Under the pieces are notes generated by a model. That model did no database searches. It had not been told where the DNA came from and saw nothing but the letters and a program-made list of their open reading frames with translations. This document shows positions 1 through 64,000 of a stretch of DNA of 64,000 bases, piece after piece. This stretch comes from Verrucomicrobiia bacterium (GTDB taxonomy: Bacteria > Verrucomicrobiota > Verrucomicrobiia > Limisphaerales > Pedosphaeraceae), in NCBI GenBank assembly GCA_036268055.1, contig DATAUW010000002.1, positions 28,124 to 92,123 of the forward strand, in the 5' to 3' direction. The number at the start of each line of letters is the position of its first letter. The stretch's first letter is position 1. The position numbers and the translations under genes were made by a program.

Positions 1-1000
1 TCGGCTCGCCGCCCATCGTCAAGCGCACATCATTCTTTTTCAGGTCGGCGTCAATCTTGTGCCCAAGCGATTCGATCTCAATCCATTGTTCCTCGGTATA
101 AGGCTTCGTGACGCGCGGCGATTCGTAGATGCGCCGCACGGACATCTCGTGGGAAAATTTGGTTTTGCATTTGTCTATCGCGCCGCTCACGGGCGCCGCG
201 CCAGTGGGCTTGGGCGAACAGGCGAGGGGAATGTGCCCTTCCCCGGCGAAGAGTCCCGACGTGGGATCAAGACCGATCCAGCCGGCGCCAGGAAGATAAA
301 CTTCCGTCCACGCGTGCAGGTCAGTGAAATCAATTTCCGAACCGGATGGGCCGTCGAGCGATTTGACGTCGGGCTTGAGTTGAATCAGGTAGCCGGAAAC
401 GAAACGCGCAGCGAGGCCGAGTTGGCGAAGGATGTGGACGAATAGCCACGCGGAATCGCGGCAGGAACCCGAGCGGAGTTGCAAAGTCGTCTCGGGCTTT
501 TGCACGCCCGATTCCATGCGGATGAGATACTTGATGTCGCGCCAGAGCTTTTGGTTGATCTTGACCAGGAAATCAATCGTGCGCGCTTCCGACACATCCA
601 CGGTCTGAAGATATTCCGCGAGAAAGGGCCCGGGCGTCCGCTTTTTGATGAACGGGCCGAGTTCCTTTTTTAGGGCGGGCTCATATTGAAACGGATATTT
701 TTCAGCAGACGGTTCGAGGAAAAAATCGAACGGATTGTAAACCGCCATCTCGGCGATGAGATCAATTTCAACGAGGAATTCCGTGGCTTTATCAGGAATG
801 GTGAGGCGCGCGAGGTAATTGCTGAAGGGGTCCTGCTGCCAGTTGAGAAAATGTTTCTCGGGAAGAATTTTTTGCGAGTAACTGAGAATGGGCGTGCGGC
901 AATGCGGCGCGGGTCGTAGGCGGATGACGTGCGGCGAATGCGCGACCGGGCGGTCGTACAAATAATGGGTGCGATGATTAAGCGCGACGTGTATGGGCAT
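1..1000 (-). CDS. Transglutaminase-like family protein. Partial: the C-terminus runs off the left window edge. Third gene of the CP-ATP-grasp/alpha-E/transglutaminase module.
   Basis: Manual translation of the minus strand from the ATG at 1000 gives MPIHVALNHRTHYLYDRPVAHSPHVIRLRPAPHCRTP..., which is a Bact_transglu_N-type N-terminus. This is followed by ...LQLRSGSCRDSAWLFVHILRQLGLAARFVSGYL..., which contains the transglutaminase-core catalytic Cys. The frame is open to position 1. It is absent from the ORF track because it is edge-truncated. Confidence 0.85.
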   Translation of the reverse strand, partial: MPIHVALNHRTHYLYDRPVAHSPHVIRLRPAPHCRTPILSYSQKILPEKHFLNWQQDPFSNYLARLTIPDKATEFLVEIDLIAEMAVYNPFDFFLEPSAEKYPFQYEPALKKELGPFIKKRTPGPFLAEYLQTVDVSEARTIDFLVKINQKLWRDIKYLIRMESGVQKPETTLQLRSGSCRDSAWLFVHILRQLGLAARFVSGYLIQLKPDVKSLDGPSGSEIDFTDLHAWTEVYLPGAGWIGLDPTSGLFAGEGHIPLACSPKPTGAAPVSGAIDKCKTKFSHEMSVRRIYESPRVTKPYTEEQWIEIESLGHKIDADLKKNDVRLTMGGEP

Positions 1001-1044
1001 GAGTCGGTGGCGAGATGGTTTTTGTGCGCCGTGGTATGGGACGT

Positions 1045-1290
1045 TGATTTTGACGCAGAGGCGCAGAGGCGCAGAGGCGCAGAGGAGGAAAGAATGGCGA
1101 GATAATGAAAGAAATGAGTTTTTCTTCATCCCATTTCTGTCCTCGCTTAATTACGAAATGAGATTTCACGAGCGCCAACAGCTTGTGATTTATACGTCTA
1201 AGCCACCTGCTGGAGTCTTCTCCCTCTCCGCCGCTTGCGGGGGAGAGGGTTGGGGAGAGGTGGTCCCGTTCACCCCATTTATGGATAAGG
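1045..1290. repeat. Composite repeat region, a degenerate MITE-like relative of the element at 53091-53204. It includes a tandem octamer (gcagaggc) of about 4.5 copies at 1054-1090 and an inverted repeat ccctctccgcc..ggggagaggg at 1215-1250.
   Basis: ttttgacgcagaggcgcagagg... matches the left TIR of the element at 53091. The internal ggaaagaa..atgag string is shared with it. It occupies the unusually long spacer between the alpha-E and transglutaminase genes. Confidence 0.45.
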
Positions 1291-1387
1291 AGAAGATTGA
1301 GGGTTCGATTGTTTTGGGAGATTCGTGTGCATTGAGAGTTAGCAAGGTCTTCGCGCTCGGGGGCAGGGATGCTCGCGCGATTTGAGT

Positions 1388-2371
1388 TCATTGCACACGC
1401 TCTTTGACGGGAGTTTTGGCTTCGGGCATGCGCTTGGCGAGGAAGCGCTCGTAGATGCCGGTACTCGCGAGGTTCATGTTGGTTTGCAGCGCGTCGAGAT
1501 ATTCGTGGAGACCGCTGTTCATGATTTCGTCCATGTTCGCGTAGGCAAGGTCGGAGCAAATCTGGCCAAGCAATTTTTCAGCAGGCTTGCGGTACGTGCC
1601 GATGGGTGTGCCGGAAATGGCGTGGAGCGAATCGCGGGCGGTGCTGAGGCAAAAGCGAATCGCGCGCGGGAACTCGGGGTTGAGCAAAAGAAATTCGGCA
1701 ATCGCCTGCGGCGAGATGCGACCGTGGCATTTGCGATACATCTCAAACGCGCTGGCCGAACGCAACACGGCGATCCATTGCACCTCGTCCAGCGGCGTGC
1801 CGACGTCCTGCACGGAGCGAAGCAGAATAAAATATTTTACGTCGAGAATGCGGGAAGTTTTATCGGCGCGCTCAAGCAGTCGCCCAAGCCGGCCAAAGTG
1901 CCAGCCTTCGCCGTGAGTCATGGTGGCATCGGTGATGCCGCTGAAAAGATGGCTCGCGAGTTTGACCTCGGAAAAAAATTCGTTGGGCGAATAAAACCCC
2001 TTGCCGCTGGTGGCGGCGGAATTAACCATCAAAAAAAATGTGTTCAGTTGCAGCCACATTTCCGACGAGATGATTTCTCGGACGGAATGCGCATTTTCCC
2101 GCGCAGCGCGAAGGCAGGAAATGATCGAATTGGGATTATCACGATCGAAAGTCAAAAACTGGATGACGTTTTCCTGCGTGGCCGCGCCTTTGTAACGCTC
2201 ACCGAAAGATTCATGATCGCCGGTGATATTGACGAGCGGTTCCCATTGCTGATCCGCATTGCCGGAGTCCAGCATGAGATTCAAATTGACGTCCACAAAG
2301 CGCGCGACATTTTCCGCGCGCTCGACATAGCGGCTCATCCAGTAAATTGAATCGGCGACGCGGCTGAGCAT
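1388..2371 (-). CDS. Alpha-E domain protein (DUF403), the middle gene of the CP-ATP-grasp module
   Basis: 327 aa, MLSRVADSIYWMSRYVERAENVARFVDVNL... is a typical alpha-E N-terminus. Its start codon overlaps the upstream gene stop at 2371. Confidence 0.85.
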   Translation of the reverse strand: MLSRVADSIYWMSRYVERAENVARFVDVNLNLMLDSGNADQQWEPLVNITGDHESFGERYKGAATQENVIQFLTFDRDNPNSIISCLRAARENAHSVREIISSEMWLQLNTFFLMVNSAATSGKGFYSPNEFFSEVKLASHLFSGITDATMTHGEGWHFGRLGRLLERADKTSRILDVKYFILLRSVQDVGTPLDEVQWIAVLRSASAFEMYRKCHGRISPQAIAEFLLLNPEFPRAIRFCLSTARDSLHAISGTPIGTYRKPAEKLLGQICSDLAYANMDEIMNSGLHEYLDALQTNMNLASTGIYERFLAKRMPEAKTPVKERVQ

Positions 2372-3897
2372 CAGGCATTCGCTCCTGCCACCTGGGATTG
2401 GCTTTGGGTTTGAGGCTGGGGCTGAGTGTCTTTATGAGTATCGGTCTCGTGGGATATGGGACTGTCGGCCAGCACCCAGGTATCTTTGCTGCCGCCGCCC
2501 TGGGAGGAATTCACAACCAGCGAACCTTTCTTGAGCGCGACGCGAGTAAGGCCGCCCGGCAGTACGAAAATATCTTTGCCATATAATATATATGGCCGGA
2601 GATCCACATGACGGCCAGCGAGGCTGCCGTCCACCAGCGTGGGGACGCGCGAAAGCGCCAGCGTCGGCTGGGCGATGTAGTTGCGCGGATTGGCCACAAT
2701 TCGCTTGGCGAATTCCGCGTGATCTTCCTTCGTTGCGTGCGGACCGATGAGCATGCCGTAACCGCCGGATTCGTTGGCGGCTTTAACGACCAGTTCGGGC
2801 AGATGTTCGAGCACGTATTTCAAATCTTTTTCCTCGGCGCAAATATAGGTGGGCACATTGGGAAGAATAATATCTTCGCCCAGATAATATTTGATGATGC
2901 GCGGGACGTAAGCGTAAACGACTTTGTCATCGGCGACGCCGGTGCCGGGGGCATTGGCGAGAGCGACGTTGCCGGATTTGTAAACACTCATCAGGCCCGG
3001 CACGCCAAGCATGGAATCCGCGCGGAACGCCTCAGGGTCAAGAAAGTCATCATCCACTCGGCGGTAGATGACATCCACGCGCTCGAAGCCGTTCGTCGTG
3101 CGCATCCAGACGTAACCTTCCGACACGACGAGGTCGCTGCCTTCGACGAGTTCCACGCCCATTTGTTGCGCGAGAAACGAATGCTCAAAGTAAGCGGAAT
3201 TGAAAACGCCCGGCGTCAGCACAACCACGCGCGGAGAACTCGAGGCGTCAGGCGCGAGATATTCGAGCATGTCCCGCAGTCGAATGGGATAATTCGAGAC
3301 GGGCCGAATGTGCGACGCGGCGAAGACTTGCGGAAAAAGACTTTTCATCAACCGCCGATTTTCCAATACGTAGGAAACGCCGGATGGACAGCGAAGATTG
3401 TCTTCGAGAACGTAAATATTGCCGTCGCTGTGACGAACAAGGTCCGTGCCGGTGATGTGACACCAGATGTCGCGCGGCGGATTAATGCCGACGCATTGTT
3501 CGCGAAAACCTTTGGACGACGAGATGATGTCCATGGGAACCGCGCCGTCCTTGATGATCTTGCGGTCGTGATAAAGATCGTCAATGAACAGGTTCAGCGC
3601 GCGGATGCGCTGGGTGAGGCCGCGTTCAATACGCTGCCATTCGGTGGCATCCACGATTCGCGGGACCAGGTCGAAGGGCAAAGTCTTTTCCACGCCGGCG
3701 CTTTCGCCGTAAACATTAAAAGTGATGCCGGCCTGAATCAACGCACGGTCGGCGGCAAGCTGGCGGTTGAGCAATTCGCCGGGAGGAAGTGATTCGATGT
3801 TGCGAGCAAGAGGCTTTGCGGCGGCGCGTGGTTGGCCATTCTTGCAGAACATTTCATCAAAAAAACCGCCGCAATCGTATTCGTGAAAATAATTCAT
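2371..3897 (-). CDS. Circularly permuted ATP-grasp type 2 protein (DUF404/DUF407 amidoligase-like)
   Basis: 508 aa with conserved family-level similarity across its length. The gene order CP-ATP-grasp > alpha-E > transglutaminase is the canonical conserved operon. The C-terminal ~25 aa form a Thr/Gln/Pro-rich tail (DTHKDTQPQPQTQSQSQ). Confidence 0.85.
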   Translation of the reverse strand: MNYFHEYDCGGFFDEMFCKNGQPRAAAKPLARNIESLPPGELLNRQLAADRALIQAGITFNVYGESAGVEKTLPFDLVPRIVDATEWQRIERGLTQRIRALNLFIDDLYHDRKIIKDGAVPMDIISSSKGFREQCVGINPPRDIWCHITGTDLVRHSDGNIYVLEDNLRCPSGVSYVLENRRLMKSLFPQVFAASHIRPVSNYPIRLRDMLEYLAPDASSSPRVVVLTPGVFNSAYFEHSFLAQQMGVELVEGSDLVVSEGYVWMRTTNGFERVDVIYRRVDDDFLDPEAFRADSMLGVPGLMSVYKSGNVALANAPGTGVADDKVVYAYVPRIIKYYLGEDIILPNVPTYICAEEKDLKYVLEHLPELVVKAANESGGYGMLIGPHATKEDHAEFAKRIVANPRNYIAQPTLALSRVPTLVDGSLAGRHVDLRPYILYGKDIFVLPGGLTRVALKKGSLVVNSSQGGGSKDTWVLADSPISHETDTHKDTQPQPQTQSQSQVAGANA

Positions 3898-4526
3898 CGG
3901 TGGAGGCGGGTCGCCAGAGTTTGGACACGACTCGCCCGCATCGAAGGAGAAGCGGCAAGGCGCTCAAAAAAACGCCGACACGATGTGGATTCAGCCAGGT
4001 TTAACGCTTCCGTCATAAGAGTTTCGCGAGCCAGGAACTCAAGGCCATTGAGCATTTCAAGTGCCACGGCCCGACTGACGCGATGAACATTGCCGCAAAC
4101 CATCCCAGGCATGCAGTGGCGGGCATTTTCCATACCCGGGAGCATAGTCATTTCTGAAAGCGACAGCAAATAAATTGCCGGAAAGATGGTCATAAATTTG
4201 CGCCATGTTCAAAAGAAAACAGGGACAGTGCGGAATGCGGAGTGTGGAGTGCGGAATTGTCGCACTAAAATCCAGTTTGATCGTTTGGGTGCACGAAGGA
4301 GGACAGAAAATCGCGATTTTGTGCGCGATTTGCGAACCGAAAGGCAAATTGCTTTATGGAATTTTGCGAGCCGTTTTGTTTAAGCAGAGGCGTAATGGTT
4401 TAAAGATTTTGGAAATGAGGGGGTTAAAATTTTGAGTCCGCGCGACAATCTGTCGCCATCAAAATGTTTTTTGCGGGCATGGGCGTTGCTAAATAAAGCT
4501 GGCCCATTAACAAAAACCAAAAAAAT

Positions 4527-5888
4527 ATGACGACCCCAAATCAAACCGATACATCCACGGATACGGCGTCGCGTTTTCAAAACGCAACGGCGTCCACCAA
4601 CAATAAAAGCAAAATCACCAGCGCGAAGTCTGCGACCGGGTCGAAAGCGGCGTCCAGCAAAGCGAAAAATTCTTCGAGCCAAACGAAGCACACGGGTTCC
4701 AAGGCAAGTGCGAAAGGTTCGAGCGCAAAATTTTCCAAAGGAGCATCCCGTTCGGGCGCTTCCAGGGGAAAGAAAAACCAGAAAGCACAAACAGAAAGAT
4801 CAAATATGTCGAATCAACAGCAGCGAGGCCGAAATGGAAATCGCGGAAGCGATTACAATGACCGCTTTGAAAATCAAGACAACCGCCGGCGCGAAAGCCA
4901 ATCCTCGAACTGGGGACAAAGTTCGGATGATTGGTCTGAACGCTACGGCAACGGCGGGCGTCTCTCGAATCAGGAGCGTGATGAACGCAGCCGTTATGAA
5001 GAGACGGGCAGTCGGCAGGGCAACAACCGCCGGCAAGGGCGCGCGGGCAACGGGGGTTCGCAATCCTCTTCGCAATATCGCGGACAGGATTATTATGACC
5101 GGCAGGATCGCGAGAACTCCGGCACTTCTTCCTATGGATCGCAAAATGAAAATTGGGATGACCAGCGCAATTACGGCCAGAGCAGCCAGCGCGGAGGAAG
5201 TTACGGACGCGGAAGTAATTTCAATCGTGAAGGCCGCGGACATTCGCAGAATTCCCAGGGCTCGCAGAATTGGCGGAACACCGGTCAAAACGACGAGTAT
5301 GATTCGGGAAATTCGCGTTCACAAAACCGTGAGCGCAATCAGGGCTCACAGAGTCGCGGATATAACGAGGAATCGGATTGGGGCCCAGGCTTCAACCAGG
5401 GTTCTCAAAGTTCCAACCGGAATCAACAATCTGGTCAAAATTCGCAACCGCGCAATCGTCGCTCGGAATCGCAGAACCGCGATTGGGATGACGCCGCCGG
5501 ACGCTACGATCAACCAAACGATTATCAATCCTCATCGCGTTCGGGCAGCGGGCGCGATTGGAATGAAACTCATGCAGATCAGCAAGGCAGTCGCCGTCGC
5601 TCGCGCAATCAGACTCAGGAACAATACGACCAGGATCGCTTCCAGAATTCCGATTACGCGCGCGCTTACTCCGGTTCGAGCGACTGGGATGATTCCCAGG
5701 AATATGACCGTCCCGGCAACGTGAGTTCTTCCGGACGACCCGACCGCGAACGCGAAGAGTGGGATCGTTTTGAAAACGAAAGCACCGAGCAGCCCGGCCG
5801 TGAATATCAAAGCTACGATCAGCGTCAACGCGGATCGTCGCGCGGAAATTCGCGTCGGCAATCACGCGATTATTCTCGCTCGAATTAA
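4527..5888 (+). CDS. Hypothetical intrinsically disordered hydrophilic protein. N-terminal Lys/Ser/Ala-rich basic segment. C-terminal Q/N/S/R/G/D/E-rich domain with repeated DW/Y motifs.
   Basis: 453-aa ORF almost devoid of aliphatic residues. There are about 9 Trp residues, each in a xDW[DN][DE]...Y[GD] context. It contains [GS]Y[GS] and RG-rich motifs. A strong intrinsic terminator lies immediately downstream (5917-5952). It sits in a divergent arrangement with the amidoligase operon. The alternative frames are also open because of low complexity, so the coding frame is inferred from the start context and the terminator. Confidence 0.6.
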   Translation: MTTPNQTDTSTDTASRFQNATASTNNKSKITSAKSATGSKAASSKAKNSSSQTKHTGSKASAKGSSAKFSKGASRSGASRGKKNQKAQTERSNMSNQQQRGRNGNRGSDYNDRFENQDNRRRESQSSNWGQSSDDWSERYGNGGRLSNQERDERSRYEETGSRQGNNRRQGRAGNGGSQSSSQYRGQDYYDRQDRENSGTSSYGSQNENWDDQRNYGQSSQRGGSYGRGSNFNREGRGHSQNSQGSQNWRNTGQNDEYDSGNSRSQNRERNQGSQSRGYNEESDWGPGFNQGSQSSNRNQQSGQNSQPRNRRSESQNRDWDDAAGRYDQPNDYQSSSRSGSGRDWNETHADQQGSRRRSRNQTQEQYDQDRFQNSDYARAYSGSSDWDDSQEYDRPGNVSSSGRPDREREEWDRFENESTEQPGREYQSYDQRQRGSSRGNSRRQSRDYSRSN

Positions 5889-5916
5889 TCGGCTAATTCA
5901 GTCCGTAGTGTGAACA

Positions 5917-5952
5917 CGCGGGCAGGACGTTCGTTCTGCCCGCGATTTTTTT
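5917..5952 (+). terminator. Rho-independent terminator of the 4527-5888 gene
   Basis: cgcgggcag / gacgttcgtt / ctgcccgcg stem-loop followed by tttttt. Confidence 0.55.
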
Positions 5953-5990
5953 GACCACAGATTGAACACGAATAAACCCGAAATCGAACG
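5951..5990 (+). repeat. Small dispersed intergenic repeat, family A (ccacagattgaacacgaataaacccgaaatcgaac). It is a divergent member.
   Basis: Shares the ccacgga/ccacaga-t-gaacacg-a core with the copies at 12235, 12945 and 33699 (reverse orientation). Confidence 0.4.
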
Positions 5991-6087
5991 TAAAACAGAC
6001 TTTGACGCGTATTGCTAAAAGCTAATGCAAAGTTTTCGAGCCAATCGTTTCAAGCATTCGATTCAGCCTAACGCCTTTTTCCTTTTG

Positions 6088-6120
6088 AACTGAAAACTGA
6101 AAACTTGAAACTGAAAACTC
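6088..6120. repeat. Tandem heptamer array (tgaaaac)(tgaaaac)(ttgaaac)(tgaaaac), upstream of gltX
   Basis: Direct reading of ctgaaaactgaaaacttgaaactgaaaactc. Similar arrays occur at 58087-58122, 37318-37345, 12193-12215 and 13505-13530. Confidence 0.5.
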
Positions 6121-6231
6121 TCTGCCGCGTTTACTCTGTGGCTGAAAAAAGAGCATTGAGTAACACTTGCCAGTCTGGGCGGAGACGCATTAGGGTGGGG
6201 AGAATTTGATTTTGGAAATTTTATATTCAAT

Positions 6232-7578
6232 ATGAAAGTACGGGTAAGATTTGCTCCGAGTCCGACGGGTTTTTTGCACATCGGCGGCGCGCGAACGGCG
6301 TTGTTCAACTGGCTGTATGCGCGGCATACGGGCGGGACATTTGTATTGCGCGTCGAAGACACTGACGCGGCGCGCAACTCACAGGAGGCGGTGGATGTCA
6401 TCCTGAACGGCTTGCGCTGGCTGGGACTCGATTGGGACGAAGGCCCGATCAGCGGCGACGTGACCGGGCCGAGCAAGGGGGATCGCGGGCCGTATTTTCA
6501 GAGCCAGCGAAGCGAGAATTATAAATTGCGTGTGGAGGCATTGTTGTCGCACGGACTCGCGTACGAGCACGAAGGCGCGGTGAAATTCAGGATGCAGCGC
6601 GAACCGGTCGTCATCCCGGATTTGGTCGTGGGAAATGTGACGCGTGAATTGACCGACCGTGAAAAACTCGACCCGGATTTTGTGATCGTGCGCTCGGATG
6701 GTCAGCCGGTGTTTCATCTCGTGAACGTCATTGATGATTTGGAAATGGGCATCACGCACGTAATCCGCGGCGAAGATCATTTGAGCAACACCGCGAAGCA
6801 CATTGCGTTGTTCCGTGCGTTCGGCATCGAGCCGCCGAAGTATGCGCACATTCCGCTTATTTTGAATATTGACGGGTCGAAGATGAGCAAGCGCGATAAG
6901 GGCGCTTCACTGATGACGTATCTGGACGAAGGTTACGCGCCCGAAGCGGTGGTGAATTATTTGTCGCTGCTGGGGTGGTCACCCAAGGGCAATCGCGAGA
7001 AAGTGCCGATCAAGGAAGTCGTCGAGCTTTTTGATCTACCACAAATTTTGCGTCACAATTCCCGATTCGATCTGAATAAATTGCACTGGCTCAACGGCGA
7101 ATACATTCGTGAGATGACGCTGGACCGGTTTCACGAATTGGCGGTGCACGCGCTGGGGCGCCTCGGAATTGATACGAACAAGTATCCGCTGGATTATGTG
7201 AAGGCAGCGCTCGATACGTGCAAGGCGAAGGTGAAATTATTTTCCGAAGTGCCCACGTTTGCGGATTTTTATTTCAAGGACGTGATTGAATTGGACGCGG
7301 AAATGTTGAAAAAAGATTTCCCCGCCGAATTGAAACCGAAGCTGAAACATTTGCGCGATGCGCTCTCCATGTTGCTGAAGTTTGACTCGGACACATTGAA
7401 CCGGACGACGAAGGAAGTGGCGGGCCAACTCGGAGTGGGCATCGGCGTGCTGGTGCATCCAACGCGACTGGCATGCACCGGGCGAACGGTCGGACCGAGC
7501 TTGTATCACTTGATGGAGGTACTGGGAAAAGAGCGGGTGGTGGCGCGGTTTGATTGGGTATTGGGGATGATGGGGTAA
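6232..7578 (+). CDS. gltX: Glutamate--tRNA ligase
   Basis: 448 aa. The HIGH motif (PTGFLHIGGAR) and the KMSKS motif (KMSKR) are present. Family-level similarity along the whole length. Confidence 0.95.
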   Translation: MKVRVRFAPSPTGFLHIGGARTALFNWLYARHTGGTFVLRVEDTDAARNSQEAVDVILNGLRWLGLDWDEGPISGDVTGPSKGDRGPYFQSQRSENYKLRVEALLSHGLAYEHEGAVKFRMQREPVVIPDLVVGNVTRELTDREKLDPDFVIVRSDGQPVFHLVNVIDDLEMGITHVIRGEDHLSNTAKHIALFRAFGIEPPKYAHIPLILNIDGSKMSKRDKGASLMTYLDEGYAPEAVVNYLSLLGWSPKGNREKVPIKEVVELFDLPQILRHNSRFDLNKLHWLNGEYIREMTLDRFHELAVHALGRLGIDTNKYPLDYVKAALDTCKAKVKLFSEVPTFADFYFKDVIELDAEMLKKDFPAELKPKLKHLRDALSMLLKFDSDTLNRTTKEVAGQLGVGIGVLVHPTRLACTGRTVGPSLYHLMEVLGKERVVARFDWVLGMMG

Positions 7579-7845
7579 GTCCATGCGAGACTGCGGTGGT
7601 GGAGCGGCAGCATCGCGCCACCACGTCACAGTTGAAATAGCCCACCGACTCAATGCGCGGCTTGAAAACATTTGCCTTTCTTCCGACGTTGCTTCTGAAT
7701 CTACACCGACAATCAAAAAGTCATGGCCGTGGTTCCCGAACTCTATCACATTTTCAAATTAGGCCCGCCCAAGGCCGATGCCCACGAGTGTATGGTATTC
7801 CGGGTCGGATGATGCGCGCCGCAGAAAATTTGTGAACTGATCTCT

Positions 7846-10299
7846 ATGGCCAAGCGCTCCCACTCGAAGCCGCAAAAAGAGCCCAAGGCTGTCCCGTCTC
7901 AAAAGCGCGAACCGGCCCAAACGGATCCCGCAAATAACTTGGGACCGCTCGTCGCGGCTTTTCTGCTGACGTTCCTGATCACCAGAATCCCCCGCGAAGT
8001 GGTAAATGCCGGCCTGGATGCCGCCTGGGGTTACGTGCTGAATTTTGCGCATCAAAAGAACCTGCAGTTCGGAACGGACATCGTCTATACCTACGGTCCG
8101 CTGGGTTTTCTCGAGCAGGAATGGTTCGCGGGACCGGGTGAGGGACTGCGAATATTTTTCGCCTTCCTGCGCGGTTTCGGAATCGCCTACGGCGTTTGTC
8201 TCGTTGCCTGGCGAATGAGACTTGCGTGGAGATGTATTTTCCTCGGAGTCTTCATTCTGCTGCCCGCAACCGTTCACGCCAACCGAATCGAGCCTTTATT
8301 GGAAGTGGGCTTATTTTGCTGGGCCATGCTGAACCTGGTTGAACCAGACCAAAACAAAGGCGTATTTGCCATCGGTCTCATCGCCATCGCAACCATTGGC
8401 TCGCTGGGAAAGTTCACGTTCTTCTTGCTCGCGACTATGACCGTCGCGGTCGTCGCTTGGCATCTTGCGTTGCGCGGACGGCGAAAGTGGGGAATTGGCA
8501 TCGTGGTTGGTTACGTTTTGTCCTCGTTCCTTGGATGGATTTTGTTGCGTCAAAGCCCGCTGATATTGGGCGCTTATTTCAAAAACTCGCTGGCACTCTC
8601 GTTTGGTTATGAGGAAACCATGGGATGGAAAACGCCTTCCGAAATCTGGACCCCCGGCATTATCATGATGACGCTCGCGCTGGCGACTGCGCTCATCTAT
8701 TCCATCGCCGCTTATGACAAAACCGTTCGCCGGCCCGGATTACGCCCGACGCTGCTTTTCGGCTGGGTGGCTTGTTTCACGTTTCTGTTTTGGAAACACG
8801 GTTTCATCCGTCACAAAATGGATCTGTTCGCAACGTCCGTGCCAGTGACCGTGCTCGCATTGGACATCCTCCCAAGCCCATTCAAGGCAGCCCGGCTTTG
8901 GGCACGCGGTTGCGCCCTGGTTTGTTGCCTCGCCGCCGGTATTTTAATGACCACGCTGACGCCAGGATATTTTGGAGATTTCGTTTCCACCGATTTTCAT
9001 CTTCTCTCCGACAACATCAAGACACTGTTGAATCCCTCCGCCTACCTCGCCCGCATGAACCAGTCGCTCGACGCAGAACGCAATGGCGCGCAGTTGCCGC
9101 GCATCCGCCAAATCGTCGGTCAGGCTACGGTGGATGTGTTCGGCGAATATCAATCCTACGCGCTCTTCAATGGCCTAAATTACCGCCCGCGCCCCGATTT
9201 CCAAAGCTACTCGACTTATAATTCATCCCTGATGAAGGTGAACGAAAATCTATACAATTCCCCGGCGGCGCCGGAATTTGTATTATTTAATCTTGAAGCG
9301 ATTGATGCCCGTTTTCCTCCGTTGGAAGACGCGTATGTCCTGCGCGATTTGCTCATCAACTACGCGCCGATCGAATGCGAAGGCCGCTTCCTGCTGCTCA
9401 AGCGCAGCCAATCCAACACTCCTGAAATGTCGTTGCTCAAGGAAGGCACCGGCCACATCGGCGAAGCCATTAGTCTGAGCGAGTACAGCAACACCGATCT
9501 CTGGATGGAGATCTCGATGCAGCCAACCTTGCGCGGCCGTCTGCGGAAACTCTTCTTTAAACCGTCGGAAATTTATTTGAGCGTCTGGGGAAGTCAGCCC
9601 GCGTCGCAACCAGCCACATTTCGCGCGCCCGCGCCCATGCTTGCCGCCGGCTTCCTCGCAAGTCCATTTTTGCTCCGCGATTCCGACGTGGTGGATTTAT
9701 ACACGGGTGAAAACATTCACCGTCCCGGAGCCTTCGCGATCGAGGTGGAAAGGCGCGCCGAAAATTTCTGGCGCGAAGATTTCGATTATAAAATTTATCA
9801 AATCAAATCCAAACTCGGGCGCAGCGTTCCGGCAGAAATGGCCCGGTTGAAATTGCCGGGCTTTCAAATGATGCCGCAAATTGTATCTCCCGCCGGTCCG
9901 CCTGGCATCGCCGCCGTCGGCGGCAGCCCTGCGCTTTTGCTGCGCCCCGGTGGCTACATGGTTTTTAAGGTTCCCCAGGACGCACGAACTATTACGGGAA
10001 ATTTCGGATTTGCCGAGCCTGCCTACGTGCAAGGCTCGACCGAGGGTGCCGAGTTTCGGGTTGAAGAAGTTACTAGGGATGGCGCCTCCCATCTACTCTA
10101 TAGTCAATTCCTTTCACCACGAATCCGCGCGGAAGACCGCGGCCTGAAACATTTCTCTGTTCCTCTCCCGGCTCAGAACGATGAAACAATTGTGTTCCGT
10201 TCCATTTCTGCTACCAATTCCAATCCCCAATGGGACCTGACCTGCTGGTCAGAAATCAGATTCGAAACGAACCAGCCTCCGACCGGAACCCAACCATGA
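7846..10299 (+). CDS. Large polytopic membrane protein of unknown function. About 10 TM helices in the N-terminal half and a large C-terminal extracytoplasmic domain. Possibly a GT-C-like glycosyltransferase.
   Basis: 817 aa. Multiple hydrophobic segments at residues ~35-380. No confidently recognised catalytic motif. Confidence 0.55.
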   Translation: MAKRSHSKPQKEPKAVPSQKREPAQTDPANNLGPLVAAFLLTFLITRIPREVVNAGLDAAWGYVLNFAHQKNLQFGTDIVYTYGPLGFLEQEWFAGPGEGLRIFFAFLRGFGIAYGVCLVAWRMRLAWRCIFLGVFILLPATVHANRIEPLLEVGLFCWAMLNLVEPDQNKGVFAIGLIAIATIGSLGKFTFFLLATMTVAVVAWHLALRGRRKWGIGIVVGYVLSSFLGWILLRQSPLILGAYFKNSLALSFGYEETMGWKTPSEIWTPGIIMMTLALATALIYSIAAYDKTVRRPGLRPTLLFGWVACFTFLFWKHGFIRHKMDLFATSVPVTVLALDILPSPFKAARLWARGCALVCCLAAGILMTTLTPGYFGDFVSTDFHLLSDNIKTLLNPSAYLARMNQSLDAERNGAQLPRIRQIVGQATVDVFGEYQSYALFNGLNYRPRPDFQSYSTYNSSLMKVNENLYNSPAAPEFVLFNLEAIDARFPPLEDAYVLRDLLINYAPIECEGRFLLLKRSQSNTPEMSLLKEGTGHIGEAISLSEYSNTDLWMEISMQPTLRGRLRKLFFKPSEIYLSVWGSQPASQPATFRAPAPMLAAGFLASPFLLRDSDVVDLYTGENIHRPGAFAIEVERRAENFWREDFDYKIYQIKSKLGRSVPAEMARLKLPGFQMMPQIVSPAGPPGIAAVGGSPALLLRPGGYMVFKVPQDARTITGNFGFAEPAYVQGSTEGAEFRVEEVTRDGASHLLYSQFLSPRIRAEDRGLKHFSVPLPAQNDETIVFRSISATNSNPQWDLTCWSEIRFETNQPPTGTQP

Positions 10300-10450
10300 C
10301 CTTTCGCCCTTCACTCAGGCCGCACCGCGCCAAACTAAACGATAATGTTTCATACGGTTCTTAGCGCGTAGTGAAGCGGAACTTGGATTGGGGGCGAAGT
10401 GATCCGAGAATATGAGCGCTCGCGGAACGCTCATCTTCCCAATGAGAAGT

Positions 10451-10942
10451 TCATTTTAAATTTTTGTTTTTGGCGCGGGATTCACGGGCCATGCGGGATT
10501 TGAATTTTAAGATGGCGGATTGAAGTTTGAGGTCGGAGGTGGCGAGTATTTTCACCGCGAGAAGACCGGCGTTGCGGCCGTTGCCGATGGCAACGGTGGC
10601 GACGGGAACTCCGGCAGGCATTTGCACAATGGAGAGAAGTGAGTCGAGACCTTTTAATGCCTTGCTTTCGATGGGCACGCCGATGACGGGCAGGGGGGTG
10701 TGACTCGCGACCATTCCTGGCAGATGCGCTGCACCACCGGCTCCGGCGATGATGACCCGCAGGCCGCGCTTGTGCGCGGTGCGGGCATAGCGGGCCATGT
10801 CGTCGGGCGTGCGATGGGCGGAGACGACGCGGGTTTCGTGGGGCACGCCGAATTCGGCGCAGGCATCGGCGGCGGCCTTGAGCGTGGGCCAATCGGAATC
10901 GCTGCCCATGATGATGCCGACGAGTGGTGCGGATTTTTTCAA
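10451..10942 (-). CDS. purE: N5-carboxyaminoimidazole ribonucleotide mutase
   Basis: 163 aa, [40 protein letters not shown]... is a canonical PurE. Confidence 0.95.
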
Positions 10943-12156
10943 GAATTGTCTCCGAAGCGGATGAAACCCGCGGCGCGTTGAGCGGTGGCGAGGGCTTCAT
11001 CCATGGTTTGGCCGAGCGCGGTTAAATGCCCCATCTTGCGGCCGGGTGCGCTAAGCGATTTGCCGTAAATGTGCGGATGCGCGCCAGGCACGGCGAGCGC
11101 GTCAGCCAAGCCGTGCGGCGCACCAGAGCCTTTCGATGCGCCAAGAAGATTGACCATCACGGCAGCGGGCGCGCGCATGGCGGTCGAGCCCAGCGGCCAG
11201 CCGAGCACGGCGCGAATGTGATTTTCAAACTGCGAACAAACGCACGCCTCAATGGTGTAATGGCCGGAGTTATGAACGCGCGGCGCGAGTTCGTTGATCA
11301 AAATTTCGCCGGACATCTTGAAAAACATTTCGACGCCCATCGTTCCCACTGTGCCGACGGCTTCGACCGCGCGGCGCGCGAGGTTACCGGCGCGCGTGAC
11401 GAGTTCAGCGGGAATTTGCGCAGGGGCTTTGACGACGTGGCAGATATGATTGCGCTGGATGGTCTCGACCACCGGGTAGCAGGCGATTTCTCCGTTGCGG
11501 CCGCGCGTTATCATCTGGGCAAGCTCGCGCTCAAACGGACAAAACTGTTCGACGAAAAGGGCGTTCTTATCTCCGCCGAGTTGTGACCAGGCGGAATCAA
11601 GATCGGCGGGCGAATGCAGCGTGAAATTTCCTTTGCCATCGTAACCGTTGCGGCGTTTTTTCAGAAGCAACGGCCAGCCTAATTTTTGCGCGGCAGCGAG
11701 CACGGCGGCTTTGTCATCGGCGGGGAGAAATGCGGGGACCGGCAAACCGGCATCGGCGAGGGCTTGTTTTTGCAGGAGCTTGTCCTGCACGAGCCGGATG
11801 GTGCGCGACGTGGGATAAAGCGGATGACCAAACTGTTCGAGGGCCGCTAGGCTATCAGCATCCACGAATTCATTTTCGAGCGTGACGACATCCACGAGCG
11901 AGCCAAGGACGAGCAGAGAATCGGGATTGTCCCAATCGCCGATGACCGTCTCGGCAGCGAGATTTGCGGCGGGGCTATGATCGTTGCGTTCGAGGATGAC
12001 GATGTCGCAGCCGAATTGCGTGGCGGATTGCGCCAGCATCTTCGCGAGTTGGCCGCCGCCGATGATGCCAAGCGTGGACGCGGCTTTGGGTCGCCGCGCC
12101 GGGAGGCGGTCAAGGACAGGTTGAGGCATTGCAATCTCGCGCATGTGATTCAGCAA
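10939..12156 (-). CDS. purK: N5-carboxyaminoimidazole ribonucleotide synthase (ATP-grasp)
   Basis: 405 aa with an ATP-grasp fold. Glycine-rich loop [12 protein letters not shown]. Overlaps purE by 4 nt, giving a purK-purE operon. Confidence 0.9.
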
Positions 12157-12234
12157 AAATATTCCGCGTCAGGCGGACGAAGATTTGCGGGAAAAGGCGG
12201 AAGTTTCAAGGTTTGAGTTCGTCGGGAGAAAACT

Positions 12235-12272
12235 TTCAGCCACGGATTGAACACGGAAAAAACACCGATTGG
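12235..12272 (+). repeat. Dispersed intergenic repeat, family A (ttcagccacggattgaacacggaaaaaacaccgattgg), upstream of pgsA
   Basis: Near-identical to 12945-12983. The two copies flank pgsA in the same orientation. Confidence 0.5.
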
Positions 12273-12355
12273 AAATTAAACAGGATCGCTCCAATAGTTT
12301 TGCGGGTGAGGAGAAGATTTGACAATCGGCGCGACGGGTCAAGACTAGCTGAGAC

Positions 12356-12943
12356 ATGACGACGGCGAATAAAGTCACGATCGTGCGGATTCTGCTGGTG
12401 CCCGTGTTTATCGTGCAGGTGCTCTATTATTTTAAAAATGGCGATGAGGTGCATCGCTTTGCCGGGCTATTGTGCTTTGCGATTGCGGCGGTCCTTGACG
12501 GGGTGGATGGCTATATCGCGCGGCGCTACAATCAACGAAGTGAGTTGGGCGCGATCCTCGATCCGCTGGGCGACAAATTGCTTTTGGTATCGGGGGTGGT
12601 GTTGCTGAGTTTGCGGAGTTGCACCCTGACGCGGGTTCCGCTTTGGGTCACGGGAACGATCATCAGCCGCGATGTGGTGCTGGTGGCGGGAATGGTGTTG
12701 ATCCAGATGATTTGCGGGAAGGTGATTGTGCGCCCGCGAATGGTGGGCAAGATCGCGACGGTCTTGCAAATGGTGATGGTGTTATGGCGGCTGTTGAAAT
12801 GGAATGATCGCTGGTCGGAATATTTGGCGGCCGCGGCGGCGATTCTGACGGGCGTATCGGGATTATTATATGTGTGGGACGGAATGCGGCAGTTGAGCGC
12901 GAGTCCGAGAAGTCTGCCATCGCCGGAGCAGGGCAAGAAATAA
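12356..12943 (+). CDS. pgsA: CDP-diacylglycerol--glycerol-3-phosphate 3-phosphatidyltransferase (CDP-alcohol phosphatidyltransferase family)
   Basis: 195 aa. The CDP-OH phosphotransferase motif DGVDGYIARRYNQRSELGAILDPLGDK is present. Multiple TM helices. Confidence 0.85.
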   Translation: MTTANKVTIVRILLVPVFIVQVLYYFKNGDEVHRFAGLLCFAIAAVLDGVDGYIARRYNQRSELGAILDPLGDKLLLVSGVVLLSLRSCTLTRVPLWVTGTIISRDVVLVAGMVLIQMICGKVIVRPRMVGKIATVLQMVMVLWRLLKWNDRWSEYLAAAAAILTGVSGLLYVWDGMRQLSASPRSLPSPEQGKK

Positions 12944-12944
12944 T

Positions 12945-12983
12945 TTTCAGCCACGGATGAAACACGGATTAAACACGAATGGG
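12945..12983 (+). repeat. Dispersed intergenic repeat, family A (ttttcagccacggatgaaacacggattaaacacgaatgg), downstream of pgsA
   Basis: Direct-repeat partner of 12235-12272. Confidence 0.5.
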
Positions 12984-13025
12984 AAAAGATTGATGTTAAG
13001 GAGTTGATGGAACAAAATAATTTAT

Positions 13026-13499
13026 ATGGCAAATGAACCGGTTTTGAAATTGAAAGAAGGGGACAAAGCTCCGGCGTTTTCGGCGGCGACGAATGGCGGC
13101 GGAAAAATTTCGCTGGCGGATTTTAAAGGGCAGAACGTCATTTTATACTTCTACCCCAAGGACGATACGCCCGGTTGCACAAAGGAAGCCTGCGCGTTTC
13201 GAGATAACTGGGATGATTTCAAGAAGAAGGGCGCGGTGGTTTTCGGCGTGAGCACGGACCCGGTGAAGTCGCACGATAAATTTGTGAAGAAGTTTGAATT
13301 GCCCTTCACGCTGGTATCCGACGAGGACAAGAAAATCGTGGATGCCTATGGCGTGTGGGGGCCGAAGACTTTCATGGGCAGGAAATATAACGGGACGTAT
13401 CGTGTCACATTTTTGATCGGGCCGGATGGAAAAATAAAAAAAATTTGGCCCGCGGTGAAACCGACGGAGCATGTGGCGGAAGTGTTGGCGGAGCTTTGA
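13026..13499 (+). CDS. bcp: Thiol peroxidase / peroxiredoxin Bcp
   Basis: 157 aa. Peroxidatic Cys motif DDTPGCTKEAC. Bcp-type AhpC/TSA fold. Confidence 0.9.
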   Translation: MANEPVLKLKEGDKAPAFSAATNGGGKISLADFKGQNVILYFYPKDDTPGCTKEACAFRDNWDDFKKKGAVVFGVSTDPVKSHDKFVKKFELPFTLVSDEDKKIVDAYGVWGPKTFMGRKYNGTYRVTFLIGPDGKIKKIWPAVKPTEHVAEVLAEL

Positions 13500-13649
13500 T
13501 CAAAGAATTTCAAGTTTGGAGTTTGAAAATGCGGCGTGTGAACGCGGTTGGTGAAGCGATTTCCGCTACTCGCGGTTTGACACTCCTTTGCCTGGCAATT
13601 ATAACTGCGGCTCGAAGTGGTCAAGTTAACCAAATAACAAAATAATATT

Positions 13650-14129
13650 ATGGCATTATCTGTGGGGACAAAGGCTCCCGATTTTTCTTTGAAATCCAAG
13701 ACAGCGACCGGGCTGGTGGATGTGAAACTCTCGAACAATTTTGGCACCAAAAACACGGTGTTGCTGTTTTTCCCGGCGGCGTTCACGGGTGTTTGCACGA
13801 CAGAGTTGTGCGACATCACCGCGGGTCTGAGTCAATACACGGGGCTGAACGCAAACGTCATCGGCATCAGTGTGGATACTCCGTTTGCGCAGGAAGCGTG
13901 GGCGCAGAAGGAAAAAATCGGCATCACCCTGGTGAGCGATCTAAACAAATCCGTGACGAAAGAATATGATGTGCTGTTCCCGATGCTCGCGGGCGTGGGT
14001 GATACAGCAGCGCGCGCGGCGTTCGTGATTGATAAAAACGGCGTCATCCAATACAGCGAAAAAACCGCGACGCCAAAAGATTTGCCAAATTTCAATGCGG
14101 TGAAGGAAACATTGGCGAAGTTGAATTAA
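13650..14129 (+). CDS. Peroxiredoxin (redoxin / Prx5-like, AhpC-TSA family)
   Basis: 159 aa with FTGVCTTELCD active-site context. Second peroxiredoxin in tandem with bcp. Confidence 0.85.
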   Translation: MALSVGTKAPDFSLKSKTATGLVDVKLSNNFGTKNTVLLFFPAAFTGVCTTELCDITAGLSQYTGLNANVIGISVDTPFAQEAWAQKEKIGITLVSDLNKSVTKEYDVLFPMLAGVGDTAARAAFVIDKNGVIQYSEKTATPKDLPNFNAVKETLAKLN

Positions 14130-14146
14130 CGCGGTTAGGTTTTTCA

Positions 14147-14181
14147 GAAGCGGACGGAGGGCGACTTCCGTCCGCTTTTTC
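14147..14181 (+). terminator. Rho-independent terminator after the peroxiredoxin gene
   Basis: gaagcggacgga / gggcgact / tccgtccgc followed by ttttt. Confidence 0.6.
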
Positions 14182-14296
14182 GTAATCAGGGAAGGTTTTG
14201 TACGCGCGGGCGCATCGCCTTGCTTGACAGGGGGGCGGGCAAACCGCATTTTTCTTGGCGACAATTCGCAGGCCCTGACATGGACCGGATAATTAT

Positions 14297-17131
14297 ATGA
14301 CTAAATTGCATAATTTGTTTAATTCGTTGCAACAATTTGATTTGGGCAATGGGCAGCAGGGATTTTTTTACTCGCTCCCGGCGCTGGAAAAAGCGGGCGT
14401 GGGCGCGATTTCCAAATTGCCGGTGTCCATCCGCATCGTGCTCGAAGCGGTGTTGCGAAATTGCGATGGCAAAAAAGTCGCCGAGAAAAATATTAAGGAA
14501 CTGGCGCAATGGCAGGCCAAAGGCGCGCGCACTGAGGAAATTCCGTTCATCGTGGCGCGAATTGTTTTGCAGGACTTTACGGGCGTGCCGCTCTTGGTGG
14601 ATCTCGCGGCGATGCGTTCGGCGGTGGAGCGCATGGGCAAAAATCCAAAAATCATCGAGCCGCTGGTGCCCGTGGATTTGGTCGTGGATCATTCGGTGCA
14701 GGTGGATTTCGCGGGCACGGCGGATTCCTTGCAACGGAATTTGGACATCGAGTTTCAACGCAACCGCGAGCGTTATCAATTTTTGAAATGGGGCATGCAG
14801 GCGTTTGAGACGTTCAAGGTGGTGCCGCCGGGAATCGGCATTGTGCATCAAGTGAACCTCGAATATCTCGCGCAGGGAGTATTGTCGTCGAAGGATCGCG
14901 TTTATTATCCCGACACGCTCGTCGGCACGGATTCGCACACGACGATGATCAATGGCATCGGCATCGTTGGTTGGGGCGTGGGCGGCATCGAAGCGGAAGC
15001 GGGCATGCTGGGGCAGCCGGTTTATTTTCTGACGCCGGATGTGGTGGGCGTGCATCTGACCGGGGCGTTGCGTGATGGCGTGACGGCGACCGACCTCGCG
15101 CTGACGGTGACGCAACTTTTGCGCAAGGCAAAAGTCGTCGGAAAATTTGTGGAATTTTATGGTCCCGGCGCGGCAGCATTGCCAGTAGTGGATCGCGCGA
15201 CGATTGCGAACATGGCGCCGGAGTATGGCGCGACGATGGGCTTTTTCCCGATTGACGGCGAGTGCGTGAATTATTTGCGCGCGACCGGCCGCACGGAACT
15301 CCAGTGCAAGATGTACGAAAATTATTATCGCGCGCAGGGATTGTTCGGCATCCCGAAAAAGGGCGACATCGAATATTCGACGGACGTGGAACTTGATCTT
15401 TCGGCCGTCGTGCCAAGCGTCGCGGGGCCGAAGCGTCCGCAAGACCGCATCGAATTGCCGAAGATGAAGCAGGAATTTCTCGGCGCGTTTTCCAAGCCGG
15501 TCGCGGAAAATGGATTTGGAAAAAAGCCGGATGATTTGAAGTTGCGCGTGACGGTGGATACCGGCGCACCCATCGGCGAGAAAATTGATCACACCTACGG
15601 ATTGGATACGGCGCAACTTTCCAAGAGCGAATCGGAGATGCGCGACCAGCATCCCGCGCCGGACCCGGCGGAGAGCTTGCCGGCATCGGCCTTTCCGAAA
15701 GTGGAGGCGCATATCGGGCACGGCAGCGTATTGATCGCGGCGATCACGAGTTGCACAAATACGTCGAATCCAAGCGTGATGCTCGCAGCGGGTTTGCTCG
15801 CGAAGAAGGCGGTCGAGCGCGGGTTGCAACCGAACCCGGCGGTGAAGTCCTCGCTCGCGCCGGGCTCGCGCGTGGTGACGGATTATTTGAACAAGACCGG
15901 CTTGCAACCGTATCTCGACCAGCTCGGATTTAATCTGGTTGGTTATGGCTGCACGACGTGTATTGGAAATTCCGGACCCCTGGCTGCGCCGATTGAAGAA
16001 GCAATTATCAAAAATGATTTGGTGGCGGCTTCCGTGCTTTCCGGCAATCGCAATTTTGAGGCGCGCGTGCATCAAAACATCAAGGCAAACTTTTTGATGT
16101 CGCCGCCGCTGGTGGTGGCGTTCGCCTTGGCGGGCCGTGTGGACATTGACTTGAATAGCGAGCCGATTGGCAAAGGCAAAGATGGAAAGGAAGTTTTTCT
16201 CAAGGACATCTGGCCGTCGCTGAAGGAAATTCGCGATGAAATGCAGGCGGCGTTGAAGCCGGAAGTATTCCAGAAATTGTATCGCGATTTCGCGGGACAA
16301 AATCCCAAGTGGAACGAGATTCCGTCAAGCACGGGAAATGTTTACGAGTGGGACACCAAGAGCACTTACATCCAGGAGCCGCCGTTTTTCACGAACTTCA
16401 GTTTGCAGCCCGGCGAGATTCACGAGATCAAGGGCGCTAAGGCATTGGGAATTTTTGGCGACAGCGTGACGACGGATCACATTTCGCCAGCCGGCAGCAT
16501 CAAAAAAACTTCGCCCGCTGGAAAGTATTTGCTGGAGAACGGCGTGGATTACGCGGACTTCAACAGCTACGGATCGCGCCGCGGCAATGACCGCGTCATG
16601 ACTCGCGGGACGTTCGCGAATGTGCGAATTAAAAACCTCATGGTGCCGGGCGTGGAAGGCGGCGTGACCAAGGCGCCGGCGACGGGCGAGGTCATCAGCA
16701 TTTTTGACGCGGCGATGAAATACGCGGCGAACCATGTGCCGTTGATCGTGCTGGCCGGGCAGGAATACGGCACAGGCAGTTCGCGCGATTGGGCGGCGAA
16801 GGGGACGAATCTGCTCGGCGTGAAAGTGGTCATCGCGCAGAGCTTCGAGCGCATCCATCGGTCGAACCTCGTGGGCATGGGGGTATTGCCATTGCAATTC
16901 AAGGAAGGCACGACCGCGCAGACATTGAAGCTGGACGGCACGGAAACTTACGACGTGCTCGGGCTCGACGCGCATTTGAAGCCGCAACAGGACCTCACTG
17001 TGCGCATCACGCGCGCGGATGGTAAAGTGGAAAATATCGTGGCGCGCTGCCGGATTGATACGCCGATTGAGATTGATTACTACCAGCACGGTGGAATTTT
17101 GCCCTATGTGCTGAGGCAGTTGGTGGCCTAG
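14297..17131 (+). CDS. acnA: Aconitate hydratase A
   Basis: 944 aa. Full-length aconitase A family similarity with Fe-S ligating Cys motifs ([18 protein letters not shown]). Confidence 0.95.
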
Positions 17132-17194
17132 TAATTTTCGATTTTCGATTTCGACTCGCGCGCAGTTTTGATGCGCGGGATGACTTGAAAATAT

Positions 17195-18325
17195 ATGAGC
17201 CAAGCCATCCAAATTGCGGAGCGGGTCATTGCGAAGTCGAATCGAGAGCGTCCGGCGGATGGAGTGTTGCGCACGGAGTTAAAAAGCGCGCGAGGGATTT
17301 CGCGAAATGACGGTGCAGCGGCGAGTGAGGCGGTGTTTGCGTATTATCGCTGGCTTGGCTGGCTCAATCCGAACGCCAAGGTGTCGGAACAAATTGTGGA
17401 GGCGGTCGAACGCGACCGCGATTTTCAAAAAAAGTCTGATGAGATTTCCGCGCCCGAATTGCAACGCGCGATTCCCGGTTGGGTGAAGGCCGAGGTAAAA
17501 TATTCCCCGGAATGGCTGCGCGCTTTGCAGTTGCATCCGAAACTTTGGCTGCGCGCGAAATTAGGAACCGGCCGCGCGCTCGCAGAAAAATTGGGCGAAT
17601 GCTGGATCGGCGGCGAGAGATTTCCAACCGACGCGATCAGTTACGAGGGCAGGGAGGACTTGTTTCGCACGGCGGAATTTTATGCAGGCGAATTCGAATT
17701 GCAGGACATCAGTTCGCAAGCCGTCGGGCTTGTGTGCAATCCGCAGCCAAACGAAACATGGTGGGACGCCTGCGCGGGCGAGGGCGGCAAAGCGCTGCAT
17801 CTTTGTGATTTAATGCGGGGCAAGGGACTGCTTTGGGCAAGCGATCGCGCGGACTGGCGCTTGAAGAAATTGAAACGCCGCGCGGCGCGGGCGAAGGCTT
17901 TTAATTATCGAGCGGCGTTGTGGGACGGCGGCGCAAAACTGCCGACGAAAACGAAATTCGACGGAATTTTGGTGGACGCACCGTGCAGCGGACTGGGAAC
18001 GTGGCAGCGAAATCCACAAGCGCGCTGGACGACGACACTCAAGGACGTGCACGAGTTGAGTGCATTGCAGGAACAGTTGGTGGCTAACGCGATCGCAGCG
18101 TTGAAGCCAGGCGGACGTTTGATTTATTCCGTCTGCACGCTGACGGAATCGGAGACTACGCGCGTGGCAGATGCGATCATGAAACGCTTTGCGGAATTGA
18201 AACCGTTAAATTTTTTAAATCCACTCACGCCTGACGAACCAGCGGCGGAGCGTTTATGGCTTTGGCCGCAGACCATCCAGGGCAACGGCATGTTTATTTG
18301 CGGCTGGGAAAAGACGCGTGTCTAA
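17195..18325 (+). CDS. RsmB/NOP2/Sun-family RNA m5C methyltransferase
   Basis: 376 aa. SAM-binding and catalytic motifs are present (DACAGEGGKA, VDAPCSGLGT, YSVCTL). Confidence 0.85.
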   Translation: MSQAIQIAERVIAKSNRERPADGVLRTELKSARGISRNDGAAASEAVFAYYRWLGWLNPNAKVSEQIVEAVERDRDFQKKSDEISAPELQRAIPGWVKAEVKYSPEWLRALQLHPKLWLRAKLGTGRALAEKLGECWIGGERFPTDAISYEGREDLFRTAEFYAGEFELQDISSQAVGLVCNPQPNETWWDACAGEGGKALHLCDLMRGKGLLWASDRADWRLKKLKRRAARAKAFNYRAALWDGGAKLPTKTKFDGILVDAPCSGLGTWQRNPQARWTTTLKDVHELSALQEQLVANAIAALKPGGRLIYSVCTLTESETTRVADAIMKRFAELKPLNFLNPLTPDEPAAERLWLWPQTIQGNGMFICGWEKTRV

Positions 18326-18732
18326 TTTGAACGATAGTAATCGTCTGGATTTAGGACAGTGCTGTCGTCGAAGCGTTTGTTCGGGCCGGCGGACCGGACG
18401 AGGATGCCTTCACCGGCAAAATAGATGCGCAACGGCGTGCCCCACGGGTCAACGAACTGGCCCTTGGAATCGAGATCCTGCTTGCGGCCAACGAGGATGA
18501 TCAGGTTTTTGGAGTTGTTGCCCATGAGCGCCTTGGCGACCTCGGCGTTGTTGCCGACGGGATAGGAACCGACGCGTTCCTTGTATTGTTGCAAGGCGAA
18601 AAAGAGGTTGTCCACGTCTTCGTTAAACTGCGCGGTCCGGGCGTTCACGCGCCAGGTGCTCCAGGACTGAAAGGCCCAGCCGCCCCCGGCTAAAATGCAA
18701 AGAATGGCGACTACTGCGATTGCTTTTTTCAT
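18322..18732 (-). CDS. GspG-like pseudopilin-domain protein. It has a membrane anchor but lacks the canonical prepilin cleavage/methylation motif.
   Basis: 136 aa. The C-terminus VDPWGTPLRIYF...VRSAGPNKRFDD matches the T2SS GspG C-terminal signature (DPWGxPYxY...SxGxDG). Confidence 0.6.
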   Translation of the reverse strand: MKKAIAVVAILCILAGGGWAFQSWSTWRVNARTAQFNEDVDNLFFALQQYKERVGSYPVGNNAEVAKALMGNNSKNLIILVGRKQDLDSKGQFVDPWGTPLRIYFAGEGILVRSAGPNKRFDDSTVLNPDDYYRSN

Positions 18733-18766
18733 ACGGAAACAAAATCAGCATGCGTGATGCCAAGAA

Positions 18767-20311
18767 TCACTGGCTCCGCTGTGCGCCGTTTACGTAAGTC
18801 GTCCAGGCATTCGTTTCAACGTATAGCTCGAAAAAAGTTTGCGGCCGTAATTCAAAAAGGCCGGCCATGATATGCGTTTTTTTCTGGTCGAGATTGGCTT
18901 GAAAAGCCGTGGAGACGATCATGGCATCGGAATAGGGATCAGCGGGAACGCGCGGCCAGAAACCGACTTGCTTGAATTGCCGCAAATACCAGGGGAGGGG
19001 CCAGTATTCGCTGTCGGGCGCCATGACTTTGATCACAAAGGAATTTTTTTGCGCATCGGTCGGTGCCAGTTTATCAAGCCGCTCGACAAGGTTGAGAATG
19101 TCGTCCGAAGTTTGCGCGTAGATATAAGGATTATGGATGTTCGACGCGTAGGGCACGCTCACTTGCCACGCTTGATACGCGAGTTGCACGGTCAACGCGA
19201 GCAGGACGCAACTCACGGGAATTTTCCAAATGAATTGTGAGCCGAGATTGATCAGCGCCATCGCGCCAACGCCCGCGAGCAGAATCATCCCCTGCCAAAA
19301 ACTGAGCAGACACCACGGCGTCTTGTAGCTGATGGCACTGTAAATCGCCGTGAGGATAATAGTGTAAAGCGCGATGAAGCGAATGAACTTGCGATTGCCT
19401 TCGAGACGGCTTTTGGGATTGAAAGCCGCGATGATGCCGACGATGGCCAAAATCAAAACGAGCGCTTCACTCCAAACCGGACCTCTGCCCGAATGAAAAT
19501 AAATGAGCCGCGACAAATAATAATCCCACGGATGAAGATGCGGCGACGCGCCTTCGACGCGATGCAGCCAGGGAAAATAAGTGAGCACGGCATCAAGCGG
19601 GCCACGAGCGTTGGTGAAGAAAGAAGTAAATAGAACAATCACCGTGATGAACCACGCGGCAATGGCGGCGATAAGGTGCTGGCGATTGAGTGAAAACACA
19701 TTTGCAGTTTCGTTGGGGTCGCGATTGCAAAGTTTATTTAGAAAAATGGCGGCGACCGCGGCGGCGATTGAGAGCACAAAAGTTTCCTTGGTCGCTTGCA
19801 TTAAGCCGATTGACACACCGGCAAGCACGGCCCAACCGGGTTTTCGATTGCGCGTATAACGCCATCCCGCCGCGATGGTGAGAAATGTAAAAGCCACCAG
19901 CAACATTTCGTGGATAAAATAGCGGCTGTAGAAAACCATCGCGGGCGATACCGCAATCAATATTGCCGCGCAGACGATCGCGCCGCGGCCTAGCGCATCG
20001 GATATAAGAGGCAGAAACAAGATTAATCCCACGCCGAAAATAACTGTGATAAGGCGCAGTTGAATCTCGTCGAAGTGAGCGAATTGCACGGGCCCGATGA
20101 GTTTCATCCACGCGAACGTAAGATAGATCAGCGTGGGGCCGTGATATTCCTGCGGGTCGTATTTATAAGAGCCTTGTTCCCAGAGCGTGCGAAGTTTGAT
20201 GGCATTGACCGCCTCGTCGTTGTGCATCGGGCGGATGTCGAGCTGGGGACATCGCAACGCAAGCGCAGCCGCGAGGGCGAGCAGCAGGCCAAAAATCAGC
20301 GCCCGGCTCAT
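18767..20311 (-). CDS. GT-C fold membrane glycosyltransferase, GT39/ArnT/PMT-like
   Basis: 514 aa with about 11 TM segments. A DE motif in the first extracytoplasmic loop (MHNDEAVNAIKLR) is typical of GT39/GT83 enzymes. Confidence 0.55.
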   Translation of the reverse strand: MSRALIFGLLLALAAALALRCPQLDIRPMHNDEAVNAIKLRTLWEQGSYKYDPQEYHGPTLIYLTFAWMKLIGPVQFAHFDEIQLRLITVIFGVGLILFLPLISDALGRGAIVCAAILIAVSPAMVFYSRYFIHEMLLVAFTFLTIAAGWRYTRNRKPGWAVLAGVSIGLMQATKETFVLSIAAAVAAIFLNKLCNRDPNETANVFSLNRQHLIAAIAAWFITVIVLFTSFFTNARGPLDAVLTYFPWLHRVEGASPHLHPWDYYLSRLIYFHSGRGPVWSEALVLILAIVGIIAAFNPKSRLEGNRKFIRFIALYTIILTAIYSAISYKTPWCLLSFWQGMILLAGVGAMALINLGSQFIWKIPVSCVLLALTVQLAYQAWQVSVPYASNIHNPYIYAQTSDDILNLVERLDKLAPTDAQKNSFVIKVMAPDSEYWPLPWYLRQFKQVGFWPRVPADPYSDAMIVSTAFQANLDQKKTHIMAGLFELRPQTFFELYVETNAWTTYVNGAQRSQ

Positions 20312-21027
20312 TTCATCGGCCGCCCGTAAATTTCCACTTCGGTGTATTCGTTGAAGGAGCCGTCCGTGCTGCCCTTGGTATAGAGGCGGACATAACGCGC
20401 ATTCTCACCTTTTGCGTTAATGGTTTTGCCTTCAAACGATTCAAAATATTCGTGGTCCGTGCCCGCGCCGCGACCATCGGCGTTGGCCGCGTCATTGTTG
20501 AATATCGTGCGGACATTTTTGGTGAAGCCGGCATCGTCCGCGAGTTGCACCACCACGCCGTGATAAACTTTCGGTGTGTCATACGCGTGCCAGATGACCA
20601 GCGCGAAAATCTGTTGCGGGCTGCCAAAATCAAATTGGATATATTGCACTCCTTTGCGCAACAGGACGAGATTGGCGTCGTCGGCTTCCTTGATGCCATC
20701 GGTGATTTTGCGCAACGCATCCGGTTTGGCGTTGGCATCGCTCGTCGTGATTTGCGCGGACGGCGCAATGTTTACAGCGTCTTTCGGAATCCTCAGCGGC
20801 GGCTTGGATTTATCCACCGAGGGTTCAATGATCGAACCAGGGGGTATATCCTTGGGGGTGCCGACGAAGGCCGCGGCGGGCAATTTGGGCTTGAGCGGCA
20901 CGAGTTCATTCGAATCATCGGCCAATAAATTCACTGCTCCAAGCAAACTAGCAACGAACAAAATGGCAGCCGTAAATGCGGCGCGGCCTCTGCTTCGATG
21001 GCAAATTTCAGAGAAACTTTTGGTCAT
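20308..21027 (-). CDS. Secreted or membrane-anchored protein with a C-terminal F5/8 type C (discoidin, galactose-binding-like) domain
   Basis: 239 aa with an N-terminal signal/anchor. The C-terminal ...ARYVRLYTKGSTDGSFNEYTEVEIYGRP matches the discoidin-domain terminus. Overlaps the GT39-like gene by 4 nt, indicating an operon. Confidence 0.5.
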   Translation of the reverse strand: MTKSFSEICHRSRGRAAFTAAILFVASLLGAVNLLADDSNELVPLKPKLPAAAFVGTPKDIPPGSIIEPSVDKSKPPLRIPKDAVNIAPSAQITTSDANAKPDALRKITDGIKEADDANLVLLRKGVQYIQFDFGSPQQIFALVIWHAYDTPKVYHGVVVQLADDAGFTKNVRTIFNNDAANADGRGAGTDHEYFESFEGKTINAKGENARYVRLYTKGSTDGSFNEYTEVEIYGRPMK

Positions 21028-21120
21028 TGATTAATCATTAACGCAACCTCGCGCGGTGACAAGCCGTCTTTGCTACCGCGAAAATGATTGTTTGTTGGAA
21101 TCAAAACCACCCGTTATGTA

Positions 21121-21852
21121 ATGGGCATGGAACTGCCGCCCTTGATGCCCGGAACGCTTTACCTGGTCGCGACGCCGATTGGGAATCTCGAAGACATGAC
21201 GTTGCGCGCGCTGCGGACGTTGAAGGAGTGCGATGTCATCGCGGCGGAGGACACGCGCCGCACCGGGCAACTGCTCAAACACTTCGGCATCACCAAGCCG
21301 ATGATCAGTTATTTTCAATTCAACGAAGCGCGGCGCAGCGAGGAAATTTTGGAGCGATTGCAGCGGGGCGAAAAAGTTGCGTTGGTGACCGATGCCGGCA
21401 GCCCAGGCATCAGCGATCCCGGCGAACGCGTCGTGCGCGCGGCGCGGGCGGCGGGCTTGCGCGTGGAATCGGTGCCGGGACCCTGCGCGCTGGTGGCGGC
21501 GTTGACTGCGAGCGGATTGGCGACCGACGAATTTCATTTCATCGGTTTTCTGCCGCACAAGTCCGGCCAGCGGCGAAAGCAGCTTGAGGCGTTGAAGGCG
21601 TTCGCCGGCACGTTGATCTTGTATGAGTCGCCTTATCGGATTGAAAAATTGCTCGGCGAGTTACTCGAAGTCCTGCCGGAGCGGCGGGTTGTGCTGGCCC
21701 GGGAGCTTACAAAAAAATTCGAGGAGTATCTCAGCGGCACACCCACGGAACTGGCCGAGGTGCTCAAAAAACGGTCTTTAAAGGGCGAGTTTGTAGTATT
21801 AATCAGTGGCGAAACGGATTACGCCGATAAGCCAAATACTGATGTCACCTAA
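21121..21852 (+). CDS. rsmI: 16S rRNA (cytidine1402-2'-O)-methyltransferase
   Basis: GTLYLVATPIGNLEDMTLRAL...VIAAEDTR is the RsmI hallmark. The ORF-track start at 21088 is probably an N-terminal over-extension. Confidence 0.9.
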   Translation: MGMELPPLMPGTLYLVATPIGNLEDMTLRALRTLKECDVIAAEDTRRTGQLLKHFGITKPMISYFQFNEARRSEEILERLQRGEKVALVTDAGSPGISDPGERVVRAARAAGLRVESVPGPCALVAALTASGLATDEFHFIGFLPHKSGQRRKQLEALKAFAGTLILYESPYRIEKLLGELLEVLPERRVVLARELTKKFEEYLSGTPTELAEVLKKRSLKGEFVVLISGETDYADKPNTDVT

Positions 21853-22038
21853 AACCATCGCATTTTTTACTTGTGTCCAGCGAAAAAATGTCATTACTTT
21901 AGTGGCCGTCCGAGAGCAGTGGCTTAGTGATCCGGAAATTGTCAGATGAAAGCTTAGCGCTATGACGATTTGAGACCTAACAACGGGAACGTTCACCAAT
22001 GCACGACTTCGCGGATAAACAACGAAAGTATCAAGCTA

Positions 22039-22404
22039 ATGGCGACCAAATTATTCGTCGGGAACCTTCCCTTCAGTGTCACCGAAAATGATCTGCAAGA
22101 TTATTTTGCGACGGCCGGCACAGTTATCGCAGTAAACATCATGCAAGATCGCGCCACCGGACGTTCGCGCGGCTTTGCCTTTGTCGAGATGGGGTCTCAA
22201 GCGGAAGCCGATTCGGCTATCCAGCAGTTTCATCAAAAGGAATTTCAAGGTCGTCCCTTGACCGTCAACGAGGCGCGTCCTCGTGAAGAACGTCCTCCCG
22301 GCGGCGGTGGCGGCGGATACGGTGGCGGCCGTGGCGGTGGCGGCGGCGGTGGAGATCGCCGTGGCGGCGGTGGTGGCGGTGGCGGCTATCGCGATCGTCG
22401 CTAA
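22039..22404 (+). CDS. RNA-binding protein with one RRM domain and a C-terminal Gly/Arg-rich tail
   Basis: RNP2 (LFVGNL) and RNP1 (RGFAFVEM) motifs. A GGGGYGGGRGGGG tail. The likely start is MATKLFV (22039) inside the longer track ORF. Confidence 0.85.
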   Translation: MATKLFVGNLPFSVTENDLQDYFATAGTVIAVNIMQDRATGRSRGFAFVEMGSQAEADSAIQQFHQKEFQGRPLTVNEARPREERPPGGGGGGYGGGRGGGGGGGDRRGGGGGGGGYRDRR

Positions 22405-22421
22405 GTTCACCTGAACTTTTC

Positions 22422-22462
22422 AAAAAACCATCGTTCGAAGGAACGGTGGTTTTTTTATTTTT
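22422..22462. terminator. Bidirectional rho-independent terminator between the RRM gene and the convergent FAD oxidase gene
   Basis: aaccatcgttc / gaag / gaacggtggtt, flanked by A-run and T-run. Confidence 0.6.
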
Positions 22463-22484
22463 AGAGTCTGCCGAAAAAAAGGCT

Positions 22485-23864
22485 CTACTCGACGAATTTG
22501 CCAGGATTCAAAATTCCGTGCGGGTCGAGCGCGCGCTTGACGTCGCGATGAAGTTTCCGCACTTCGGGCGAGACAGCCAGCGACCACCACGGTTTTTTCG
22601 CGAGGCCGATTCCGTGTTCGCCGGTGATGACGCCGTTCCACGCGAGCACCTGTTTAAAGAGATCGTCCAACGCCGCTTGCGAACGCTCGAAGGCATTCGG
22701 CTGCGTCATGTCCACCATCACGTTCGTATGGATATTGCCATCGCCGGCATGCCCGAAACAGGCGAGCCGCAAACCGTGTTTCTTTTGCAGGCGAATCGCG
22801 AAACGAAACAAATCTTCGAGACGGCTGCGCGGGACGACGATATCCTGGTTTAATTTCGTGAGGCCAGTATCGCGCAGGGCATAGGAAAATTCACGGCGCA
22901 ATTTCCAGATCGCCTCGCATTCGACCTCGCCAAAACCCGTCTCGATGAAAAGAGGATTTTGCGCGCGCACGATTTTTTGGACGGATTTAAGTTCATTGCG
23001 CACGGAAAATTCCTGGCCGTCGAGTTCAACGATAAGATGGGCATTGCAACCGCTGAGGCGTTTGCTTTTGGTGCGCTCGCGGGCGGCGGCGAGAGTGAAG
23101 GCGTCCGCAACTTCCAGCGCGCAGGGCAAAAATCCGGCGGCAAGAATCGCGCGCAACGTGCCGATGGCTTCCTTCATCGCGGCGAATCCGACGGCGAGAC
23201 ACGCGCGATAAGGCGGCAGAGGCAAAAGCTTCAAGGTCGCTTCGGTCACGACGCCGAGCATGCCTTCGGAGCCGACGAACATTCTGGTGAGGTCGAAACC
23301 CGTTTTGTTTTTGTGCGTGCGCCCACCGACTTTGGCAATCGCGCCGTCGGCAGTAACCACTTCCAGGCCGAGAACATAATCGCGCGTGACTCCGTATTTC
23401 AAACAGCGCGGTCCGCCGGCATTGGTGGCGATGTTTCCGCCAATGGAACAATCCGCGCGGCTCGCGGGATCGGGTGGATAAAATAATCCCTGCCGTTCGA
23501 CGCTCTCCTGAAGTTGCTGCGTGATTACGCCGGGTTGCACCACGGCGACGAAATCATGCGCGTTGATTTCCTTGATGCGATTCATGCGCATCAGCGAAAG
23601 CGAGATGCCGCCCTCGACCGGGACGCAGCCACCGACGTAACCAAAACCCGCGCCGCGCGGAGTCACGGGGATGCGATGCTCATTGGCGAAGCGCAATATT
23701 CTGGCAACCGATTCAGTGTTGCGTGGCAGCGCGACGGCATCCGGCACATTCGCGGCGAACCATTTGTCACCGGCGGATTTTTCGCGGGCGGATTTTTCCA
23801 AACTGACTTCGCCGGGGAGAAGCCGTTTTAGTTTGGCGAGAGCTTTCAGGCTGCGCGCGTTCAT
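22485..23864 (-). CDS. FAD-binding oxidoreductase (GlcD / D-lactate dehydrogenase family, FAD_binding_4 plus FAD-oxidase_C)
   Basis: 459 aa. Family-level similarity throughout (RGAGFGYVGGCVP...). Confidence 0.85.
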   Translation of the reverse strand: MNARSLKALAKLKRLLPGEVSLEKSAREKSAGDKWFAANVPDAVALPRNTESVARILRFANEHRIPVTPRGAGFGYVGGCVPVEGGISLSLMRMNRIKEINAHDFVAVVQPGVITQQLQESVERQGLFYPPDPASRADCSIGGNIATNAGGPRCLKYGVTRDYVLGLEVVTADGAIAKVGGRTHKNKTGFDLTRMFVGSEGMLGVVTEATLKLLPLPPYRACLAVGFAAMKEAIGTLRAILAAGFLPCALEVADAFTLAAARERTKSKRLSGCNAHLIVELDGQEFSVRNELKSVQKIVRAQNPLFIETGFGEVECEAIWKLRREFSYALRDTGLTKLNQDIVVPRSRLEDLFRFAIRLQKKHGLRLACFGHAGDGNIHTNVMVDMTQPNAFERSQAALDDLFKQVLAWNGVITGEHGIGLAKKPWWSLAVSPEVRKLHRDVKRALDPHGILNPGKFVE

Positions 23865-24088
23865 TCTGATGGCGCGGGGCCGGGATCGGCAAGAAATTCG
23901 CGGGCAGCCTTGGCCTCGTCTTCGGGCACTTGCACCAAAATGCCGCCCACGCTGACGGAATAACCCATGGTGCTGAGCGCGCTTAATCCATTGGTGATGA
24001 CGGGATGAAATTCAGCCGCGTCGAGCCGTGAATTAACCAGATCGGCATCTATCGGACTAAAAGCAGTAAAGACCGTAACCAGTTGCAT
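23861..24088 (-). CDS. DUF2007-like small protein
   Basis: 75 aa. Overlaps the downstream gene by 4 nt. Pattern consistent with DUF2007. Weak call. Confidence 0.45.
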   Translation of the reverse strand: MQLVTVFTAFSPIDADLVNSRLDAAEFHPVITNGLSALSTMGYSVSVGGILVQVPEDEAKAAREFLADPGPAPSE

Positions 24089-24118
24089 GGCTCAACATCG
24101 CCTGACTAGCCAAGGACT

Positions 24119-25141
24119 TCAAGCCGTAACCGGTGGCGTCGCCGGTTTGGCTTCCGCAAATACAATCACGCCCGCGCCGGTTTGCAAAAGGCTTTGCACC
24201 TGCACGTGGACTTCCTGGCCGATCAGACTCTGGCCCTGGTTGACCACCACCATCGTTCCGTCGTTCAAGTAACCGACGCCCTGGCCTTTGTCTTTGCCTT
24301 CGCGCACCAGTTTGATGTGCAACATTTCGCCGGGGATGAGAACTGTTTTGAAAGACTTGGCGACTTCGTGGATGTTGACGTGCTTGACGGATTGCAACTC
24401 GGCGATCTTGCCGAGGTTGTAATCGTTGGTGAATAATTTCGCGTTCAGATTGCGCGCGAGTCGGACCAGCTTGGCGTCCACTTCCTTTTCCTCGGGAAAA
24501 TCGCCGTCGTGAATTTTCACTTCCGCGACGGTATTGCGTTGAAGACGATTGAGCATGTCGAGACCGCGGCGGCCGCGGGCGCGGCGGATGGGATCGCTCG
24601 AATCGCCAATCTGTTGAAGCTCCTTCAACACAAAACGCGGCACGACTACGAGCCCTTCGATCAATTTCGCCTCGATGAGATCGGCGATGCGACCGTCAAT
24701 GATCACGCTGGTGTCCAGCAATAGGAGATTGTCGGGCTTATTTTGCGGCGCGAAGCGGACGTAAGGAATGATGAGCGAAAAATCCTCCTTGTTGCTGCGC
24801 ATGGCGAGCACGATGCCAATGTAGCCAAAACCGAGAAACAACGAAAGGCGGATCAGCCAGCGGGTTTTGTCATCCACGTTTTCGAAGAGCGCGGAATGGT
24901 CTATGAGAAATGCGACGATGCTGCCCAGAAACAAACCGAAACTCGTCGCGGAAAATGCGCGCAGGGAAAATCCCTTGAGCATTTCGTCAATCGCGATCAA
25001 CAGGCCGCCGAAACCGAATCCAAAAAGAAAACCAAAAAATTCTCCACCATGCCCGATGGTTTCGGGGCGGACCTGGCTGATGGCCATGCCGCCAAAGGAA
25101 CAAAGGGTAAGGAAAAAAATCCGAATGTACCACAGCGACAT
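24119..25141 (-). CDS. Membrane-anchored PIN-domain plus TRAM-domain protein (YacL-like)
   Basis: 340 aa. About 4 N-terminal TM helices. PIN motif LLLDTSVIIDGRI. A C-terminal TRAM-like beta domain. Confidence 0.7.
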   Translation of the reverse strand: MSLWYIRIFFLTLCSFGGMAISQVRPETIGHGGEFFGFLFGFGFGGLLIAIDEMLKGFSLRAFSATSFGLFLGSIVAFLIDHSALFENVDDKTRWLIRLSLFLGFGYIGIVLAMRSNKEDFSLIIPYVRFAPQNKPDNLLLLDTSVIIDGRIADLIEAKLIEGLVVVPRFVLKELQQIGDSSDPIRRARGRRGLDMLNRLQRNTVAEVKIHDGDFPEEKEVDAKLVRLARNLNAKLFTNDYNLGKIAELQSVKHVNIHEVAKSFKTVLIPGEMLHIKLVREGKDKGQGVGYLNDGTMVVVNQGQSLIGQEVHVQVQSLLQTGAGVIVFAEAKPATPPVTA

Positions 25142-25148
25142 AGTTTAT

Positions 25149-26135
25149 TTATGGTTGCCGCGGCGGTGCCGGAGCAAACTTCAGTTGCTTGTCCTCATCG
25201 GCGGCCTTCGGATGATACCAGATGAAGTGCCATAATCCAAGACGATTCAGGTTGCCGGTGGTGACCGCGAGATTGCTGACGATAGACGACACATTATCCG
25301 CGACCTCCTGATTTTTTAATACCGTGCCGGCCAGCCCCTGGCCAGCCTGGACGCTGCCCAGAATGTTGGTCAACATATCCGTGGAAGTATTGATATTGCT
25401 CAGGGCCTGCGAGATTTGCGCCCGGTTCGTGTCCACGATACCGTGGATTTGGAGTGCCACATCGTTCAGGTGGTGGGAAAAAAGCACCAGATTGCTTACG
25501 GCCAGGTTGACCGGCTGGCCGTTGGTGCGGATGAGCTGGTTGATGTTGTCCACAGTGGTGAGGGCATCCACCGAAACCTGTTTCAATGTGCCGACAGTGA
25601 AGGAAAGGTTGGTCAGCGTGGTTTCATTGAGCACGAGACGGCGCACGTCGCTGATGGCGCCGTCCAATTTTTTCGCGGTTTCGTCCATGCGTTTGATGAA
25701 ACCATTCGCGGACTTGGCGGCTTCCTGGAGGTTGAACGGCGCTTCGACGTAAACGGTGGAACCATTGGTCAGCGGTTTGCCCTGGCTCAACTCGGGATAC
25801 ACTGCGACATATTGATCGCCCAAAAATCCGGCCGACTCGACGGCGAAACGGGCGTCGTCGCGAATGATATATTGGCCGTAAATCTTTACGTGAATGAGCA
25901 CGTTCGTGCCCTGCGGCGAAAGCTCAGTCTTCATCACCGTGCCGACTTTCACGCCGGACATCAACACGGCGGCATCGGCGCGCAAGCCCGCGACATTTTC
26001 GGCGTCGAGCGTGATTTGGTAGGTCTTGCGGAAAAGGGTGTTGCCCTTGCTGAATTGCAGCAGCAAAGCCGCCAGCAAAACAAGGCACATCACGACGAAG
26101 GCCCCGACTTTTAACTCCAGACGCGATTGGCTCAT
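25149..26135 (-). CDS. mlaD: MCE-domain protein MlaD (phospholipid ABC transporter substrate-binding component)
   Basis: 328 aa. An N-terminal TM followed by an MCE domain. Downstream of mlaF and mlaE. Confidence 0.85.
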   Translation of the reverse strand: MSQSRLELKVGAFVVMCLVLLAALLLQFSKGNTLFRKTYQITLDAENVAGLRADAAVLMSGVKVGTVMKTELSPQGTNVLIHVKIYGQYIIRDDARFAVESAGFLGDQYVAVYPELSQGKPLTNGSTVYVEAPFNLQEAAKSANGFIKRMDETAKKLDGAISDVRRLVLNETTLTNLSFTVGTLKQVSVDALTTVDNINQLIRTNGQPVNLAVSNLVLFSHHLNDVALQIHGIVDTNRAQISQALSNINTSTDMLTNILGSVQAGQGLAGTVLKNQEVADNVSSIVSNLAVTTGNLNRLGLWHFIWYHPKAADEDKQLKFAPAPPRQP

Positions 26136-26878
26136 AAATGATGCTCCTGAGGTTTGGAAATGCCGTTGACGAAATTATAAATGACCGGATCGGTCGAGCT
26201 GAATACTTGTTCTGGCGTTCCGCTGAAATAAATTTTTTTGTTGTAGAGCATGATGATTCTTTGGCCGACGCGCCGCGCGCTACGCATGTCGTGGGTTACG
26301 ACCAGGCTGGTGATTTTCAATTGGTCGCGCACGCGCATGATCAAGTGATCAATGCTGTCGGACACGACCGGGTCAAGGCCCGTGGTCGGTTCGTCGTACA
26401 GAACGATTTGCGGTTCGTAAACGATCGCGCGGGCGAGGCCGACGCGCTTGCGCATGCCGCCGGACAATTCGGAAGGATTTTTGGTTTCCGTGCCGGAAAG
26501 TTCAACCATGTCGAGCGCCTCAGCGACTTTATTATTGATTTCGGCTTCGGTAAATTTTCGCTGGCGGCGCAACGCGAAGGCGACATTCTCCGCCACGGTC
26601 ATCGAATCGAACAATGCCGCGCCTTGGAACAACATGCCGAATTTTTGGCGCACCCGGATGAGTTCGCGCTCGTTCATGCCGCGCATGTTTTCGTTGTCAA
26701 TGAGCACATCGCCTTCGTCCGGCAGCAACAAGCCGACGATGTGTTTGAGCAAAACGCTTTTGCCGCCGCCGCTGCGTCCGATAATGACGACGGATTCGCC
26801 GCGCTCGACGCGCAAGCTGACGTCATCGAGAATCAGGTTTTTCCCGAAGCTTTTCCGCAGATGACGGACCTCAATCAT
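26132..26878 (-). CDS. mlaF: Phospholipid ABC transporter ATP-binding protein
   Basis: Walker A GRSGGGKS, ABC signature LSGGMRKR, Walker B LYDEPTTGLD. Confidence 0.9.
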   Translation of the reverse strand: MIEVRHLRKSFGKNLILDDVSLRVERGESVVIIGRSGGGKSVLLKHIVGLLLPDEGDVLIDNENMRGMNERELIRVRQKFGMLFQGAALFDSMTVAENVAFALRRQRKFTEAEINNKVAEALDMVELSGTETKNPSELSGGMRKRVGLARAIVYEPQIVLYDEPTTGLDPVVSDSIDHLIMRVRDQLKITSLVVTHDMRSARRVGQRIIMLYNKKIYFSGTPEQVFSSTDPVIYNFVNGISKPQEHHL

Positions 26879-27656
26879 AGAGATGGAACAACTGGTTCAG
26901 GGTCAGCGTCAGGAAAAAATTGGAGATGAGAATGGTGATGGACGCGTAAACGACGGCTTCGGTCGTGGCGCGACCTACGCCCTCGGCGCCTTCGCCACAG
27001 GACATGCCTTTGTAACAACCGATGATCGAGAGGATGCCACCGAAGATGAATGCCTTGATCACGCCGACGAGCACGTCAATCGCGCCGGTATATTTTACCA
27101 TGTTGTTAAACAGAAATGCGGGGTCAATGCCGAGCAACACGACGCCCACGATGTAGCCGGACAGAATTCCCATCGCAATGGATTCCACGGTGAGCAGGGG
27201 CAGGGTGCTCAGCGAGGCGAGCAGGCGCGGCACGACGAGATAATCCACCGGATGCGTGGCGAGCGTGCGGAGGGCGTCAATTTGCTCGGTGACTTTCATC
27301 GTGCCAAGTTCGGCGGCCATCGAAGCGCCGACGCGCCCGGCGACCATCAACGCCGTCAGCACCGGACCGAGTTCGCTGCACATGGACACACTGACCACCG
27401 CGAGCGTGGCATTGTCCATCTTGACCTTGTGAAATTGGAAATAGGTTTGCGCGCAGAGAACCATGCCGGTGAACGCGCCGGTGACCAGCACGACCGATTG
27501 CGATTTCACGCCGATGAAGTAAAGTTGGTAGATGTAATCGCGCCACGACAGCTTGAACGTGAAGAGCGATTGCAATGATTCCTTGGCCAGCAGCGTGATC
27601 TTTCCCAGACCCTGCACCCATTCTGTCAGGACGGACTTGGCTAAAAAATTCATCAC
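26871..27656 (-). CDS. mlaE: Phospholipid ABC transporter permease
   Basis: 261 aa. MlaE-family TM topology and conserved blocks. Confidence 0.85.
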   Translation of the reverse strand: MMNFLAKSVLTEWVQGLGKITLLAKESLQSLFTFKLSWRDYIYQLYFIGVKSQSVVLVTGAFTGMVLCAQTYFQFHKVKMDNATLAVVSVSMCSELGPVLTALMVAGRVGASMAAELGTMKVTEQIDALRTLATHPVDYLVVPRLLASLSTLPLLTVESIAMGILSGYIVGVVLLGIDPAFLFNNMVKYTGAIDVLVGVIKAFIFGGILSIIGCYKGMSCGEGAEGVGRATTEAVVYASITILISNFFLTLTLNQLFHLYD

Positions 27657-27861
27657 TGATGATTTAACAAATGGACATTCGAGTTGCTAGTACAATGAAT
27701 ATGTTGCGCTGCCTACAATACCCGGGCTTTTTCCGCGACGGCAGCGCGTCCCGGGAAATATCATGTCACCAAAACTTTGCGTCCGCAAATGTTGTCTTTA
27801 TGTAAAAAAATATCGTCTTGCGACCTATTGAAATACTGCCTTTGAGGTTTTAGTTTGCATT

Positions 27862-28332
27862 GTGAATGCAAATTATCTTCTGCGGATTCGCGTTGCCTTG
27901 ACGATATTTATTTTCGGGTTGCTGCTCAGCGGCGCAACGGCGTTTCCATTGGAAACGGAAGTGACCTGGCTGGCAAAACAAACGGCGGCTTATCCAGACT
28001 CCGCGCTCAACCATTGGTTCGTCACGGTGCGGGACGCGCTCGTGACTACAAACGGACATTACTCGTTTCTTGCGTATGGAACCGATTGGCTGGGATTCGC
28101 GCACATCGTTTTAGCGATTGCGTTCCTTGGGCCGTGGCGTGATCCAATTAAAAATATTTGGATGATCGAATTTGGAATGGTGGCGTGTGTGTTGGTGCTG
28201 CCGTTTGCGTTCATCGCAGGAGGCGTTCGCGGGATTCCGCTCGGTTGGCGGTTGGTGGATTGTTCGTTTGGGATTTTGGGGATTATTCCGCTGCTTTATT
28301 GCTGGTCGCAGATTAAGCGGATGAAACAATAA
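27862..28332 (+). CDS. Hypothetical membrane protein (4 TM). Apparent GTG start embedded in a palindrome.
   Basis: 156-aa hydrophobic ORF. No recognised domain. Confidence 0.4.
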   Translation: MNANYLLRIRVALTIFIFGLLLSGATAFPLETEVTWLAKQTAAYPDSALNHWFVTVRDALVTTNGHYSFLAYGTDWLGFAHIVLAIAFLGPWRDPIKNIWMIEFGMVACVLVLPFAFIAGGVRGIPLGWRLVDCSFGILGIIPLLYCWSQIKRMKQ

Positions 28333-28374
28333 ATAGACTTGCGGGAACGCTCGCCCTTCTTGAGCGGAAATGAA

Positions 28375-28405
28375 AAACGCCAACCGCGTTTGCGATTGGC
28401 GTTTA
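28375..28405. terminator. Hairpin, candidate bidirectional terminator between 27862-28332 and clpC
   Basis: aaacgccaa / ccgcgtttgcgat / tggcgttt. Confidence 0.35.
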
Positions 28406-28426
28406 GCAACCTTCAACCAATATGGT

Positions 28427-30934
28427 TTAGCTCGAGAGCGCGCCGTGCGCGGACGTGTTCTGGATGAACACAAGTTTGTCGTTTTCCAAGGTGACCTGGA
28501 TGGGATCGTTTTCGTGGAGATTGCCCTTGAGCAATTCCTCCGCCAGCGGATCTTCGAGGAAACGCTCGACCGCGCGGCGCATCGGACGCGCGCCATAATT
28601 CGGGTCGTAGCCCTTCTGCACGAGGAAGTCCATCGCCTTTTCATCCAGCGTGAGATGAATATTCTTGTGCTTCAGGCGCGTCGTGACCTTGCTGATCTCG
28701 AGGTCGAGAATCTGGATCAAGTCCGGTTTCGTAAGCGAGCGGAAGACAATAACATCATCCAAACGATTCAGGAATTCCGGCTTAAACGTGCGCTTGGCTT
28801 CATCCATGATTTTCTCGCGCATGCCTTCGTAGGTATGCTGATCGGAGATCGGCGAAAAGCCCATCGTGGATTGTTTCTTGATGGTTTCTGAACCGACGTT
28901 CGAAGTCATCAATATGATCGTGTTGCGGAAATTCACCACGCGGCCCACGCTGTCGGTCAACTTGCCTTCCTCCAAAATTTGGAGAAGCATGTTCCAGACG
29001 TCCGGATGCGCTTTTTCAATTTCGTCGAATAGCACAACCGAATAAGGCTTGCGGCGCACTTGTTCCGTCAACTGGCCGCCTTCTTCATAACCCACATATC
29101 CGGGCGGCGAACCGACGAGGCGCGACACATTGAATTTTTCCATGTATTCGCTCATGTCGAGTTGAATGAGCGATTTGGTATCGCCGAACATCTGTTCCGC
29201 GAGAGTTTTCGCGAGCAAGGTTTTGCCAACGCCGGTCGGCCCAAGCAACGCGAACGTGCCGATCGGGCGCTTCGGATCTTTCAAGTCCGCGCGAGCGCGG
29301 CGCAAGGCCTTGCACATCGCCACCACGGCTTCGTGCTGGCCGACGACGACCTTGGACATTTCCTGCTCGACCGCGAGCAACCGCTGGGCTTCGCCTTGTT
29401 CCATGCGCTTGAGCGGAATGCCGGTCCACTTGGCGACCACATGCAGAATATCTTCCTCGTCCACGCGAACACGTTTTTCTTCGCGGTTCGTGCGCCATGC
29501 GGTGAGGATGGCGTCGAGTTTTTCCTTCGCCTGCTTTTCTTTATCGCGCATGGACGCCGCGCCTTCAAAATCCTGTTCCTTGATGGCGCGTTCCTTCTTG
29601 ACCTTGATGTCTTCGATCTCGACTTCCACGTCCTTCACTTCGGGCGGGCGAGTCATCGTGCCGATGCGTGCGCGCGAACCGGCTTCGTCCATCAAATCAA
29701 TCGCCTTGTCCGGCAGGAAACGATCGGGGATATAACGGTCGGAAAGCTTGACCGCCGCCTCAATGGCTTTATCAGTGAATTCTGCCTTATGATGCTCTTC
29801 GTATTTGCCGCGAAGGCCCTTGAGAATAAGCACGGCTTCCTCGATGGAAGGCGCTTCGACTTTCACACTCTGGAAACGACGTTCGAGCGCGGCGTCTTTC
29901 TCGATATATTTGCGATATTCATTGAGCGTGGTCGCGCCGATGCATTGCATCTCGCCGCGGCTGAGCGCGGGCTTGATGATGTTCGAGGCGTCCATCGTGC
30001 CTTCGGCGGAACCCGCGCCGACGATGGTGTGCAACTCGTCAATGAACAAAATAATATTCTTCGCGCGGCGGATTTCGTCCATGACCGCTTTGATGCGCTC
30101 TTCGAACTGGCCGCGATATTTAGTGCCCGCCACCATCAACGCGAGGTCGAGAGTGATGACGCGTTTTTCGCGCAGCAATTCCGGCACGTTGCCTTGGGCG
30201 ATTTCCTGCGCGAGACCTTCGACGATGGCGGTCTTGCCGACACCCGCTTCACCGAGCAGCACGGGATTATTTTTCGTGCGGCGGCAAAGGATTTGAATGA
30301 CGCGCTCGATCTCGTTCTTGCGGCCGATGACCGGGTCCATTTCATTTTTGCGCGCAATCTCCGTGAGGTCGCGCCCAAAGGCTTTCAACGCCGGGGTTTT
30401 GACATCGCCTTTTTTCTCCGGCGGGGCAGGGCGTTCCGCGCCTTCGCCACCTTGCGGCGGAGTTTGTTCTTCTGAGGCGGAAAAATTCGGATCAAGTTCC
30501 TTGAGGATTTCCTGGCGCGTCTGTTCGATGTCAATGTCCAGATTCTTCAACACGCGTGCGGCCACGCCGTCGCCTTCACGCAGCAGGCCCAATAATATAT
30601 GCTCCGTGCCGACGTAGGTGTGATTGAGCGCCTTGGCTTCCTTGGCGGCGAGTTGCAAAACCTTCTTCACGCGCGGCGTATAAGGAATATTGCCGATCAT
30701 TTTTTGATCGGGACCGGTGCCGACTTGCTTCTCGACTTCCATGCGGACGGTTTCGAGATCGAGCCCGAGTTTTTGCAAGACGTTGACCGCGACGCCCTGT
30801 CCCAATTTGATCAGGCCGAGCAAAAGATGTTCGGTGCCAACGAAGTTATGGTTAAAGCGATCGGCCTCTTTGCGCGCCAGCGCGAGCACTTGTTGTGCGC
30901 GTGGCGTAAAATTATTCATTGATTCATCACTCAT
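28427..30934 (-). CDS. clpC: ATP-dependent Clp protease ATP-binding subunit ClpC
   Basis: 835 aa. Two Clp_N repeats, two AAA+ modules ([16 protein letters not shown]), a UVR motif. Confidence 0.95.
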
Positions 30935-30945
30935 AATTCAAAATG

Positions 30946-32064
30946 CTACGGTTTTTCAGGTTTGTCCACTTTACCGCCTTCCATGCCCGCGCCGCGAGCG
31001 ACTGGCCGGCTCACGCCGCGCAAATGTTCCCGCACCATATCCGCACGCAGCAAATCCCGTTCCTCAGCCGAAAGTTTCTCCGAATGCTGCTTCTGCAAAT
31101 GCGCCGGCTGCGTCAATATAAATAACTCATCGGTCAAGGACCGGTCGCCGCCGGGGAACAAATCCAAGTCTATTCCCAGGCGCATGAATGACAACAGGTT
31201 CATCGTTTCTTTGGACGTAATCGTATGGGCGTTCGCGAGAATGCCGTAGGCGCGACCTATATGGTTGAAAAGCATTTTGGGCTTCTTTTCCAGGAGCATC
31301 GCACGCGAATTTTCTTCGTGCTCGATGATCTGGGAAAGCACTTTGTCGAGGCGTTCGACTATGGCAGTTTCGGTTTCGCCCAAGGTCATTTGGTTGGAAA
31401 CCTGGAAAACATTGCCCAGTGCTTCAGTACCTTCGCCATACAAACCGCGCACGGCCAGGCCAAGTTTGTTCACGGATTGGATGATCGGGTTGATCTGTTC
31501 GTGGAGGACGAGTCCGGGCAGGTGCAACATCGCGCTTACGCGGATGCCGGTGCCGAGATTCGTCGGGCAAGCGGTGAGATACCCGATGTCCGAGCTATAG
31601 GCGTAATTCAATTTGCGCTCAAGCGCGGTATCCGCCTGATCAATCGCCAGCCACGCCTGCTTAAGTTGCAAACCGGGGCGAAGCGCTTGCATGCGCAAAT
31701 GATCTTCCTCGTTGATCATCACGCAAAGGGATTCTTCGCGATTGAGAACAAGTCCGCTGCCGGCGCTTTTCGCGGCGTGCTCGCGGCTGATGAGATGGCG
31801 TTCGATGAGAATCTGTTTATCGAGCGCGGAAAGATTATCCATGGACTCCGAGAACGCGCCTTTCATTTCCGAAAGGCTTTCGACGGCGGGCCGGATGATG
31901 TCCATGAGGCGGACCTTCTCCGATTTTTTCGCCCAACCCGGAAACGCCCCGTCCCGGACATTGCGCGCGAGCCGCACCCGGCTCGACATCACGATCCGGT
32001 CGTGCGGGCCTTTGCGGCGCACGCTGTCAGCCGGCGGGATGAGGAAGTCATGAATGTTCATCAA
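30946..32064 (-). CDS. mcsB: Protein arginine kinase (ATP:guanido phosphotransferase)
   Basis: 372 aa. Phosphagen-kinase signature CPTNLGTGIR. Confidence 0.9.
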   Translation of the reverse strand: MMNIHDFLIPPADSVRRKGPHDRIVMSSRVRLARNVRDGAFPGWAKKSEKVRLMDIIRPAVESLSEMKGAFSESMDNLSALDKQILIERHLISREHAAKSAGSGLVLNREESLCVMINEEDHLRMQALRPGLQLKQAWLAIDQADTALERKLNYAYSSDIGYLTACPTNLGTGIRVSAMLHLPGLVLHEQINPIIQSVNKLGLAVRGLYGEGTEALGNVFQVSNQMTLGETETAIVERLDKVLSQIIEHEENSRAMLLEKKPKMLFNHIGRAYGILANAHTITSKETMNLLSFMRLGIDLDLFPGGDRSLTDELFILTQPAHLQKQHSEKLSAEERDLLRADMVREHLRGVSRPVARGAGMEGGKVDKPEKP

Positions 32065-32574
32065 TCAAGTCGTCGCTAAATTGCCCAGCTTATTGGACAT
32101 CTGTTTGATCTCGTCGCGCAACAAGGCGGCCTGCTCAAAATTTTCGTCGTCCACGGCCTTGGAAAGTTTTTTCTGCAACGTCTTCAAACGCTCGGTCAAC
32201 TCGCGGCTCTGTTGAAGCGATTGCGGCACCTTGCCGACGTGGTGCGTGCCCTTGTGCATGGTCTTGAGCAACCCTTCGAGGCCCTCCGCGAAGGTCGCAT
32301 AACATTCCGCGCAACCGAGGCGTCCGGCTTTTTTGAAATCCGCTTGCGTGAAACCGCACTTGGGACATTTCAAATCCGCGCCGCCGGAGGCCGCTTCCAA
32401 TTCCTGCGAAGCGCCGAGGCCGAGCAAAAGATCGGCAAGCGAAAAGCCGGTGGGATCGTTGACGCCTTTTTGCTTGGCGCATTCTTCGCACAAATCTACC
32501 TTCTGCATCTTGTCGCCCTGAATCTGGGTCAGATGCACGGTGGCTTCTTTTTCTTTGCAAACACAACACAACAT
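32065..32574 (-). CDS. mcsA: Protein arginine kinase activator McsA (two CxxC zinc ribbons plus a UVR domain)
   Basis: 169 aa. CCVC..CEEC and CPKC..CAEC pairs. A C-terminal UVR-like helix (AALLRDEIKQM). Confidence 0.8.
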   Translation of the reverse strand: MLCCVCKEKEATVHLTQIQGDKMQKVDLCEECAKQKGVNDPTGFSLADLLLGLGASQELEAASGGADLKCPKCGFTQADFKKAGRLGCAECYATFAEGLEGLLKTMHKGTHHVGKVPQSLQQSRELTERLKTLQKKLSKAVDDENFEQAALLRDEIKQMSNKLGNLATT

Positions 32575-32578
32575 ACGG

Positions 32579-32743
32579 TCAATTTTTATCGCTTAACAAC
32601 TGCGCCAAATCTATTCCGGCGGGATTGTTCAATCCCTTTTTCCGGGCGCATTCTTCGCAGAAATCTTTCGCCCGCGCGGTGTCTCCCTGCACCTGGCTCA
32701 AGTGCACGGACGCTTCCTTCTCTTTACAGACGCAACACAGCAT
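32579..32743 (-). CDS. Mini-McsA. A 54-aa stand-alone zinc-ribbon paralogue of the McsA N-terminus.
   Basis: Manual translation gives MLCCVCKEKEASVHLSQVQGDTARAKDFCEECARKKGLNNPAGIDLAQLLSDKN. This is near-identical to McsA residues 1-50 (MLCCVCKEKEATVHLTQIQGD...CEECAKQKGVNDPTGFSLADLL). Its stop lies 4 nt before the mcsA start. It is below the ORF-track size cut-off. Confidence 0.5.
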   Translation of the reverse strand: MLCCVCKEKEASVHLSQVQGDTARAKDFCEECARKKGLNNPAGIDLAQLLSDKN

Positions 32744-32754
32744 ATCCTTGATAT

Positions 32755-33621
32755 TTATATCGGCTCACCGGAGCTATTAGTCAAGGTGTGGTAGGCCTTA
32801 ATCAGCTTTTGAGTCACGGGACCAGGCTTGCCGGTGCCGATGACGCGGCCATCAATTTTCACCACGGAAATCACTTCCGCACCGGTGCCGGTCAGGAAGC
32901 ATTCTTCCGCATTGAACATATCGTAACGCGTCAGGTTCGGCTCGTTTACGGTCAAACCAGCTTCGACCGCGAGATCCATCACCGCTTTGCGGGTGATGCC
33001 GTAAAGCGCGCCTGCCGAAAGCGGCGGGGTGGACAAAGTATTGCCATTGAGGATGAAGATATTGTCGCCAGTGCATTCCGCGACGTAACCCTCGGCGTTG
33101 AGCATGATGGCTTCTTCGACGCCGCCATTGTTCGCCTCGATTTTCGCGAGGATGTTGTTGAGATAATTAAGCGACTTGATCGCCGGATTGAGCGCGCTGT
33201 GCAGGTTGCGCGTTGTGGCCACGGTGATGATGTCCAGTCCGCGTTTGTAGAACGATTCAGGATAAAGCTGGATTTTGTCCGCGATGATGATGACGGACGG
33301 ATTTTTGCAGCGGTTGGGATTCAGTCCGAGCGTGCCCACGCCGCGTGTCACGACGAGGCGGATATAGCAATCACGCAATTTATTTCTGCGGCAGGTCTCG
33401 ACGACGGCTTTCATCATCTCGGCATGCGAGAGAGGAATGGTGAGCAGCAGTGCCTTGGCCGAGCAAAAAAGCCGGTCAATGTGTTCTTTCAAACGAAAGA
33501 CGCGGCCATTGTAAGCGCGAATTCCTTCAAAGATTCCATCGCCATAAAGCAAGCCGTGATCGAACACGGACACCTTGGCGTCCTTCTCTGCCACATATTT
33601 TCCGTCGAGATATATTTTCAT
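32755..33621 (-). CDS. ilvE: Branched-chain amino acid aminotransferase (class IV PLP enzyme)
   Basis: 288 aa. Family-level similarity (DHGLLYGDGIFEGIRAY, catalytic Lys region). Confidence 0.9.
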   Translation of the reverse strand: MKIYLDGKYVAEKDAKVSVFDHGLLYGDGIFEGIRAYNGRVFRLKEHIDRLFCSAKALLLTIPLSHAEMMKAVVETCRRNKLRDCYIRLVVTRGVGTLGLNPNRCKNPSVIIIADKIQLYPESFYKRGLDIITVATTRNLHSALNPAIKSLNYLNNILAKIEANNGGVEEAIMLNAEGYVAECTGDNIFILNGNTLSTPPLSAGALYGITRKAVMDLAVEAGLTVNEPNLTRYDMFNAEECFLTGTGAEVISVVKIDGRVIGTGKPGPVTQKLIKAYHTLTNSSGEPI

Positions 33622-33698
33622 GATTAAAACAAACTCAACCTACGTTAAACCCCCGCCAATGCGCAACAAATAAGGTCGCTTTATTTTCTTCGATATTC

Positions 33699-33775
33699 GA
33701 ATCCGTGTTCCTCCGTGTTCCATCCGTGGCCAAAATTTCTTTCCCCCAGTGGCCGTCCGCAAGGATCTTCGTGGT
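33699..33775. repeat. Junction of two dispersed repeat families. A family A copy in reverse orientation (gaatccgtgttcctccgtgttccatccgtggccaaaa) lies immediately next to the family B core (tttcccccagtggccgtccgcaaggatct).
   Basis: Sequence matches to 12945-12983 (reverse complement) and to 53155-53185. Confidence 0.45.
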
Positions 33776-33828
33776 AAAAAAATGCTTCTCACTATACACA
33801 ACCGCAAATGTTTGCTAATCTCTCCGAT

Positions 33829-34389
33829 ATGGCACTCGACGACATCATATTGGAAGCGGAAGAAAAAATGCTCAAGACCGAGGAAGTAGTCCAGCACGAG
33901 TTCTCTGGCGTGCGCACCGGCAAGGCTTCGCCGGGGCTGGTCGAAAATATTTTGGTGGACGTTTACGGTTCGCAGATGCGCATCCGCGAACTCGCTGGCA
34001 TCACCACGCCCGAGCCGCGCATGCTGCTCATCCAGCCGTGGGACGCCGGTTCAGTCAGCGCCATTGAGAAGGCGATTCAAAAAAGCAATCTGGGCCTCAA
34101 TCCGATGACGGACAAAAAATTCATCCGCATCGTTTTGCCGGAATTGAGTCAGGAACGCCGTCAGGAATTTATCAAAATCGTAAAAAAAATGTCCGAGGAT
34201 GGGCGCGTGGCCATCCGCCATGTCCGTCGCGATGCCCTCGAGCAACTAAAAAAAGATGGCAAAGCGGGTGGTGTGACTGAAGATCAAGTGGAAGCGGCGG
34301 ACAAGGAAGTTCAAAAGCTGACGGATCAATATATCGCGAAAATTGACACGCATCTCGCCCACAAGGAAAAAGAAATTATGACGGTGTGA
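33829..34389 (+). CDS. frr: Ribosome recycling factor
   Basis: Aligns along its full length with Frr (RTGKASPGLVENILVDVYG...). The start at 33829 (MALDDI) is preferred over the track start at 33808. Confidence 0.95.
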   Translation: MALDDIILEAEEKMLKTEEVVQHEFSGVRTGKASPGLVENILVDVYGSQMRIRELAGITTPEPRMLLIQPWDAGSVSAIEKAIQKSNLGLNPMTDKKFIRIVLPELSQERRQEFIKIVKKMSEDGRVAIRHVRRDALEQLKKDGKAGGVTEDQVEAADKEVQKLTDQYIAKIDTHLAHKEKEIMTV

Positions 34390-34405
34390 GTGAGCAAAAG
34401 CTCGT

Positions 34406-34726
34406 TCAATGCGTGGCGCCGTTGGTGGTCGTTTGATCGAAGCGAATGACCGTTTCGCCGGGCTTGGCGTAGCCGAGTCTTTCGCGGGTAAGACGTTCAA
34501 CGGTTTTCGGGTCATGCTGCAAGGCATCAATCGCCGCGCGCAATTTCCGGCCGACTTCGTCTTCCTGCTGCGTTTGGGCCGTAAGCTTGAAGATCTCGTG
34601 GCGCATGCGCTCGTTCTCGTTGATCAGCGGTAGATACCAGCCGACCACGAGCGCGAGTCCGCCCGCCAGCGCGAGTATCGTTACCACCCAGGTCAGCTTG
34701 CCCCAAATGCCGAGGTCAACTTTCAT
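34406..34726 (-). CDS. ftsB: Septum formation initiator / cell division protein FtsB (DivIC family)
   Basis: 106 aa. An N-terminal TM, a coiled coil, and a C-terminal ERLTRERLGYAKPGETVIRF signature. Confidence 0.7.
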   Translation of the reverse strand: MKVDLGIWGKLTWVVTILALAGGLALVVGWYLPLINENERMRHEIFKLTAQTQQEDEVGRKLRAAIDALQHDPKTVERLTRERLGYAKPGETVIRFDQTTTNGATH

Positions 34727-34833
34727 TTTTTATCAATAAACCGCTTTTTTGCGGATTTGCAAAGCACAATAGTTGAACGCCGCAGATAAAGAGTTGTCAT
34801 TTTAGTGGTTCATCAGTAAGACTTTTCGCGTAC

Positions 34834-35442
34834 ATGATTAAAGCCATACAACTTATTTTTGAGCCCGTCTCCACCTGGGCCAAAATCGGCCTCGACCGCA
34901 AATCCATTTTCCAGATATTCAGCTTTTTTTTAACGCCCCTGATCGTCCTGTCCGTGGCCGCCGAAGTGGCCGGTATTTTTTATCTCAACAAATATCGTAA
35001 TCCGAATGGATTGCTCACCATTCCGCGCACCCGCCTTTTTGAATACATCGGGGCGGAATTCTTTGGCAGTTTTCTGATGGTGTTTGTAGCGGCATTGGTA
35101 TTGAGGTCGCTGGCGCGTTCCTTTCATCCGCGCCATACCTACGCGCAGTGTTTCACGCTTGCGGCTTACGCCTACAGCCCGCTTTTTCTGGTGCGCATGT
35201 TGGACGCAATTCCCCCGATCAATCCTTGGGCCACGTTTGCCCTGGGAATTCTCCTGACGGTTGCCACCGTATATTATGGCGTGCCCGCCGCGCTCCAACC
35301 CGACCCGCCAAACGCCTTCGGTATTTATCTGATGAGCGCGTTATTGATCGCGGGTATCGCCGGAATATTTCGTTTGCTGACGCTGCTGTTGCTTGCAGGC
35401 AAGTTGAAAATTCTCAACGCCGACGCGCTTTATAACTACTAG
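34834..35442 (+). CDS. Yip1-family-like integral membrane protein (5 TM)
   Basis: 202-aa hydrophobic protein with a topology resembling the Yip1/DUF1282 family. Weak call. Confidence 0.4.
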   Translation: MIKAIQLIFEPVSTWAKIGLDRKSIFQIFSFFLTPLIVLSVAAEVAGIFYLNKYRNPNGLLTIPRTRLFEYIGAEFFGSFLMVFVAALVLRSLARSFHPRHTYAQCFTLAAYAYSPLFLVRMLDAIPPINPWATFALGILLTVATVYYGVPAALQPDPPNAFGIYLMSALLIAGIAGIFRLLTLLLLAGKLKILNADALYNY

Positions 35443-37273
35443 CGCGCCGGTCGAGCCACGCGCAGGCGTCTTTAATCACCCAGCGCGTATTGCGCAATGC
35501 CTCCTCAGCGACCGCGTAATCCACGCCGCGCAATTCCCGCACGATCCGTGCCGCGCGATCCTGCAATTTGATGTTCGAGGGATTGAGGTCCACCATCAGA
35601 TTGCTGATTACTTTGCCCGTGCGCACCATGGCGAGCGTCGTGAAAATATTCAGCACGAGCTTGGTCGCTGTGCCGGATTTCAAGCGCGTGGAACCGGTCA
35701 AAATTTCCGGCCCGACATTCGGCGTGATCATCAGCGTGGGCTGCGCGGCTTTTGAAATAGTCACGAACGGGTTGAACGCCACCAAAATTGTTTTTGCGCC
35801 GCGCTTTTTGGCTTCGCCAAGCGCGCCCCATACATAAGGCGTTCGTCCGCTCGCGGCGATTCCCACTACCACGTCTTTTTTGGTGACGCCGCGAAACTCG
35901 ATCGCGCGTGCGCCCGCCACCGGGTCGTCTTCTGCGCCTTCCACCGCGCGCCACAACGCGCCCTGGCCGCCCGCGATGATTCCCTGCACCAACTCCGGCG
36001 GTGTGCGAAATGTCGGTGGGCATTCGCTCGCATCCAGCACACCAAGCCGCCCGCTCGTGCCCGCGCCGATGTAAAAAAGCCGCCCGCCCCGCTTGAACGC
36101 GGCCGTGATATATTCCACCGCGCGCGCAATTTTTTTGCTCTCAACGCGGATGGCCGCGGGAATTTTTTCATCCTCGGAAAGCATCAATTCGACGGCATCG
36201 GAAATTGGCAACACGTCCAGTTTCAGTGAACGAGGATTGCGCTGTTCCGTGGGCGAGAGTTTGACCAGTTGCGAAAGCGGCATTTCGGGAACTCCCGATT
36301 TCAATGATGGTTTTATTTTGCGTTGAGGCGGGGAAGATACTTTTTGCACGTCATTTTCCCAAATTTTCTCTGCCAACACGACCGCGCCCCAGGCACTTTC
36401 GCGTTCAAGCGGCGAAACGATTGCGCCAGGCCACGCTTTTTTTATTTCAGTCGCCAGCATGCGCGTGAACTTCGGTTGCTTGAGCAAAACGCTGCCAGCC
36501 AAAATAAATTGCGCCGGGTTTTTTTCGCCCGTCAATTTTTTCGCGCAGGTGACGGCGTCGCGCGCAAGGCTCGACTTCGCGCCGGACAAAATATCCGCGG
36601 CGATTTTATCGCCTTGATCCCACGCGTCAAAAACCTGCACCGCGAGGGCCGCGATCTCCGATTTTTCCGCGCTCTGCACCCAGCCGATAAGATCGTTAGG
36701 TTCGTTGAGTTCCAACCGGTGCAATAGCCGTTCTCCGAGCTTCGGCCATTTGCCATCGCGATCATAATAATAGACGACGGCTTTCAAACCGCGCAGGCCT
36801 ATTTCATAACCGCTGCCTTTATCGCCGAGAATGTGGCCCCAGCCGCCGCTCCTGGCCGTTCGATCACCGTTGCGGCCATAACAACAGGAACCCGTGCCGC
36901 TCAACACAAGCACACGGGTCGCGGGAGATTTTTTATTTTCTCCGGCGGCGAGCGCCGTTTCCAAATCATTCGTGGCGTGGCAGGGAATTTCCGGCCACAC
37001 GCGCGCCGCGGCCAAACGGATTCGCACCCAATCGGATTCGACCCGCGCCCCCGCCATGCCGATGCCGACCGCCGCCGGTTGTGGCAAAGCCGCGGCGATG
37101 GATTTGAATAACTCAAATAATTGCGCGTCGCTTAACAAACGCACATTCGCCGGGCCCGCTTCAAAGCGTTTGATGAGGTTCTGTTTCGCGTCCGCCAGAA
37201 TGGCGACCGTATGGCTGCCGCCGCCTTCGATGCCGAGAAATAATGGGCCGGTCGTTTGATTCGAGCTACTCAT
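35414..37273 (-). CDS. murQ: Bifunctional fusion. The N-terminal half is a BadF/BadG/BcrA/BcrD-type sugar kinase (MurNAc/GlcNAc kinase-like, MurK-like). The C-terminal half is N-acetylmuramic acid 6-phosphate etherase MurQ (SIS domain).
   Basis: 619 aa. The N-terminus LFLGIEGGGSHTVAI is an ASKHA kinase fold. The C-terminus ...AVEYITAAFKRGGRLFYIGAGTSGRLGVLDASECPPTF... is the MurQ hallmark. Confidence 0.75.
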   Translation of the reverse strand: MSSSNQTTGPLFLGIEGGGSHTVAILADAKQNLIKRFEAGPANVRLLSDAQLFELFKSIAAALPQPAAVGIGMAGARVESDWVRIRLAAARVWPEIPCHATNDLETALAAGENKKSPATRVLVLSGTGSCCYGRNGDRTARSGGWGHILGDKGSGYEIGLRGLKAVVYYYDRDGKWPKLGERLLHRLELNEPNDLIGWVQSAEKSEIAALAVQVFDAWDQGDKIAADILSGAKSSLARDAVTCAKKLTGEKNPAQFILAGSVLLKQPKFTRMLATEIKKAWPGAIVSPLERESAWGAVVLAEKIWENDVQKVSSPPQRKIKPSLKSGVPEMPLSQLVKLSPTEQRNPRSLKLDVLPISDAVELMLSEDEKIPAAIRVESKKIARAVEYITAAFKRGGRLFYIGAGTSGRLGVLDASECPPTFRTPPELVQGIIAGGQGALWRAVEGAEDDPVAGARAIEFRGVTKKDVVVGIAASGRTPYVWGALGEAKKRGAKTILVAFNPFVTISKAAQPTLMITPNVGPEILTGSTRLKSGTATKLVLNIFTTLAMVRTGKVISNLMVDLNPSNIKLQDRAARIVRELRGVDYAVAEEALRNTRWVIKDACAWLDRRASSYKARRR

Positions 37274-37381
37274 GTATGTGAATTATCTGTAACTCAAAAG
37301 TTTTTACAAAGCTTTCTTGCTCCTGCGGAAAACTTGAAACTGAACGCTTTAAACTTTCCGCAATTCGGATTAACTACATCC

Positions 37382-37639
37382 ATGACCGCGACCGAACAGA
37401 CGATTTTGCAAACGCTGGTGGAACTCGATTCCGCCGTGCGCTCCATGCCCACGGCAAATCCCAAGCCGAACCTTTTGCCAATCTTTTCGCGGTTGGACGC
37501 CTTGACGAACCAGCTCCCACGCGGCACCGATGCGCAACTTCTTCATTATCTGCACAAGAAAAGTTACGAGAAGGCGCGTTTGTTTTTGTCCGGCCGTGAT
37601 GCCGAAAATGCCGCGGGAAATTGCCGGCACGTTGACTGA
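37382..37639 (+). CDS. Hypothetical small protein (about 85 aa) translationally coupled to mnmE
   Basis: An ORF ending with a TGATG overlap onto the mnmE start codon. No recognised domain. It could alternatively be a 5' leader. Confidence 0.3.
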   Translation: MTATEQTILQTLVELDSAVRSMPTANPKPNLLPIFSRLDALTNQLPRGTDAQLLHYLHKKSYEKARLFLSGRDAENAAGNCRHVD

Positions 37640-39012
37640 TGCTTGACGATACCATCGCCGCAATCGCAACGCCGCTGGGCGAGGGCGGCCTGGCGGTCAT
37701 TCGCCTTTCAGGAAAGCACGCGCTCGCCATCGCCGATAAAAGTTTCGTCGCCTTGGGAAAATCCGCCGTCGCGCCGAGCGCCGCGCCCACGCACACCCTT
37801 CATTACGGCAAAGTCGTCCGCCACGGTCGCGATGTGGATGAGGCGATGCTCGCGGTGATGCGCGCGCCGCGCACGCTTACGCGCGAAGACGTGGTGGAGA
37901 TCACCTGCCACGGCGGATTGCTTCCAGCGCGATCGGTGCTGGACACTGTTTTAGAAAACGGCGCGCGCCTCGCCGAACCCGGTGAATTCACGCGCCGCGC
38001 TTTTCTCAACGGGCGGATTGATCTCACGCAGGCGGAGGCGGTCAATGATTTAATTTCCGCACGCACGGAACTCGCGCTGGCCGCCGCGAATGAACAACTG
38101 GCCGGAAAACTATCGCAACGTATTAATCTATTGCGCGATGATTTGGTGAAGACGCTGGCGCACGTTGAAGCGCACATTGATTTTCCCGACGAAGACATTG
38201 CGCCCGACACCAAGGGAAAATTAATTTTACGCCTTGAGCATGGCGTGAAATTCATGGACGAACTTTTGCGCACGGCGAATGAAGGCCAGATTTTGCGCCG
38301 TGGCATTCGCGCGGCCATTGTTGGCCGGCCCAACGCGGGCAAGTCGAGTTTGTTAAATCAACTGCTTGGCCACGACCGCGCCATCGTTTCGCCGATTGCC
38401 GGGACGACGCGCGACACGATTGAGGAGACGGCGAATATTCGCGGACTGCCGGTGATTTTCGTGGACACGGCGGGCTTGCGCGAAGCGGGCGACGAGCTTG
38501 AGGCGGAAGGCATCCGGCGCAGCCGCGAATCGTTCGCACGCGCGGAATTTATTTTGCAGGTGTTGGACGCGTCGGAGCCATTGAGCGCCGCTGATGAAAA
38601 ATATCTTGCCGAATTTTCCGGCAAGCCGCGCATTCTCGTGCGCAATAAAATGGATTTGCCGATGCGATTGGTTTTGCCGGAGAGTGTTGGCGGTTTGCCG
38701 GTCGTGGAGGTGTGTTGCCTCACGGGGAAGGGGATCGAGGCGTTGAAAGATGCGATTAAGGAATTAGTTTGGGCGGGCGAAATCCGCGCGGAGATGTTGC
38801 AGATGATGATCAACTCGCGGCATCAGGAAGCGTTAACGCGCGCGCGCGCCGGGGCACAGCGGACGATTGACGCGCTGCGGTCGGACCATACGCTTGAACT
38901 TGCGGCAATGGATCTGCGCATCGCGACGAATGCGGTGGGAGAAATCGTCGGCAAAACGACTACGGAAGATTTGCTTGATTCCATCTTCAGCCAGTTTTGT
39001 ATTGGGAAATGA
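37639..39012 (+). CDS. mnmE: tRNA modification GTPase MnmE (TrmE)
   Basis: 457 aa. G-domain motifs (GRPNAGKSSLLN, DTAG). A C-terminal CIGK tetrapeptide. Confidence 0.95.
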   Translation: MLDDTIAAIATPLGEGGLAVIRLSGKHALAIADKSFVALGKSAVAPSAAPTHTLHYGKVVRHGRDVDEAMLAVMRAPRTLTREDVVEITCHGGLLPARSVLDTVLENGARLAEPGEFTRRAFLNGRIDLTQAEAVNDLISARTELALAAANEQLAGKLSQRINLLRDDLVKTLAHVEAHIDFPDEDIAPDTKGKLILRLEHGVKFMDELLRTANEGQILRRGIRAAIVGRPNAGKSSLLNQLLGHDRAIVSPIAGTTRDTIEETANIRGLPVIFVDTAGLREAGDELEAEGIRRSRESFARAEFILQVLDASEPLSAADEKYLAEFSGKPRILVRNKMDLPMRLVLPESVGGLPVVEVCCLTGKGIEALKDAIKELVWAGEIRAEMLQMMINSRHQEALTRARAGAQRTIDALRSDHTLELAAMDLRIATNAVGEIVGKTTTEDLLDSIFSQFCIGK

Positions 39013-39077
39013 GGGGCGGCATCCTCGCTAATCAGCGAAGACATAGTCTTGCGCAGGAGGGAGCGTAAATCTTAGTC

Positions 39078-39335
39078 TTGCATTGGATGACTTGGAAACA
39101 AATCTTTTTTGTAGTCACCGGTTGCGCGCTGGCCGGAATGGTTATGGGCGGTTTGTTTGGCGTGGCAGCCGGCAAACTGGCACCGGAGTTTTTTCGGCAT
39201 ATTATTATTTGGCAGGACGTTGAGCCGGTGGGATTTGCGGCTTTTTGCGGCGCGACGATTGGTATTTTGCTGGGCGGTGGCCTGGGATGTTTTGGCGTCG
39301 TATTACAGACGATCGCTCAGTGGCGGAAAAAATAG
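39078..39335 (+). CDS. Hypothetical small membrane protein (2 TM, Gly-rich)
   Basis: 85-aa hydrophobic ORF. No domain recognised. Confidence 0.35.
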   Translation: MHWMTWKQIFFVVTGCALAGMVMGGLFGVAAGKLAPEFFRHIIIWQDVEPVGFAAFCGATIGILLGGGLGCFGVVLQTIAQWRKK

Positions 39336-39471
39336 GGAGCGCTCCTTCGGAGCTTTTTTGGATGTCGTAATTCACCGGCTTTTCTTCCGACGAAATCCTT
39401 TCATTACACACTTGCCCCGAAGGCTTGGTTAGCGCAATATCCCCGACCCGTGATTGTTCACGGGTTGTCGA

Positions 39472-40347
39472 ATGAAGAATAAATTACGCTTTGGGTTGCC
39501 CAAAGGCAGCTTGCAGGACGCCACGATCGAGAAGATGGCGAAGGCCGGATTTAATATCCAGGTCAGCAGCCGCTCGTACGTGCCGTATGTGGATGATGAG
39601 GAATTGGAAATCCGGCTGATTCGTGCGCAGGAAATCAGCCGCTATGTCGAGCACGGTTATTTGGATTGCGGCATCACCGGCCACGATTGGATTCAGGAAA
39701 ATCATTCGGACGTCCATGAAGTCGGTGAATTTAAATTCAGCAAAATGACCCGCCAAGCCGCCCGCTGGGTGCTGGCGGTGCCGGAGAATTCGCCGATCAA
39801 GTCAGTGAAAGATTTGAAGGGCAAACGCATCGCGACCGAGGTCGTGAATCTCACCAAAAGATACCTGCGCAAGCATGGCGTGAAGGCCGAAGTGGAGTTT
39901 TCCTGGGGCGCGACGGAATTCAAGGCGCATGAGTTGGTGGACGCGATTGTTGAGTTGACGGAGACGGGTTCTTCGTTGCGCGCGAATAAGTTGCGCATTG
40001 TGGACACGCTGCTTTCCTCGACGCCGCGGCTCATTTCCAACCACGAAGCGTGGAAGAATAAATGGAAGCGCAAGAAGATTGAGACGATGGCGATGCTCCT
40101 GCGTGGGGCGTTGGAAGCCGAGGTCAAGGTGGGCCTCAAGATGAACATCGCCGAGAAAAATGTGGCAAAGTTGTTGCAAAGTTTGCCATCTCTGCGTAAT
40201 CCAACGGTGTCCAACCTCAGTCTTAAAGGCTGGGTGGCCATCGAAACGATCATAGATGAACACGTCGTCCGCGAATTGATCCCGCTGCTGAAAGCCGCGG
40301 GCGCGGAAGGCATCATCGAATATCCTTTGAATAAAGTAGTTTACTGA
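39472..40347 (+). CDS. hisG: ATP phosphoribosyltransferase (long form)
   Basis: [16 protein letters not shown]... together with the C-terminal regulatory domain. The start at 39472 ([14 protein letters not shown]) is preferred over the track start at 39454. Confidence 0.9.
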
Positions 40348-40362
40348 AACGCAAATTAATAT

Positions 40363-40464
40363 ATGGGTTCACTGAAAAAACGCCGCAAGTCGAAAATCAA
40401 TAAACATAAACGCCGCAAGCAGCTTCGGGCCAACCGCCACAAGAAGCGCACCTGGCAGAAGTAA
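40363..40464 (+). CDS. Small basic protein, bS22-like (AURKAIP1/COX24-family ribosomal protein homologue)
   Basis: Manual translation gives [33 protein letters not shown] (33 aa). This closely resembles the mycobacterial bS22 pattern MGSxxKKRRK..K.HRKLLR.TR.QRR. It is below the ORF-track cut-off. Confidence 0.5.
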
Positions 40465-40547
40465 CCGCCGTTTTGGCGAAGTGCTTTTTGAGTCCGCGCA
40501 ACTTTTCGCGAGAGTTGCGCGGACGCTTAAAAGAGTTACCTTACCGC

Positions 40548-42245
40548 ATGCTGTGTGGTCGCAATCGCGGGTTGTTGCTGCTGCTGGCCCTAAGCTTTGT
40601 GCTGCTGGCCGGTTGCGTTACGCCGTCTAACCGCGCCACCAGTCTCGCTTCCGATCAAACAACGGTCGCTCCACCGTTGCCGGAAGTGGATGATCACCTC
40701 GTTCAGGCTTATGCGCATTACGCGCAGGGCATGATCTATGACATGGACGAACAGCCGGACCTCGCTTTGGATGAATTGGCGAAGGCTGCCGCCGAGGATC
40801 CTTCCAACACCGATTTAGTGCTGGATCTTTCCCGCCGTTATCTTCAACTGAAACAACTCGACCGCGCACAGGATTTGTTGACTCGCGCCACGGCGGTTCC
40901 CGGAGCTTCGGGAGTTCTCTTTGCGCGCCTGGCGATGGTTGATTCCGCGCTGGACAAGGGGCCGCAAGCGGTGGATGCCTGCGCGACGGCCATCAAGCGC
41001 TCCCCTGATTCGATCGAGGGTTATCGTATTTTATTTTTCATCCAACTGCAAAAAGGCCAGCACAAGGATGCGCTGAAAACTTTGCAGCAGGCGGCCAAAG
41101 TTCCCGATACGAGCGCGGAATTCGATCTCGATTTGGTGGAGCTTTTCGTGACGCTCGAACATCAGGCGCCGGCGGAAACGGTGTCGGCCGGAAAAACACC
41201 GCTGGAAGTTTTGCATCGCGCGGCCGCTTTGCAACCGGACAACGCGCAACTGCGCATGAAACTGGGCGACAGTTACAGCGCGCTTGGAGACATCACCAAC
41301 GCCACGCAGGTTTATCTTGATCTCGTGGATGCCTATAATGATCTGCCCGCCGCGCGCGCGGTCGTTCACGACAAGCTCGCGCGGATTTATTTGCGCGAAA
41401 AGGATTACACGAATGCCACCGTCCAGCTCAAGGCCATTGTCCAGGACGATCCAGCGAATGCGCAAGCGTATTATCTGCTCGGCAGTTTGGCGGATGACCA
41501 GCGCCAGTTGCCCGAAGCCGTGGATTATTTTCAGAAGACGCTGATCTTGAGCGAGGATTTTGAGGAAGCATATTACGACCTAGCGCGGGTGCAAATTGAT
41601 ATTAATGATCCCAAGGCCGCACTGGAAACATTGGCGAAGGCGCATACGAAATTTCAACTGGGTTTCGTGCCGGAAGTCCTGACCGCGCTCGCGTACGAGA
41701 AACAGAAAGATTTCACCAACGCGATCAATCATTTCACCTCGGCGGAAGTCATCGCAAAAGCTTCCGACCCGAAGCGGTTGAACAGCGGATTTTATTTTGA
41801 CCAGGGCGCGGCGTATGAACGCGGCGGGGATTATGAAGAGGCCGAGCGTTGCTTTCAGAAAAGTTTGGAGCTTTCGCCGGATTCCGCTGAAGCGTTGAAT
41901 TACCTTGGTTACATGTGGGCTGACCGCGGCGTCAAACTGGAAAAGGCGCACGACCTCATCGAGAAAGCCGTCAGGCTCGAGCCGAAGAGTCCCGCATATC
42001 TCGATAGCCTCGGCTGGGTGCTTTACAAACTGAATCGTCCGCAGGAAGCCTTGCCGCAACTGCAAAAGGCCATCGAACTTTCCGACGAGCCGGACCCCAC
42101 GCTTTACGATCATCTCGGCGATATTTATGCGCTGCTCAAGCAGACTGACAAGGCGCGCGAAGCGTGGACAAAATCCCTTTCGCTCGATCCCAATACCGAG
42201 GTGCGCAAAAAACTGAACGACGTCGTCAGCAAGCCCAGCCAATGA
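40548..42245 (+). CDS. TPR-repeat lipoprotein
   Basis: A lipoprotein-like signal (LLLLALSFVLLAGC) followed by multiple TPR motifs (e.g. AYYDLARVQ, ALNYLGYMWADRG). Confidence 0.7.
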   Translation: MLCGRNRGLLLLLALSFVLLAGCVTPSNRATSLASDQTTVAPPLPEVDDHLVQAYAHYAQGMIYDMDEQPDLALDELAKAAAEDPSNTDLVLDLSRRYLQLKQLDRAQDLLTRATAVPGASGVLFARLAMVDSALDKGPQAVDACATAIKRSPDSIEGYRILFFIQLQKGQHKDALKTLQQAAKVPDTSAEFDLDLVELFVTLEHQAPAETVSAGKTPLEVLHRAAALQPDNAQLRMKLGDSYSALGDITNATQVYLDLVDAYNDLPAARAVVHDKLARIYLREKDYTNATVQLKAIVQDDPANAQAYYLLGSLADDQRQLPEAVDYFQKTLILSEDFEEAYYDLARVQIDINDPKAALETLAKAHTKFQLGFVPEVLTALAYEKQKDFTNAINHFTSAEVIAKASDPKRLNSGFYFDQGAAYERGGDYEEAERCFQKSLELSPDSAEALNYLGYMWADRGVKLEKAHDLIEKAVRLEPKSPAYLDSLGWVLYKLNRPQEALPQLQKAIELSDEPDPTLYDHLGDIYALLKQTDKAREAWTKSLSLDPNTEVRKKLNDVVSKPSQ

Positions 42246-42266
42246 CGCGGCTCAATCACGGAAATT

Positions 42267-42650
42267 GTGGCGCATAAATTCAAAAAACATTATACGCGCG
42301 AAGAGGCGAGCGCGCTGTTGCCCAAGCTTCGCGAATGGCTTGACCGCCTTGTAGAATTGCGGAGCGAGTTGGAAAAAAATGACCGGCGAATTGCGGGCTT
42401 GATGGCGGAAGGGCAGGACACGGGCGGCGAGTTGGTCAATCAGTCCATCAAATTGTTGAGCGAGATCAAGGGACTGCTGCAGCATTTCAGCGACCGTGAA
42501 ATCATGATCAAGGATCTGGCGCGCGGGCTGATAGATTTTCCCGCGCTGATCGGCGACCGCGAAGTTTTTTTGTGCTGGGAAAAAGACGAGGAAAATGTGG
42601 AGTTCTGGCATGATATTGACTCGGGATTTGCGGGGCGGGAACCGTTGTAG
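42267..42650 (+). CDS. DUF2203-like small protein
   Basis: 127 aa. The N-terminal FT(L/R)EEA..LLP.L pattern is consistent with DUF2203. Weak call. Confidence 0.45.
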   Translation: MAHKFKKHYTREEASALLPKLREWLDRLVELRSELEKNDRRIAGLMAEGQDTGGELVNQSIKLLSEIKGLLQHFSDREIMIKDLARGLIDFPALIGDREVFLCWEKDEENVEFWHDIDSGFAGREPL

Positions 42651-42765
42651 TAGTTGCATAGGATCCATACGGCCTCTGGGCCTTATAATTTTCTCTTTGA
42701 ACAAAACCCTCTTTTGCTGCGTCAGAATTATTTGACAACTTGCGGCAAAAATTTATAAATCGAAA

Positions 42766-42806
42766 AAAGCCCGGCACGCAACCGGGCGGGCCGGTAAATT
42801 TTTTTT
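42766..42806 (+). terminator. Candidate intrinsic terminator or structured leader upstream of the ABC operon
   Basis: aaaaaagcccggcacgcaaccgggcgggccgg followed by a T10 run. Confidence 0.35.
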
Positions 42807-42959
42807 GAACATCCGGCGGGCAGATTGTCAAAATTTGCGGAACACTTTTACGTGAGCGCGCCGGCAGTGGCGCGCGCGCGGTGTGAGAAACGAGTTTACA
42901 TTTGGACCTGAACTGGTTATCTCCACCCGTCACCTACGACAAGAAACGGAGCTAGTTTA

Positions 42960-43916
42960 ATGATTAAGGTTCAGAATCTGGTAAAATTATTCGGTTCGAA
43001 GCGGGCAGTTGACGACATATCTTATTCGGTAGAACGCGGTGAAGTGCTGGGCTTTCTCGGGCCGAACGGCGCGGGGAAATCCACCACCATGCGCATGATC
43101 ACGGGGTTCATCCCGCCTTCCTCCGGCTCGGTGACGGTCGGTGGATTCGACATGGCGGAAAATCCCATCCCCGCCAAACGTCTGATCGGTTACCTTCCGG
43201 AAAATGCTCCCGCTTACACCGACATGACGGTGTTTGGCTTCCTGAGTTTCTGCGCGGAAATTCGCGGACTCAACGGCGACTCGCGCCGCAAGGCCGTTCA
43301 TCGCGCCGTCGAAATGTGCTTTCTCGAAGCGGTGCTGCATCAAAGTGTGGAGACGCTTTCCAAGGGCTACCGGCATCGCACCTGTTTCGCGCAATCCATC
43401 ATTCACGATCCTGACGTGCTGATTCTCGACGAGCCGACCGATGGCCTCGACCCCAATCAAAAGCACGAAGTCCGCACGCTCATCCGCAAGATGGGCGAAA
43501 AAAAGGCGATCATTTTTTCGACGCACATCCTGGAAGAAGTGGATGCCGTGTGTTCGCGCGCCATCATCATTGATCGCGGCAAAATCGTCGCCAACGGCAC
43601 ACCGCAACAGCTTCGCCAGAAATCGGATTTCGCCGGCGCGGTCACTTTGCGCGTGAACGGCGTGAATGCCGCGTCGTTGAACCAGAAACTTTCGCAACTT
43701 TCGACCGTGAAAAATATTGTCATCGTAAAAGAAGAAGCCACGAGCGTCACCGCACGCATCACGCCGCGGTCCGGCGCGGCCAACGGCGCGCTCGCGCAAA
43801 GCATCGCGGACGCGGCGACAGGACTGCGCATCGAAGAATTGCACACGGAGGAAGGGCGGCTGGACGAGGTGTTTCGCACCATCACCATGCCGGACACCGC
43901 GAAGGAGGCGAAATGA
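42960..43916 (+). CDS. ABC transporter ATP-binding protein (GldA-like, ABC-2 type)
   Basis: Walker A GPNGAGKST, signature LSKGYRHR, Walker B LILDEPTDGLD. Confidence 0.9.
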   Translation: MIKVQNLVKLFGSKRAVDDISYSVERGEVLGFLGPNGAGKSTTMRMITGFIPPSSGSVTVGGFDMAENPIPAKRLIGYLPENAPAYTDMTVFGFLSFCAEIRGLNGDSRRKAVHRAVEMCFLEAVLHQSVETLSKGYRHRTCFAQSIIHDPDVLILDEPTDGLDPNQKHEVRTLIRKMGEKKAIIFSTHILEEVDAVCSRAIIIDRGKIVANGTPQQLRQKSDFAGAVTLRVNGVNAASLNQKLSQLSTVKNIVIVKEEATSVTARITPRSGAANGALAQSIADAATGLRIEELHTEEGRLDEVFRTITMPDTAKEAK

Positions 43917-44662
43917 ATTCCTGGGCCAACATCAAAGCCATCGCCAAGCGCGAACTCGTCGCGTATTTCGATTCGCCGGTAGCGTATGTGTTCATCGTGA
44001 TCTTCCTGCTGCTCACGGGATTTTTCACATTCATGCTCGGCGGGTTTTTTGAGCAGGGACAAGCCACGCTGCATTCGTTTTTCATGTGGCATCCGTGGTT
44101 GTATTTATTTCTCGTGCCGGCGGCGGGAATGCGTTTGTGGTCCGAGGAGCGAAGACTCGGCACGATGGAATTATTGCTCACCATGCCGATTACTCCGTGG
44201 CAGGCGATCATCGGAAAATTTCTGGCGTCATGGTTGTTCCTGGCGATTGCGCTGGTGCTGACATTCCCAGTGATCATCACGGTGAATTATCTTGGCGCGC
44301 CGGACAACGGTGTGATCCTTACCAGTTACATCGGCAGTTTCCTGCTCGCGGGCGGTTATCTGGCGATCAGTTGCATGACCTCGGCGATGACGCGCAATCA
44401 GGTGGTGAGTTTTATCATTTCGGTGGTGCTGTGCTTCCTGTTGATTCTCGTCGGTTATCCGCCGGTGACGAATTTTCTCTATCAAGTGATGGGCTTCAAG
44501 CAATCGCTGGTGGAGACGGTGGCGGCGTTCAGTGTGATGACGCATTTCGAGAGTTTACAGCGCGGCGTGCTCGATTCGCGCGACATCATCTTTTTCCTGT
44601 CGGTGATCATTTTCTCGTTGTTCACCACGGGCGTAATCATCCGCAGTCACCGTGCCGGCTAA
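43913..44662 (+). CDS. ABC-2 family transporter permease (GldF-like)
   Basis: 249 aa, 6 TM. Overlaps the ATPase gene by 4 nt. Confidence 0.8.
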   Translation: MNSWANIKAIAKRELVAYFDSPVAYVFIVIFLLLTGFFTFMLGGFFEQGQATLHSFFMWHPWLYLFLVPAAGMRLWSEERRLGTMELLLTMPITPWQAIIGKFLASWLFLAIALVLTFPVIITVNYLGAPDNGVILTSYIGSFLLAGGYLAISCMTSAMTRNQVVSFIISVVLCFLLILVGYPPVTNFLYQVMGFKQSLVETVAAFSVMTHFESLQRGVLDSRDIIFFLSVIIFSLFTTGVIIRSHRAG

Positions 44663-44677
44663 AAAATTTTTCAAGCG

Positions 44678-46573
44678 ATGAAGAAGAACTCTTTCGAAAA
44701 TATCCTCTACTCGGTTGGCGGCGTGGTGATCCTGCTGATCATCATCATTGCGTTTAACGCGCTTACTGCAACAGTCAAACAGCGGTTTGATTTTACGAAG
44801 GAAAAAGCCTACACGCTTTCCGCCGGCACCAAGGCCATTCTCGCGCACCTGGACACGCCGGTGAAGATTCGTTTTTACTATTCTTCCGGTGATAACGAAT
44901 CGCCGGACACTATTTTTTTCAAGACCTACGCCCAACACGTTTCCGACCTGTTGCAGGAATACAAACAGGCAGGTCACGGCAAAATCATCGTTGAGCAATA
45001 CGATCCCAAGCCGGATTCTGATGCCGAAGATTCCGCGCGGCTGGATGGTGTCGAAGGCCAGCCTTTGCCGACCGGTGAAAAACTTTATCTCGGCTTGTCA
45101 GTGAGCCAGGTGGACACCAAGGAAGCGATTCCCTTTCTCGACCCGAGCCGCGAGCGTTTGCTGGAATACGACTTGTCGCGCGCCATCACGCGCGTGACTG
45201 AACCGCAGAAGCCGATCGTGGGGGTGATGAGTCCGCTGCCGATTTTTGGCAAGCCCGCCAATCCGATGCTCGTGCAAATGGGGCAGGGCGGGCAAGGCGA
45301 ACCGGCGTGGGTGTTCATCAGCGAATTGAAATCGGATTTTGACGTTCGCGAAATTGAGATGACCACGGCGAAGATTGATAACGACGTCAAGGTGCTGGTG
45401 GTGGTGGATCCCAAGGATATTTCCGACACGGCGCAATATGCGATTGATCAATTCGTCCTGCGCGGCGGAAAGTTGATCGCGTTTCTCGACGCCGTTTCCA
45501 TCGTGGACAGCCGCAGCCAAAGCATGATGGGCCAGATGCCGGGACAGGGCTCGTCGCTGGACAAATTGCTCAAGGCGTGGGGCATTCAATTTGAGACGAG
45601 CAAAGTCGTCGCTGACATGAATTTCAAAGTGAAGACGATGGGGCCGAATAATCAGCCGGTGGACGCGCCGACATTTCTGGCGCTCGACACCAGCGGCATC
45701 AATACCAACGACGTCGCGACGAGTGAGATTCACGATATTTGGTATGCGATGGGCGGCGTCTTCACTGGCACGCCGGTGGCGGGGCTCAATGAAACGGTTT
45801 TGCTGAAGACCACCAAGGATTCGCAACTTGTGGACGGCATGATGGCGAGTTTTTCGAGTGATAACATCATGCGCGACTTCAAGCCTTCGGGCACGGAGTA
45901 CGCGCTGGCGCTTCGCTTGACCGGCAAATTCAAGACGGCATTTCCCGACGGGCAGCCCAAGGACAAAGACAGCACGAATGCTGCTCCCGCCGGGAATTCG
46001 TTGAAGGAATCCACAGACAGTCCGGTAGTGGTATTGTTCGGCGATGCCGATATGATGGCGGACCAATTCTGTCTTCGCCAGCAGCAGACTTTTTTGGGCA
46101 CGGAAGTTATTCCGGCAAATGGCAATCTTATCCTTGCGCAGAATTTAGTGGACCAGCTTGGTGGGGATGTGAATCTCATTACGGTTCGCAGCCGCGCGGC
46201 GATGGATCGTCCATTCACGCGCATCAAGGCGTTGCAGGCGAAGGCGGAGGAAGCTTCGCAGAGTAAGATCAAGGCGTTCGAGGCGACGCTGCAGGACGCG
46301 CAGGAAAAAATCAATGAGATGCAAAAGAGCAAGGGCGAAGGCCAGCAGAAGTTCATTCTCTCGCCCGAGCAGCAAGTCGAACTGGAGAAGCTCAAGAAGA
46401 ACGAGGCCGAGGTCAACGTCCAGTTGAAGCAGGAGAAGAAAAATTTAACGCGGGAAATCAACGCGCTTGAGAACACGATCAAGTGGAGCAACATCATCGC
46501 CATGCCGGCGCTGGTGGCCATCTCGGGCATCGGCCTCGCCATCTTTAAACGTAAACGCACGTCTGCCAAATGA
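44678..46573 (+). CDS. GldG-family ABC transporter auxiliary component
   Basis: 631 aa. N-terminal and C-terminal TM anchors. GldG-like periplasmic domain. A C-terminal coiled coil. Confidence 0.7.
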   Translation: MKKNSFENILYSVGGVVILLIIIIAFNALTATVKQRFDFTKEKAYTLSAGTKAILAHLDTPVKIRFYYSSGDNESPDTIFFKTYAQHVSDLLQEYKQAGHGKIIVEQYDPKPDSDAEDSARLDGVEGQPLPTGEKLYLGLSVSQVDTKEAIPFLDPSRERLLEYDLSRAITRVTEPQKPIVGVMSPLPIFGKPANPMLVQMGQGGQGEPAWVFISELKSDFDVREIEMTTAKIDNDVKVLVVVDPKDISDTAQYAIDQFVLRGGKLIAFLDAVSIVDSRSQSMMGQMPGQGSSLDKLLKAWGIQFETSKVVADMNFKVKTMGPNNQPVDAPTFLALDTSGINTNDVATSEIHDIWYAMGGVFTGTPVAGLNETVLLKTTKDSQLVDGMMASFSSDNIMRDFKPSGTEYALALRLTGKFKTAFPDGQPKDKDSTNAAPAGNSLKESTDSPVVVLFGDADMMADQFCLRQQQTFLGTEVIPANGNLILAQNLVDQLGGDVNLITVRSRAAMDRPFTRIKALQAKAEEASQSKIKAFEATLQDAQEKINEMQKSKGEGQQKFILSPEQQVELEKLKKNEAEVNVQLKQEKKNLTREINALENTIKWSNIIAMPALVAISGIGLAIFKRKRTSAK

Positions 46574-47805
46574 ATCGTAAACAGTTCGGAATTCTGCTAA
46601 TTCTTTTAGTCATCCTCGGAGGGGCTGGTCTGCTCCTGCGGAAAAATCATGAACGCGCCGCCAATGAAGGTGAGCAGGGCACGGGGCAAAAATTGCTCGG
46701 AGATAATTTTCCGATCAACGATGTCACGGAACTCGACATCAAGCATGGCACGAACGAATTGGTTTTGTTCAAAAAGGACGATATGTGGCGGGTGCGCGAG
46801 CGCTCGGATTATCCCGCGAATTTTTCCCAGATCAGTGATTTTCTCATCAAGGCCGCGGACCTGAAAGTCATTCAGAATGAAGAAGTCGGGCCGTCGCAGT
46901 TGGCGCGATTGGAACTGGAGCCCGGCACGGGCACGAATTCCGGCGTCATCGTTGATCTAAAAAACAAGGATGGAAAATCCATCAAGACACTGGCGCTCGG
47001 GAAAAAGCACATAAACAAATCGGCGCGGCCGCCGTCGCAGTTCTCGATGGGTGGCGATAATATGTCCGATGGCCGCTATGTGTTTGTGGGCGGCAACACG
47101 CATAATGCTTTGCTGATTGCCGATCCGCTCAACAATCTCGAAGCGAAGCCGGACGTGTGGGTGAGCAAGGATTTTTTCAAGATCGAGCGTCCGAAAGCCA
47201 TCGCTGTGACTTTTCCGGCGGCGACGAATTCGTGGAAGATTGTTCGTGATACGGAAACGGGCGATTGGAATTTCTCTGATGCGAAGGGTGATGAGAAATT
47301 GGATCAGGCGCGGGCGTCGGGTGTGTCGAGTCCGTTTTCGTCACCGTCATTTACAGATGTTTTACCCGCCAATACGCAACCCCAACCCGCCGGTCTGGAT
47401 AAGCCGACGGTTGTCACCGTGGACACATTTGACGATCTCACTTACACGGTAAAAGTCGGCAGCAAGACGAACGACGATTATCCAATCACGGTGACCGTGG
47501 CGGCGAATTTTCCGAAGCAGCGCGTACCTGCGAAGGATGAAAAGCCGGAGGATAAAGCCAAGGCCGACACCGCGTGGGCGAAGCGCCAGTCTGACCTTGA
47601 AGCCAGGGTAAAACAGACGAAAGAATTTGAGAATTGGATTTATTTGATTCCGTCGTGGACGGTGGAACCGGTCTTGAAAGACCGCAAAGATTTGGTGGCC
47701 GAGAAAAAGGAAGAGACGAAGAAAGAAGATTCGACGGATTCGCAACCGGTGATCGAGAAACACGAGGAGGGGCTGGTTCCTCCCGAGAAGCCTGACGCGA
47801 AATAA
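46570..47805 (+). CDS. DUF4340 domain protein (typically found downstream of GldG-like genes)
   Basis: 411 aa with an N-terminal TM anchor. The gene context and the architecture fit. The C-terminal region is Lys/Glu-rich. Confidence 0.55.
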   Translation: MNRKQFGILLILLVILGGAGLLLRKNHERAANEGEQGTGQKLLGDNFPINDVTELDIKHGTNELVLFKKDDMWRVRERSDYPANFSQISDFLIKAADLKVIQNEEVGPSQLARLELEPGTGTNSGVIVDLKNKDGKSIKTLALGKKHINKSARPPSQFSMGGDNMSDGRYVFVGGNTHNALLIADPLNNLEAKPDVWVSKDFFKIERPKAIAVTFPAATNSWKIVRDTETGDWNFSDAKGDEKLDQARASGVSSPFSSPSFTDVLPANTQPQPAGLDKPTVVTVDTFDDLTYTVKVGSKTNDDYPITVTVAANFPKQRVPAKDEKPEDKAKADTAWAKRQSDLEARVKQTKEFENWIYLIPSWTVEPVLKDRKDLVAEKKEETKKEDSTDSQPVIEKHEEGLVPPEKPDAK

Positions 47806-47910
47806 GTTCTTCCATCAGTCTCTCTGCGTCTCCGGGTCTCCGCGGTTAAATTGGACTTGCCGTCTCCACACTTGCCAAGTCTGCGGGATGAAACTATCTT
47901 GCGTGCCCTT

Positions 47911-48840
47911 ATGGAAAAAGTTGTGATTATTGGGACAGGTTGCGCGGGACTCACTGCCGCGCTCTACACCGCCCGCGCCAATCTGCAACCGCTCGTGCTG
48001 ACCGGCTTGCATCCCGGCGGTTTGCTGACCACGACGAGCATCGTTGAAAATTTTCCCGGTTTTCCCGAAGGCATTGACGGTTATGAATTGATGTGCCGCA
48101 TGCAGAAGCAGGCCGAACGCTTCGGCGCGCGCATCAAATTTGCGACGGTCGAATCGGTGGATTTTTCCGGCACGCCGCTGGTGCTCACCGTGGATGGCGA
48201 GCGGGTGGAAGCCGAGACGGTGATCATCGCGAGCGGTGCGGGGCATCGCCATCTGGGTTTGGACTCGGAACATTTGCTGGAGAAAAAGGGCGTGACGTAT
48301 TGCGCGACCTGCGATGGGGCGTTGCCGATATTTCGCAATCAGCCGCTGGTGGTCGTTGGCGGCGGCGACTCGGCTTGCGAAGAGGCGACTTATCTCACGC
48401 GCTTCGCATCGGTGGTTTATCTGGTGCATCGGCGCGATACCTTGCGGGCATCGCAAGTAATGGCGGAACGCACTTTGGCGCATGCGAAGGTCAAACCGAT
48501 TTGGGACACGGAAGTGACGGAGATTTTAGATGTCAAACAGGACAAGGTTACCGGCGTGCGCTTGAAGAATTTAAAGACCGAGGCCGAGAGCGTGCTCGAT
48601 TGCGCCGGAGTTTTTGTGGCGGTCGGCCAGATGCCGAACACGCATTTGTTCAAAGGCATCATAGACATGGATGCGAACGGTTACATCGTGCAAAAACGAG
48701 GAACGGCGACGAATATTCCGGGCGTGTTTGTGGCGGGCGATTGCGCCGATTATGTTTATCGCCAGGCGGTGACGGCAGCGGGCGAGGGTTGCGCGGCGGC
48801 GATTGATACGGAGCGTTATCTCGCGGCGCGGAATGAATAA
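47911..48840 (+). CDS. trxB: Thioredoxin-disulfide reductase
   Basis: FAD motif VVIIGTGCAGLTAA. Redox-active CATCDG. NADPH motif VVGGGDSACEEA. Confidence 0.9.
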   Translation: MEKVVIIGTGCAGLTAALYTARANLQPLVLTGLHPGGLLTTTSIVENFPGFPEGIDGYELMCRMQKQAERFGARIKFATVESVDFSGTPLVLTVDGERVEAETVIIASGAGHRHLGLDSEHLLEKKGVTYCATCDGALPIFRNQPLVVVGGGDSACEEATYLTRFASVVYLVHRRDTLRASQVMAERTLAHAKVKPIWDTEVTEILDVKQDKVTGVRLKNLKTEAESVLDCAGVFVAVGQMPNTHLFKGIIDMDANGYIVQKRGTATNIPGVFVAGDCADYVYRQAVTAAGEGCAAAIDTERYLAARNE

Positions 48841-48852
48841 AGGGGTTGGATT

Positions 48853-49473
48853 ATGGAATCGTTGGACAAGGAAATAAGCGAGTTAAAAGTTTTCATAGCG
48901 GACCTGAAGGCGGACCGCGTTTCGCAGAAGGAAAAAGAGAAGCGCGAGTCGTGGACGAAATATACTTCGATGTCCATCGTGTTCATCGCGGTGTTCGCGG
49001 CGGTGGCGACGCAATGGGCGGGGAAATATTCGAGCCGGACGCTGACCTCGCTGAACGACGCGACGTATCATCAGGCATTGGCGACGGACAAGTGGGGGCA
49101 ATACCAGGCGGATTCCATCAAGCGAAATCTTTACGAGGTGGTTCACGATCTTTCGACCAACGTGGCGGCGGTGGGCGTTGACGCGGACAAGCGGGAAAAA
49201 GTTTTCACGGCGAAAGTGAAAAAATATCAGGATGACCAGGACAAGGTCAAAGCGGACGCGGATAATGAAACGAGCTTGAGCGGGCAGGCCTTGGATACGG
49301 CGAGGAATTCGAGCGCGCATGGCGGACGAATGGGCAATGTGACTTCGATTTTCCAAATTTCAATCGCGATGGGTTCGATCTGTCTTGTGGCGAAGAAGAA
49401 ATGGCTTTGGTACGTTTCATTGGCGCTGGCGGCGATTGCGACGGGGCAGATGGTGATGGTTTGGCTGCATTGA
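48853..49473 (+). CDS. DUF4337-like membrane protein (coiled-coil N-terminus, C-terminal TM pair)
   Basis: 206 aa. Architecture consistent with DUF4337. Weak call. Confidence 0.4.
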   Translation: MESLDKEISELKVFIADLKADRVSQKEKEKRESWTKYTSMSIVFIAVFAAVATQWAGKYSSRTLTSLNDATYHQALATDKWGQYQADSIKRNLYEVVHDLSTNVAAVGVDADKREKVFTAKVKKYQDDQDKVKADADNETSLSGQALDTARNSSAHGGRMGNVTSIFQISIAMGSICLVAKKKWLWYVSLALAAIATGQMVMVWLH

Positions 49474-49621
49474 GGAGAGCGTAGATAGAGTTTAGAGTTG
49501 CGGTATAAGCCGGGGGCGGCAGTCTTAGCCGTGCGTTGCTGCGAGTCATAGACTCGCGGTCCATTAGGAGTATGAAACGGTTGCAAGTTTGGGGCGCGGG
49601 GTGTTATATCGGGGTAATTCT

Positions 49622-50515
49622 ATGGGCACAGATAATAATTCAGGGCAGGGGATTAAACTTCCGGAAGGCGTCACTTTAACCAAGGGTTCGGGCGGCTTGC
49701 CGATGGTAAGCATCAAGGCAGGGCAAAGTGTGGCGGAGATTTATTTGCACGGGGCGCATGTGACCCATTTTCAAAAACAAGGCGAGGCGCCGCTTTTGTG
49801 GATGAGCGCGAAGAGCAAGTTCGATGAGGCGAGCGCGATTCGCGGGGGCATCCCGGTAATTTTTCCGTGGTTCGGCGGGCGCACCGGTTGTCCAGCGCAT
49901 GGATTTGCACGCGTGAAGAATTGGATTTTGGCGGGAGCGTCGAAGGGCGCGAATGGAGCGGTGACGGTTCATTTGCATTTGCCGGAGACGAATGAGGCGG
50001 GCTTCGCCAATTTTGAGGCGGATTATTTCGTGACGGTGAGTGAGGTTTTGGAAGTCAAATTAACGGTGACAAATAAATCTTCCAGTGAGGAATTCAAATA
50101 TGAAGATTGTTTGCACAGTTACTTTACCATCGGTGACATCGGCTCAGTCGCGGTGAAAGGACTCAAGGGTGTGCGCTATTTGGACAAGGTGGATGGCGGC
50201 GCGGAGAAGACGGAGACGAATGATGCGATCGTGATTTCGTCCGAGGTGGACCGGGTTTATATGGAGACCAAGGCAACGGTGGAGATTCACGATGGCAAAT
50301 TGCACCGGAAAATTTTGGTGGAGAAAACCGGTTCAGCGGCGACGGTGGTTTGGAATCCGTGGATAGCGAAATCCAAGGCGATGGCGGATTTTGGCGATGA
50401 AGAATATCACACGATGGTTTGCGTGGAGTCGGGCAACGTCAGCAAAAATAGTGTGACGCTGGCGCCGGGAAAAACGGCCACGCTAACGGCCAGGTTGTCG
50501 AGCGCGCCTTTGTAA
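49622..50515 (+). CDS. D-hexose-6-phosphate mutarotase (aldose 1-epimerase family, YeaD-like)
   Basis: GIPVIFPWFG...HGFAR and downstream conserved blocks. The start at 49622 is preferred. Confidence 0.85.
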   Translation: MGTDNNSGQGIKLPEGVTLTKGSGGLPMVSIKAGQSVAEIYLHGAHVTHFQKQGEAPLLWMSAKSKFDEASAIRGGIPVIFPWFGGRTGCPAHGFARVKNWILAGASKGANGAVTVHLHLPETNEAGFANFEADYFVTVSEVLEVKLTVTNKSSSEEFKYEDCLHSYFTIGDIGSVAVKGLKGVRYLDKVDGGAEKTETNDAIVISSEVDRVYMETKATVEIHDGKLHRKILVEKTGSAATVVWNPWIAKSKAMADFGDEEYHTMVCVESGNVSKNSVTLAPGKTATLTARLSSAPL

Positions 50516-50596
50516 TTGGGTTTTCCAGCACAATACCAAAGCTGTTGGTGTTAAATTTGAGAAACGGTTAAAACCGTTTCTTGCATACGTTGGGAT

Positions 50597-50775
50597 TTTC
50601 CCCTAACTGAAGTTAGGGATTAATGAGAAGTGTTGGGCAAGTAGGTGAGGGTTGGTTCCATAAGCGGATTTCTTTCGTCCCTTCGGGACTTGATTTGCAA
50701 TGGACGCAAACCCAGCAATAAATTGCTGGGCAAATATCTGCCGTCCCTGCGGGACTTCGGACGGGGAGCGTCAGC
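50597..50775 (+). repeat. Structured ~180-nt repeat element, copy 1 (candidate ncRNA or MITE). It contains a 7-bp-stem/UGAA-loop hairpin, two gtccc-N3/4-gggac hairpins, and the 20-nt perfect palindrome cccagcaataaattgctggg.
   Basis: About 80% identical to 60270-60445. Both copies lie in convergent intergenic spacers. Confidence 0.55.
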
Positions 50776-50887
50776 TCCGTCCTGCGCGCGTTGGAATCTT
50801 CCTGCCGGACTGGGGCGAGACGTTTATAGTTATGCTCTTCCATCAAGGACGGTTACGCGCGCCGCTTGTAGCTTATCTTATAAAATT

Positions 50888-52483
50888 CTAGTGCGGTGCG
50901 GCCTTGGGACTGCCCTGCCATTCCAAAACTTGTTTTTCGGCGAGGAGTTGGGCCTGGAGTTTGGCGACGTCAATTTTTTGCACCGCCACTTTATCATTGA
51001 TCGCTTCGCAAGCGGCAGCGGCGGAGGATTGACCGAGCACCATGAAAACCGGTTCCATACGAATGGAGCCGTAAGCGATGTGCGTTGAGGAAAGGCAGAC
51101 GGGGACGAAAAGATTTTCGCACTCGGACACTTTCGGCACGATGGAACGATAGGCGATTTGATAGGGTGGGAAGCCGCCGATTTGAGTATCGCCTTCATTT
51201 TCGACGCGGCCATTTTTTACGATGCGCTGGCAGTTGTGCGAATCCATCGTGTAGGCGGCGAGGCCGATGGCGTCGGGAAGTTTGGTCGAGTCGCGGCAAT
51301 TATTTTCCGTCATGACGTAATCAGAAATCATGCGGCGCGCCTCGCGGATGTAAAGTTGATGGGGCCAGCCGCCGGTGTCGGTGAATTCATCTTTGGCCAG
51401 GCCCCATGATTGCATGTAGCGGCGCATGGTTTCGGGAACGCGCGGGCTGGTCGCGAGAAAGTAGAGGAAACCGCGCGTGTAATCTTCGTGTTCGCGAAAG
51501 ATCTGTTCACGTCGCGTGTAATTCGCCTCGGGATAATCGTAACTCGCGCCAATAAAATCAGTGGAGAAACCGCCGTTGTTGTTGATGTCGGTTTTGCCGT
51601 TCGGCATCGGCTGGATGTGCATGAACTCGCCAAGCTTGGGGTTTTTGCCGGCGGCGACAAGGGCTTCGAGGTAACGCGCGAGTAGTTCGTAGCGCGCGGG
51701 ATCGTAATTGGCAGGCGCGGCGATGGGAATTTTGTTGGTGGGATTTTGCGTGAGGCAGAGGCGGAAATTGTACGCTTGCACGCAACGGTCACCGGCACCG
51801 GGCACGCCGCCATCGCCGGGTTGAACCAGGGGAATCAAGCCGCTGGTTGGGTCGCCGGGTTTCACGTAGGGATCTACGGCAATGGTGAATTGATGCTTGG
51901 GCGTTTGGGGGCGGACGCCATCGAGGGTTTCGTGATATTGCGAATTGGGTTCACGCCCGACGAAATAGGAAACGCCGGCGCGCGCCATGAGGTCGCCTTC
52001 ATAGCTGGCATCAATGAACATTTTCGCGCGAAAAATATTGCCATTTTCCATCACGATTTCCGTGATGCGCGCGCCGTCTTTTTTTACGGAGGCAAGGCGT
52101 TGTTGAAAATAGACGGGCACTTTGGTTTCGTGCGCCATTTTGACGAAGATATTTTCGGCGACGCTAGGCTCGAAGGACCATTGTTCCTCCTTGTGATAAT
52201 GGCGGCCCATGCGCTGATAGAATTCGCGCGAGAGACCGCCGATGGCGGCTTTGTTGCCGATGTCGGTTTGGCTGAGGCCGCCAGAACTCATGCCGCCGAG
52301 ATGCGAACCGAATTCGGTGAGGACGACAGATTTGCCAAGGCGCGCGGTTTCAACGGCGGCGATGACTCCGCCGGCAGTGCCGTCGTAAACGCAAACGTCG
52401 GCGGTGATGATTTCAGCGGCGGAATTGTGCGCAGCGAGCGCGGACGCGGCGCAGAACAAAAACGCGCGCCAGAATTTTTTCAT
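50888..52483 (-). CDS. Secreted FAD-dependent oxidoreductase (FAD_oxidored family)
   Basis: Signal peptide MKKFWRAFLFCAASALAA. FAD-binding dinucleotide motif VCVYDGTAGGVIAAVETAR. The ORF-track N-terminal extension to 52579 was rejected. Confidence 0.7.
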   Translation of the reverse strand: MKKFWRAFLFCAASALAAHNSAAEIITADVCVYDGTAGGVIAAVETARLGKSVVLTEFGSHLGGMSSGGLSQTDIGNKAAIGGLSREFYQRMGRHYHKEEQWSFEPSVAENIFVKMAHETKVPVYFQQRLASVKKDGARITEIVMENGNIFRAKMFIDASYEGDLMARAGVSYFVGREPNSQYHETLDGVRPQTPKHQFTIAVDPYVKPGDPTSGLIPLVQPGDGGVPGAGDRCVQAYNFRLCLTQNPTNKIPIAAPANYDPARYELLARYLEALVAAGKNPKLGEFMHIQPMPNGKTDINNNGGFSTDFIGASYDYPEANYTRREQIFREHEDYTRGFLYFLATSPRVPETMRRYMQSWGLAKDEFTDTGGWPHQLYIREARRMISDYVMTENNCRDSTKLPDAIGLAAYTMDSHNCQRIVKNGRVENEGDTQIGGFPPYQIAYRSIVPKVSECENLFVPVCLSSTHIAYGSIRMEPVFMVLGQSSAAAACEAINDKVAVQKIDVAKLQAQLLAEKQVLEWQGSPKAAPH

Positions 52484-53001
52484 TTGGGGGAGGGACGTGA
52501 ATGAGGGGCTTCGGACTTGGCTTTGGCATTGGCGGCGGACTGGTCTTTCATGGGGCGAAAATTTCCCTGTTCGCAGCATTGCACAAAACCTTCAGTGACG
52601 GATTTCAATTCCTCCCAGCGGCCGCGGATGTCGGCGGCTTCACTGGCGACGATTTGGTTGTCGGCAACGGCGGTGGCGATGACAGCGAGGAGGTCGGCGA
52701 ATTCCTGGATGATTTCATTGGTGGCGGGAATGAGAAATTCCTGGTGAGCATTATGCGTCTTGGGATTCTTGATGAAGAATCCGCCGTTGCGCTGGCAGAG
52801 CCATTGGACGATGCGCAGATCGCCGGTGCATTTTTGGAGGGCGTCAATGCGATCGAGGGGATTGGCGGTTCCGCTGCCGACGGTGGCCTCGGGTGGCTCA
52901 GCCCATTTGTAAATCATGGAGAGCGAAAGGCTCAACTCGGCGGCGACTTGTTTGGCGCTGCATTTCTGAAAAACTTCGCGCAATAACTCGTGAGATTGCA
53001 T
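52480..53001 (-). CDS. Hypothetical protein, possibly a helix-turn-helix DNA-binding regulator
   Basis: 173 aa. The segment QVAAELSLSLSMIYKWAEP resembles an HTH. No confident family assignment. Confidence 0.35.
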   Translation of the reverse strand: MQSHELLREVFQKCSAKQVAAELSLSLSMIYKWAEPPEATVGSGTANPLDRIDALQKCTGDLRIVQWLCQRNGGFFIKNPKTHNAHQEFLIPATNEIIQEFADLLAVIATAVADNQIVASEAADIRGRWEELKSVTEGFVQCCEQGNFRPMKDQSAANAKAKSEAPHSRPSPK

Positions 53002-53090
53002 GGGAAACTAAAATGCAGGGAGCGGTGGGAATTGCAAGCCAGAAGGGCGTGTGGTGTATTCGTGAGCGTTGGGGTTTTCGGTGAATTAGA

Positions 53091-53204
53091 TTTGACGCAG
53101 AGGCGCAGAGCGGGGAAAGAAATGAGACGAGGATGAAGGGATATTATTCATGACTCTTTTTCCCAGTGGCCGTCCGCAAGGACCTCTGTGCCTCTGCGTC
53201 AAAA
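53091..53204. mobile_element. MITE-like non-autonomous element (~114 bp) with 20-nt perfect TIRs tttgacgcagaggcgcagag / ctctgtgcctctgcgtcaaa
   Basis: TIRs read directly from the sequence. The internal core tttcccagtggccgtccgcaagga recurs at 33745. The left TIR plus an octamer expansion recurs at 1048-1090. No coding capacity. Confidence 0.5.
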
Positions 53205-53393
53205 ATGATTTGGAATGATGGCGTGATTGCTTCGATGCGGGTTATAAACGCGGGATGAAATTATAAATGATTTTGAATCGGGCGCGTTGTATCAAATGGA
53301 GCATGCGAAGCGGAGAGGATTTGGCGGCTTGAAATTCCTTGCTGGGCAAATGGATTTCGCGGATAAGTAAAGAAAACGAACAGGCGGGTATTT

Positions 53394-53957
53394 ATGGAAT
53401 TCTTTATCTATCTTATTTGCTTGGGGGTTGGACTGGTTTTCACTTTGTTGACCGCATTTTTTGGGCACGTGATGGGCGGGGGCGGGCATGATGCGCACGT
53501 GGGCGGGAGCGGCGGGCATGCGGAGGCAGGCGGAGATGCGAGTGACATGCCGGGGGTTTCGATTTTCAGCCCGACGGTCATCACGACGTTCATAACGGCC
53601 TTTGGCGGATTCGGAATTATTTTTCATCAGATTCCGGCGACGCATAATGTTTTGTTGAGCGCGCCGTTGGCCGCGGTGTTCGCGGTGCTGACGTCGGGAG
53701 TGGTGCTGATGGGCTTGCGGCAATTATTTAAGCGGACCCAAAGTTCGAGCGAATCGAAAGTTGGTGATTTGGAAGGAGCGGTTGGGCATATCATCACGCC
53801 GATTCCGCAGAATGGCGTCGGAGAAATCGCTTACGTGCAGTCGGGCAGCCGCTATACCGCGCCGGCGCGTGAAACCGATGGGGCACCGGTGCCGACGGGC
53901 GCGACCGTCAAGATTGTGCGCATTGTCGGTTCGCAATTTTACGTGAAGACGGTTTGA
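53394..53957 (+). CDS. NfeD-family membrane protein (partner of flotillin/SPFH proteins)
   Basis: 187 aa. N-terminal TM helices. A C-terminal OB-fold/beta-barrel segment (GEIAYVQSGSRYTAPAR...VKIVRIVG). Confidence 0.7.
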   Translation: MEFFIYLICLGVGLVFTLLTAFFGHVMGGGGHDAHVGGSGGHAEAGGDASDMPGVSIFSPTVITTFITAFGGFGIIFHQIPATHNVLLSAPLAAVFAVLTSGVVLMGLRQLFKRTQSSSESKVGDLEGAVGHIITPIPQNGVGEIAYVQSGSRYTAPARETDGAPVPTGATVKIVRIVGSQFYVKTV

Positions 53958-53977
53958 AATTCAGAGAGACGAATTCT

Positions 53978-55537
53978 ATGACAAACTTGAATCCAATTCT
54001 GGCGGATATAGGCGGGTTGACTACGACGGCCATGGTAGTTGCGGCGGTACTGATCATCGCGGTGGTTCTTTTCACATTGGTGGTAACCATTTTGAGCCGG
54101 TACACAAAAGTGGGGCCGAACCAGGTGTTGATTGTTTCCGGCAAGAGCCACCGGTACACCGATCCGGACGGCCAGGTAAACACGCGCGGCTTTCGCATCG
54201 TCAAAGGCGGCGGCACATTTGTTTATCCGGTGGTAGAAAAGGTGGACATCCTTTCGCTGGAGTTGCTCACGATTGATGTGAACACGCCGGAAGTCTATAC
54301 GAGCAAAGGCGTGCCAGTGAAGGTGGATGGCATCGCGCAGATCAAGGTGAAGGGCGATGATATTTCGGTGGCGACGGCGGCGGAACAGTTTTTGAGCAAG
54401 TCCACGGACGAAGTCAAAAACGTGGCGATGCAAACGCTCGAAGGCCATTTGCGTGCGATTCTCGGCACGATGACGGTGGAGGATATTTATCAGAACCGCG
54501 ATGCGTTCGCCTCGAAGGTGCAGGAAGTGGCGGCGGGCGACATGGCGAACATGGGTTTGACCATCGTCAGTTTTACGATTCGGGATATTCGCGATGCGCA
54601 GGGTTATCTCGAAGCGCTGGGGCGTCCGCGGATCGCACAGGTAAAGCGCGACGCGCAGATCGCGCAGGCGGAGGCTGACCGTGACGCGATGATCCGTTCG
54701 GCGGCGGCGACGCAGGCGGGGCAGGAAGCGAAATTCGTGGCGGACTCGAAGATTGCCGAGGCGCAACGGGATTATCAATCGAACGTGGCGACTTACCAGG
54801 CGGTGGTGAACCAGAAAAAAGCCGAGGCGGATCTGGCGTACGATTTGCAGAAGTTCAAGACCGGGCAGTTGGTGAAGGCGGAAGAAATTCAGGTCAACAT
54901 CATCGAAAAGCAGAAGCAGATCGAATTACAGCAACAGGAAATTTTACGCAAGCAGCGCGAACTCGAAGCGATGGTGCAGAAGCCGGCGGACGCCGAGCGG
55001 TACCGCGTGGAGACATTGGCGAACGCGAAGAAATATCAATTAGAAGCGGAAGCGTCCGGCGCGGCGGCGGCGGCGAAGGCGACGGGCTTTGCGAATGCGG
55101 ACGTGGCGAAGGCGACGGGCATCGCGGAAGCGGAAGCGAACAAGGCGCGCGGTTTGGCGGAGGCGGCGATTATTGAGGCGCAAGGTACTGCAACGGCTGA
55201 AGCGATGAAGCTGAAAGCGGAGTCGTTTAAGATTTATAATGAGGCGGCGGTGATCGAAATGATCGTCCGTATTTTGCCGGAGGTTGCCGGCAAGATCAGC
55301 GAACCGCTGGCCAAGACGGACAAGATGGTGATCATCAATAGCGGCAGCGGACCGGGCGGCGGCGCGAGCAAATTGACGGGCGACGTGGCGCAAATCATCA
55401 GCCAATTACCGCCGGTGATCGAGAGTTTGACGGGCATCCGGTTCGAGAAATTGCTTCAACAGGTGCCGGCGATCAAACGGGCGATGGAATCGGAAAACGA
55501 CGTGAAGAAAACGGAAGATGACAAGAAACAGACGTAA
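53978..55537 (+). CDS. Flotillin-like SPFH/band-7 protein (FloT/YuaG-like)
   Basis: SPFH domain followed by Ala/Glu-rich flotillin repeats (AEAEANKARGLAEAAIIEAQGTATAEA). Downstream of NfeD, as in the canonical nfeD-floT pair. Confidence 0.9.
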   Translation: MTNLNPILADIGGLTTTAMVVAAVLIIAVVLFTLVVTILSRYTKVGPNQVLIVSGKSHRYTDPDGQVNTRGFRIVKGGGTFVYPVVEKVDILSLELLTIDVNTPEVYTSKGVPVKVDGIAQIKVKGDDISVATAAEQFLSKSTDEVKNVAMQTLEGHLRAILGTMTVEDIYQNRDAFASKVQEVAAGDMANMGLTIVSFTIRDIRDAQGYLEALGRPRIAQVKRDAQIAQAEADRDAMIRSAAATQAGQEAKFVADSKIAEAQRDYQSNVATYQAVVNQKKAEADLAYDLQKFKTGQLVKAEEIQVNIIEKQKQIELQQQEILRKQRELEAMVQKPADAERYRVETLANAKKYQLEAEASGAAAAAKATGFANADVAKATGIAEAEANKARGLAEAAIIEAQGTATAEAMKLKAESFKIYNEAAVIEMIVRILPEVAGKISEPLAKTDKMVIINSGSGPGGGASKLTGDVAQIISQLPPVIESLTGIRFEKLLQQVPAIKRAMESENDVKKTEDDKKQT

Positions 55538-55572
55538 CCAATCCGTGGGCGTTCCGCGGAGAAAGGGATGAT

Positions 55573-55872
55573 ATGAGTTTGTTCGTTGGAATCATTGCGG
55601 TGTTTGTGTTGTTCATAGCGGCCGTGGTTTTGTGCCTGACGCTGGTGCCGATGGCGGTTGGGTTGTTGTTTCCGCTGGTGTTGCTGGCGCTGATCGCATT
55701 CGCCTTTGTGTTTTGGATATGGATGCTGGTGGATTGCATCCGAAATGAAAATATCAGCGGCACGGAAAGGGTGATTTGGGCGCTGGTGATATTTTTCACG
55801 CATTGTTTGGGCGCGTTGATTTATTTTTTTGTCGGACGTTCCAGAAGCCCGCGGGCAAGTTTTGTCCGATAG
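55573..55872 (+). CDS. PLDc_N-domain small membrane protein
   Basis: 99 aa, 2 TM. The WMLVDCIRNE...W.LVIFF...G..IYFF pattern matches the PLD-nuclease N-terminal domain. Confidence 0.5.
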   Translation: MSLFVGIIAVFVLFIAAVVLCLTLVPMAVGLLFPLVLLALIAFAFVFWIWMLVDCIRNENISGTERVIWALVIFFTHCLGALIYFFVGRSRSPRASFVR

Positions 55873-55887
55873 TTTGGCGAAAAATTC

Positions 55888-56736
55888 ATGCGACTATTTG
55901 AAGCAATCGTTGAAGCGAATCACCGCGCCCTCGCGGGGGATTTGACAGCGGGATTGCACCAGGCGGAGTTTGCCGAGTCGTTGCCAATTGTGGCGCTGAC
56001 GTGCATTGATCCGAGGCTGAACCCGATCTTTCCCGATGTGCTGGGGGTGACGAAGGAAAATTTCATCCAGTTGCGCACGGCGGGAAATATCGTGGATGGT
56101 TCGATAACGGGGACAGCGCGTTCGCTGGCGCTGGCGTGCGCGCTCAAGGGCGCGAAGGAGATTGCCATCATCGGCCATACGGATTGCGCGGTGCGCAAGA
56201 CTTCGGCGATGAATTTGACGGAATGTTTTCGCGCGCTGGGGATTGAGCGGGGGATGCTGCCGGATAATTTGACGGAATTTTTCGGCTTGTTCGCCAGTGA
56301 GCCGCAGAACGTGATGAGGGGAGTCGAGCATATTCGACAGAGTCCGTTGATCGGCCCGAAAATACCGGTGCATGGGTTGATGGTGGACATCGTCACGGGG
56401 AAATTGAATTGGGTGGTGAACGGTTATGAGGCGACGACGCTGGCGGCGGTGCGGAACACCGAGGGCGCGACTTTGACCGGCGGGTTTAATGTGGCAGTCA
56501 ATTCGCTGCCGGATTTCAAGATTGGCGAGATGAAATTTCCGGAGACGAAGATTGGAGATTTGGCGTCGAAGGTGGAACGGACTTTGCAGGTGAATGAACC
56601 AAAGCCGGCGGGAGGGACTCCGGTTGCACCCGCGACTGCGCCGCCGGTGATCGTGAAATCACCGCCGGTTCCGCCAAAGGTTCCGATGCCGGTGGTGCCG
56701 CCGGGATTCAAGCTGCCGCGGAACATGAAATTTTAG
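55888..56736 (+). CDS. Beta-class carbonic anhydrase-like protein with a Pro-rich C-terminal tail
   Basis: Zinc-site residues in the expected order (CIDPR ... HTDCA). The tail PPVIVKSPPVPPKVPMPVVPP is Pro-rich. Confidence 0.5.
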   Translation: MRLFEAIVEANHRALAGDLTAGLHQAEFAESLPIVALTCIDPRLNPIFPDVLGVTKENFIQLRTAGNIVDGSITGTARSLALACALKGAKEIAIIGHTDCAVRKTSAMNLTECFRALGIERGMLPDNLTEFFGLFASEPQNVMRGVEHIRQSPLIGPKIPVHGLMVDIVTGKLNWVVNGYEATTLAAVRNTEGATLTGGFNVAVNSLPDFKIGEMKFPETKIGDLASKVERTLQVNEPKPAGGTPVAPATAPPVIVKSPPVPPKVPMPVVPPGFKLPRNMKF

Positions 56737-56816
56737 CGCGGTTGTGGCGGATAAATGAATGGAGTGATGGCGAGCGGGGTTTCAAAGCGTATTTCTAAAT
56801 CACAAATAAATATTTT

Positions 56817-57497
56817 ATGACTGACATCTCAACGGTTGAACCGGTGCAAAAAAAGAAGCGCGGCTGTTTTTTCTACGGGTGCATCACTTGTATCATTTTG
56901 GCGGTGCTGGTGGCGATCGGCGTTGGGGTGGCGACCCATTACGCCTACAAGTTTATGAGCGAGATGGTGTCCGATTATACGGACACGAGCCCGATAGCGC
57001 TGCCGAGTTCGGGAATTTCGGCGGACGATCTGAAAAAATTAAATGAGCGGATGGCGGCGTTCGACGCGGCGGTGGATGCGCACACGAATGTGCCGCCGCT
57101 AGTGTTGACGGGGCCGGAGTTGACGGCGTTGATCAATGATTGCGAGCCGGTGAAGGCGGTGGGCGGGAAAGTTTATCTGACGCTCGACGGCGACCAGATC
57201 AAGGGGCAGATGAGTTTGCCGCTCGATAACATCCAGGCGTTGCAGATGTTGAACGCGAAGGGGCGTTATTTCAATGGCAGTGGGACGTTCAAGGCGTCGG
57301 TCTCGAATGGGAATTTGTCGGTGTCCATTATTTCGCTGGAGGTCAAGGGGAAGCCGTTGCCGCCAAAATATGTCGCGGCGTTCCAGACGAGCATGTCGCA
57401 GCAGTTCAATGGCCAGCCGAACAAGCCGGCGTTTGATAGTTACGAGAGCATTCAGGTGAAGGATGGAACGCTGGTGGTGACGCCGAAGAAGAATTAA
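56817..57497 (+). CDS. Hypothetical membrane-anchored exported protein
   Basis: 226 aa with a single N-terminal TM (CFFYGCITCIILAVLVAIGVGV). No recognised domain. Confidence 0.4.
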   Translation: MTDISTVEPVQKKKRGCFFYGCITCIILAVLVAIGVGVATHYAYKFMSEMVSDYTDTSPIALPSSGISADDLKKLNERMAAFDAAVDAHTNVPPLVLTGPELTALINDCEPVKAVGGKVYLTLDGDQIKGQMSLPLDNIQALQMLNAKGRYFNGSGTFKASVSNGNLSVSIISLEVKGKPLPPKYVAAFQTSMSQQFNGQPNKPAFDSYESIQVKDGTLVVTPKKN

Positions 57498-57532
57498 CGA
57501 TGTGTGTGCCAGCTTACGTTTTTCGTAAAAAT

Positions 57533-57565
57533 AAAAAACCAGCCGGGGAGCCGGCTGGTTTTGAT
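57533..57565. terminator. Bidirectional rho-independent terminator
   Basis: aaaaccagccgg / gga / gccggctggtttt. Confidence 0.6.
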
Positions 57566-57587
57566 TTAAATATTTTTTGCGGCGTTT

Positions 57588-58004
57588 TTAATGGTGGCAA
57601 CCGCAGCCGGAACCGCAACCGCCGCCGGATTCGAGATCGCTTTCTTCGGGGACGCGGCCAAGTTCAAAGGTTTTGCTGACGTATTGGGAAACGGTTTGTT
57701 GAACTTTCTGCATGCCTTCCTGGGCGTCGAGGAAACCGCGGGCGATGGGGTTTTTCAGAAAAGCGTCGCGGAGGCGGTCGAAATCTTCGACTTCGGCATC
57801 GGTGAGTTGGGCGCCGGAGTGTTGCTTTTGCTGGAGCGCTTGGCCTTTCATCATGAGGGCGTCGTATTGGCCGCGAACGGCGTCGTCAGCGGAGAAGGCA
57901 TCGAGCTTCTGCCGCATGGCGCGAACCTCGGGTTCGTCCAGGATGGCCTGGCAGAGTTCGCGGGTTTTGGAGATGAGAGCGGAGGCTTCGATTTGAGTTT
58001 CCAT
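57588..58004 (-). CDS. YlbF/YmcA-family protein (RicA/RicF-like) with a C-terminal Cys cluster
   Basis: 138-aa helical protein with YlbF/YmcA-like length and pattern. The terminal GGGCGSGCGCHH suggests a metal or Fe-S ligand site. Confidence 0.5.
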   Translation of the reverse strand: METQIEASALISKTRELCQAILDEPEVRAMRQKLDAFSADDAVRGQYDALMMKGQALQQKQHSGAQLTDAEVEDFDRLRDAFLKNPIARGFLDAQEGMQKVQQTVSQYVSKTFELGRVPEESDLESGGGCGSGCGCHH

Positions 58005-58086
58005 AATTTAAATTGTTACCAGGTTTTGGACTTTGTCACTGGGTTTAATACACCACAGGCGGGTCATAAATGCAAATGGCAATGTG

Positions 58087-58122
58087 GCGGGGAAGTTTCA
58101 AGTTTGAAGTTTCAAGTTTTCA
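58087..58122. repeat. Heptamer array (minus-strand reading: tgaaaac ttgaaac ttcaaac ttgaaac), upstream of sixA
   Basis: Direct reading. Related to the 6088-6120 array. Confidence 0.45.
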
Positions 58123-58286
58123 GTTGGGACGGCGGAGCGGCAGTTCCGCCCTACCGCGCGGTGGATTTCCGAATGCGGTGGTAAAGATCGAGAGTTGATA
58201 GGTGCGGAAATGAGTTGAGGCAGGTTGCGTGTGGGATTGACTTCTGTTGCGTGGAGACGGAATGATTGCGGGAACACAATTCACCC

Positions 58287-58793
58287 ATGGAACTTTATCT
58301 CTTGCGACACGGCATTGCGGAAGATCGAAACCCGGAGGCGCCGAATGACGACAGTCTGCGGCGTTTGACGGCCGAGGGGCGGACGAAGATGCGCCGCGCC
58401 ACGGGGGGAATGAAGTCACTGGAATTGGAATTTGACTTGATCCTGGCGAGTCCCTACCTGCGCACGAAAGAGACGGCGAAGATCGTGGCGGAAGGGCTGG
58501 GGTGCGAGGAGTTGATGGAGGTGTCGGGGGCGCTGGCATCCGAAGGGGGCAATCCCCGGGTGTTGATTGAGGAATTGAAGCGTGACTACGGCGAGTGTGA
58601 GAGCCTTTTGGTGGTGGGGCACGAGCCTTATTTGAGCCGGTTGATCGGGCGGCTGATTTCGGGGGATGACCGGTCGCTGGTGACGATGAAAAAGGGGGCG
58701 TTGTGCAAATTGGCAGTGGGCGACTTGTCCTATGGACGTTGCGCCTGCCTGGAATGGCTGCTGACGTCATCACAGTTGCGCCAAGCAGGTTGA
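58287..58793 (+). CDS. sixA: Phosphohistidine phosphatase SixA
   Basis: MELYLLRHGIAE... is the histidine-phosphatase RHG motif. About 165 aa. Confidence 0.8.
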   Translation: MELYLLRHGIAEDRNPEAPNDDSLRRLTAEGRTKMRRATGGMKSLELEFDLILASPYLRTKETAKIVAEGLGCEELMEVSGALASEGGNPRVLIEELKRDYGECESLLVVGHEPYLSRLIGRLISGDDRSLVTMKKGALCKLAVGDLSYGRCACLEWLLTSSQLRQAG

Positions 58794-58994
58794 AATGGGG
58801 AGTGTCAAGGGTCGGCGGGAGGGGGCTTGCGTGAGAATTTTTTCTGTCTTGAATCAAGACAGGTGGTAGAAAATCTTTCAAAAACCACAATCTGTAGTGG
58901 TATCTGCTTCAATGACCCTGCCTATGGGAGTTGACGAAGGGCGTTTCTATGCTAGAATTTGGACGCTTTAATTCATTCTAACGAGGTTTACCCC

Positions 58995-59516
58995 ATGTCG
59001 AAACTTACACACATAAATCCATTGTTCATGGCGCGCGCGGCTTTTACCGGCTGCCTCGTCATGGCCGGCGGCCTATGTTTTCCTGGAACCGCCGGAGCCA
59101 TCACACCTGGACCAACCACTGCCGTTGTCAAATCGGTGGATGATCCGGCGTCACTTGATGCGAAACGGCTATATGCCCTGGGGATGATCGAAACGGGGAA
59201 TGATGACCGCGCGGTGGGCGCGGCGGGCGAAGTGAGCCGTTATCAATTAAGTCCCCCGGTTTGGAAGAGCTATTCCAAATCGGTGGAGTATCAAAATCCC
59301 GGGATCGCACTGCAAGTGGCGCGATTGCACTGGGCGTATCTGGCGGCGTATTTCAAGGAGAAGAACGGCCACATGCCGGACGACTACGACATGTATGTCA
59401 TGTGGAACACGCGGTTCGGGTATTACGCGCACAAGGGTTTTTCCAAGCGCACGATTTCTCCGGTCGTGCAGGACCGCGCACAACGCTTTGTCAATTTGGT
59501 TCGCCGGAAAGATTGA
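58995..59516 (+). CDS. Secreted lysozyme-like / lytic transglycosylase-like protein
   Basis: Signal peptide. The segment IETGNDDRAVGAAGEVSRYQL loosely matches the GH23 E..S...AGA.G..Q block. Weak call. Confidence 0.35.
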   Translation: MSKLTHINPLFMARAAFTGCLVMAGGLCFPGTAGAITPGPTTAVVKSVDDPASLDAKRLYALGMIETGNDDRAVGAAGEVSRYQLSPPVWKSYSKSVEYQNPGIALQVARLHWAYLAAYFKEKNGHMPDDYDMYVMWNTRFGYYAHKGFSKRTISPVVQDRAQRFVNLVRRKD

Positions 59517-59549
59517 TGTCAGCGGTCGTTCAGCGTATGAATTGACCGC

Positions 59550-60035
59550 ATGAACAAAATCATCGCCGCCTGGCTGATTGGTCTCGCACTGATTTTGCCA
59601 CAGTTCGGCGCGCGGTCGGAGGAGGCATCGCCGGGCGATGAAATCATCGGCGTGTGGCACACGACGGGTGATCGCGGCGATGTAAAAATCTTCAAGCGAG
59701 ATGGCCGTTACTTCGGAGAGGTGTTAAACATCGCCGAGCCGAATTGGCCGGCGAATGACAAGCACGGCATGGGCGGCAAGCCCAAGAACGACCGCTATAA
59801 TCCCAATCCAAAACTACGCGATCGTCCGGTGATCGGGATCGAACTGATGACGGAGTTTGTCTATGCGCGAAAAAATCTGTGGGACGAGGGCAAAATCTAT
59901 GATCCCGAAACGGGCAAGACTTATAAGTGCAAAATGATTTTGAAATCGCCGAACAAGCTTGAAGTGCATGGATATATCGGGATTTCACTGTTTGGCCGGA
60001 CGGTGACTTGGACGCGGGCGGAGGAGACGAAGTAA
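59550..60035 (+). CDS. DUF2147-domain secreted protein
   Basis: Signal peptide. GVWHTTGDRG...KIYDPETGKTYKCKMIL...GRTVTWTR matches the DUF2147 pattern. Confidence 0.7.
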   Translation: MNKIIAAWLIGLALILPQFGARSEEASPGDEIIGVWHTTGDRGDVKIFKRDGRYFGEVLNIAEPNWPANDKHGMGGKPKNDRYNPNPKLRDRPVIGIELMTEFVYARKNLWDEGKIYDPETGKTYKCKMILKSPNKLEVHGYIGISLFGRTVTWTRAEETK

Positions 60036-60269
60036 GTTGCCGTATGAAAGCGAAAACTGAAAAGCGAAAAACTACTGACGCCATTGAGATTGTTGACCGG
60101 ATGGCAGGGGACAGTCCCGAACTAGCCAATTCGACGAACGGGCACAGAGAGGAAAACGAGATTAGGGATTGTTGGAATATGGATTGGGTGAAATTTTTGT
60201 TGGTTCGGTTTTGTTCCAAGGAACGGGCCCGCCTCGCTTTGCTCGGGATAGATTTTTTAAGGAGCGGCA

Positions 60270-60445
60270 TTTCCCCCGGCTGAAGCCGGGGGTTAATGAG
60301 AAGCGATTGGTTTTTGCGGGCGATGGAAGAGTGGCGGCGGAATTTCTTTCGTCCCTGCGGGACTTAATTTATGACGGATGGGAACCCAGCAATAAATTGC
60401 TGGGCTAAGTTCTGTCGTCCCTGAGGGGACTTTGGACGGCCGAGC
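60270..60445 (+). repeat. Structured ~180-nt repeat element, copy 2 (candidate ncRNA or MITE)
   Basis: Paralogue of 50597-50775. The 5' hairpin ccccggc-tgaa-gccgggg retains pairing through 3 compensatory changes relative to copy 1. Confidence 0.55.
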
Positions 60446-60748
60446 GGCGGTTCCGCACTGGCATGCCATGACATTTTCCGGCGTCCTTTCAGGACGCGAG
60501 AGAAAAGGGGATTGGCGTTCCGGGGGTGTTCGTCGCGCTGCGCGCTTCTCGACCGCCCGGCTAATTTTCGTCAACCCTCCGGGTTGAAAAAATCGGAAAT
60601 GCGATCAGTAAAAGCCGCCGCCGCAATATGACGCACGATCTGGCGGCAGATGCGCTTGCACCACAAATTTTATGTCAGCGCCAAATGATATTCATGACCG
60701 CAGATGCAGTTCAAAGTTGGGTTGAGATTGGAACGGCCAAAGCACCCA

Positions 60749-61528
60749 TTATTTTTTTAATTGCGAAGAAAGAATGCAGAGATGAGTTCCGTCTTTAATG
60801 TCTTTATCGGTTCCTCCTAGTAGAACAAGGGCGCCGCCTTTTGGCACTATTGCCCGGCAAGCAGCGTCAAATTTCAGTTCCGGAGCAGGGGCGGTGTTGG
60901 ACGGTGGCAGGCTCCAGCCGCTAATATAGACTTCCGTGAGAAGGTTAATGTCCTTGCCCGAGACTCGGGGACAAATACTAATAATTGGTCCTATAGACAC
61001 GGGCTTACCCCCAAAATTAGAAGTGGTCACCGATTGAATTTGAGCTGAGCTTCCAGCGGCAGTGATAATTTCGAGATGCTCCATTCCGTCCACATGGTCC
61101 GTACGCTCAACGCGATCTATCAAAGTCTTCGCTTGAGCAGATGAAAGAATCCAGGCACGAGTGCCATTGGCATTGGTTGTGATCGCTGCACCCAAATCCA
61201 ATAGTTCAATCGGAGACGAGAGCGTGAACAACGATGCTTTCACGGATATGCCGGGTTGTTTGGGGGTGAAACGCGACCAAAGCCGCAATATCCATAGGGG
61301 AAGCTTTCCTTCGATCCTTCTCCACCCTCCATCGTAAGCTTGATGAAACTCCGGTCCGGTAAGCCAGACAATTTGTTGCGCCGGCCTTTTGCGGACGGTA
61401 AAAAACGAAATGGAGATTGTGGCGATGATGATGACAACAAAGGCGAATCGCGCGGCGCGAAATCGGGACCGTTTTTGCGGTTTGGTCACGGCAGTGGTTT
61501 CCACCGGTAAAAGGGTTTCGTGGTTCAT
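60749..61528 (-). CDS. Hypothetical membrane-anchored protein
   Basis: 259 aa with a single TM near the N-terminus. No recognised domain. Confidence 0.4.
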   Translation of the reverse strand: MNHETLLPVETTAVTKPQKRSRFRAARFAFVVIIIATISISFFTVRKRPAQQIVWLTGPEFHQAYDGGWRRIEGKLPLWILRLWSRFTPKQPGISVKASLFTLSSPIELLDLGAAITTNANGTRAWILSSAQAKTLIDRVERTDHVDGMEHLEIITAAGSSAQIQSVTTSNFGGKPVSIGPIISICPRVSGKDINLLTEVYISGWSLPPSNTAPAPELKFDAACRAIVPKGGALVLLGGTDKDIKDGTHLCILSSQLKK

Positions 61529-61551
61529 CGCTGGTTCGAAGATTGATCGAA

Positions 61552-62229
61552 TTAATTGATTCCAGTTTTGGCGGCAGCGATGGGGTCGATTTTCATTAGG
61601 GCGTTAGTCATTTCTCTGCGAACGGTTGGATTGGTTTCAGCCAAATTTATGAGGAGAATCGGCACGACTTCGCTTGCCTTGGGGCCAAAAGAGCCAACGA
61701 CTACGGCGGCGTGATAACGCACCCATTGGTTGGTATCGGTCAAAGCCTTTGCCAACGCTGGAATAACGCCCGGCCCCATGTATTGGAAAGTGTCCAGACA
61801 AAATGGATTTTCTACGGACAGTCGCATGAGTTCCGGTGCGGCAGATTCTCCAGCCGGTCCCAAAACCCAAAAAGCCTGAACCGCTCGGTGGCTGCGGTCA
61901 TTAAAGGTTACGAACCTGAACCGATTCTGATTGATATACATTTTGCCGAGAAGATCGTTGCCCAAATTCGCCATCCCTTCCCGCAGCCGATGACGGGGCC
62001 GGTCAAGATCCGATAGCAGTCGGGGCAAAATGTTTGTGCCCAGTTCCCTGATTGCGATGGTGGCGTTGCTGCGCACAAGCGGCGGCTGGCCATAATCCAT
62101 TCCGGCCAGCCATTCACTCAATGGCTTTCCTTTATAAATTTTTTCATTCGATCGCTCTATTAGCCAGGCCACGCCGCTGAACAAAACAAGCGCCGCTATA
62201 GCCAAAATTATAAGACGGTGTTTTCCCAT
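61552..62229 (-). CDS. HEAT-repeat (PBS-lyase-like) protein with an N-terminal anchor
   Basis: Repeated A..AL..IG/..A...L..LL.D.N..VR blocks (DTNQWVRYHAAVVVGSFGPKA, ETNPTVRREMTNAL). Confidence 0.55.
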   Translation of the reverse strand: MGKHRLIILAIAALVLFSGVAWLIERSNEKIYKGKPLSEWLAGMDYGQPPLVRSNATIAIRELGTNILPRLLSDLDRPRHRLREGMANLGNDLLGKMYINQNRFRFVTFNDRSHRAVQAFWVLGPAGESAAPELMRLSVENPFCLDTFQYMGPGVIPALAKALTDTNQWVRYHAAVVVGSFGPKASEVVPILLINLAETNPTVRREMTNALMKIDPIAAAKTGIN

Positions 62230-62268
62230 AAACTCAGACTTAGGATCATGATTATGGGTGTCTGATTA

Positions 62269-63648
62269 TTATTGCGCCGTCTTGAGAATCGAAGATTTTG
62301 GGAGGGAGCTTTGGAGGAGGGATTCGGCTTGGTCGGCGCAGGCGTGCGAGCTATCGGCTAATCCGGCGGCGGCTCCGCTGACGAAGGCGGTGGCGGTGGA
62401 GGTTCCTTCTACGAGGTAGCTTTGGCCGTCGTAGGGGACGACGTTGTCGCCGGGGGCGGTCATGTCTATGAAGCTGCCGCGATTGGCATACGAGGCGATG
62501 TTTCCGCTGCTGTCGGTGGCGGTCACGGAGATGACTTCGGGATAGGCCGCGGGATAGGTCGGGGTGGTGACGGGGTCGTTGCCGGCCGCGGCGTAGATGG
62601 GGATGCCTTGTTGCGAAACCTGGATGATGGTGTTGTGCAAAACCTGGCTGTCGCCCGTGCCGCCGAGGCTGAGGTTGATAATGTTCGCGCCGTTGTTCAC
62701 GGCTTGCACGATGCCGCTGGCGACGTCGAAGGTGGTGGTGGATTCACTGTTGCCATAGACATCCACGGGCAAGATTTGCACGGAAGTGCTGCCGCCGGTC
62801 TTGGCTTGCAGCGCGTCGAGAATGGTTTCAGCCATCGCCGTGCCGTGGGTGAGCGCGGTGGAGGCGGAAACATCTCCGGCGACGTGGATGGCCGGTTTCA
62901 GGAAGCTGTTGAGGTTGCCGGAAAGGGATTGCACCGGCGTATCAATCAAGCCGACGACCAACTGGCAATTATCTTCGCTGGAACGCGGTTTGAGTTGCAG
63001 GTCGGGACTGGAACTGTCGGAGGCCACAGCGGTTGGGGGCGCGTCCACCGGGAAATTCACATCCACGCTGGCGACGTCGGGATTGTTGGCGAGTTCTGTG
63101 CGCGCGAGTTGCGTGGCGGCATCGTCCTGGAACTGGAGGAGATATTCATTTTGGCCATCAATGCGCCCGATGATTTTCGCGTTGAGCGCGCGCGCGAGGT
63201 CTTCAATCTTGGTTTTAGAATGTGACTTGAGCGTGACCACGAGTTCGTTGGGAATCGGCTCGGCGGGTTTGTGCGCGGCAATGAGCGTAGTGGCCTGCTG
63301 GCGCGAGGTGCGGAACACATACAAGCGCGAAGGGCCGTGCGCCTCGGGAACCAGCGCGAAATTCAAACTGCCGAGCAGCGAACGAAGCGCATCGCCGCTG
63401 TTGAGGTTCTTGAATTTGGCGGAAACTTTGTGGACGGCATTGGGATCGAGATAAACGCGCCAGCCGGTCTCCGCGGCGATGCGTGTCAGCAGTTGGCGGA
63501 CGTCCCAGGAGCTGACATCGGCATCCACTTTATTGCTGTCCTTGTGCCATGCCAGCGAATTGGCCGGGGCGGGAGCGGCGGGCGCGCTTGCGCAACTTGC
63601 GAAACACACAAACAGCCAAACCAGCCAGCAACGCCAGATCATTTTCAT
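62269..63648 (-). CDS. Subtilisin-family serine peptidase (S8) with a long N-terminal pro-region
   Basis: Catalytic triad contexts VVGLIDT, HGTAMAE, GTSTATAFVSG. Oxyanion NLSLGG. Signal peptide MKMIWRCWLVWLFVCFA. The start at 63648 is preferred. Confidence 0.85.
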   Translation of the reverse strand: MKMIWRCWLVWLFVCFASCASAPAAPAPANSLAWHKDSNKVDADVSSWDVRQLLTRIAAETGWRVYLDPNAVHKVSAKFKNLNSGDALRSLLGSLNFALVPEAHGPSRLYVFRTSRQQATTLIAAHKPAEPIPNELVVTLKSHSKTKIEDLARALNAKIIGRIDGQNEYLLQFQDDAATQLARTELANNPDVASVDVNFPVDAPPTAVASDSSSPDLQLKPRSSEDNCQLVVGLIDTPVQSLSGNLNSFLKPAIHVAGDVSASTALTHGTAMAETILDALQAKTGGSTSVQILPVDVYGNSESTTTFDVASGIVQAVNNGANIINLSLGGTGDSQVLHNTIIQVSQQGIPIYAAAGNDPVTTPTYPAAYPEVISVTATDSSGNIASYANRGSFIDMTAPGDNVVPYDGQSYLVEGTSTATAFVSGAAAGLADSSHACADQAESLLQSSLPKSSILKTAQ

Positions 63649-63667
63649 CGTCCTGCCCAAAGCATAT

Positions 63668-64000
63668 CTAGGGTGTAACACTGATGCGATAGAATTGTTG
63701 CGCGGGAGATGCGTCGGTTGCCGTCCATTGCGCGGCGGAACTGGCGGGCACGAACATGGCGCGAGTTTGAAAGGGGGTCGTGTCCAGATTCGTAGTGCTT
63801 TGGATAAAATAACTGCGACCGGCAGTCGCAGGCCAAAACAGCGTCAGCGGCGACGGGTTGAACGTGAGCGTGAACGGATAATCCACACCGATGAGATTTG
63901 CGCCATTGTTCGCCACGCTGATGAAACGCACATTCTGAGTTTGGGTGCGATACTGATGCCCGGTGTTGTCGGTCACAATGGCGTAAAATGGATGCAAGCC
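63668..64000 (-). CDS. Hypothetical protein, C-terminal fragment. The gene continues beyond the right window edge.
   Basis: The open frame continues through position 64000. The C-terminus ...QFYRISVTP lies immediately upstream of, and co-oriented with, the subtilase gene. Confidence 0.35.
   Translation of the reverse strand, partial: GLHPFYAIVTDNTGHQYRTQTQNVRFISVANNGANLIGVDYPFTLTFNPSPLTLFWPATAGRSYFIQSTTNLDTTPFQTRAMFVPASSAAQWTATDASPAQQFYRISVTP

What the first reader, a model, noticed from the sequence alone, without database searches (positions are those of the whole stretch)
32579..32743. Stand-alone 54-aa paralogue of the McsA zinc ribbon directly upstream of mcsA-mcsB-clpC, where ctsR would normally be
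Manual translation of the minus strand gives MLCCVCKEKEASVHLSQVQGDTARAKDFCEECARKKGLNNPAGIDLAQLLSDKN. Its first ~50 residues are nearly identical to McsA residues 1-50, including the CxxC...CxxC zinc knuckle. The nucleotide sequence is about 75% identical to the mcsA 5' end, indicating a tandem partial duplication. The mini-ORF stops 4 nt before the mcsA ATG, which implies translational coupling. In Firmicutes the equivalent position holds the repressor ctsR, and no ctsR is present here. A single-zinc-ribbon mini-McsA could modulate McsB activation, act as a decoy, or serve as a regulatory leader peptide. It is missed by the >=60-aa ORF track.
Basis: seen in the sequence. Interest (0 to 1): 0.7.

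Follow-up and report, generated by a model that had tools for sequence, protein, structure and literature searches.

The report
Stand-alone McsA zinc-domain mini-gene
A real 54-codon gene in a soil Verrucomicrobium, made by partly duplicating the start of the stress gene mcsA, encodes only that protein's first zinc-binding domain and has been kept by selection, so it is probably a small helper or brake of the arginine-kinase/Clp protein-quality-control machine.

Summary
Window 32579..32743 (-) is an intact 54-aa ORF. It is 66% identical (29/44 aa; 72.7% nt over 132 nt) to the N-terminus of McsA and ends 4 nt before the mcsA ATG.

It is not decaying. Orthologues in two metagenome contigs are 85-89% identical with no indels and dN/dS about 0.11, at dS about 0.5-0.65, similar to the flanking gene. 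Synonymous sites between the mini and its own mcsA are near saturation, so the duplication is old and there has been no recent gene conversion.

Similar minis with other breakpoints sit in at least five places on an mcsA tree of Pedosphaera-like genomes. Close relatives carry frameshifted remnants or none, so the gene is accessory.

The ctsR analogy is not supported: the upstream neighbour is a syntenic aminotransferase.

Verdict: new variant of a known kind, moderate interest.

The parts
32579..32743 (-). [not shown]
   Evidence: Orthologues P0001/P0002 are 85-89% identical. dN/dS is 0.11. AF2 model has pLDDT 77.6, with a hairpin at 13-28 and a helix at 30-36.
32575..32578 (-). 4-nt spacer (CCGT) between the mini stop TGA and the mcsA ATG. 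No SD-like motif precedes mcsA.
   Evidence: The same 4-nt spacing occurs at L001 (two junctions), L002 and L088; L028 has 3 nt and L004 has 6 nt.
32065..32574 (-). [not shown]
   Evidence: Pfam UVR. NCBIfam NF053706 at 144 bits. Aligns with 8wtb_B at E 3.6e-29 over residues 1-163.
30946..32064 (-). mcsB, protein-arginine kinase
   Evidence: Pfam ATP-gua_Ptrans, E 1.2e-66.
28427..30934 (-). clpC AAA+ unfoldase
   Evidence: Pfam Clp_N, AAA_2, AAA_lid_9 and ClpB_D2-small.
32755..33621 (-). Class IV (branched-chain/D-amino-acid type) aminotransferase, the conserved upstream neighbour. Its last codons and the spacer were co-duplicated with the mcsA 5' end.
   Evidence: Pfam Aminotran_4, E 1.1e-58. 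Synteny in 93 of 164 related loci.
32744..32754 (-). 11-nt spacer with an AAGGA (SD-like) motif just before the mini ATG
   Evidence: The equivalent 'TAGGATT/TAAGATT ATG' precedes mcsA in relatives that lack a mini.
32575..32595 (-). Footprint of the duplicated aminotransferase tail and spacer: 'gcgataaaaattgaccgt' matches 'ccgatataaatatcaaggat' at 32744..32763. It now supplies the mini's last codons (SDKN) and its stop.
   Evidence: Alignment; upstream strings. The homologous, clearer case is L091.
33791..33818 (-). Sigma-70-like promoter match upstream of the aminotransferase. This is the only such match upstream of the gene string, and it is a weak consensus hit.
28375..28404 (-). Strong terminator-like hairpin (13 pairs plus a T run) just after clpC. 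It bounds a putative five-gene operon.

Best explanation

Inferred. It is co-transcribed with mcsA and probably translationally coupled to it, so it would be made in fixed proportion to McsA. Because it lacks the McsB-binding and activating part, it cannot act as an McsB activator.

For: - ORF, spacing and paralogy.
- Orthologues with the same length and frame in L001 and L002: 14 synonymous vs 9 non-synonymous and 12 vs 7 changes; dN/dS 0.11; dS 0.51-0.65 against 0.63-0.82 in the flanking aminotransferase; binomial P 2e-5 and 5e-5. Differences by codon position are 5/1/17 and 4/3/12.
- Residues 33-54 are invariant among the three orthologues except I44V.
- Old duplication with no recent gene conversion: pS between the mini and its own mcsA is 0.59. 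In the first 17 codons, 9 of 9.7 synonymous sites differ against only 2 non-synonymous changes.
- All other minis give dN/dS 0.05-0.33.
- The McsA N-terminal domain is stated to be homologous to ClpG N1 (PMC10641755).
- Recurrent origin at different breakpoints, in at least five tree positions.
Against: - There is no expression, zinc-binding or interaction data for this protein. Transcription and coupling are inferred from spacing only.
- The gene is dispensable at clade level. The closest genome-resolved relatives (L019, L032) lack it. L017, L097 and L098 hold frameshifted or truncated remnants. L050 has lost it cleanly inside a mini-bearing clade.
- Only three instances of the 54-aa type are known, so the dN/dS rests on 19-23 substitutions per pair.
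- Isolated ClpG N1 did not compete with the hexamer even at 20-fold excess (PMC10641755), which warns that a monomeric free domain may be a weak competitor.
- The biochemistry comes from B. subtilis. McsAB activity has never been studied in Gram-negative bacteria (PMC11046695).
Confidence: 0.55

Rival explanations
1. [not shown]
For: - McsA and ClpE N-terminal domains are homologous to the aggregate-targeting ClpG N1 and keep a hydrophobic residue on the first strand (PMC10641755).
- The mini keeps V13-H14-L15 on predicted strand 13-19.
- In ClpE, the hydrophobic stretch right after the zinc core is needed for aggregate targeting (PMC13125188). The mini keeps the equivalent G(I/V)DLAQLL invariant.
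Against: - A single N1 domain binds weakly. Avidity from four or more domains was needed, and free N1 had no effect in trans.
- The mini has no link to an unfoldase or kinase.
Confidence: 0.2
2. Non-functional by-product. The mini would be a leftover of a duplication-prone junction that simply has not yet decayed.
For: - The aminotransferase-mcsA junction is a hot spot. Gaps of 49-527 nt hold remnants or unrelated inserts in about 20 loci.
- Decayed copies are present in L017, L097, L098 and possibly L024 and L130.
- Most relatives lack a mini.
Against: - dN/dS is 0.11 with P of about 2e-5 and 5e-5.
- There are no indels over dS 0.5-0.65.
- The Cys ligands are kept in every intact copy.
- Synonymous sites against the parent gene are near saturation, so conservation is not due to youth or gene conversion.
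Confidence: 0.1
3. Coupling ORF or leader only. What matters would be that ribosomes translate through to the stop 4 nt before mcsA and so deliver ribosomes to an SD-less mcsA start. The peptide itself would be irrelevant.
For: - Stop-start spacing of 3-6 nt is conserved in six junctions.
- The window mcsA lacks the AGGA-like motif that precedes the first copy.
Against: - Selection for an open frame alone would not give dN/dS 0.11, nor an almost invariant 22-residue C-terminal half.
- Minis of the L076/L091/L108 type are 32 nt from mcsA, keep their own copy of the upstream motif, and are still conserved.
Confidence: 0.1
4. Thiol, redox or metal sensor or buffer. The four-Cys zinc site would release zinc or form disulfides under oxidative or metal stress and signal to the McsAB/ClpC system.
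For: - The four cysteines are conserved.
- Older work proposed McsA zinc sites as oxidative-stress sensors. ClpE loses its zinc subdomain under oxidative stress (discussed in PMC11046695; PMC13125188).
Against: - The same PNAS paper argues that McsA is not the oxidative sensor.
- Nothing in the sequence distinguishes a sensing site from a structural zinc site.
Confidence: 0.07
5. Functional replacement of the missing repressor CtsR.
For: Only the position upstream of mcsA.
Against: - The mini has no winged-helix or any DNA-binding domain hit.
- No CtsR box or CIRCE element is found in the window.
- The position is explained by the duplication mechanism, and most relatives lack the mini.
Confidence: 0.02

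Closest known systems
McsA, protein-arginine kinase activator (B. subtilis; PDB 8wtb/8wtc; NCBIfam NF053706)
ClpE N-terminal NN subdomain and ClpG N1 domain (zinc-stabilised substrate/aggregate-targeting domains of AAA+ proteins)
   Same: Same zinc-ligand positions as ClpE (C3, C6, C29, C32). Significant profile match to ClpE. Predicted hairpin-plus-helix zinc fold. A hydrophobic stretch follows the core, as in ClpE.
Domain-only 'microprotein' regulators that derive from, and interfere with, a larger multidomain parent
   Same: A single interaction domain copied from the parent gene, missing the effector parts, and co-expressed with the parent.
   Different: No interaction or inhibitory effect has been shown here. 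The analogy is functional only.
Translationally coupled upstream ORFs in compact bacterial operons
   Same: A 4-nt stop-start distance and no SD-like motif before the downstream gene.
   Different: The peptide sequence is itself under purifying selection and encodes a foldable domain.

Membership tests
[not shown]
   C3, C6, C29 and C32 are present. BLASTP against the cognate McsA gives E 3e-22. The profile matches 8wtb_B residues 3-58.
McsA (protein-arginine kinase activator, NF053706) | Second zinc domain plus L3 loop that binds and activates the McsB kinase domain | tested here: not met
   [not shown]
McsA (protein-arginine kinase activator, NF053706) | C-terminal UVR/coiled-coil domain | tested here: not met
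   The mini has no UVR hit, whereas McsA has one at 128-161.
McsA (protein-arginine kinase activator, NF053706) | Score at or above the curated family cut-off | tested here: not met
   26.2 bits against a cut-off of 210.
[not shown]
   C3/C6/C29/C32 are identical to the ClpE ligand positions. They are invariant or nearly so in 88 homologues.
[not shown]
   The AF2 model has strands at 13-19 and 22-28 and a helix at 30-36. pLDDT is 83-90 over residues 1-30. This is a prediction only.
[not shown]
   [not shown]
[not shown]
   This needs ICP-OES and aggregate-binding assays.
CtsR class III stress repressor | Winged-helix DNA-binding domain and a CtsR operator (tandem heptad) at the operon | tested here: not met
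   No such Pfam or NCBIfam hit. The CtsR-box search gives 3 matches at 3 mismatches against 4.75 expected, none near the operon.
Regulatory leader peptide / coupling uORF | Stop codon within a few nt of the downstream start | tested here: met
   4 nt. Related junctions have 3-6 nt.
Regulatory leader peptide / coupling uORF | Peptide sequence itself not constrained (function lies in the act of translation) | tested here: not met
   dN/dS is 0.11, and the C-terminal 22 residues are almost invariant.

The most novel reading that the evidence does not exclude
Probability: 0.3. Interest if true: 0.65.

Novelty: new variant of a known kind. Interest (0 to 1): 0.5.

Why it matters

It also shows three further things:
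- The McsAB-ClpC module in Gram-negative Verrucomicrobia has lineage-specific accessories.
- Sub-60-aa genes of this kind are missed by ORF-length cut-offs.
- When such genes are called, they are mis-named as full 'McsA activators'.

The birth-retention-decay series across related genomes is a clean small case study of microprotein origin by partial gene duplication.

Tried and rejected
- Genome and metagenome scans. I hoped for many orthologues of the 54-aa type. None was more than 66% identical, so the type is known only from the window, L001 and L002. The scans instead gave the comparative set of 160 loci.
- Fold searches. Nothing significant was found. A 54-residue zinc finger matches many generic treble-clef, RING or ribosomal zinc folds, so I do not use these results as evidence beyond 'compatible with ClpG N1'.
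- CtsR box and CIRCE searches. Both were negative.
- Gene conversion as the cause of the low dN/dS. Rejected because synonymous sites between mini and mcsA are near saturation.
- Assembly artefact. Rejected because three divergent assemblies carry the gene.
- AlphaFold multimer with McsB, McsA or ClpC. Not available with these tools.
- I did not search the window for a ctsR homologue beyond the operon neighbours.

Full report
**1. What is in the sequence**

On the minus strand, 32743..32579 is an ATG-started 54-codon ORF: MLCCVCKEKEASVHLSQVQGDTARAKDFCEECARKKGLNNPAGIDLAQLLSDKN. Its TGA stop is followed by CCGT and then the ATG of a 169-aa protein at 32574..32065. That protein is McsA:
- It has a UVR motif.
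- It matches NCBIfam McsA.
- It aligns end to end with B. subtilis McsA, PDB 8wtb (E 3.6e-29).

mcsB (ATP:guanido phosphotransferase domain, E 1.2e-66) and clpC follow with 0-11 nt gaps. A class IV aminotransferase gene ends 11 nt upstream of the mini.

The only promoter-like match lies upstream of the aminotransferase (33818..33791). A 13-bp hairpin with a T run follows clpC (28404..28375). The arrangement therefore looks like one five-gene operon. This is an inference from consensus scans and spacing only.

The mini matches its own McsA at 29/44 residues (E 3e-22). Nucleotide identity is 72.7% over 132 nt and 78% over the first 51 nt. These are the only two such ORFs in the window.

**2. Which part of McsA it is**

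The mini's cysteines are at positions 3, 6, 29 and 32. These are the same positions shown to bind zinc in ClpE (De Rosa et al. 2026, PMC13125188). Katikaridis et al. 2023 (PMC10641755) state that the McsA and ClpE N-terminal domains are homologous to ClpG N1, the aggregate-targeting zinc domain.

**3. Origin**

The 20 nt before the mcsA ATG (gcgataaaaattgaccgt) still resemble the aminotransferase tail plus spacer that precede the mini (ccgatataaatatcaaggat). The duplicated unit was therefore [aminotransferase 3' end + spacer + about 150 nt of mcsA]. The copied tail now provides the mini's last codons and stop.

A clearer case is L091. There, about 45 nt of aminotransferase tail, the spacer and about 245 nt of mcsA are repeated at 88% identity. 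The 75-aa mini stops inside the copied tail.

**4. Is it maintained?**

Protein searches found two 54-aa orthologues (85% and 89% identical) on JGI soil metagenome contigs. Both lie directly after the same aminotransferase.

Against the window, they differ by 14 synonymous / 9 non-synonymous and 12 / 7 changes:
- dN/dS is 0.11.
- dS is 0.65 and 0.51.
- There are no indels.
- Differences by codon position are 5/1/17 and 4/3/12.
- The excess of synonymous change has binomial P of 2e-5 and 5e-5.

The flanking aminotransferase has dS 0.63-0.82. Residues 33-54 are invariant except I44V; variation sits in the hairpin tip.

Between the mini and its own mcsA, synonymous sites are near saturation (pS 0.59). 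In codons 1-17, 9 of 9.7 synonymous sites differ against 2 non-synonymous changes. The duplication is therefore old, and the similarity is held by selection on both proteins rather than by youth or gene conversion.

L001 carries a second, much more divergent mini (62 aa) between the first and mcsA. L002 also has a divergent second copy. All junctions there are 4 nt.

**5. Distribution**

Scans of GTDB species genomes and JGI metagenomes returned 160 related loci. All are Verrucomicrobiota of the Pedosphaera/Limisphaerales type. None holds the 54-aa type (best identity 66%), so the source genome is not in those collections. The closest are the Pedosphaera sp. MAGs L019 and L032 (ClpC about 92%, McsB about 87% identical).

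The aminotransferase-mcsA-mcsB-clpC order is conserved in 93 of 164 loci, and many of the rest are cut by contig ends. The aminotransferase-mcsA gap is under 20 nt in 64 loci.

Intact minis of 60-75 aa, with different breakpoints and tails, occur in L003, L004, L028, L076, L088, L091, L108 and L121. Their dN/dS against paralogues and orthologues is 0.05-0.33, while McsA N-termini give 0.01-0.06.

On an mcsA neighbour-joining tree, minis sit in at least five separate places. Decay and loss are also seen:
- L017 has MLCGACNKNEATVH followed by a stop.
- L097 and L098 share a frameshifted, truncated remnant and are sisters of the intact L088.
- L024 has lost the first CxxC.
- L050 lacks the mini inside the L076/L091/L108 clade.
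- L019 and L032, next to the window, have a clean junction.

The same junction also holds unrelated small inserts in L006, L155 and L049. The picture is recurrent birth, long retention under selection in some lineages, and loss in others. This is an accessory gene, not a core one.

**6. A wider family**

An exhaustive HMMER search of 1.84 billion cluster representatives gave 219 clusters at E <= 1e-3. These include:
- McsA-McsB fusions.

**7. Mechanism**

Inferred: co-transcription and translational coupling. The evidence is the 4-nt spacing and the absence of an SD-like motif before mcsA, whereas AAGGA precedes the mini.

The main rival is a free aggregate or misfolded-protein binder, by analogy with ClpG N1 and ClpE (about 0.2). 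The published finding that isolated N1 does not compete with hexameric ClpG is a caution for both readings.

The remaining readings:
- A pure coupling ORF is disfavoured by the constraint on the peptide.
- A decaying remnant is disfavoured by dN/dS.
- A CtsR substitute has no support.

**8. Verdict**

The ctsR framing and the 'McsB activation' idea are not supported.

Noticed in passing
L001:799-987 and L002:1394-1504: The two closest relatives carry a second, strongly diverged mini (62 aa in L001, with a 6-residue longer hairpin) between the 54-aa mini and mcsA. Each junction is 4 nt. The window has only one mini, so copy number varies from 1 to at least 2 within this lineage.
   Followed up: partly
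L017:3312-3474, L097:277-362, L098:1-57, L024:1480-1745: These loci hold pseudogenised minis between the aminotransferase gene and mcsA. They show a premature stop after 14 codons, frameshifts with an internal deletion, or loss of the first CxxC.
   Followed up: yes
L006:1284-1617, L155:2563-3001, L049:3473-4001: The same aminotransferase-mcsA junction holds unrelated inserts in other genomes: small predicted membrane proteins in L006 and L155, and a pair of small ORFs in L049. The junction looks like an insertion and duplication hot spot.
   Followed up: no
L001:25-618: The ORF upstream of the mini in L001 is aminotransferase-like only in its last ~85 residues. Its N-terminal part reads like an unrelated protein, possibly sigma-factor-like. 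This could be a chimeric metagenome assembly or a real rearrangement.
   Followed up: no
[not shown]
   Followed up: partly
[not shown]
   Followed up: partly
L010, L013, L015, L026, L038, L041, L074, L075, L082, L083 (record titles): Contigs with the typical verrucomicrobial aminotransferase-mcsA-mcsB-clpC block are labelled Methanotrichaceae archaeon, Bifidobacterium, Dongiaceae, Acidoferrum, Limnocylindria or Binatia. These are probably binning contaminants or mislabelled MAGs.
   Followed up: no
window 32058-32067 (-): The mcsA stop TGA is followed immediately by TTG ATG, the start of mcsB. The aminotransferase-mini and mcsB-clpC gaps are both 11 nt. The whole five-gene string is packed as if translationally coupled throughout.
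   Followed up: no
window 33622-33807: A 186-nt divergent intergenic region lies between the ribosome-recycling-factor-like gene (33808..34389, +) and the aminotransferase gene. It holds the only promoter-like match for the operon and no CIRCE or CtsR operator, so what controls this clpC operon is unknown.
   Followed up: partly

Follow-up and report, generated by a model that had tools for sequence, protein, structure and literature searches.

Bacteria have, in the small-subunit ribosomal protein bS22, a counterpart to the C-terminal domain of mitochondrial mS38/AURKAIP1/Cox24. In the solved structures bS22 is a bent basic helix that lies next to the decoding centre, in a 16S rRNA pocket of h44 and h45 together with h2 and h27; its C-terminus contacts 23S rRNA (PMC7797042, PMC10618245, PMC12123416). 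The mitoribosomal protein mS38, which has an analogue in eL41 of cytosolic ribosomes, occupies the same h44/h45 pocket in published structures (PMC10618245). In Mycobacterium smegmatis, bS22 is dispensable for growth; its Lys16 is in contact with the backbone of h44 and reduces sensitivity to aminoglycosides (10.1101/2023.03.31.535098). Outside the Actinobacteria the protein has been published for the Bacteroidota (PMC7797042, PMC12123416) and for Borrelia (PMC10618245), with cryo-EM of the F. johnsoniae, P. gingivalis and Borrelia ribosomes. The Borrelia authors expected bS22 in further bacteria (PMC10618245), and convergence of bS22 and mS38 has been suggested (PMC12123416). A literature search returned no paper on bS22 or its ribosome structure in Verrucomicrobiota/PVC bacteria, and none on the phylum-wide distribution of bS22.

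The DNA analysed here, a stretch of 64,000 nucleotides from a Verrucomicrobiia bacterium (hereafter the window), carries a small open reading frame (sORF) at 40363..40464 (+). It runs from ATG to TAA over 33 codons and codes for a basic peptide of the bS22 / AURKAIP1-COX24 family, with 10 Lys and 7 Arg among its 33 residues (17/33), a pI of ~12 and a mass of 4.2 kDa. A first-pass annotation of the DNA had described an Arg/Lys-rich ORF of 33 aa here, between hisG and a TPR lipoprotein gene. Our translation is identical to its string and the placement is right: hisG (39469..40347, +) ends 15 nt before the sORF, and the TPR lipoprotein gene (40549..42245, +), a conserved downstream neighbour, follows it. 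The sORF is not beside other ribosomal genes; neither a second copy of it nor any rRNA was found in the window. Two antisense ORFs, 40356-40451 and 40397-40501 (both -), were rejected as by-products of the conserved + frame.

An exact-peptide look-up found the identical peptide in 380 blocks of the public collection, on 231 contigs. The outer neighbours differ among these contigs and the hisG-sORF-TPR core is constant, while the sORF DNA lies 6-17 silent substitutions, per 102 nt, from the window copy. This set is biased because it was chosen by the peptide itself. An unbiased test of conservation was wanted, and loci were therefore chosen by hisG similarity alone, yielding 80 loci from different Verrucomicrobiota (GTDB) species. 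The sORF was present in 68 of the 80 and complete in 66. The remaining 12 loci, some of them on short contigs, showed no copy within ~4 kb of hisG; in those genomes the gene may lie elsewhere. All 66 complete copies have an ATG, 33 sense codons and a stop, and at the DNA level 65 different sequences are represented among them. Codon positions 1, 2 and 3 have 12, 5 and 31 variable sites, out of 33 each. Across the same 66 loci pS was 0.656, which is near saturation, pN was 0.045 and dN/dS was ~0.03. Amino-acid identity at these loci was 93.8% for the sORF peptide as compared with 86.4% for HisG, and in this comparison pN was 0.040 for the peptide and 0.095 for HisG, indicating that the peptide is conserved more than HisG. 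We conclude that the sORF is a genuine protein-coding gene under very strong purifying selection. The conservation that the first-pass annotation had proposed to look for in relatives is thus there, in intact form.

Pfam COX24_C (PF08213, AURKAIP1/COX24, DUF1713) was the sole Pfam match of the sORF peptide (E=8.4e-5), a full-length, co-linear match from Met1 in which residues 1-29 of the peptide cover positions 1-29 of the 33 in the profile. At 22.8 bits the window peptide is 0.2 short of the gathering score of 23.0. All 18 family variants matched this profile (18/18; best E=5.6e-7), and a precomputed PF08213 match is carried by most relatives of the peptide, as gathered with a 40-aa over-called relative as the query. 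None of ten composition controls, nine shuffles and the reversed sequence, matched Pfam. When the single peptide was searched against all PDB chains, only bS22/mS38 chains were returned, the best being 7jil_5 (E=0.0035, phmmer). A family profile, built from the 18 sORF variants and run against the whole PDB, likewise matched bS22/mS38 chains only: 7jil_5, the F. johnsoniae bS22, at E=6.4e-5, 9i5v_10 at E=1e-3 and 8fmw_V, the Borrelia bS22, at E=0.027, with mitochondrial mS38 chains ranked after these and mycobacterial bS22 at E ~2. The statistics all rest on a low-complexity peptide of 33 residues. In Smith-Waterman alignment with the F. johnsoniae bS22 this peptide scored 91, as compared with 38.8 +/- 5.6 for its shuffles, of which 0/5000 reached 91. 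Alignments with the 9i5v and Borrelia bS22 and with two mS38 fragments gave the same outcome (0/5000 shuffles reaching the observed score), and 1/5000 reached the score observed with M. smegmatis bS22. At the level of sequence, then, the peptide is homologous to structure-proven bS22, beyond what composition would give. The first-pass annotation had called the ORF bS22-like and a member of the AURKAIP1/COX24 (DUF1713) family, and had held that a lack of any profile match beyond compositional bias would count against this; the family assignment is upheld and the likeness goes beyond composition.

The NCBIfam equivalog NF047430 (ribo_bS22) gave 18.8 bits (E=0.0013) with the window peptide, below its cut-off of 34 bits, and was matched by 16/18 family variants, none better than E=8.8e-4. 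As a control, NF047430 gave 62.6 bits with M. smegmatis bS22, and COX24_C gave 46.2 bits. The structure-proven bS22 of Flavobacterium (7JIL), 9I5V_10 and Borrelia (8FMW) gave no match to NF047430; on COX24_C the F. johnsoniae and Borrelia proteins again gave no match and 9I5V_10 reached 11.7 bits. NF047430 is tuned to Actinobacteria, since mycobacterial bS22 passes it and the other structure-proven bS22 give nothing. Because structure-proven bS22 miss both models, the missed cut-offs are at most weak evidence against bS22 identity, which a miss on NF047430 does not exclude. We conclude that the NF047430 and PF08213 models under-call non-actinobacterial bS22. Among the PDB-derived bS22 tested, only the mycobacterial type passes NF047430 or PF08213.

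Comparison with individual family members placed the window peptide more closely. The best PDB match, F. johnsoniae bS22 (Fjoh_1533; 7JIL chain 5), aligned ungapped from Met1 with 17/29 residues identical, and the two have in common a KKR... block, an HKR-K core and RANRHKK. This protein and the 30-aa chain 9I5V_10 are like the window peptide in size and charge, and the window gene, as is the case in Bacteroidota, has no Shine-Dalgarno sequence in front. The window peptide is 3 residues longer than either, with a C-terminal RTWQK tail, and it starts with MGS where they have MPS or MPN. Ribosome binding has been proven for F. johnsoniae bS22 (PMC7797042); for the window peptide we infer it. The bS22 of M. 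smegmatis and M. tuberculosis (MSMEG_0945 / Rv0550B; e.g. PDB 5O5J, 5O61) also has 33 aa and an MGS start, and shares with the window peptide a basic helix, a Lys16 at the same ungapped position and a COX24_C match, but it is further off, with 14/33 residues identical and a HMMER E of 2-3. Thus the close mycobacterial likeness claimed by the first-pass annotation stands for length and start, whereas the nearest relative is the F. johnsoniae protein. Borrelia burgdorferi bS22 (bb0822; 8FMW chain V) has an HKRKK...NRHKK core in common with the window peptide and is encoded by a tiny gene found outside standard annotation (PMC10618245). Mass spectrometry did not reveal the Borrelia protein in that study (PMC10618245), and peptides of this kind are destroyed by trypsin. 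Borrelia bS22 differs in being 28 aa long, in its GUG start and in having no RTWQK tail. The C-terminal domain of mitoribosomal mS38 / AURKAIP1 / Cox24 belongs to the same Pfam family, PF08213. Eukaryotic mS38-type proteins are 100 to >500 aa long and have long N-terminal parts (10.1101/2023.03.31.535098), whereas the bacterial protein is the bare domain. Judged by these alignments, the window peptide lies between two bS22 sequence types, nearest the Bacteroidota type.

Over 12.1 kb the window is 100% identical to a 715-kb contig from a JGI metagenome (L002, Ga0376694_0000005), in which the sORF is called as a gene, preceded by a protein with Pfam HisG and HisG_C domains and followed by a TPR protein and then DUF2203. 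The hisG gene encodes the long form of ATP phosphoribosyltransferase, and relatives of its product, with up to 91% identity, place the organism among Limisphaerales/Pedosphaera-like MAGs (Verrucomicrobiota). The adjacency of hisG and the sORF is kept in 64/66 relatives, and in two the sORF is parted from hisG. In L052 the hisG adjacency is lost, yet the sORF is still upstream of the conserved TPR-gene start motif. The start of the TPR gene in the window is likely the ATG at 40549, which would give MLCGRNRGLLLLLALSFVLLAGC, with an L-A-G-C lipobox. A sister subfamily of the peptide, with 79% identity, was found on contigs of 63-64% G+C (L091-L094; L091 4001-4123, L094 4001-4198), where the gene is not beside hisG; it follows AddB/AddA-like genes (PDDEXK_1 + UvrD) and precedes a pilus/secretin cluster.

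The spacer that holds the translation initiation region of the sORF (40348..40362, +) is 15 nt long, A-rich and without a Shine-Dalgarno core; among relatives its length ranges from 12 to 152 nt, with a median of 18 nt. A GGAG, GAGG or AGGA core at -20..-3 of the sORF start was found in 0/66 loci. This region is G-poor in the 66 loci, with 39% A as compared with 22% locus-wide. Downstream of the sORF is a G+C-rich hairpin of 15 bp (40492..40524, +), with a fold of -36.8 kcal/mol (z=-4.06; 0/200 shuffles equally stable) and no clear U-tract in the window copy. The 110 nt 3' of the sORF were more stable than their own shuffle in 61/65 relatives; the position of the hairpin is conserved, and often a T-run comes after it, one being present in 44/66. 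On the other side, 5' of hisG, a terminator-like hairpin with a T-run (39341..39353, +) splits a unit of mnmE and a small membrane protein gene from the hisG-sORF unit. A search for sigma-70-like promoters found none in 39300-40800, and an Rfam gathering scan of the window gave no family in or near the sORF. hisG is the probable co-transcription partner of the sORF, and the 40492-40524 hairpin is probably the end of their transcription unit. The short, A-rich, Shine-Dalgarno-free spacer and the conserved 3' hairpin fit a hisG-sORF bicistronic unit with initiation that is either Shine-Dalgarno-independent or coupled. Between mnmE (37639-39012) and hisG is an ORF of 85 aa (39078-39335, +) with two hydrophobic Gly-rich segments; the gene call for it on L002 has 82 aa and no Pfam match, and the 39341-39353 terminator lies directly 3' of it.

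We consider it very probable that the sORF product is the small-subunit ribosomal protein bS22 of these Limisphaerales/Pedosphaera-like Verrucomicrobiota. By analogy with the solved proteins, the ~4.2-kDa peptide of pI 12 would form a bent alpha-helix close to the decoding centre, buried in the 16S pocket that h44/h45 make together with h2 and h27, and its C-terminus would extend to 23S rRNA (H68-H70), adding an intersubunit contact. Lys16 is invariant in the family and aligns without gaps with Lys16 of M. smegmatis bS22; it would stand in place of the mycobacterial residue that contacts the h44 backbone, presumably with the same location and role. hisG and the sORF would be transcribed as a two-gene unit ended by the 40492-40524 hairpin, and the sORF would be translated from the A-rich spacer without a Shine-Dalgarno sequence, or by coupling to hisG.

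It is improbable, in our estimate, that the peptide, though a true COX24_C/bS22 homologue, has no stoichiometric place in the ribosomes of this lineage and is, for example, a general basic peptide that binds RNA or DNA, or an assembly or stress factor. Such a role would suit a gene whose linkage is with hisG and a TPR lipoprotein gene rather than with ribosomal operons, and a family that is not strictly essential, given the dispensability of M. smegmatis bS22 (10.1101/2023.03.31.535098); the ribosome association of the window peptide, moreover, is something that we infer. However, the known bS22 genes likewise lie outside ribosomal operons, and the Borrelia gene had no annotation (PMC10618245). 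All family members that have been located are in the same small-subunit pocket, in four lineages and in mitochondria (PMC7797042, PMC10618245, PMC12123416), and the extreme constraint and fixed length of the peptide fit burial in rRNA. A cis-acting sORF that regulates hisG or the downstream TPR lipoprotein gene by being translated, and not through its product, in the manner of a leader peptide or coupling device, is very unlikely. The position of the sORF, 15 nt past hisG and with a strong hairpin before the TPR gene, could serve such a device, and the arrangement is kept in 64/66 relatives; but the amino acids are conserved beyond those of HisG while synonymous change is saturated, and the cross-phylum homology is to ribosomal proteins. 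The peptide is also kept in an unrelated gene context in the sister lineage, and its occurrence in other contexts argues against a cis-acting leader role. A leader of the his-attenuator type was rejected, as the sORF is downstream of hisG, which is the wrong side, and has only 2 His.

We regard it as highly improbable that the peptide is a small cationic toxin, for instance of type I, or an antimicrobial. The peptide is small and very basic and has a faint match to the YonT type I toxin of NCBIfam (NF047537; E=1.1, 9.5 bits, cut-off 45), but that match is noise, and the peptide lacks a signal peptide as well as any hydrophobic or membrane segment. No antisense RNA and no partner antitoxin came to light, with nothing in this region in the Rfam gathering scan, and the gene, conserved across species as one copy in a fixed place on the chromosome, is unlike mobile toxin loci. 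Next to no probability attaches to a chance intergenic ORF that matches the family through its Lys/Arg composition. Thirty-three codons alone could be random, and the peptide falls just under the Pfam gathering score and under the NCBIfam cut-off; the conservation pattern, with a dN/dS of ~0.03 and three-base periodicity of variation in 66 species, could not be random. With 0/10 composition controls matching Pfam and 0/5000 shuffles reaching the alignment score as well, a chance ORF or compositional artefact was ruled out.

Within the bS22 reading, a further possibility concerns the C-terminal tail. All 18 family variants have R29, T30 and W31, and an R-T-W tail is absent from Bacteroidota, Borrelia and mycobacterial bS22. 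It reaches past the end of the 30-aa Bacteroidota proteins and, speculatively, might make a lineage-specific contact. The window subtype matches the mitochondrial/actinobacterial profile of Pfam, and its own profile matches the Pfam-silent Flavobacterium bS22; the Bacteroidota type and the actinobacterial/mitochondrial type are thereby linked by sequence. Such a bridge would favour common descent over the suggested convergence (PMC12123416). We therefore offer only tentatively, and hold to be rather doubtful, the proposal that this is a distinct Verrucomicrobiota bS22 subtype whose R-T-W tail contacts the 50S subunit in a lineage-specific manner and which bridges bS22 and mS38 as products of common descent.

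In GenBank the identical protein (e.g. HEX3797294.1) is named 'AURKAIP1/COX24 domain-containing protein [Verrucomicrobiia bacterium]', and close variants of the peptide bear the same family name. The vaguer name follows from the failure of the models to recognize non-actinobacterial bS22. The sORF is thus already known as an annotation and is unsurprising as biology. The first-pass annotation had termed the gene unannotated, which the raw window does not allow one to judge; publicly it is both called and named. Nor is it a gene that callers routinely miss, as had been supposed: it is widely called, though often with an over-extended N-terminus. The taxonomic interest that had been attached to its presence outside the Actinobacteria is small, because bS22 has been published in the Bacteroidota and Borrelia and GenBank already names Verrucomicrobiota proteins in this way. 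Representatives of the 50%-identity clusters of this family (P0001-P0150) are mostly over-extended calls of 40-153 aa, in which the conserved 33 residues are mostly C-terminal and a few run on beyond the C-terminal end. In the public collection the sister subfamily does not occur as the bare 33-aa peptide. From the over-extended representatives and the missing bare sister form it follows that start-codon miscalling is systematic for this gene.

The practical value of the finding is small. The sORF is a real gene of 33 codons that annotations should retain, starting from its true ATG, and it lends comparative support to bS22 being widespread beyond the phyla with solved ribosomes. As bS22 lies beside the aminoglycoside site of h44, the aminoglycoside sensitivity of the lineage could be influenced by whether the protein is present.

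Two further observations were made in the window and its relatives. The Acido-Lenti-1 RNA motif (RF01687), named after Acidobacteria and Lentisphaerae, occurs twice in this Verrucomicrobiota DNA, at 50711-50756 and 60385-60431 (both +), with 47.9 and 46.4 bits against a gathering score of 37. Each copy is part of a longer repeat of ~140 nt, with 87% identity extending past the 46-nt motif. Among the relatives, MAGs with a Pedosphaera-like hisG carry the titles of other taxa (L018, L027, L038, L039, L040, L054, L057, L067, L070, L072, L075, L087, L088 and L089), namely Akkermansia muciniphila, Akkermansia sp., Bifidobacteriaceae, Bifidobacterium sp., Chitinophaga pinensis, Pseudomonadales, Dongiaceae, Methylomirabilota and proteobacterium. 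Their hisG stands at 84-88% identity and most of them also carry the sORF; the taxonomic labels of these MAG records are probably wrong.

What the first reader, a model, noticed from the sequence alone, without database searches (positions are those of the whole stretch)
50597..50775. Novel ~180-nt structured repeat family (two copies) in convergent intergenic spacers, a candidate small RNA
Two ~80%-identical copies (50597-50775 and 60270-60445) each contain the same elements in order:
- a 5' hairpin with a UGAA tetraloop
- the conserved string ttaatgagaag
- a hairpin gtccc-N3-gggac
- the 20-nt perfect palindrome cccagcaataaattgctggg
- a second gtccc-N3/4-gggac hairpin
- a GC-rich 3' stem

Both copies sit between the 3' ends of convergent genes (mutarotase / FAD oxidoreductase, and DUF2147 / hypothetical). 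Neither has a credible ORF. The overlapping track ORFs 50645-51088 and 60169-60408 are simply the repeat read in one frame. This dense nested secondary structure is not explained by any annotated feature.
Basis: seen in the sequence. Interest (0 to 1): 0.75.

Follow-up and report, generated by a model that had tools for sequence, protein, structure and literature searches.

The report
REP-like palindromic repeats, not sRNA
The two look-alike structured stretches are copies of a known, widespread three-hairpin DNA repeat (its core is Rfam's "Acido-Lenti-1 RNA") that in other bacteria brackets a small tyrosine transposase gene, so they are most likely mobile-element relics rather than a new small RNA.

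Summary
The two copies are real (50597-50775 and 60270-60445, about 80% identical), but they are neither novel nor a single unit.

- **Known core.** Rfam RF01687 (Acido-Lenti-1) hits both cores above its gathering score.
- **True unit.** The conserved unit is an ~89-nt three-hairpin module, at window 50670-50757 and 60344-60432. A third, degenerate module lies at 60476-60587.
- **Family.** A capped scan returned 120 loci from six phyla (by record title), holding 213 modules: 56 head-to-head inverted doublets (against 2 in the opposite order) and 86 singletons.
- **Associated gene.** Modules bracket a ~150-aa IS200-like Y1 (HUH) transposase gene. Five of five homologues chosen by protein alone show the same geometry.
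- **DNA, not RNA.** Stems covary with Watson-Crick pairs only. G:T and A:C mismatches are equally rare (13 against 14). There is no orientation bias relative to neighbouring genes, no promoter and no target-site duplication.
- **Insertion.** Four syntenic relatives lack the module between the genes flanking copy A. In one the spacer is 6 nt.
- **Composite.** The 5' hairpin with TTAATGAGAAG is the end of a second, unrelated palindromic repeat. The linker between it and the module is non-homologous.

Verdict: an ordinary REP/REPIN-RAYT-like (TIRtron-like) DNA repeat. The useful by-product is that Acido-Lenti-1 looks mis-typed as an sRNA.

The parts
50670..50757 (+). Module A: one complete three-hairpin REP-like module (hp2 GTCCC-TTC-GGGAC 50677-50689; hp1 CCCAGCAA-TAAA-TTGCTGGG 50711-50730; hp3 GTCCC-TGC-GGGAC 50743-50755). 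A singleton with no inverted partner.
   Evidence: Covariance model R1: 82.1 bits, E 2e-17. nhmmer: 63 bits. Only this ~90-nt stretch is shared with other genomes.
50711..50756 (+). Rfam RF01687 Acido-Lenti-1 match (hp1, 12-nt linker, hp3) inside module A.
   Evidence: 47.9 bits against a gathering score of 37.
60344..60432 (+). Module B: second complete three-hairpin module (hp2 60351-60363; hp1 60385-60404; hp3 60417-60430).
   Evidence: R1: 79.0 bits, E 1e-16. Rfam RF01687: 46.4 bits at 60385-60431.
60476..60587 (+). Third, degenerate module in direct tandem after module B (hp2 GTCCT-TTC-AGGAC, a long hp1 CCGGG...CCCGG followed by CTAATTTTCGTC, hp3 AACCC-TCC-GGGTT).
   Evidence: R1: 31.8 bits, E 6.8e-6. 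Sub-threshold RF01687 pieces at 60473-60495 and 60553-60586.
50561..50630 (+). Right half of 'element X', a second and unrelated palindromic repeat: inner hairpin GAAACGG-TTAAAA-CCGTTTC (50561-50580), terminal hairpin CCCCTAAC-TGAA-GTTAGGG (50600-50618), and end sequence TTAATGAGAAG (50620-50630).
   Evidence: Aligns with L125-L131 and L083, where the full element is a ~165-nt inverted repeat ending ...GGGGTTAATGAGA and carries no Acido-Lenti-1 module. No Rfam family matches it.
60273..60303 (+). End of element X at locus B: terminal hairpin CCCCCGGC-TGAA-GCCGGGGG (60273-60292) plus TTAATGAGAAG (60293-60303). The inner AACCGTT hairpin is absent.
   Evidence: 79% identical to 50597-50630, z 5.7. 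Matches the pattern used in the metagenome scan. Weak hp1-like hits only (9.7 bits; 18 bits, E 0.15).
50631..50667 (+). Linker between the X end and module A. It is not homologous to the 38-nt linker 60304-60341 of copy B.
   Evidence: 58% identity after global alignment, equal to shuffled sequence (z -0.5).
50759..50782 (+). GC-rich 3' stem GGACGGGGAGC-GTCA-GCTCCGTCC. It is robust in copy A only and is not a family feature.
   Evidence: Read from the sequence and seen in the fold. Similarity to copy B is marginal (68%, z 1.7). Nothing is conserved beyond the module's outer end across the family. blastn of the 3' parts finds nothing elsewhere.
49589..50515 (+). Aldose 1-epimerase gene. Its 3' end faces copy A.
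   Evidence: PF01263, E 6.5e-41. Convergent synteny with the FAD oxidoreductase is conserved in L122, L123, L124/L140 and L141.
50888..52579 (-). FAD-dependent oxidoreductase gene, convergent with the epimerase. The true start is probably internal, because the database protein P0001 is 531 aa.
   Evidence: PF12831, E 4e-114. P0001 is 100% identical and is labelled Verrucomicrobiae MAG.
59550..60035 (+). DUF2147 gene upstream of copy B.
   Evidence: PF09917, E 2.5e-33.
60749..61528 (-). Hypothetical 259-aa ORF converging on locus B.
   Evidence: ORF list. No Pfam family.

Best explanation
The two window elements are non-autonomous, REP-like palindromic DNA repeats.

Each carries one ~89-nt module of three hairpins: hp2 (TTCxxxCGTCCC-n3-GGGACT), about 20 nt of spacer, hp1 (CCCAGCnn-TGAA/TAAA-nnGCTGGGCTA), a 12-nt linker, and hp3 (CGTCCC-n3-5-GGGAC). 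The hp1-hp3 part is what Rfam calls the Acido-Lenti-1 RNA motif.

Shown here:
- In Acidobacteriota and Planctomycetota, two such modules in inverted orientation, with hp2 inward, tightly bracket a ~150-aa IS200-like Y1/HUH transposase gene. The protein carries the TnpA-Y1 subclass 1.2 signature (H-u-H, WQ, YIxxQxxHH).
- The same bracket without the gene is dispersed as head-to-head doublets, singletons and occasional tandem arrays.

Inferred:
- By analogy with IS608/ISDra2 TnpA and RAYT/REPIN systems, the Y1 enzyme recognises the hairpins on single-stranded DNA at replication forks and cuts and rejoins next to them. This would spread or maintain the repeats in trans without target-site duplications.
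- The window copies are singletons (plus one decayed tandem copy) that landed in gene-poor convergent spacers of a Pedosphaera-like Verrucomicrobiae genome. They are probably immobile relics.
- When read through from the upstream gene, their hairpins may incidentally act as terminators or 3'-end stabilisers. hp2 followed by TTGATTT/TTAATTT scores as terminator-like in both copies.

The 5' hairpin plus TTAATGAGAAG is not part of this element. It is the terminal piece of a second palindromic repeat family (element X) that happens to lie upstream in both spacers.
For: 1. Known core. RF01687 hits at 47.9 and 46.4 bits against a cutoff of 37.

2. Family. The record titles name Acidobacteriota, Planctomycetota, Verrucomicrobiota, Nitrospirales, Sumerlaeota and Hydrogenedentales.

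3. True unit. hp2 was not in the search pattern, yet it is present in 107 of 136 copies and covaries (GTCCC/GGGAC to GCCCC/GGGGC).

4. Structure. On 150 model hits, 98.8% of cells are paired against 89.9% in shuffles (0 of 500 reach it). 14 of 18 pairs show compensatory change. The covariation score is 0.250 against 0.073. Slid-partner controls reach at most 48%.

5. DNA rather than RNA.
- In the 51 copies not pre-selected by the pattern there are 896 Watson-Crick cells, 5 G:T and 9 A:C. Overall the count is 13 G:T against 14 A:C.
- Adjacent pairs are 56 (-,+) against 2 (+,-).
- Singleton orientation relative to co-directional neighbours is 15 same against 20 opposite.

6. Transposase link.
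- The bracketed ORFs match PF01797 at E 1e-23 to 1e-25 and NCBIfam IS200/IS605 at 56-66 bits.
- The closest PDB entries are ISDra2 and IS608 TnpA.
- H55, H57, W95, Q96, Y115, Q119, H122 and H123 are invariant.
- 11 of 121 DNA-selected loci carry the gene. All 7 with both flanks visible have the (-)module-gene-(+)module layout.

7. Reciprocal test. In 5 of 5 homologues chosen by protein alone, a (-) module ends 16-23 nt before the start codon and a (+) module begins 2-12 nt after the stop, at 68-84 bits. Rfam's own model hits the flanks in 9 of 9 loci.

8. Insertion polymorphism. The orthologous epimerase/oxidoreductase spacer is 6, 120, 163 or 243 nt in four relatives, against 372 nt in the window. 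None of them has a module.

9. No target-site duplication and no conserved outer flank. No promoter-like site.

10. Precedent. Di Nocera 2013 (PMC3733652) describes TIRtrons/TIRYTs, including a repeat family around one K. versatilis Y1 gene. Quentin 2018 (PMC6006769) defines subclass 1.2.
Against: - No Y1 gene lies in the 64-kb window, and I could not scan the rest of this genome. A cognate enzyme in this organism is therefore unproven. None of the Verrucomicrobiota loci sampled shows a bracketed Y1 gene. The one nearby gene, in L120, is a distant homologue and is not bracketed.
- No transposition, cleavage or binding has been shown for this family. The mechanism is by analogy.
- The enzyme belongs to class 1 (IS200-like), not to the class 2 RAYTs for which REP mobilisation has been studied. 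Quentin 2018 lists subclass 1.2 as having no REPs.
- The near-identical arm sequence across phyla could also reflect a conserved host function or horizontal spread.
- Transcription cannot be assessed, so an added RNA-level role is not excluded.
- The alignment used for pair counts was fitted to the model, and part of the sample was selected by a pattern that fixes the outer stem bases.
- The gene-context statistics rest on crude ORF calling.
- The equal linker length (37/38 nt) between the X end and the module in both copies is unexplained.
Confidence: 0.8

Rival explanations
1. It is a genuine trans-acting small RNA gene, as Rfam types Acido-Lenti-1 and. On this view the hairpins are RNA structure and the repeat copies are paralogous sRNA genes.
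For: - Rfam classifies RF01687 as 'Gene; sRNA'.
- Covariation in the stems is strong.
- Copy B folds better than shuffled sequence (z -4.2).
- Both window copies lie on the same strand as the upstream gene.
Against: - There is no G:U excess over A:C (13 against 14).
- Most copies are inverted doublets, so both strands carry the motif.
- Singletons show no orientation bias.
- There is no promoter-like site.
- Copy A folds no better than shuffled sequence (z -1.3).
- The element is absent from orthologous spacers in four relatives.
- The motif brackets a transposase gene with fixed geometry.
Confidence: 0.05
2. Its main role is as a cis-acting RNA or DNA punctuation element at gene 3' ends, for example a transcription terminator or a barrier to 3'-exonucleases, as reported for some REPs and MITEs. 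Any mobility would be secondary.
For: - Both window copies lie downstream of convergent genes.
- hp2 followed by a T-rich run scores as terminator-like on the + strand in both copies.
- Divergent, promoter-side spacers are depleted in the family: 10 of 92, against 20 convergent and 62 co-directional.
Against: - The T-rich tail after hp2 is peculiar to the window copies. The family consensus there is GGGACTCnnn.
- Singletons in co-directional spacers are as often antisense as sense (20 against 15).
- The spacer can be 6 nt in a relative with no element at all.
- Depletion from promoter regions is equally expected from purifying selection against insertions there.
Confidence: 0.1
3. It is a miniature derivative (PATE/MITE) of an active, autonomous IS200/IS605-type insertion sequence. 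On this view it is not part of a domesticated, single-copy RAYT-like system.
For: - The enzyme scores above the NCBIfam IS200/IS605 cutoff.
- It is closest to ISDra2 and IS608 TnpA.
- There are no target-site duplications.
- Many homologues sit on short contigs, as repeats that break assemblies do.
Against: - IS200/IS605 ends carry hairpins in direct orientation, not long inverted repeats. Here the arms are inverted.
- The gene keeps the same neighbours (acyltransferase; S18-MutS) in two assemblies that are about 80% identical at the DNA level.
- The Y1 proteins found are 46-76% identical to one another, not near-identical copies.
- Subclass 1.2 is described as low-copy and lacking IS properties (PMC6006769).
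Confidence: 0.1
4. The whole ~180-nt composite (X end, 37/38-nt linker, module) is one functional unit that was duplicated as a block.
For: - Both copies share the same order and orientation.
- The linker length is almost the same, 37 against 38 nt.
- The composite has been found only in this genome.
Against: - The linker sequence is at chance-level identity.
- Element X occurs without modules in 7 metagenome loci.
- Modules occur without X in the other 118 module-bearing loci. Only L083 has both, about 300 nt apart.
- Copy A has X's inner hairpin and copy B does not.
Confidence: 0.05

Closest known systems
Rfam RF01687, Acido-Lenti-1 RNA motif (Weinberg et al. 2010, Genome Biol 11:R31, PMC2864571)
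   Same: The hp1, 12-nt linker and hp3 core of both window copies scores above the family's gathering cutoff. The conserved bases match (CCyAGC..GCUrGGCUA...CGUnCC). The family was already known from Acidobacteria and the PVC group. The original alignment already shows Lentisphaera copies 200 nt apart.
   Different: Rfam models 46 nt and types the family as an sRNA of unknown function. The conserved unit found here is 89 nt with a third hairpin (hp2). It behaves as a DNA palindrome and brackets a Y1 transposase gene. I found no paper that makes that link.
REP/REPIN-RAYT systems ('REPtrons'; Nunvar 2010; Bertels & Rainey 2011, PMC3116915; Ton-Hoang 2012)
   Same: A small Y1/HUH gene is flanked by inverted palindromic repeats. 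The same repeats are dispersed in extragenic space as inverted doublets and decaying singlets. The gene sits at a fixed locus, and there are no target-site duplications.
   Different: - Each arm is a 90-nt three-hairpin module, not a single 20-40-nt REP.
- There is no GTAG 'foot'.
- The enzyme has the class 1 Y motif YIxxQxxHH, not the class 2 RAYT motif Y---NP.
- The NCBIfam REP_Tyr_transpos model scores only 23 bits against a cutoff of 80.
- The arm sequence is nearly the same across phyla, whereas REPs are usually lineage-specific.
TIRtrons/TIRYTs (Di Nocera, De Gregorio & Rocco 2013, PMC3733652)
   Same: The concept is the same: tyrosine transposase genes flanked by long inverted repeats that can also form moderately abundant dispersed families, often as dimers. 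The paper defines an Acidobacteria-specific TIRYT group and notes that the repeats around K. versatilis ORF1552 form a family. K. versatilis (NC_008009) is also in Weinberg's Acido-Lenti-1 alignment.
   Different: I could not verify that the K. versatilis ORF1552 repeats are this module, because that genome is not available here. The paper does not connect them to Rfam, to hp1-hp3 or to other phyla.
TnpA-Y1 subclass 1.2 (Quentin et al. 2018, PMC6006769)
   Same: The signature matches: HuH DH[IV]H-like, WQ, Y---Q--HH, about 148 aa, a conserved C-terminal tail and low copy number.
   Different: That paper lists the subclass as mostly Cyanobacteria and Bacteroidetes with 'REP: no'. Here, members from Acidobacteriota and Planctomycetota are consistently bracketed by repeats.
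IS200/IS605 insertion sequences (IS608, ISDra2) and their PATE derivatives
   Same: They have the closest solved enzymes. Their recognition sites are hairpins on single-stranded DNA. They leave no target-site duplication.
   Different: IS ends are asymmetric, with LE and RE hairpins on the same strand. They are multi-copy and often carry tnpB. None of this is seen here.

Membership tests
Rfam RF01687 Acido-Lenti-1 | Covariance-model score at or above the curated gathering score (37 bits) | tested here: met
   47.9 bits (50711-50756) and 46.4 bits (60385-60431).
Rfam RF01687 Acido-Lenti-1 | 8-bp hairpin with a 4-nt loop, a 12-nt linker starting CUA, and a 5-bp hairpin | tested here: met
   cmscan alignments. 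Copy A has CAA instead of CUA after hp1.
Rfam RF01687 Acido-Lenti-1 | Functions as an RNA (typed 'Gene; sRNA') | tested here: inconclusive
   No expression data. The sequence evidence points the other way: G:T 13 against A:C 14, copies on both strands, no orientation bias, no promoter.
REP/REPIN-RAYT (REPtron) | Y1/HUH transposase gene flanked by inverted copies of the repeat | tested here: met
   Met for the family: 7 of 7 DNA-selected loci with both flanks visible, and 5 of 5 protein-selected loci. Not met inside the window, where tblastn finds no Y1 gene.
REP/REPIN-RAYT (REPtron) | Dispersed extragenic copies, mainly as inverted doublets (REPINs) plus singlets | tested here: met
   56 (-,+) doublets with gaps of 2-47 nt, 2 (+,-) pairs, 7 tandem pairs and 86 singletons. 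Divergent spacers are depleted.
REP/REPIN-RAYT (REPtron) | Conserved GTAG (or GT[AG]G) tetranucleotide at the 5' foot of the REP hairpin | tested here: not met
   The consensus flanks are TTCAGyC before hp2 and CUAuu after hp1. There is no GTAG.
REP/REPIN-RAYT (REPtron) | Class 2 RAYT protein signature (Y---NP), or a match to NCBIfam NF047646 REP_Tyr_transpos | tested here: not met
   The Y motif is YIxxQxxHH. NF047646 scores 23 bits against a cutoff of 80.
REP/REPIN-RAYT (REPtron) | Single-copy, vertically inherited gene at a fixed locus | tested here: inconclusive
   L132 and L133 have the same neighbours at about 80% DNA identity. Per-genome copy number could not be counted.
TIRtron/TIRYT (Di Nocera 2013) | Tyrosine transposase gene flanked by long inverted repeats unrelated to GTAG REPs, with copies forming a dispersed family | tested here: met
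   The arms are about 90 nt, inverted and dispersed. Definition taken from PMC3733652.
IS200/IS605 insertion sequence or PATE | PF01797 Y1 transposase | tested here: met
   E 1e-23 to 1e-25. NF033573 scores 56-66 bits against a cutoff of 55.
IS200/IS605 insertion sequence or PATE | Asymmetric ends: LE and RE subterminal hairpins on the same strand, with no terminal inverted repeats | tested here: not met
   The flanks are inverted copies of the same module.
IS200/IS605 insertion sequence or PATE | Several near-identical copies of the gene per genome | not testable with these tools
   Whole genomes cannot be scanned. The homologues seen are 46-76% identical to one another.
DDE-type MITE (e.g. 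Correia/NEMIS, ERIC, RUP) | Terminal inverted repeats bounded by a fixed-length target-site duplication | tested here: not met
   The longest direct match between dimer flanks averages 4.66 nt against 4.21 in controls. There is no fixed length, and the inverted comparison shows the same small excess.
Bacterial sRNA gene | Own promoter and terminator, with conservation at an orthologous locus | tested here: not met
   No promoter-like site. The element is absent from the orthologous spacer in four relatives.

The most novel reading that the evidence does not exclude
The Rfam 'Acido-Lenti-1 sRNA' is not an RNA gene. It is the single-stranded-DNA substrate of the orphan TnpA-Y1 subclass 1.2, a group described as having no associated repeats. 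Together they would form a REPIN-RAYT-like partnership with unusually large three-hairpin arms. The recognition sequence is almost invariant across at least six phyla, which implies either very long vertical co-inheritance under strong constraint or repeated horizontal spread. I found no paper making this link.
Probability: 0.6. Interest if true: 0.45.

Novelty: new member of a known kind. Interest (0 to 1): 0.3.

Why it matters
For this window it matters little. The two elements are relics of an ordinary class of bacterial selfish or domesticated repeat and need no new biology.

The family-level by-product has some value in four ways:
- It gives a concrete, testable identity to an Rfam motif that has been annotated as an 'sRNA of unknown function' since 2010. 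That label still leads authors to speculate about regulatory ncRNAs (for example the 2026 Tannerella preprint).
- It supplies candidate DNA substrates for a Y1 transposase subclass that has none assigned.
- It extends REPIN/RAYT-type systems to Acidobacteriota, Planctomycetota and their neighbours.
- It warns genome annotators that RF01687 hits mark repeats and assembly-breaking sites, not RNA genes.

Tried and rejected
- **Viral contigs.** The core pattern gave one non-palindromic chance match, L001. L028 (Phenylobacterium) is likewise a chance match with no model hit.
- **Exact-protein look-up.** The window's 563-aa ORF was not on record because the true start is internal. This was solved through P0001.
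- **Single-sequence folding.** Copy A z = -1.3 and copy B z = -4.2. This is not informative on its own.
- **CGTC-tagged REP superfamily.** I considered it because hp2 and hp3 begin with CGTC. I did not adopt it. Those families have A/T at the first two stem positions, CCA tails and no transposase.
- **Quentin class 3.** I considered it because of its taxa (Planctomycetes, Acidobacteria). I rejected it because its motifs are NHVH, W[TA] and YV..EQ, whereas these proteins have WQ and YIxxQxxHH.
- **Empty-site test for copy B.** Synteny with the window ends before that locus in L140 and L141, so it could not be tested.
- **Target-site duplications and conserved outer flanks.** None found.
- **Y1 gene in the window.** tblastn finds none.
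- **Element X.** No Rfam match at E <= 0.01, and no obvious associated gene in the short contigs.
- **Inverted partner for the window modules.** The model finds none. The opposite-strand hits at the same coordinates are palindrome shadows at 21-25 bits.
Full report
**1. The observation**

Reading the two regions and aligning them confirms two look-alike stretches. They share, in order:
- a hairpin with a TGAA loop;
- the string TTAATGAGAAG;
- a GTCCC-N3-GGGAC hairpin;
- the hairpin CCCAGCAA-TAAA-TTGCTGGG;
- a second GTCCC-N3/4-GGGAC hairpin;
- GC-rich sequence.

The flanking genes are as described: aldose 1-epimerase converging on FAD oxidoreductase, and DUF2147 converging on a hypothetical gene. 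The ORFs that overlap the repeats have no family match.

Four details need correction.
- The '20-nt perfect palindrome' is an 8-bp stem with a 4-nt loop.
- The 3' GC stem is convincing only in copy A.
- Similarity between the copies sits in two separate blocks: 79% (z 5.7) for the first hairpin plus TTAATGAGAAG, and 84% (z 9.1) for the three-hairpin part. The 37/38-nt linker between them is at chance.
- A third, degenerate copy of the three-hairpin part follows copy B at 60476-60587.

**2. The core is a described family**

Rfam places 50711-50756 and 60385-60431 in RF01687, Acido-Lenti-1, at 47.9 and 46.4 bits against a cutoff of 37. A permissive scan of both spacers finds no other family.

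Weinberg et al. 2010 reported the motif from Acidobacteria and Lentisphaerae with 89 representatives. They typed it as a probable non-coding RNA and noted only that it sometimes lies near group II introns. Their alignment already lists Lentisphaera copies exactly 200 nt apart.

**3. The family and its true unit**

An exact-pattern scan of one genome per species (CCCAGC-N8-GCTGGGC-N10-13-CGTCCC) stopped at its 120-locus limit. The record titles name Acidobacteriota, Planctomycetota (including Phycisphaerae and Brocadiaceae), Verrucomicrobiota, Nitrospirales, Sumerlaeota and Hydrogenedentales.

Printing the flanks and aligning them shows a further hairpin, hp2 (TTCAGyCGTCCC-tac-GGGACTC), about 20 nt upstream of the Rfam core in most copies. 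hp2 was not part of the search pattern. The conserved unit is therefore an ~89-nt module: hp2, hp1, hp3.

blastn shows that only this part of the window copies (about 50666-50757) is shared with other genomes.

A covariance model built on 86 modules scores the two window modules at 82 and 79 bits. It also finds the degenerate third module.

**4. Structure is conserved, as DNA**

On 150 model hits:

| Measure | Observed | Control |
|---|---|---|
| Cells paired | 98.8% | 89.9% in shuffles (0 of 500 reach it); at most 48% with partners slid |
| Pairs with compensatory change | 14 of 18 | 5.3 in shuffles |
| Covariation score | 0.250 | 0.073 in shuffles |

The replacements are almost all Watson-Crick to Watson-Crick. 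In the 51 copies not pre-selected by my pattern there are 896 Watson-Crick cells, 5 G:T and 9 A:C. Over both sets the count is 13 G:T against 14 A:C. An RNA helix tolerates G:U but not A:C. Equal rarity of the two is what a palindrome maintained on both DNA strands gives.

Caveat: this alignment was fitted to the model's structure.

**5. Arrangement**

nhmmer finds 213 modules in 119 loci:

| Arrangement | Count |
|---|---|
| Adjacent pairs, (-,+), hp2 inward, gaps 2-47 nt | 56 |
| Adjacent pairs, (+,-) | 2 |
| Tandem pairs | 7 |
| Singletons | 86 |

With crude gene calls, module clusters lie in 20 convergent, 62 co-directional and 10 divergent spacers. Singletons in co-directional spacers are sense 15 times and antisense 20 times. 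Neither window locus has a promoter-like site. hp2 followed by a T-rich run scores as terminator-like in both, but that tail is not a family feature.

**6. The associated gene**

Several copies lie directly after an ORF ending ...EFLxxLKKxxIxYDERYxWD. These ORFs are 145-162 aa.
- They match PF01797 (Y1_Tnp) at E 1e-23 to 1e-25.
- They pass the NCBIfam IS200/IS605 cutoff, but not the REP-associated tyrosine transposase model.
- They are closest to the ISDra2 and IS608 TnpA structures.
- H55, H57 (HUH), W95, Q96, Y115, Q119, H122 and H123 are invariant.

This is the signature of TnpA-Y1 subclass 1.2 of Quentin et al. 2018: DH[IV]H, WQ, YIKNQKEHH, about 148 aa, low copy. That paper lists the subclass as lacking associated REPs.

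Of the 121 loci chosen by DNA alone, 11 carry such a gene. All 7 with both flanks visible have the layout (-)module, gene, (+)module, with hp2 next to the gene.

The reciprocal test is clean. I chose five homologues only by protein similarity and contig length. All five have a (-) module ending 16-23 nt before the start codon and a (+) module starting 2-12 nt after the stop, at 68-84 bits. Rfam's own RF01687 model hits these flanks above its cutoff in nine of nine loci.

Two assemblies that are about 80% identical at the DNA level hold the gene between the same neighbours (acyltransferase; S18-MutS). The whole cassette is inverted between them. This fits a fixed-locus gene flanked by recombining inverted repeats better than a hopping insertion sequence.

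Dimer flanks show no target-site duplication and no conserved outer sequence.

**7. The window copies are insertions**

The FAD oxidoreductase identifies the source as a Verrucomicrobiae MAG with Pedosphaera-like relatives. Four relatives (88, 84, 79 and 79% protein identity) keep the convergent epimerase/oxidoreductase pair. Their spacers are 243, 6, 120 and 163 nt, against 372 nt in the window. None holds a module. One (L141) holds a different long palindrome instead. Copy A is therefore a lineage-specific arrival in a tolerant spacer, not a conserved gene.

The same test for copy B failed because synteny ends before that locus.

**8. The 5' part is another element**

A metagenome scan for the first hairpin plus TTAATGAG found seven loci, five from one sample. 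In these the motif is the end of a ~165-nt near-perfect palindrome. Its ends read CTCTCATTAACCCC...GGGGTTAATGAGAG, with two AACCGTT-type hairpins inside, and no Acido-Lenti-1 module follows.

Window copy A carries the right half of this 'element X', including the hairpin GAAACGG-TTAAAA-CCGTTTC at 50561-50580. Copy B carries only the terminal hairpin and tail. Element X has no Rfam match.

**9. Mechanism**

*Shown:* the modules are conserved DNA palindromes. They bracket a Y1/HUH gene. The bracket without the gene is dispersed as doublets and singlets. The window copies are insertions.

*Inferred from the established chemistry of IS608/ISDra2 TnpA and E. coli TnpA-REP:* the enzyme recognises the hairpins on single-stranded DNA, cleaves beside them through a 5'-phosphotyrosine intermediate, and rejoins the strands. 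This would move or copy the doublets without target duplications. Singletons such as those in the window would be decaying halves.

Any terminator or mRNA-stabilising effect would be a by-product. No experiment supports any of this for this family, and no cognate gene has yet been seen in the window's organism.

**10. Comparison and novelty**

It works like a REP/REPIN-RAYT system, and it fits Di Nocera's broader 'TIRtron' definition. It fails two defining features of canonical REPtrons: the GTAG foot and the class 2 RAYT signature. It also fails the asymmetric-ends feature of IS200/IS605.

The core is already in Rfam. In the held literature I found no paper linking Acido-Lenti-1 to a transposase. 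Di Nocera's note on K. versatilis ORF1552 may describe the same repeats.

For the window the finding is ordinary. The re-typing of RF01687 and the assignment of repeats to subclass 1.2 are modest, testable additions.

Noticed in passing
window 50561-50630 and 60273-60303; L125-L131; L083 (- strand, about 466-765); L130 1416-1580: 'Element X' is a second palindromic repeat family, about 165 nt long. Its ends read CTCTCATTAACCCC...GGGGTTAATGAGAG, and it has two internal AACCGTT-N-AACGGTT hairpins. Five copies come from one metagenome sample (Ga0315280). It has no Rfam match, and no associated gene was seen in the short contigs.
   Followed up: partly
L132 1385-2057 versus L133 1385-2126: Two assemblies about 80% identical at the DNA level hold the Y1 gene between the same neighbours (acyltransferase; ribosomal protein S18-MutS). 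The whole module-gene-module cassette is inverted relative to those neighbours, as expected from recombination between the inverted arms.
   Followed up: partly
L141 11644-11759 (spacer between FAD oxidoreductase and aldose epimerase); also L083 (- strand) near 7490-7530: A different long palindrome (ACCCAAGGT.GGCCC...GGGCC.ACCTTGGGCT, followed by a small AATCCC-GTT-GGGATT hairpin) occupies the spacer that holds copy A in the window. It gives only a weak hit to the module model (14.8 bits). It may be a sister repeat family with a longer hp1, like the window's third module.
   Followed up: no
L104 895-1287; L014 6075-6266; Lentisphaera araneosa copies in Weinberg's alignment: Direct tandem arrays of modules also occur: a 151-nt period three times in L104, about 82 nt in L014, and 200 nt in Lentisphaera. 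The window's locus B (60344-60587) is a decayed example. How tandem arrays arise in a system dominated by inverted doublets is unexplained.
   Followed up: no
window 50631-50667 versus 60304-60341: The linker between the X end and the module has almost the same length in both copies (37 and 38 nt), but its sequence identity is at chance level. Both linkers are G+T-rich and end in GCGGAwTTTCTTTC. The cause is open: coincidence, a spacing constraint, or targeted insertion.
   Followed up: partly
window 21885-21912, 33732-33773, 53155-53190 (with inverted repeat 53084-53110 / 53184-53210): Another short repeated motif (...CAGTGGCCGTCCGCAAGGA...) occurs three times in the window. One copy lies inside a 27-nt inverted repeat pair (repeat finder families D10, D13 and I5).
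   Followed up: no
window 6088-6119, 37328-37359, 58090-58125: A low-complexity GAAACT/GAAAAC-type repeat (AACTGAAAACTTGAAACTGAAAACT) is found at three sites in both orientations (I1, I6, I10).
   Followed up: no
window 32447-32758: Two direct 143-nt repeats, 73% identical and spaced 169 nt start to start (family D2). Not examined.
   Followed up: no
window 22299-22406: A run of GGC/GGT-rich 15-nt-phased repeats, probably coding for a Gly/Arg-rich tail just before a stop codon (family D1).
   Followed up: no
proteins P0121-P0240: Most close homologues of the Y1 protein sit on very short contigs (about 0.6-4 kb). This is consistent with the flanking repeats breaking metagenome assemblies. JGI labels many of them 'REP element-mobilizing transposase RayT', whereas NCBI labels them IS200/IS605 family transposases.
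   Followed up: no

What the first reader, a model, noticed from the sequence alone, without database searches (positions are those of the whole stretch)
53091..53204. MITE-like element with 20-nt perfect terminal inverted repeats, and relatives elsewhere in the window
tttgacgcagaggcgcagag ... ctctgtgcctctgcgtcaaa bracket a 74-nt non-coding core that contains tttcccagtggccgtccgcaaggac. The left TIR, followed by a 4.5x tandem expansion of its internal octamer gcagaggc, recurs at 1048-1090 inside the alpha-E/transglutaminase spacer. The core recurs at 33745-33775. There is no transposase in the window, so it would be mobilised in trans. This points to an active or recently active miniature inverted-repeat element family in this genome.
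Basis: seen in the sequence. Interest (0 to 1): 0.55.

Follow-up and report, generated by a model that had tools for sequence, protein, structure and literature searches.

The report
Octamer-repeat palindrome with nested mini-element
A 113-base non-coding palindrome between two divergent genes of a Pedosphaera-like soil bacterium belongs to a repeat type found in many bacterial phyla, built from tandem 8-base words, carries a separate 21-base dispersed mini-repeat inside it, and lacks the hallmarks of a transposase-driven MITE.

Summary
The sequence features are real, with small corrections. The arms are 19/20 complementary, not perfect. The octamer array at 1054-1085 has 4.0 copies, not 4.5. 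The window holds no second full copy.

The MITE reading is only partly right. The "TIR" is a cap, TTTGAC, followed by tandem CGCAGAGG octamers. The same 19-mer occurs in more than 120 places in about ten other phyla. There it nearly always forms the two arms of 56-150-nt hairpins whose loops are unrelated. No target-site duplication exists, and no transposase lies between arms anywhere. The only cargo found is a GxxExxY (PD-(D/E)XK) gene.

Independently sampled GxxExxY genes and four-helix-bundle (23S-rRNA-IVS/Avd-like) genes are also flanked by short tandem repeats, inverted in nearly every case.

The "core" is a separate 21-nt GNRA-hairpin module. Soil metagenomes carry it in unrelated contexts, often inside the loops of other hairpins.

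Five relatives with the same gene order lack both the hairpin and the module. Their promoter-proximal blocks are conserved, but the middle of the spacer is hypervariable.

Best reading: lineage-specific, selfish or neutral palindromic repeat DNA. It resembles cyanobacterial STRR/SDR repeats and REP elements. It is neither a regulatory hairpin nor a classical MITE. How it spreads is unknown.

The parts
53091..53110 (.). Left arm: cap TTTGAC followed by about 1.75 octamers (GCAGAGGC GCAGAG).
   Evidence: An exact copy lies at 1049-1068. The same 19-mer occurs in more than 120 loci of other phyla.
53184..53203 (.). Right arm, CTCTGTGCCTCTGCGTCAAA. It is 19/20 complementary to the left arm, with one G:T position.
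53084..53090 (.). AT-rich outward extension of the palindrome on the left. Its partner is 53204-53210.
   Evidence: 27-nt arms at 85% complementarity. One search shows the same T|TTGAC...GTCAA|A continuation in 18-20 of 26 copies elsewhere.
53204..53210 (.). AT-rich outward extension of the palindrome on the right.
53112..53164 (.). Inner imperfect palindrome: GGGGAAAGAAATGAGACGAGGATGAA ... TTCATGACTCTTTTTCCC. It contains GGATGAA-type purine words.
   Evidence: Minimum-free-energy fold, coordinates. Similar GGATGA/GGATGG words fill the same spacer in the relatives.
53163..53183 (+). 21-nt module CCAGTGGCCGTCCGCAAGGAC, which forms a GUCC-GCAA-GGAC mini-hairpin. It sits between the inner palindrome and the right arm and has no counterpart in the left half.
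1049..1085 (.). Solo arm: TTTGAC plus 4.0 perfect CGCAGAGG octamers, with no partner arm. It lies in the spacer between the alpha-E gene and the transglutaminase gene, both on the - strand.
   Evidence: In one search the transglutaminase N-terminal domain starts at residue 49 of ORF 5-1129(-).
33746..33766 (+). Second copy of the 21-nt module (CCAGTGGCCGTCCGCAAGGAT, where the last base makes a G-U pair).
33701..33735 (.). Pyrimidine-type repeat arm ATCCGTGTTCCTCCGTGTTCCATCCGTGGCCAAAA, upstream of the second module. No partner arm is present.
33767..33782 (.). Short pyrimidine-type arm CTTCGTGGTAAAAAAA directly after the second module. It parallels CTCTGTGCC...GTCAAAA after the first module.
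   Evidence: A relative with 99%-identical frr has TTTCCGCGGTTAAAAAA at this position.
5946..6150 (.). Second, weaker palindrome of the same general type. Its outer arms are TTTTTTTGACCACAGATTGAACACG and CGCGTTTACTCTGTGGCTGAAAAAA.
   Evidence: (z = -2.6).
12234..12269 (.). Solo purine-type arm TTTCAGCCACGGATTGAACACGGAAAAAACACCGAT.
   Evidence: (family D11).
12944..12980 (.). Solo purine-type arm TTTTCAGCCACGGATGAAACACGGATTAAACACGAAT.
   Evidence: (family D11).
21901..21912 (+). 12-nt partial match to the module (AGTGGCCGTCCG). It does not contain the hairpin part.
   Evidence: 3 matches against 0.3 expected.

Best explanation
SHOWN. The region 53084-53210 is a composite piece of non-coding repeat DNA made of three nested layers.
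1. An outer stem of 20-27 bp. Its arms are a TTTGAC cap plus tandem CGCAGAGG octamers.
2. An inner imperfect palindrome of purine-rich words.
3. A separate 21-nt module (CCAGTGGCCGTCCGCAAGGAC, a GNRA mini-hairpin) inserted in the right half only.

The outer palindrome belongs to a type found across phyla: hairpins whose arms are short tandem repeats and whose loops are unrelated. The same kind of arms also brackets small genes, namely GxxExxY (PD-(D/E)XK) proteins and four-helix-bundle (23S-rRNA-IVS/Avd-like) proteins. At this locus the element is lineage-specific. It lies in the one part of the divergent spacer that is not conserved, between the two conserved promoter-proximal blocks.

INFERRED.
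- It is selfish or neutral DNA, not a regulator of the flanking CII-like and NfeD/flotillin genes.
- It arrived or grew by a process that depends on palindromes or hairpins rather than by cut-and-paste TIR transposition, because there is no target-site duplication and no transposase.
- Its arms lengthen and shorten by replication slippage of the octamer. The perfect 4.0-copy array at 1054-1085 is a recent example.
- The 21-nt module was added later. It behaves like the very small dispersed repeats (SDRs) of Nostoc.
- If read-through transcription crosses it in either direction, the RNA forms a 20-27-bp double-stranded stem. That is the kind of structure RNase III cuts, as it does with 23S rRNA intervening sequences.
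For: Anatomy.

Distribution of the arms:
The chance figure is my own arithmetic: 18 fixed bases, 596 Gb, two strands.
- The loci span Chloroflexota, Acidobacteriota, Pseudomonadota, Bacteroidota, Verrucomicrobiota, Gemmatimonadota, Planctomycetota and others.
- 80 of 129 matches have a partner arm within 3 kb, 58 of them giving elements of 56-149 nt, and the loops are not homologous.
- A strict pattern for arms of at least 3 units finds 154 in 840 kb of these loci and 0 after shuffling.

Cargo:
- GxxExxY genes sit between the arms in L020, L034, L068 and L083, with E-values of 1e-37 to 1e-39.
- Samples chosen by protein similarity, not by arm sequence, agree. Eight GxxExxY genes were sampled: two adjoining loci fetched for the arm pattern (L021, L109), four on plasmids and two in viral contigs. 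Seven have short tandem repeats of related words on both sides. The Sphingomonas gene has them upstream only.
- Six of six four-helix-bundle genes on plasmids have tandem-repeat flanks, built from other words. In Bernardetia (L177) the flanks look direct rather than inverted.

Lineage specificity: five syntenic relatives (NfeD 83-92% identical) lack the hairpin. Their spacers are 276, 298 and 210 nt in the three relatives where the whole spacer is on the contig, against 392 nt in the window. Both promoter-proximal blocks are conserved.

No target-site duplication. No transposase in the window.

The module is a separate entity:
- 31 metagenome contigs carry it, in several unrelated contexts, often in the loop of another hairpin.
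- Variants keep the mini-hairpin through paired changes: GTCC/GGAC, GTCT/AGAC, GTGC/GCAC.

The organism uses ordinary GC-stem plus T-run terminators elsewhere in the window.
Against: - Mobility at this locus is not shown. The flanks of the hairpin cannot be aligned with any relative, so there is no exact empty site, only a hypervariable spacer. Local origin by slippage and template switching remains possible.
- The copy number in the source genome is unknown. Only 64 kb could be read, and it holds one full copy.
- No GxxExxY gene was found in the window or in roughly 200 kb of related metagenome loci.
- In one lineage, loops without an ORF show no clear homology to the ends of the cassettes. 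A derivation from cassettes is therefore unsupported.
- A host function is not excluded. No transcript data exist.
- A test for G-U over A-C mismatches on the sense strand came out neutral, 43 against 36. That argues neither for nor against a role as RNA.
Confidence: 0.6

Rival explanations
1. It is a classical MITE: a deletion derivative of an insertion sequence, mobilised in trans by a transposase that recognises the 20-nt TIRs and makes target-site duplications.
For: - It has terminal inverted repeats, is 113 nt long and does not code for protein.
- It is absent from relatives.
- Some other genomes carry multi-copy families that share loops and flanks (L090/L095/L121, L024/L086, L120/L088).
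Against: - 26 copies show no target-site duplication.
- The arms are tandem octamers of variable number, and the two arms of one element often carry their unit variants in a different order.
- Loops are unrelated between genomes.
- No arm pair encloses a transposase in 120 loci. Arm-pair spacings do not cluster at insertion-sequence lengths.
- L090, a contig bounded by two copies, holds only ordinary genes.
- The window has no transposase.
Confidence: 0.08
2. It is a locus-specific regulatory hairpin or operator that controls the divergent CII-like regulator gene and the nfeD-flotillin operon, acting as a DNA cruciform or protein-binding site, or as a 5'-UTR structure.
For: - It lies in a divergent promoter region of 392 nt.
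- The predicted structure is very stable.
- The neighbouring gene encodes a CII-like DNA-binding protein.
Against: - It is absent from all five syntenic relatives. The sequence blocks next to both start codons are conserved, and the hairpin lies exactly in the non-conserved middle.
- The same arms occur in hundreds of unrelated contexts in other phyla.
- No Rfam family matches.
Confidence: 0.07
3. It is an intrinsic terminator, or a REP-like stabiliser of mRNA 3' ends.
For: In other genomes the hairpins lie mostly between co-directional or convergent genes and often within 70 nt of a stop codon: 24 tandem, 9 convergent and 5 divergent contexts, from crude gene calls.
Against: - At this locus both neighbouring genes point away from it.
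- T runs precede the stem and A runs follow it on both strands. That is the reverse of a terminator.
- The terminator scan finds nothing here.
- The genome has canonical terminators elsewhere.
Confidence: 0.05
4. It was made locally and is not mobile. Slippage of purine-rich microsatellites plus template switching in a fast-evolving spacer produced a palindrome. Its likeness to other phyla reflects a shared mutational bias or a shared sequence preference.
For: - The relatives carry different purine-rich tandem words (GGATGGA and similar) at the same place.
- The array at 1054-1085 is perfect and so recent.
- The two arms of an element are complementary only approximately.
Against: - An identical 19-mer including the non-repetitive TTGAC cap, present in at least ten phyla and many times above chance, is hard to get by convergence.
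- The arms are consistently linked with two horizontally moving small-gene families.
- Several genomes carry near-identical dispersed copies.
Confidence: 0.2

Closest known systems
Cyanobacterial STRR (short tandemly repeated repetitive sequences) and the small dispersed repeats (SDRs) of Nostoc (Elhai et al. 2008, Genome Res 18:1484). The paper could not be opened. It is cited from PMC3116915 and PMC5861425 and from my own knowledge.
   Same: - Intergenic arrays of 7-8-nt tandem words.
- Very small (21-27 nt) hairpin-forming dispersed repeats nested inside such arrays and inside other repeats.
- No associated transposase.
- Absent from orthologous sites in relatives.
- On Nostoc and Gloeocapsa plasmids, heptamer words of this kind flank four-helix-bundle genes in inverted orientation.
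   Different: - This is a Verrucomicrobium. [quoted passage not shown]
- The words differ (CGCAGAGG, CCACGGAT).
- The arms carry a conserved TTGAC/GTCAA cap.
- The same arm sequence is shared across phyla.
REP / BIME / REPIN elements (extragenic palindromes mobilised by RAYT transposases; PMC3116915).
   Same: - Short extragenic palindromes, often paired.
- No target-site duplication.
- Biased towards gene 3' ends and operon spacers.
- Non-autonomous.
   Different: - REP sequences are specific to a species and are not built from tandem repeats.
- They are defined by association with a RAYT gene, which was not seen here and could not be tested genome-wide.
- The arms here are shared between phyla.
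MITEs such as Correia/NEMIS elements of Neisseria.
   Same: Terminal inverted repeats, a size of about 100-150 nt, no coding capacity, and an intergenic position.
   Different: There is no target-site duplication, no cognate insertion sequence, no conserved internal sequence, and the arm length varies through octamer copy number.
23S rRNA intervening sequences that carry a PF05635 ORF (Leptospira and Coxiella type; PF05635 is described as Avd-like in PMC10053308).
   Same: A long stem encloses either nothing or one small ORF and is inserted into a host transcript. The stem is an RNase III substrate (established knowledge for these intervening sequences). Four-helix-bundle genes sampled here have tandem-repeat flanks, inverted in five of six cases.
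   Different: The window element has no ORF and does not lie in rRNA. RNase III processing was not tested.

Membership tests
MITE | Terminal inverted repeats | tested here: met
   19/20 complementarity over 20 nt, and 27 nt at 85%.
MITE | Target-site duplication flanking the element | tested here: not met
   The window flanks are ...TTAGA|TTTGAC...GTCAAA|AATGA, with no direct repeat. 26 clean copies elsewhere show none either. Their flanks continue the palindrome.
MITE | A cognate autonomous element, that is, a transposase gene between the same TIRs | tested here: not met
   No transposase lies between the arms in 120 loci. The only cargo is GxxExxY. L090 holds ordinary genes. The window has none. 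The source genome as a whole could not be scanned.
MITE | Many copies in one genome sharing internal sequence | tested here: inconclusive
   The 64-kb window has one full copy plus fragments. Some other genomes do carry such families.
MITE | Presence/absence polymorphism with a precise empty site | tested here: inconclusive
   Five syntenic relatives lack it, but the surrounding spacer cannot be aligned, so no exact empty site can be defined.
REP/REPIN | Association with a RAYT (Y1 transposase) gene flanked by the repeats | not tested
   No such gene is in the window. A genome-wide search was not possible.
REP/REPIN | A short imperfect palindrome, species-specific, in extragenic positions | tested here: not met
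   It is extragenic and palindromic, but the arm sequence is shared across at least ten phyla and is built from tandem octamers.
STRR / SDR type repeats (Nostoc) | Intergenic tandem repeats of 7-8-nt words | tested here: met
   CGCAGAGG in 4.0 copies. Other word arrays lie at 5946, 12234, 12944 and 33701.
STRR / SDR type repeats (Nostoc) | A 21-27-nt dispersed unit with its own hairpin, nested in other repeats and found in unrelated contexts | tested here: met
   The 21-nt module occurs twice in the window and in 31 metagenome contigs. Its contexts are terminator loops, REP-like arrays, a tRNA-like unit and tandem-repeat arms. The hairpin is kept through paired changes.
STRR / SDR type repeats (Nostoc) | Sequence identity with the described STRR or SDR families | not testable with these tools
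   The paper was not available. From memory the words differ (STRR1 is CCCCAGT, for example), so this would be a new family at best.
Rfam structured RNA families | Score at or above a family's gathering threshold | tested here: not met
   No family matches the element or 20 related loci. The only hits below threshold are plant microRNA precursor models at E > 3, which reflect nothing more than a long hairpin.
GxxExxY / four-helix-bundle hairpin cassettes (type inferred here) | Inverted tandem-repeat arms with a TT[CG]AC-type cap around the unit | tested here: met
   The window arms are identical to those around the GxxExxY genes of L020, L034 and L068.
GxxExxY / four-helix-bundle hairpin cassettes (type inferred here) | A small ORF as the loop, or recognisable remnants of one | tested here: not met
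   The loop is 73 nt and has no ORF. A GxxExxY profile finds nothing in the window. Loops without an ORF in Vicinamibacterales show no clear homology to cassette ends.

The most novel reading that the evidence does not exclude
Palindromes with tandem-repeat arms may be the empty form of a cross-phylum system of hairpin-embedded small-gene cassettes. The cargo genes would be a GxxExxY PD-(D/E)XK nuclease or an Avd-like four-helix-bundle protein. Such cassettes would insert into, or copy themselves between, palindromes, with the nuclease acting on hairpin or cruciform DNA and the repeated arms supplying homology. Host RNase III would excise them from host transcripts, as it does 23S rRNA intervening sequences. 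The nested 21-nt module would be the first SDR-type ('nanoMITE') element described outside the Nostocaceae.
Probability: 0.2. Interest if true: 0.75.

Novelty: new variant of a known kind. Interest (0 to 1): 0.5.

Why it matters
The element probably does nothing important at this locus. It does point to an under-described layer of bacterial genome content.

- Hairpins whose arms are tandem 7-8-nt words occur with identical sequence in Chloroflexota, Acidobacteriota, Verrucomicrobiota, Proteobacteria and other phyla.
- They flank two very abundant small-gene families of unknown function, GxxExxY and four-helix-bundle/23S-rRNA-IVS proteins. These genes sit inside ordinary operons, for example between fabD and fabG.

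If the link is causal, it gives a testable hypothesis for what these genes do and how they spread. It would also extend the Nostoc concept of very small mobile repeats to soil phyla.

In practice, such palindromes break assemblies. Contigs L090 and L170 end in them. They can also be mistaken for MITEs, regulatory RNAs or terminators.

Tried and rejected
- Rfam at gathering and at E-value thresholds, on the window, the element and 38 related loci. Only Acido-Lenti-1 elsewhere in the window and tRNAs were found. The element itself gives only chance hits to plant microRNA models.
- Full-text literature search for the octamer sequences: no papers. GxxExxY, PF13366 and PF05635 appear only in passing in the papers found. 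The Elhai 2008 paper is not held.
- blastn of the element against 72,556 plasmids: no match.
- Viral contigs: 5 arm hits and 0 module hits, so it is not mainly carried by phages.
- Target-site duplications: none.
- Transposase between distant arm pairs or in contig L090: none.
- Derivation of ORF-less loops from cassette ends in Vicinamibacterales: no clear homology.
- Bias towards G-U mismatches on the sense strand, as a sign of selection on RNA: 43 against 36, no signal, and the gene calls were crude.
- Promoter and terminator consensus scan of the spacer: uninformative.
- Exact empty site at the nfeD spacer and at the frr spacer. The relatives lack the repeats, but the flanks do not align. 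The closest frr relative's contig ends inside the repeat.
- Test of whether the module in a TrwC-type relaxase gene is a recent 21-nt insertion. It is an old resident there, present in short, medium and long forms, so it gives no clean insertion event.
- A tRNA origin for the module. It occurs as the variable arm of one tRNA-like gene, but no source tRNA was identified.
Full report
**1. Observation**

The region reads TTTGACGCAGAGGCGCAGAG (53091-53110), then 73 nt, then CTCTGTGCCTCTGCGTCAAA (53184-53203).
- The arms are 19/20 complementary. The exception is G53105 opposite T53189, a G-U pair on the + strand only.
- At 85% complementarity the palindrome extends to 27 nt.
- Shuffles give 0.00 expected matches to the arm.
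- The stretch folds at -61.9 kcal/mol on the + strand (z = -8.0) and -47.6 kcal/mol on the - strand (z = -6.7).
- The left arm recurs exactly at 1049-1068. An octamer array follows that Tandem Repeats Finder scores as period 8, 4.0 copies, 100% identity (1054-1085). There is no right arm at that site.
- The core recurs at 33745-33765 as an exact 21-mer. A 12-nt piece of it occurs at 21901.
- A Pfam sweep covered 57 of the 58 non-overlapping ORFs of at least 100 aa, and the 173-aa CII-like gene was scanned separately. No transposase, integrase or recombinase was found. The one unscanned ORF lies almost wholly inside the flotillin gene on the opposite strand.

**2. Setting**

The organism is a Verrucomicrobium related to Pedosphaera. 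Its NfeD is 68% and its frr 86% identical to those of P. parvula.

The element lies in a 392-nt divergent spacer. On one side is a 173-aa gene with a phage CII-like domain (52480-53001, - strand; PF06892). On the other is nfeD followed by flotillin (53394 onward, + strand). It cannot terminate either gene. The genome uses ordinary GC-stem plus T-run terminators elsewhere, at about 5910, 14150, 22420, 42740 and 57530.

**3. Anatomy**

The fold shows three layers:
- the outer stem;
- an inner imperfect palindrome (53112-53137 against 53147-53164) rich in GGATGAA-like words;
- a small separate hairpin, GUCC-GCAA-GGAC (53172-53183).

That small hairpin belongs to the 21-nt unit CCAGTGGCCGTCCGCAAGGAC (53163-53183). 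The unit has no counterpart in the left half, so it looks like an insertion into an existing palindrome.

**4. The arms elsewhere**

I scanned one genome per species (GTDB) for TTGACGCAGAGGCNCAGAG. My own arithmetic gives about 17 chance hits for 18 fixed bases in 596 Gb on two strands.

By the record titles, my count of the loci is:

| Group | Loci |
|---|---|
| Chloroflexota | about 46 |
| Acidobacteriota | 24 |
| Pseudomonadota | 24 |
| Bacteroidota | 5 |
| Verrucomicrobiota | 4 |
| Geobacter relatives | 4 |
| Gemmatimonadota | 3 |
| Planctomycetota | 3 |
| others | 7 |

Several genomes have 4-8 hits.

The layout is the same everywhere: (T)TTGAC, then 2-5 imperfect octamers (GCAGAGNC, GCAAAGNC, GCGGAGNC), then an unrelated loop, then the complementary octamers, then GTCAA(A).
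- 80 of 129 matches have a partner arm within 3 kb. 58 of them give total lengths of 56-149 nt, and the window's 113 nt is typical.
- No spacings cluster at insertion-sequence length.
- The two arms of one element often carry their unit variants in a different order. They are complementary because both are built from one word family, not because one is a copy of the other.
- A strict pattern for arms of at least 3 units finds 154 in 840 kb of these loci and none after shuffling.
- No Rfam family covers them.

**5. Tests of the MITE model**

- Target-site duplication. 26 copies with clean ends show no direct repeats. The base before TTGAC is T in 18 of 26, and the base after GTCAA is A in 20 of 26, so the palindrome simply continues.
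- Cognate transposase. Longer arm pairs enclose either nothing recognisable or one ORF of 131-147 aa. That ORF is PF13366 (PDDEXK_3) / TIGR04256 (GxxExxY), with E-values of 1e-37 to 1e-39. Contig L090, bounded by two inverted copies, contains only ordinary genes.
- Families within a genome. These exist in some other genomes: L090/L095/L121, L024/L086, and the tandem arrays in L120/L088. They could not be counted in the source genome.
- Context. Crude gene calls give 24 tandem, 9 convergent and 5 divergent contexts, which is a REP-like pattern.

**6. Link with small genes**

I sampled GxxExxY genes by protein similarity rather than by arm sequence.
- Two lie in loci adjoining the arm hits (L021, L109).
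- Four are on plasmids, from Gemmatirosa, Bacteroides finegoldii, Bernardetia and Sphingomonas.
- Two are in viral contigs.

Seven of the eight are flanked on both sides by short tandem repeats of related words (CACAGAGG, CGCAGAGG, CACGAAGG, CGCAGAT), with caps such as TTCACC...GGTGAA. The Sphingomonas gene has them upstream only. These genes sit inside ordinary gene rows: radA / FAD protein, ade / mannose-1-P guanylyltransferase, and fabD / fabG.

Six of six four-helix-bundle genes (PF05635) on plasmids of Chlorohelix, Bernardetia, Treponema, Nostoc and Gloeocapsa are also flanked by tandem repeats of other words: GGATGAA, TTTTAGAT, GCAGATT and GTGGAAAG/CTCTCCGC. The flanks are inverted in five of the six. 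In Bernardetia (L177) they look direct.

PF13366 is listed as function unknown with multiple transfers between divisions (PMC3424549). PF05635 is the 23S-rRNA-IVS/Avd-like family (PMC10053308).

I found no paper describing this association. The search covers only the held library.

The window has no GxxExxY ORF. In Vicinamibacterales, loops without an ORF show no clear homology to cassette ends. The idea that the window hairpin is an emptied cassette is therefore an inference, not a finding.

**7. Orthologous loci**

Five contigs keep the gene order FAD oxidoreductase (-) / CII-like (-) / NfeD (+) / flotillin (+), with NfeD 83-92% identical.
- In the alignment, the blocks next to both start codons are conserved...GGAATTGCAAGCC... 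on the left, and GGGTTATAAACGCGG...GAAATTATAAATGA... through to the ATG on the right.
- The middle of the spacer is hypervariable.
- None of the relatives has the hairpin or the module.
- The spacer is 276, 298 and 210 nt in the three relatives where it is complete, against 392 nt in the window. 392 minus 113 is 279.
- The relatives carry GGATGGA-type words in the middle instead.
- The flanks do not align, so no exact empty site can be defined.

The frr upstream spacer gives the same picture. A 90% relative lacks both the arms and the module, and the contig of a 99% relative ends inside a different arm.

These results argue against a conserved regulator. They are compatible with either a gain or rapid local turnover.

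**8. The core is a separate element**

The 20-mer CCAGTGGCCGTCCGCAAGGA occurs in 31 soil and peat metagenome contigs. Their flanks fall into unrelated groups:
- the loop of a terminator hairpin, GGCCGGGAG...CTCCCGGCC, beside tRNA arrays. The orthologous terminator in L137 has a GCAGAAT tandem repeat in its loop instead;
- a conserved unit of about 85 nt, possibly tRNA-like, found with differing flanks;
- positions inside or beside GGGACA...TGTCCCTACC palindrome arrays, once with a 22-nt direct duplication on both sides (L140);
- a position before a CTTCGCG-type arm (L143), as in both window copies;
- the variable arm of a tRNA-like gene, in variant form;
- a TrwC-type relaxase gene.

Variants keep the mini-hairpin through paired changes: GTCC/GGAC, GTCT/AGAC, GTGC/GCAC.

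In the relaxase gene it encodes PVAVRKD. Homologs show a short form, a medium form and a partly duplicated form. The GTGC/GCAC versus GTCC/GGAC change swaps His for Asp while keeping the hairpin. The unit is an old resident there, not a fresh insertion.

Its behaviour matches my recollection of the 21-27-nt small dispersed repeats of Nostoc. According to PMC5861425, those have not been found in HIP1-enriched cyanobacteria outside the Nostocaceae.

**9. Mechanism**

Shown: the anatomy, the cross-phylum distribution, the lack of MITE hallmarks, the lineage specificity, and the association of such arms with two small-gene families.

Inferred:
- The element is selfish or neutral repeat DNA, tolerated between two promoters.
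- Its arms change length by slippage.
- It spreads, if it spreads at all, by a palindrome-dependent route rather than TIR transposition.
- Any transcript through it, in either direction, carries a stem of at least 20 bp that RNase III could cut.

A test for RNA-level selection, G-U against A-C mismatches on the sense strand, gave 43 against 36, which is no signal.

**10. Verdict**

The MITE label is only partly right. The closest described relatives are STRR/SDR repeats, REP elements and ORF-bearing rRNA intervening sequences, and the element fits none of them fully. I rate it a new variant of a known kind, of moderate interest. The more novel cassette/homing reading is possible but unproven.

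Noticed in passing
window 50711-50756 and 60385-60431 (+): Two Acido-Lenti-1 RNA motifs (RF01687, 47.9 and 46.4 bits against a gathering score of 37). Each lies inside an 86-nt direct repeat, 50668-50753 and 60342-60427, 84% identical. This is another small dispersed repeat in the window, and the organism is a Verrucomicrobium rather than an acidobacterium or a member of Lentisphaerae.
   Followed up: no
window 6088-6119, 37328-37359, 58090-58125: Arrays of AACTGAAAACTTGAAACT-type words occur in three intergenic spots, in both orientations (inverted-repeat pairs I1, I2 and I10). This is a further family of tandem-repeat words.
   Followed up: no
window 5946-6150: A second palindrome of about 205 nt and the same general build (TTTTTTTGACCACAGATTGAACACG ... 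CGCGTTTACTCTGTGGCTGAAAAAA). It lies directly after a canonical terminator. Fold z = -2.6.
   Followed up: partly
window 32447-32589 and 32616-32758: A 143-nt direct repeat, 73% identical, with 169-nt spacing (family D2). It overlaps ORF 32212-32748, which has no Pfam hit.
   Followed up: no
window 53240-53393; alignment A1: The nfeD upstream block GGGTTATAAACGCGG..GAAATTATAAATGA...CCTTGCTGGGCAA..GATTT.GCGGATAAGTAAAGAAAAC is strongly conserved among Pedosphaera-like relatives. It probably holds the real promoter and leader of the nfeD-flotillin operon.
   Followed up: no
L126, L132, L139, L145 and other metagenome loci (L123-L153): Contigs carrying the 21-nt module often hold large tRNA gene arrays, up to 14 tRNAs in 4 kb in L139. 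One 91-nt tRNA-like gene has a module variant (GGTGGCCGTCTGCGAAGAC) as its variable arm.
   Followed up: partly
L128, L133, L137, L138, L144, L149 (alignment A2): A conserved unit of about 85 nt, GCATAAGTGTTGAGAGAnACACG[module]CCTTCCAAACCGGAATrCAGGGCGCGATACCCTGATGC, occurs with unrelated flanks. It may be a tRNA-like small RNA gene. No Rfam family matches it.
   Followed up: partly
L131/L153 (1003-aa ORF); L172, L173, L174: A TrwC-type relaxase/helicase gene contains the module in frame. Homologs differ by a 9-nt deletion or a 15-nt partial duplication at this spot. A compensatory change that keeps the hairpin (GTGC..GCAC against GTCC..GGAC) alters His to Asp.
   Followed up: yes
L162 (Sphingomonas parapaucimobilis plasmid, NZ_CP155749.1 482494-483656): A GxxExxY gene sits between fabD and fabG, preceded by the array CACGCGAAGGCGCGAGGACGCGAAG. 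Similar insertions lie between radA and its neighbour in Bacteroides (L160) and after ade in Bernardetia (L161).
   Followed up: partly
L140 around 101-120 (-): The module plus one C is flanked on both sides by the same 22-nt sequence, CATCGCAGCGCGATTGTCCCTA, which is part of a REP-like palindrome. This is either a long duplication made on insertion or an insertion between two tandem repeat units.
   Followed up: no
L170 start; L090 both ends: Metagenome contigs end inside these tandem-repeat palindromes, which suggests that they break short-read assemblies.
   Followed up: no
window 53121-53135 and 1088-1099: Directly after the left arm, both copies have a Shine-Dalgarno-like purine run followed by ATG and a 3-4-codon mini-ORF: GGGGAAAGAAATGAGACGAGGATGA and GGAGGAAAGAATGGCGAGATAA. 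This could be the remnant of a cargo gene start, or chance.
   Followed up: no
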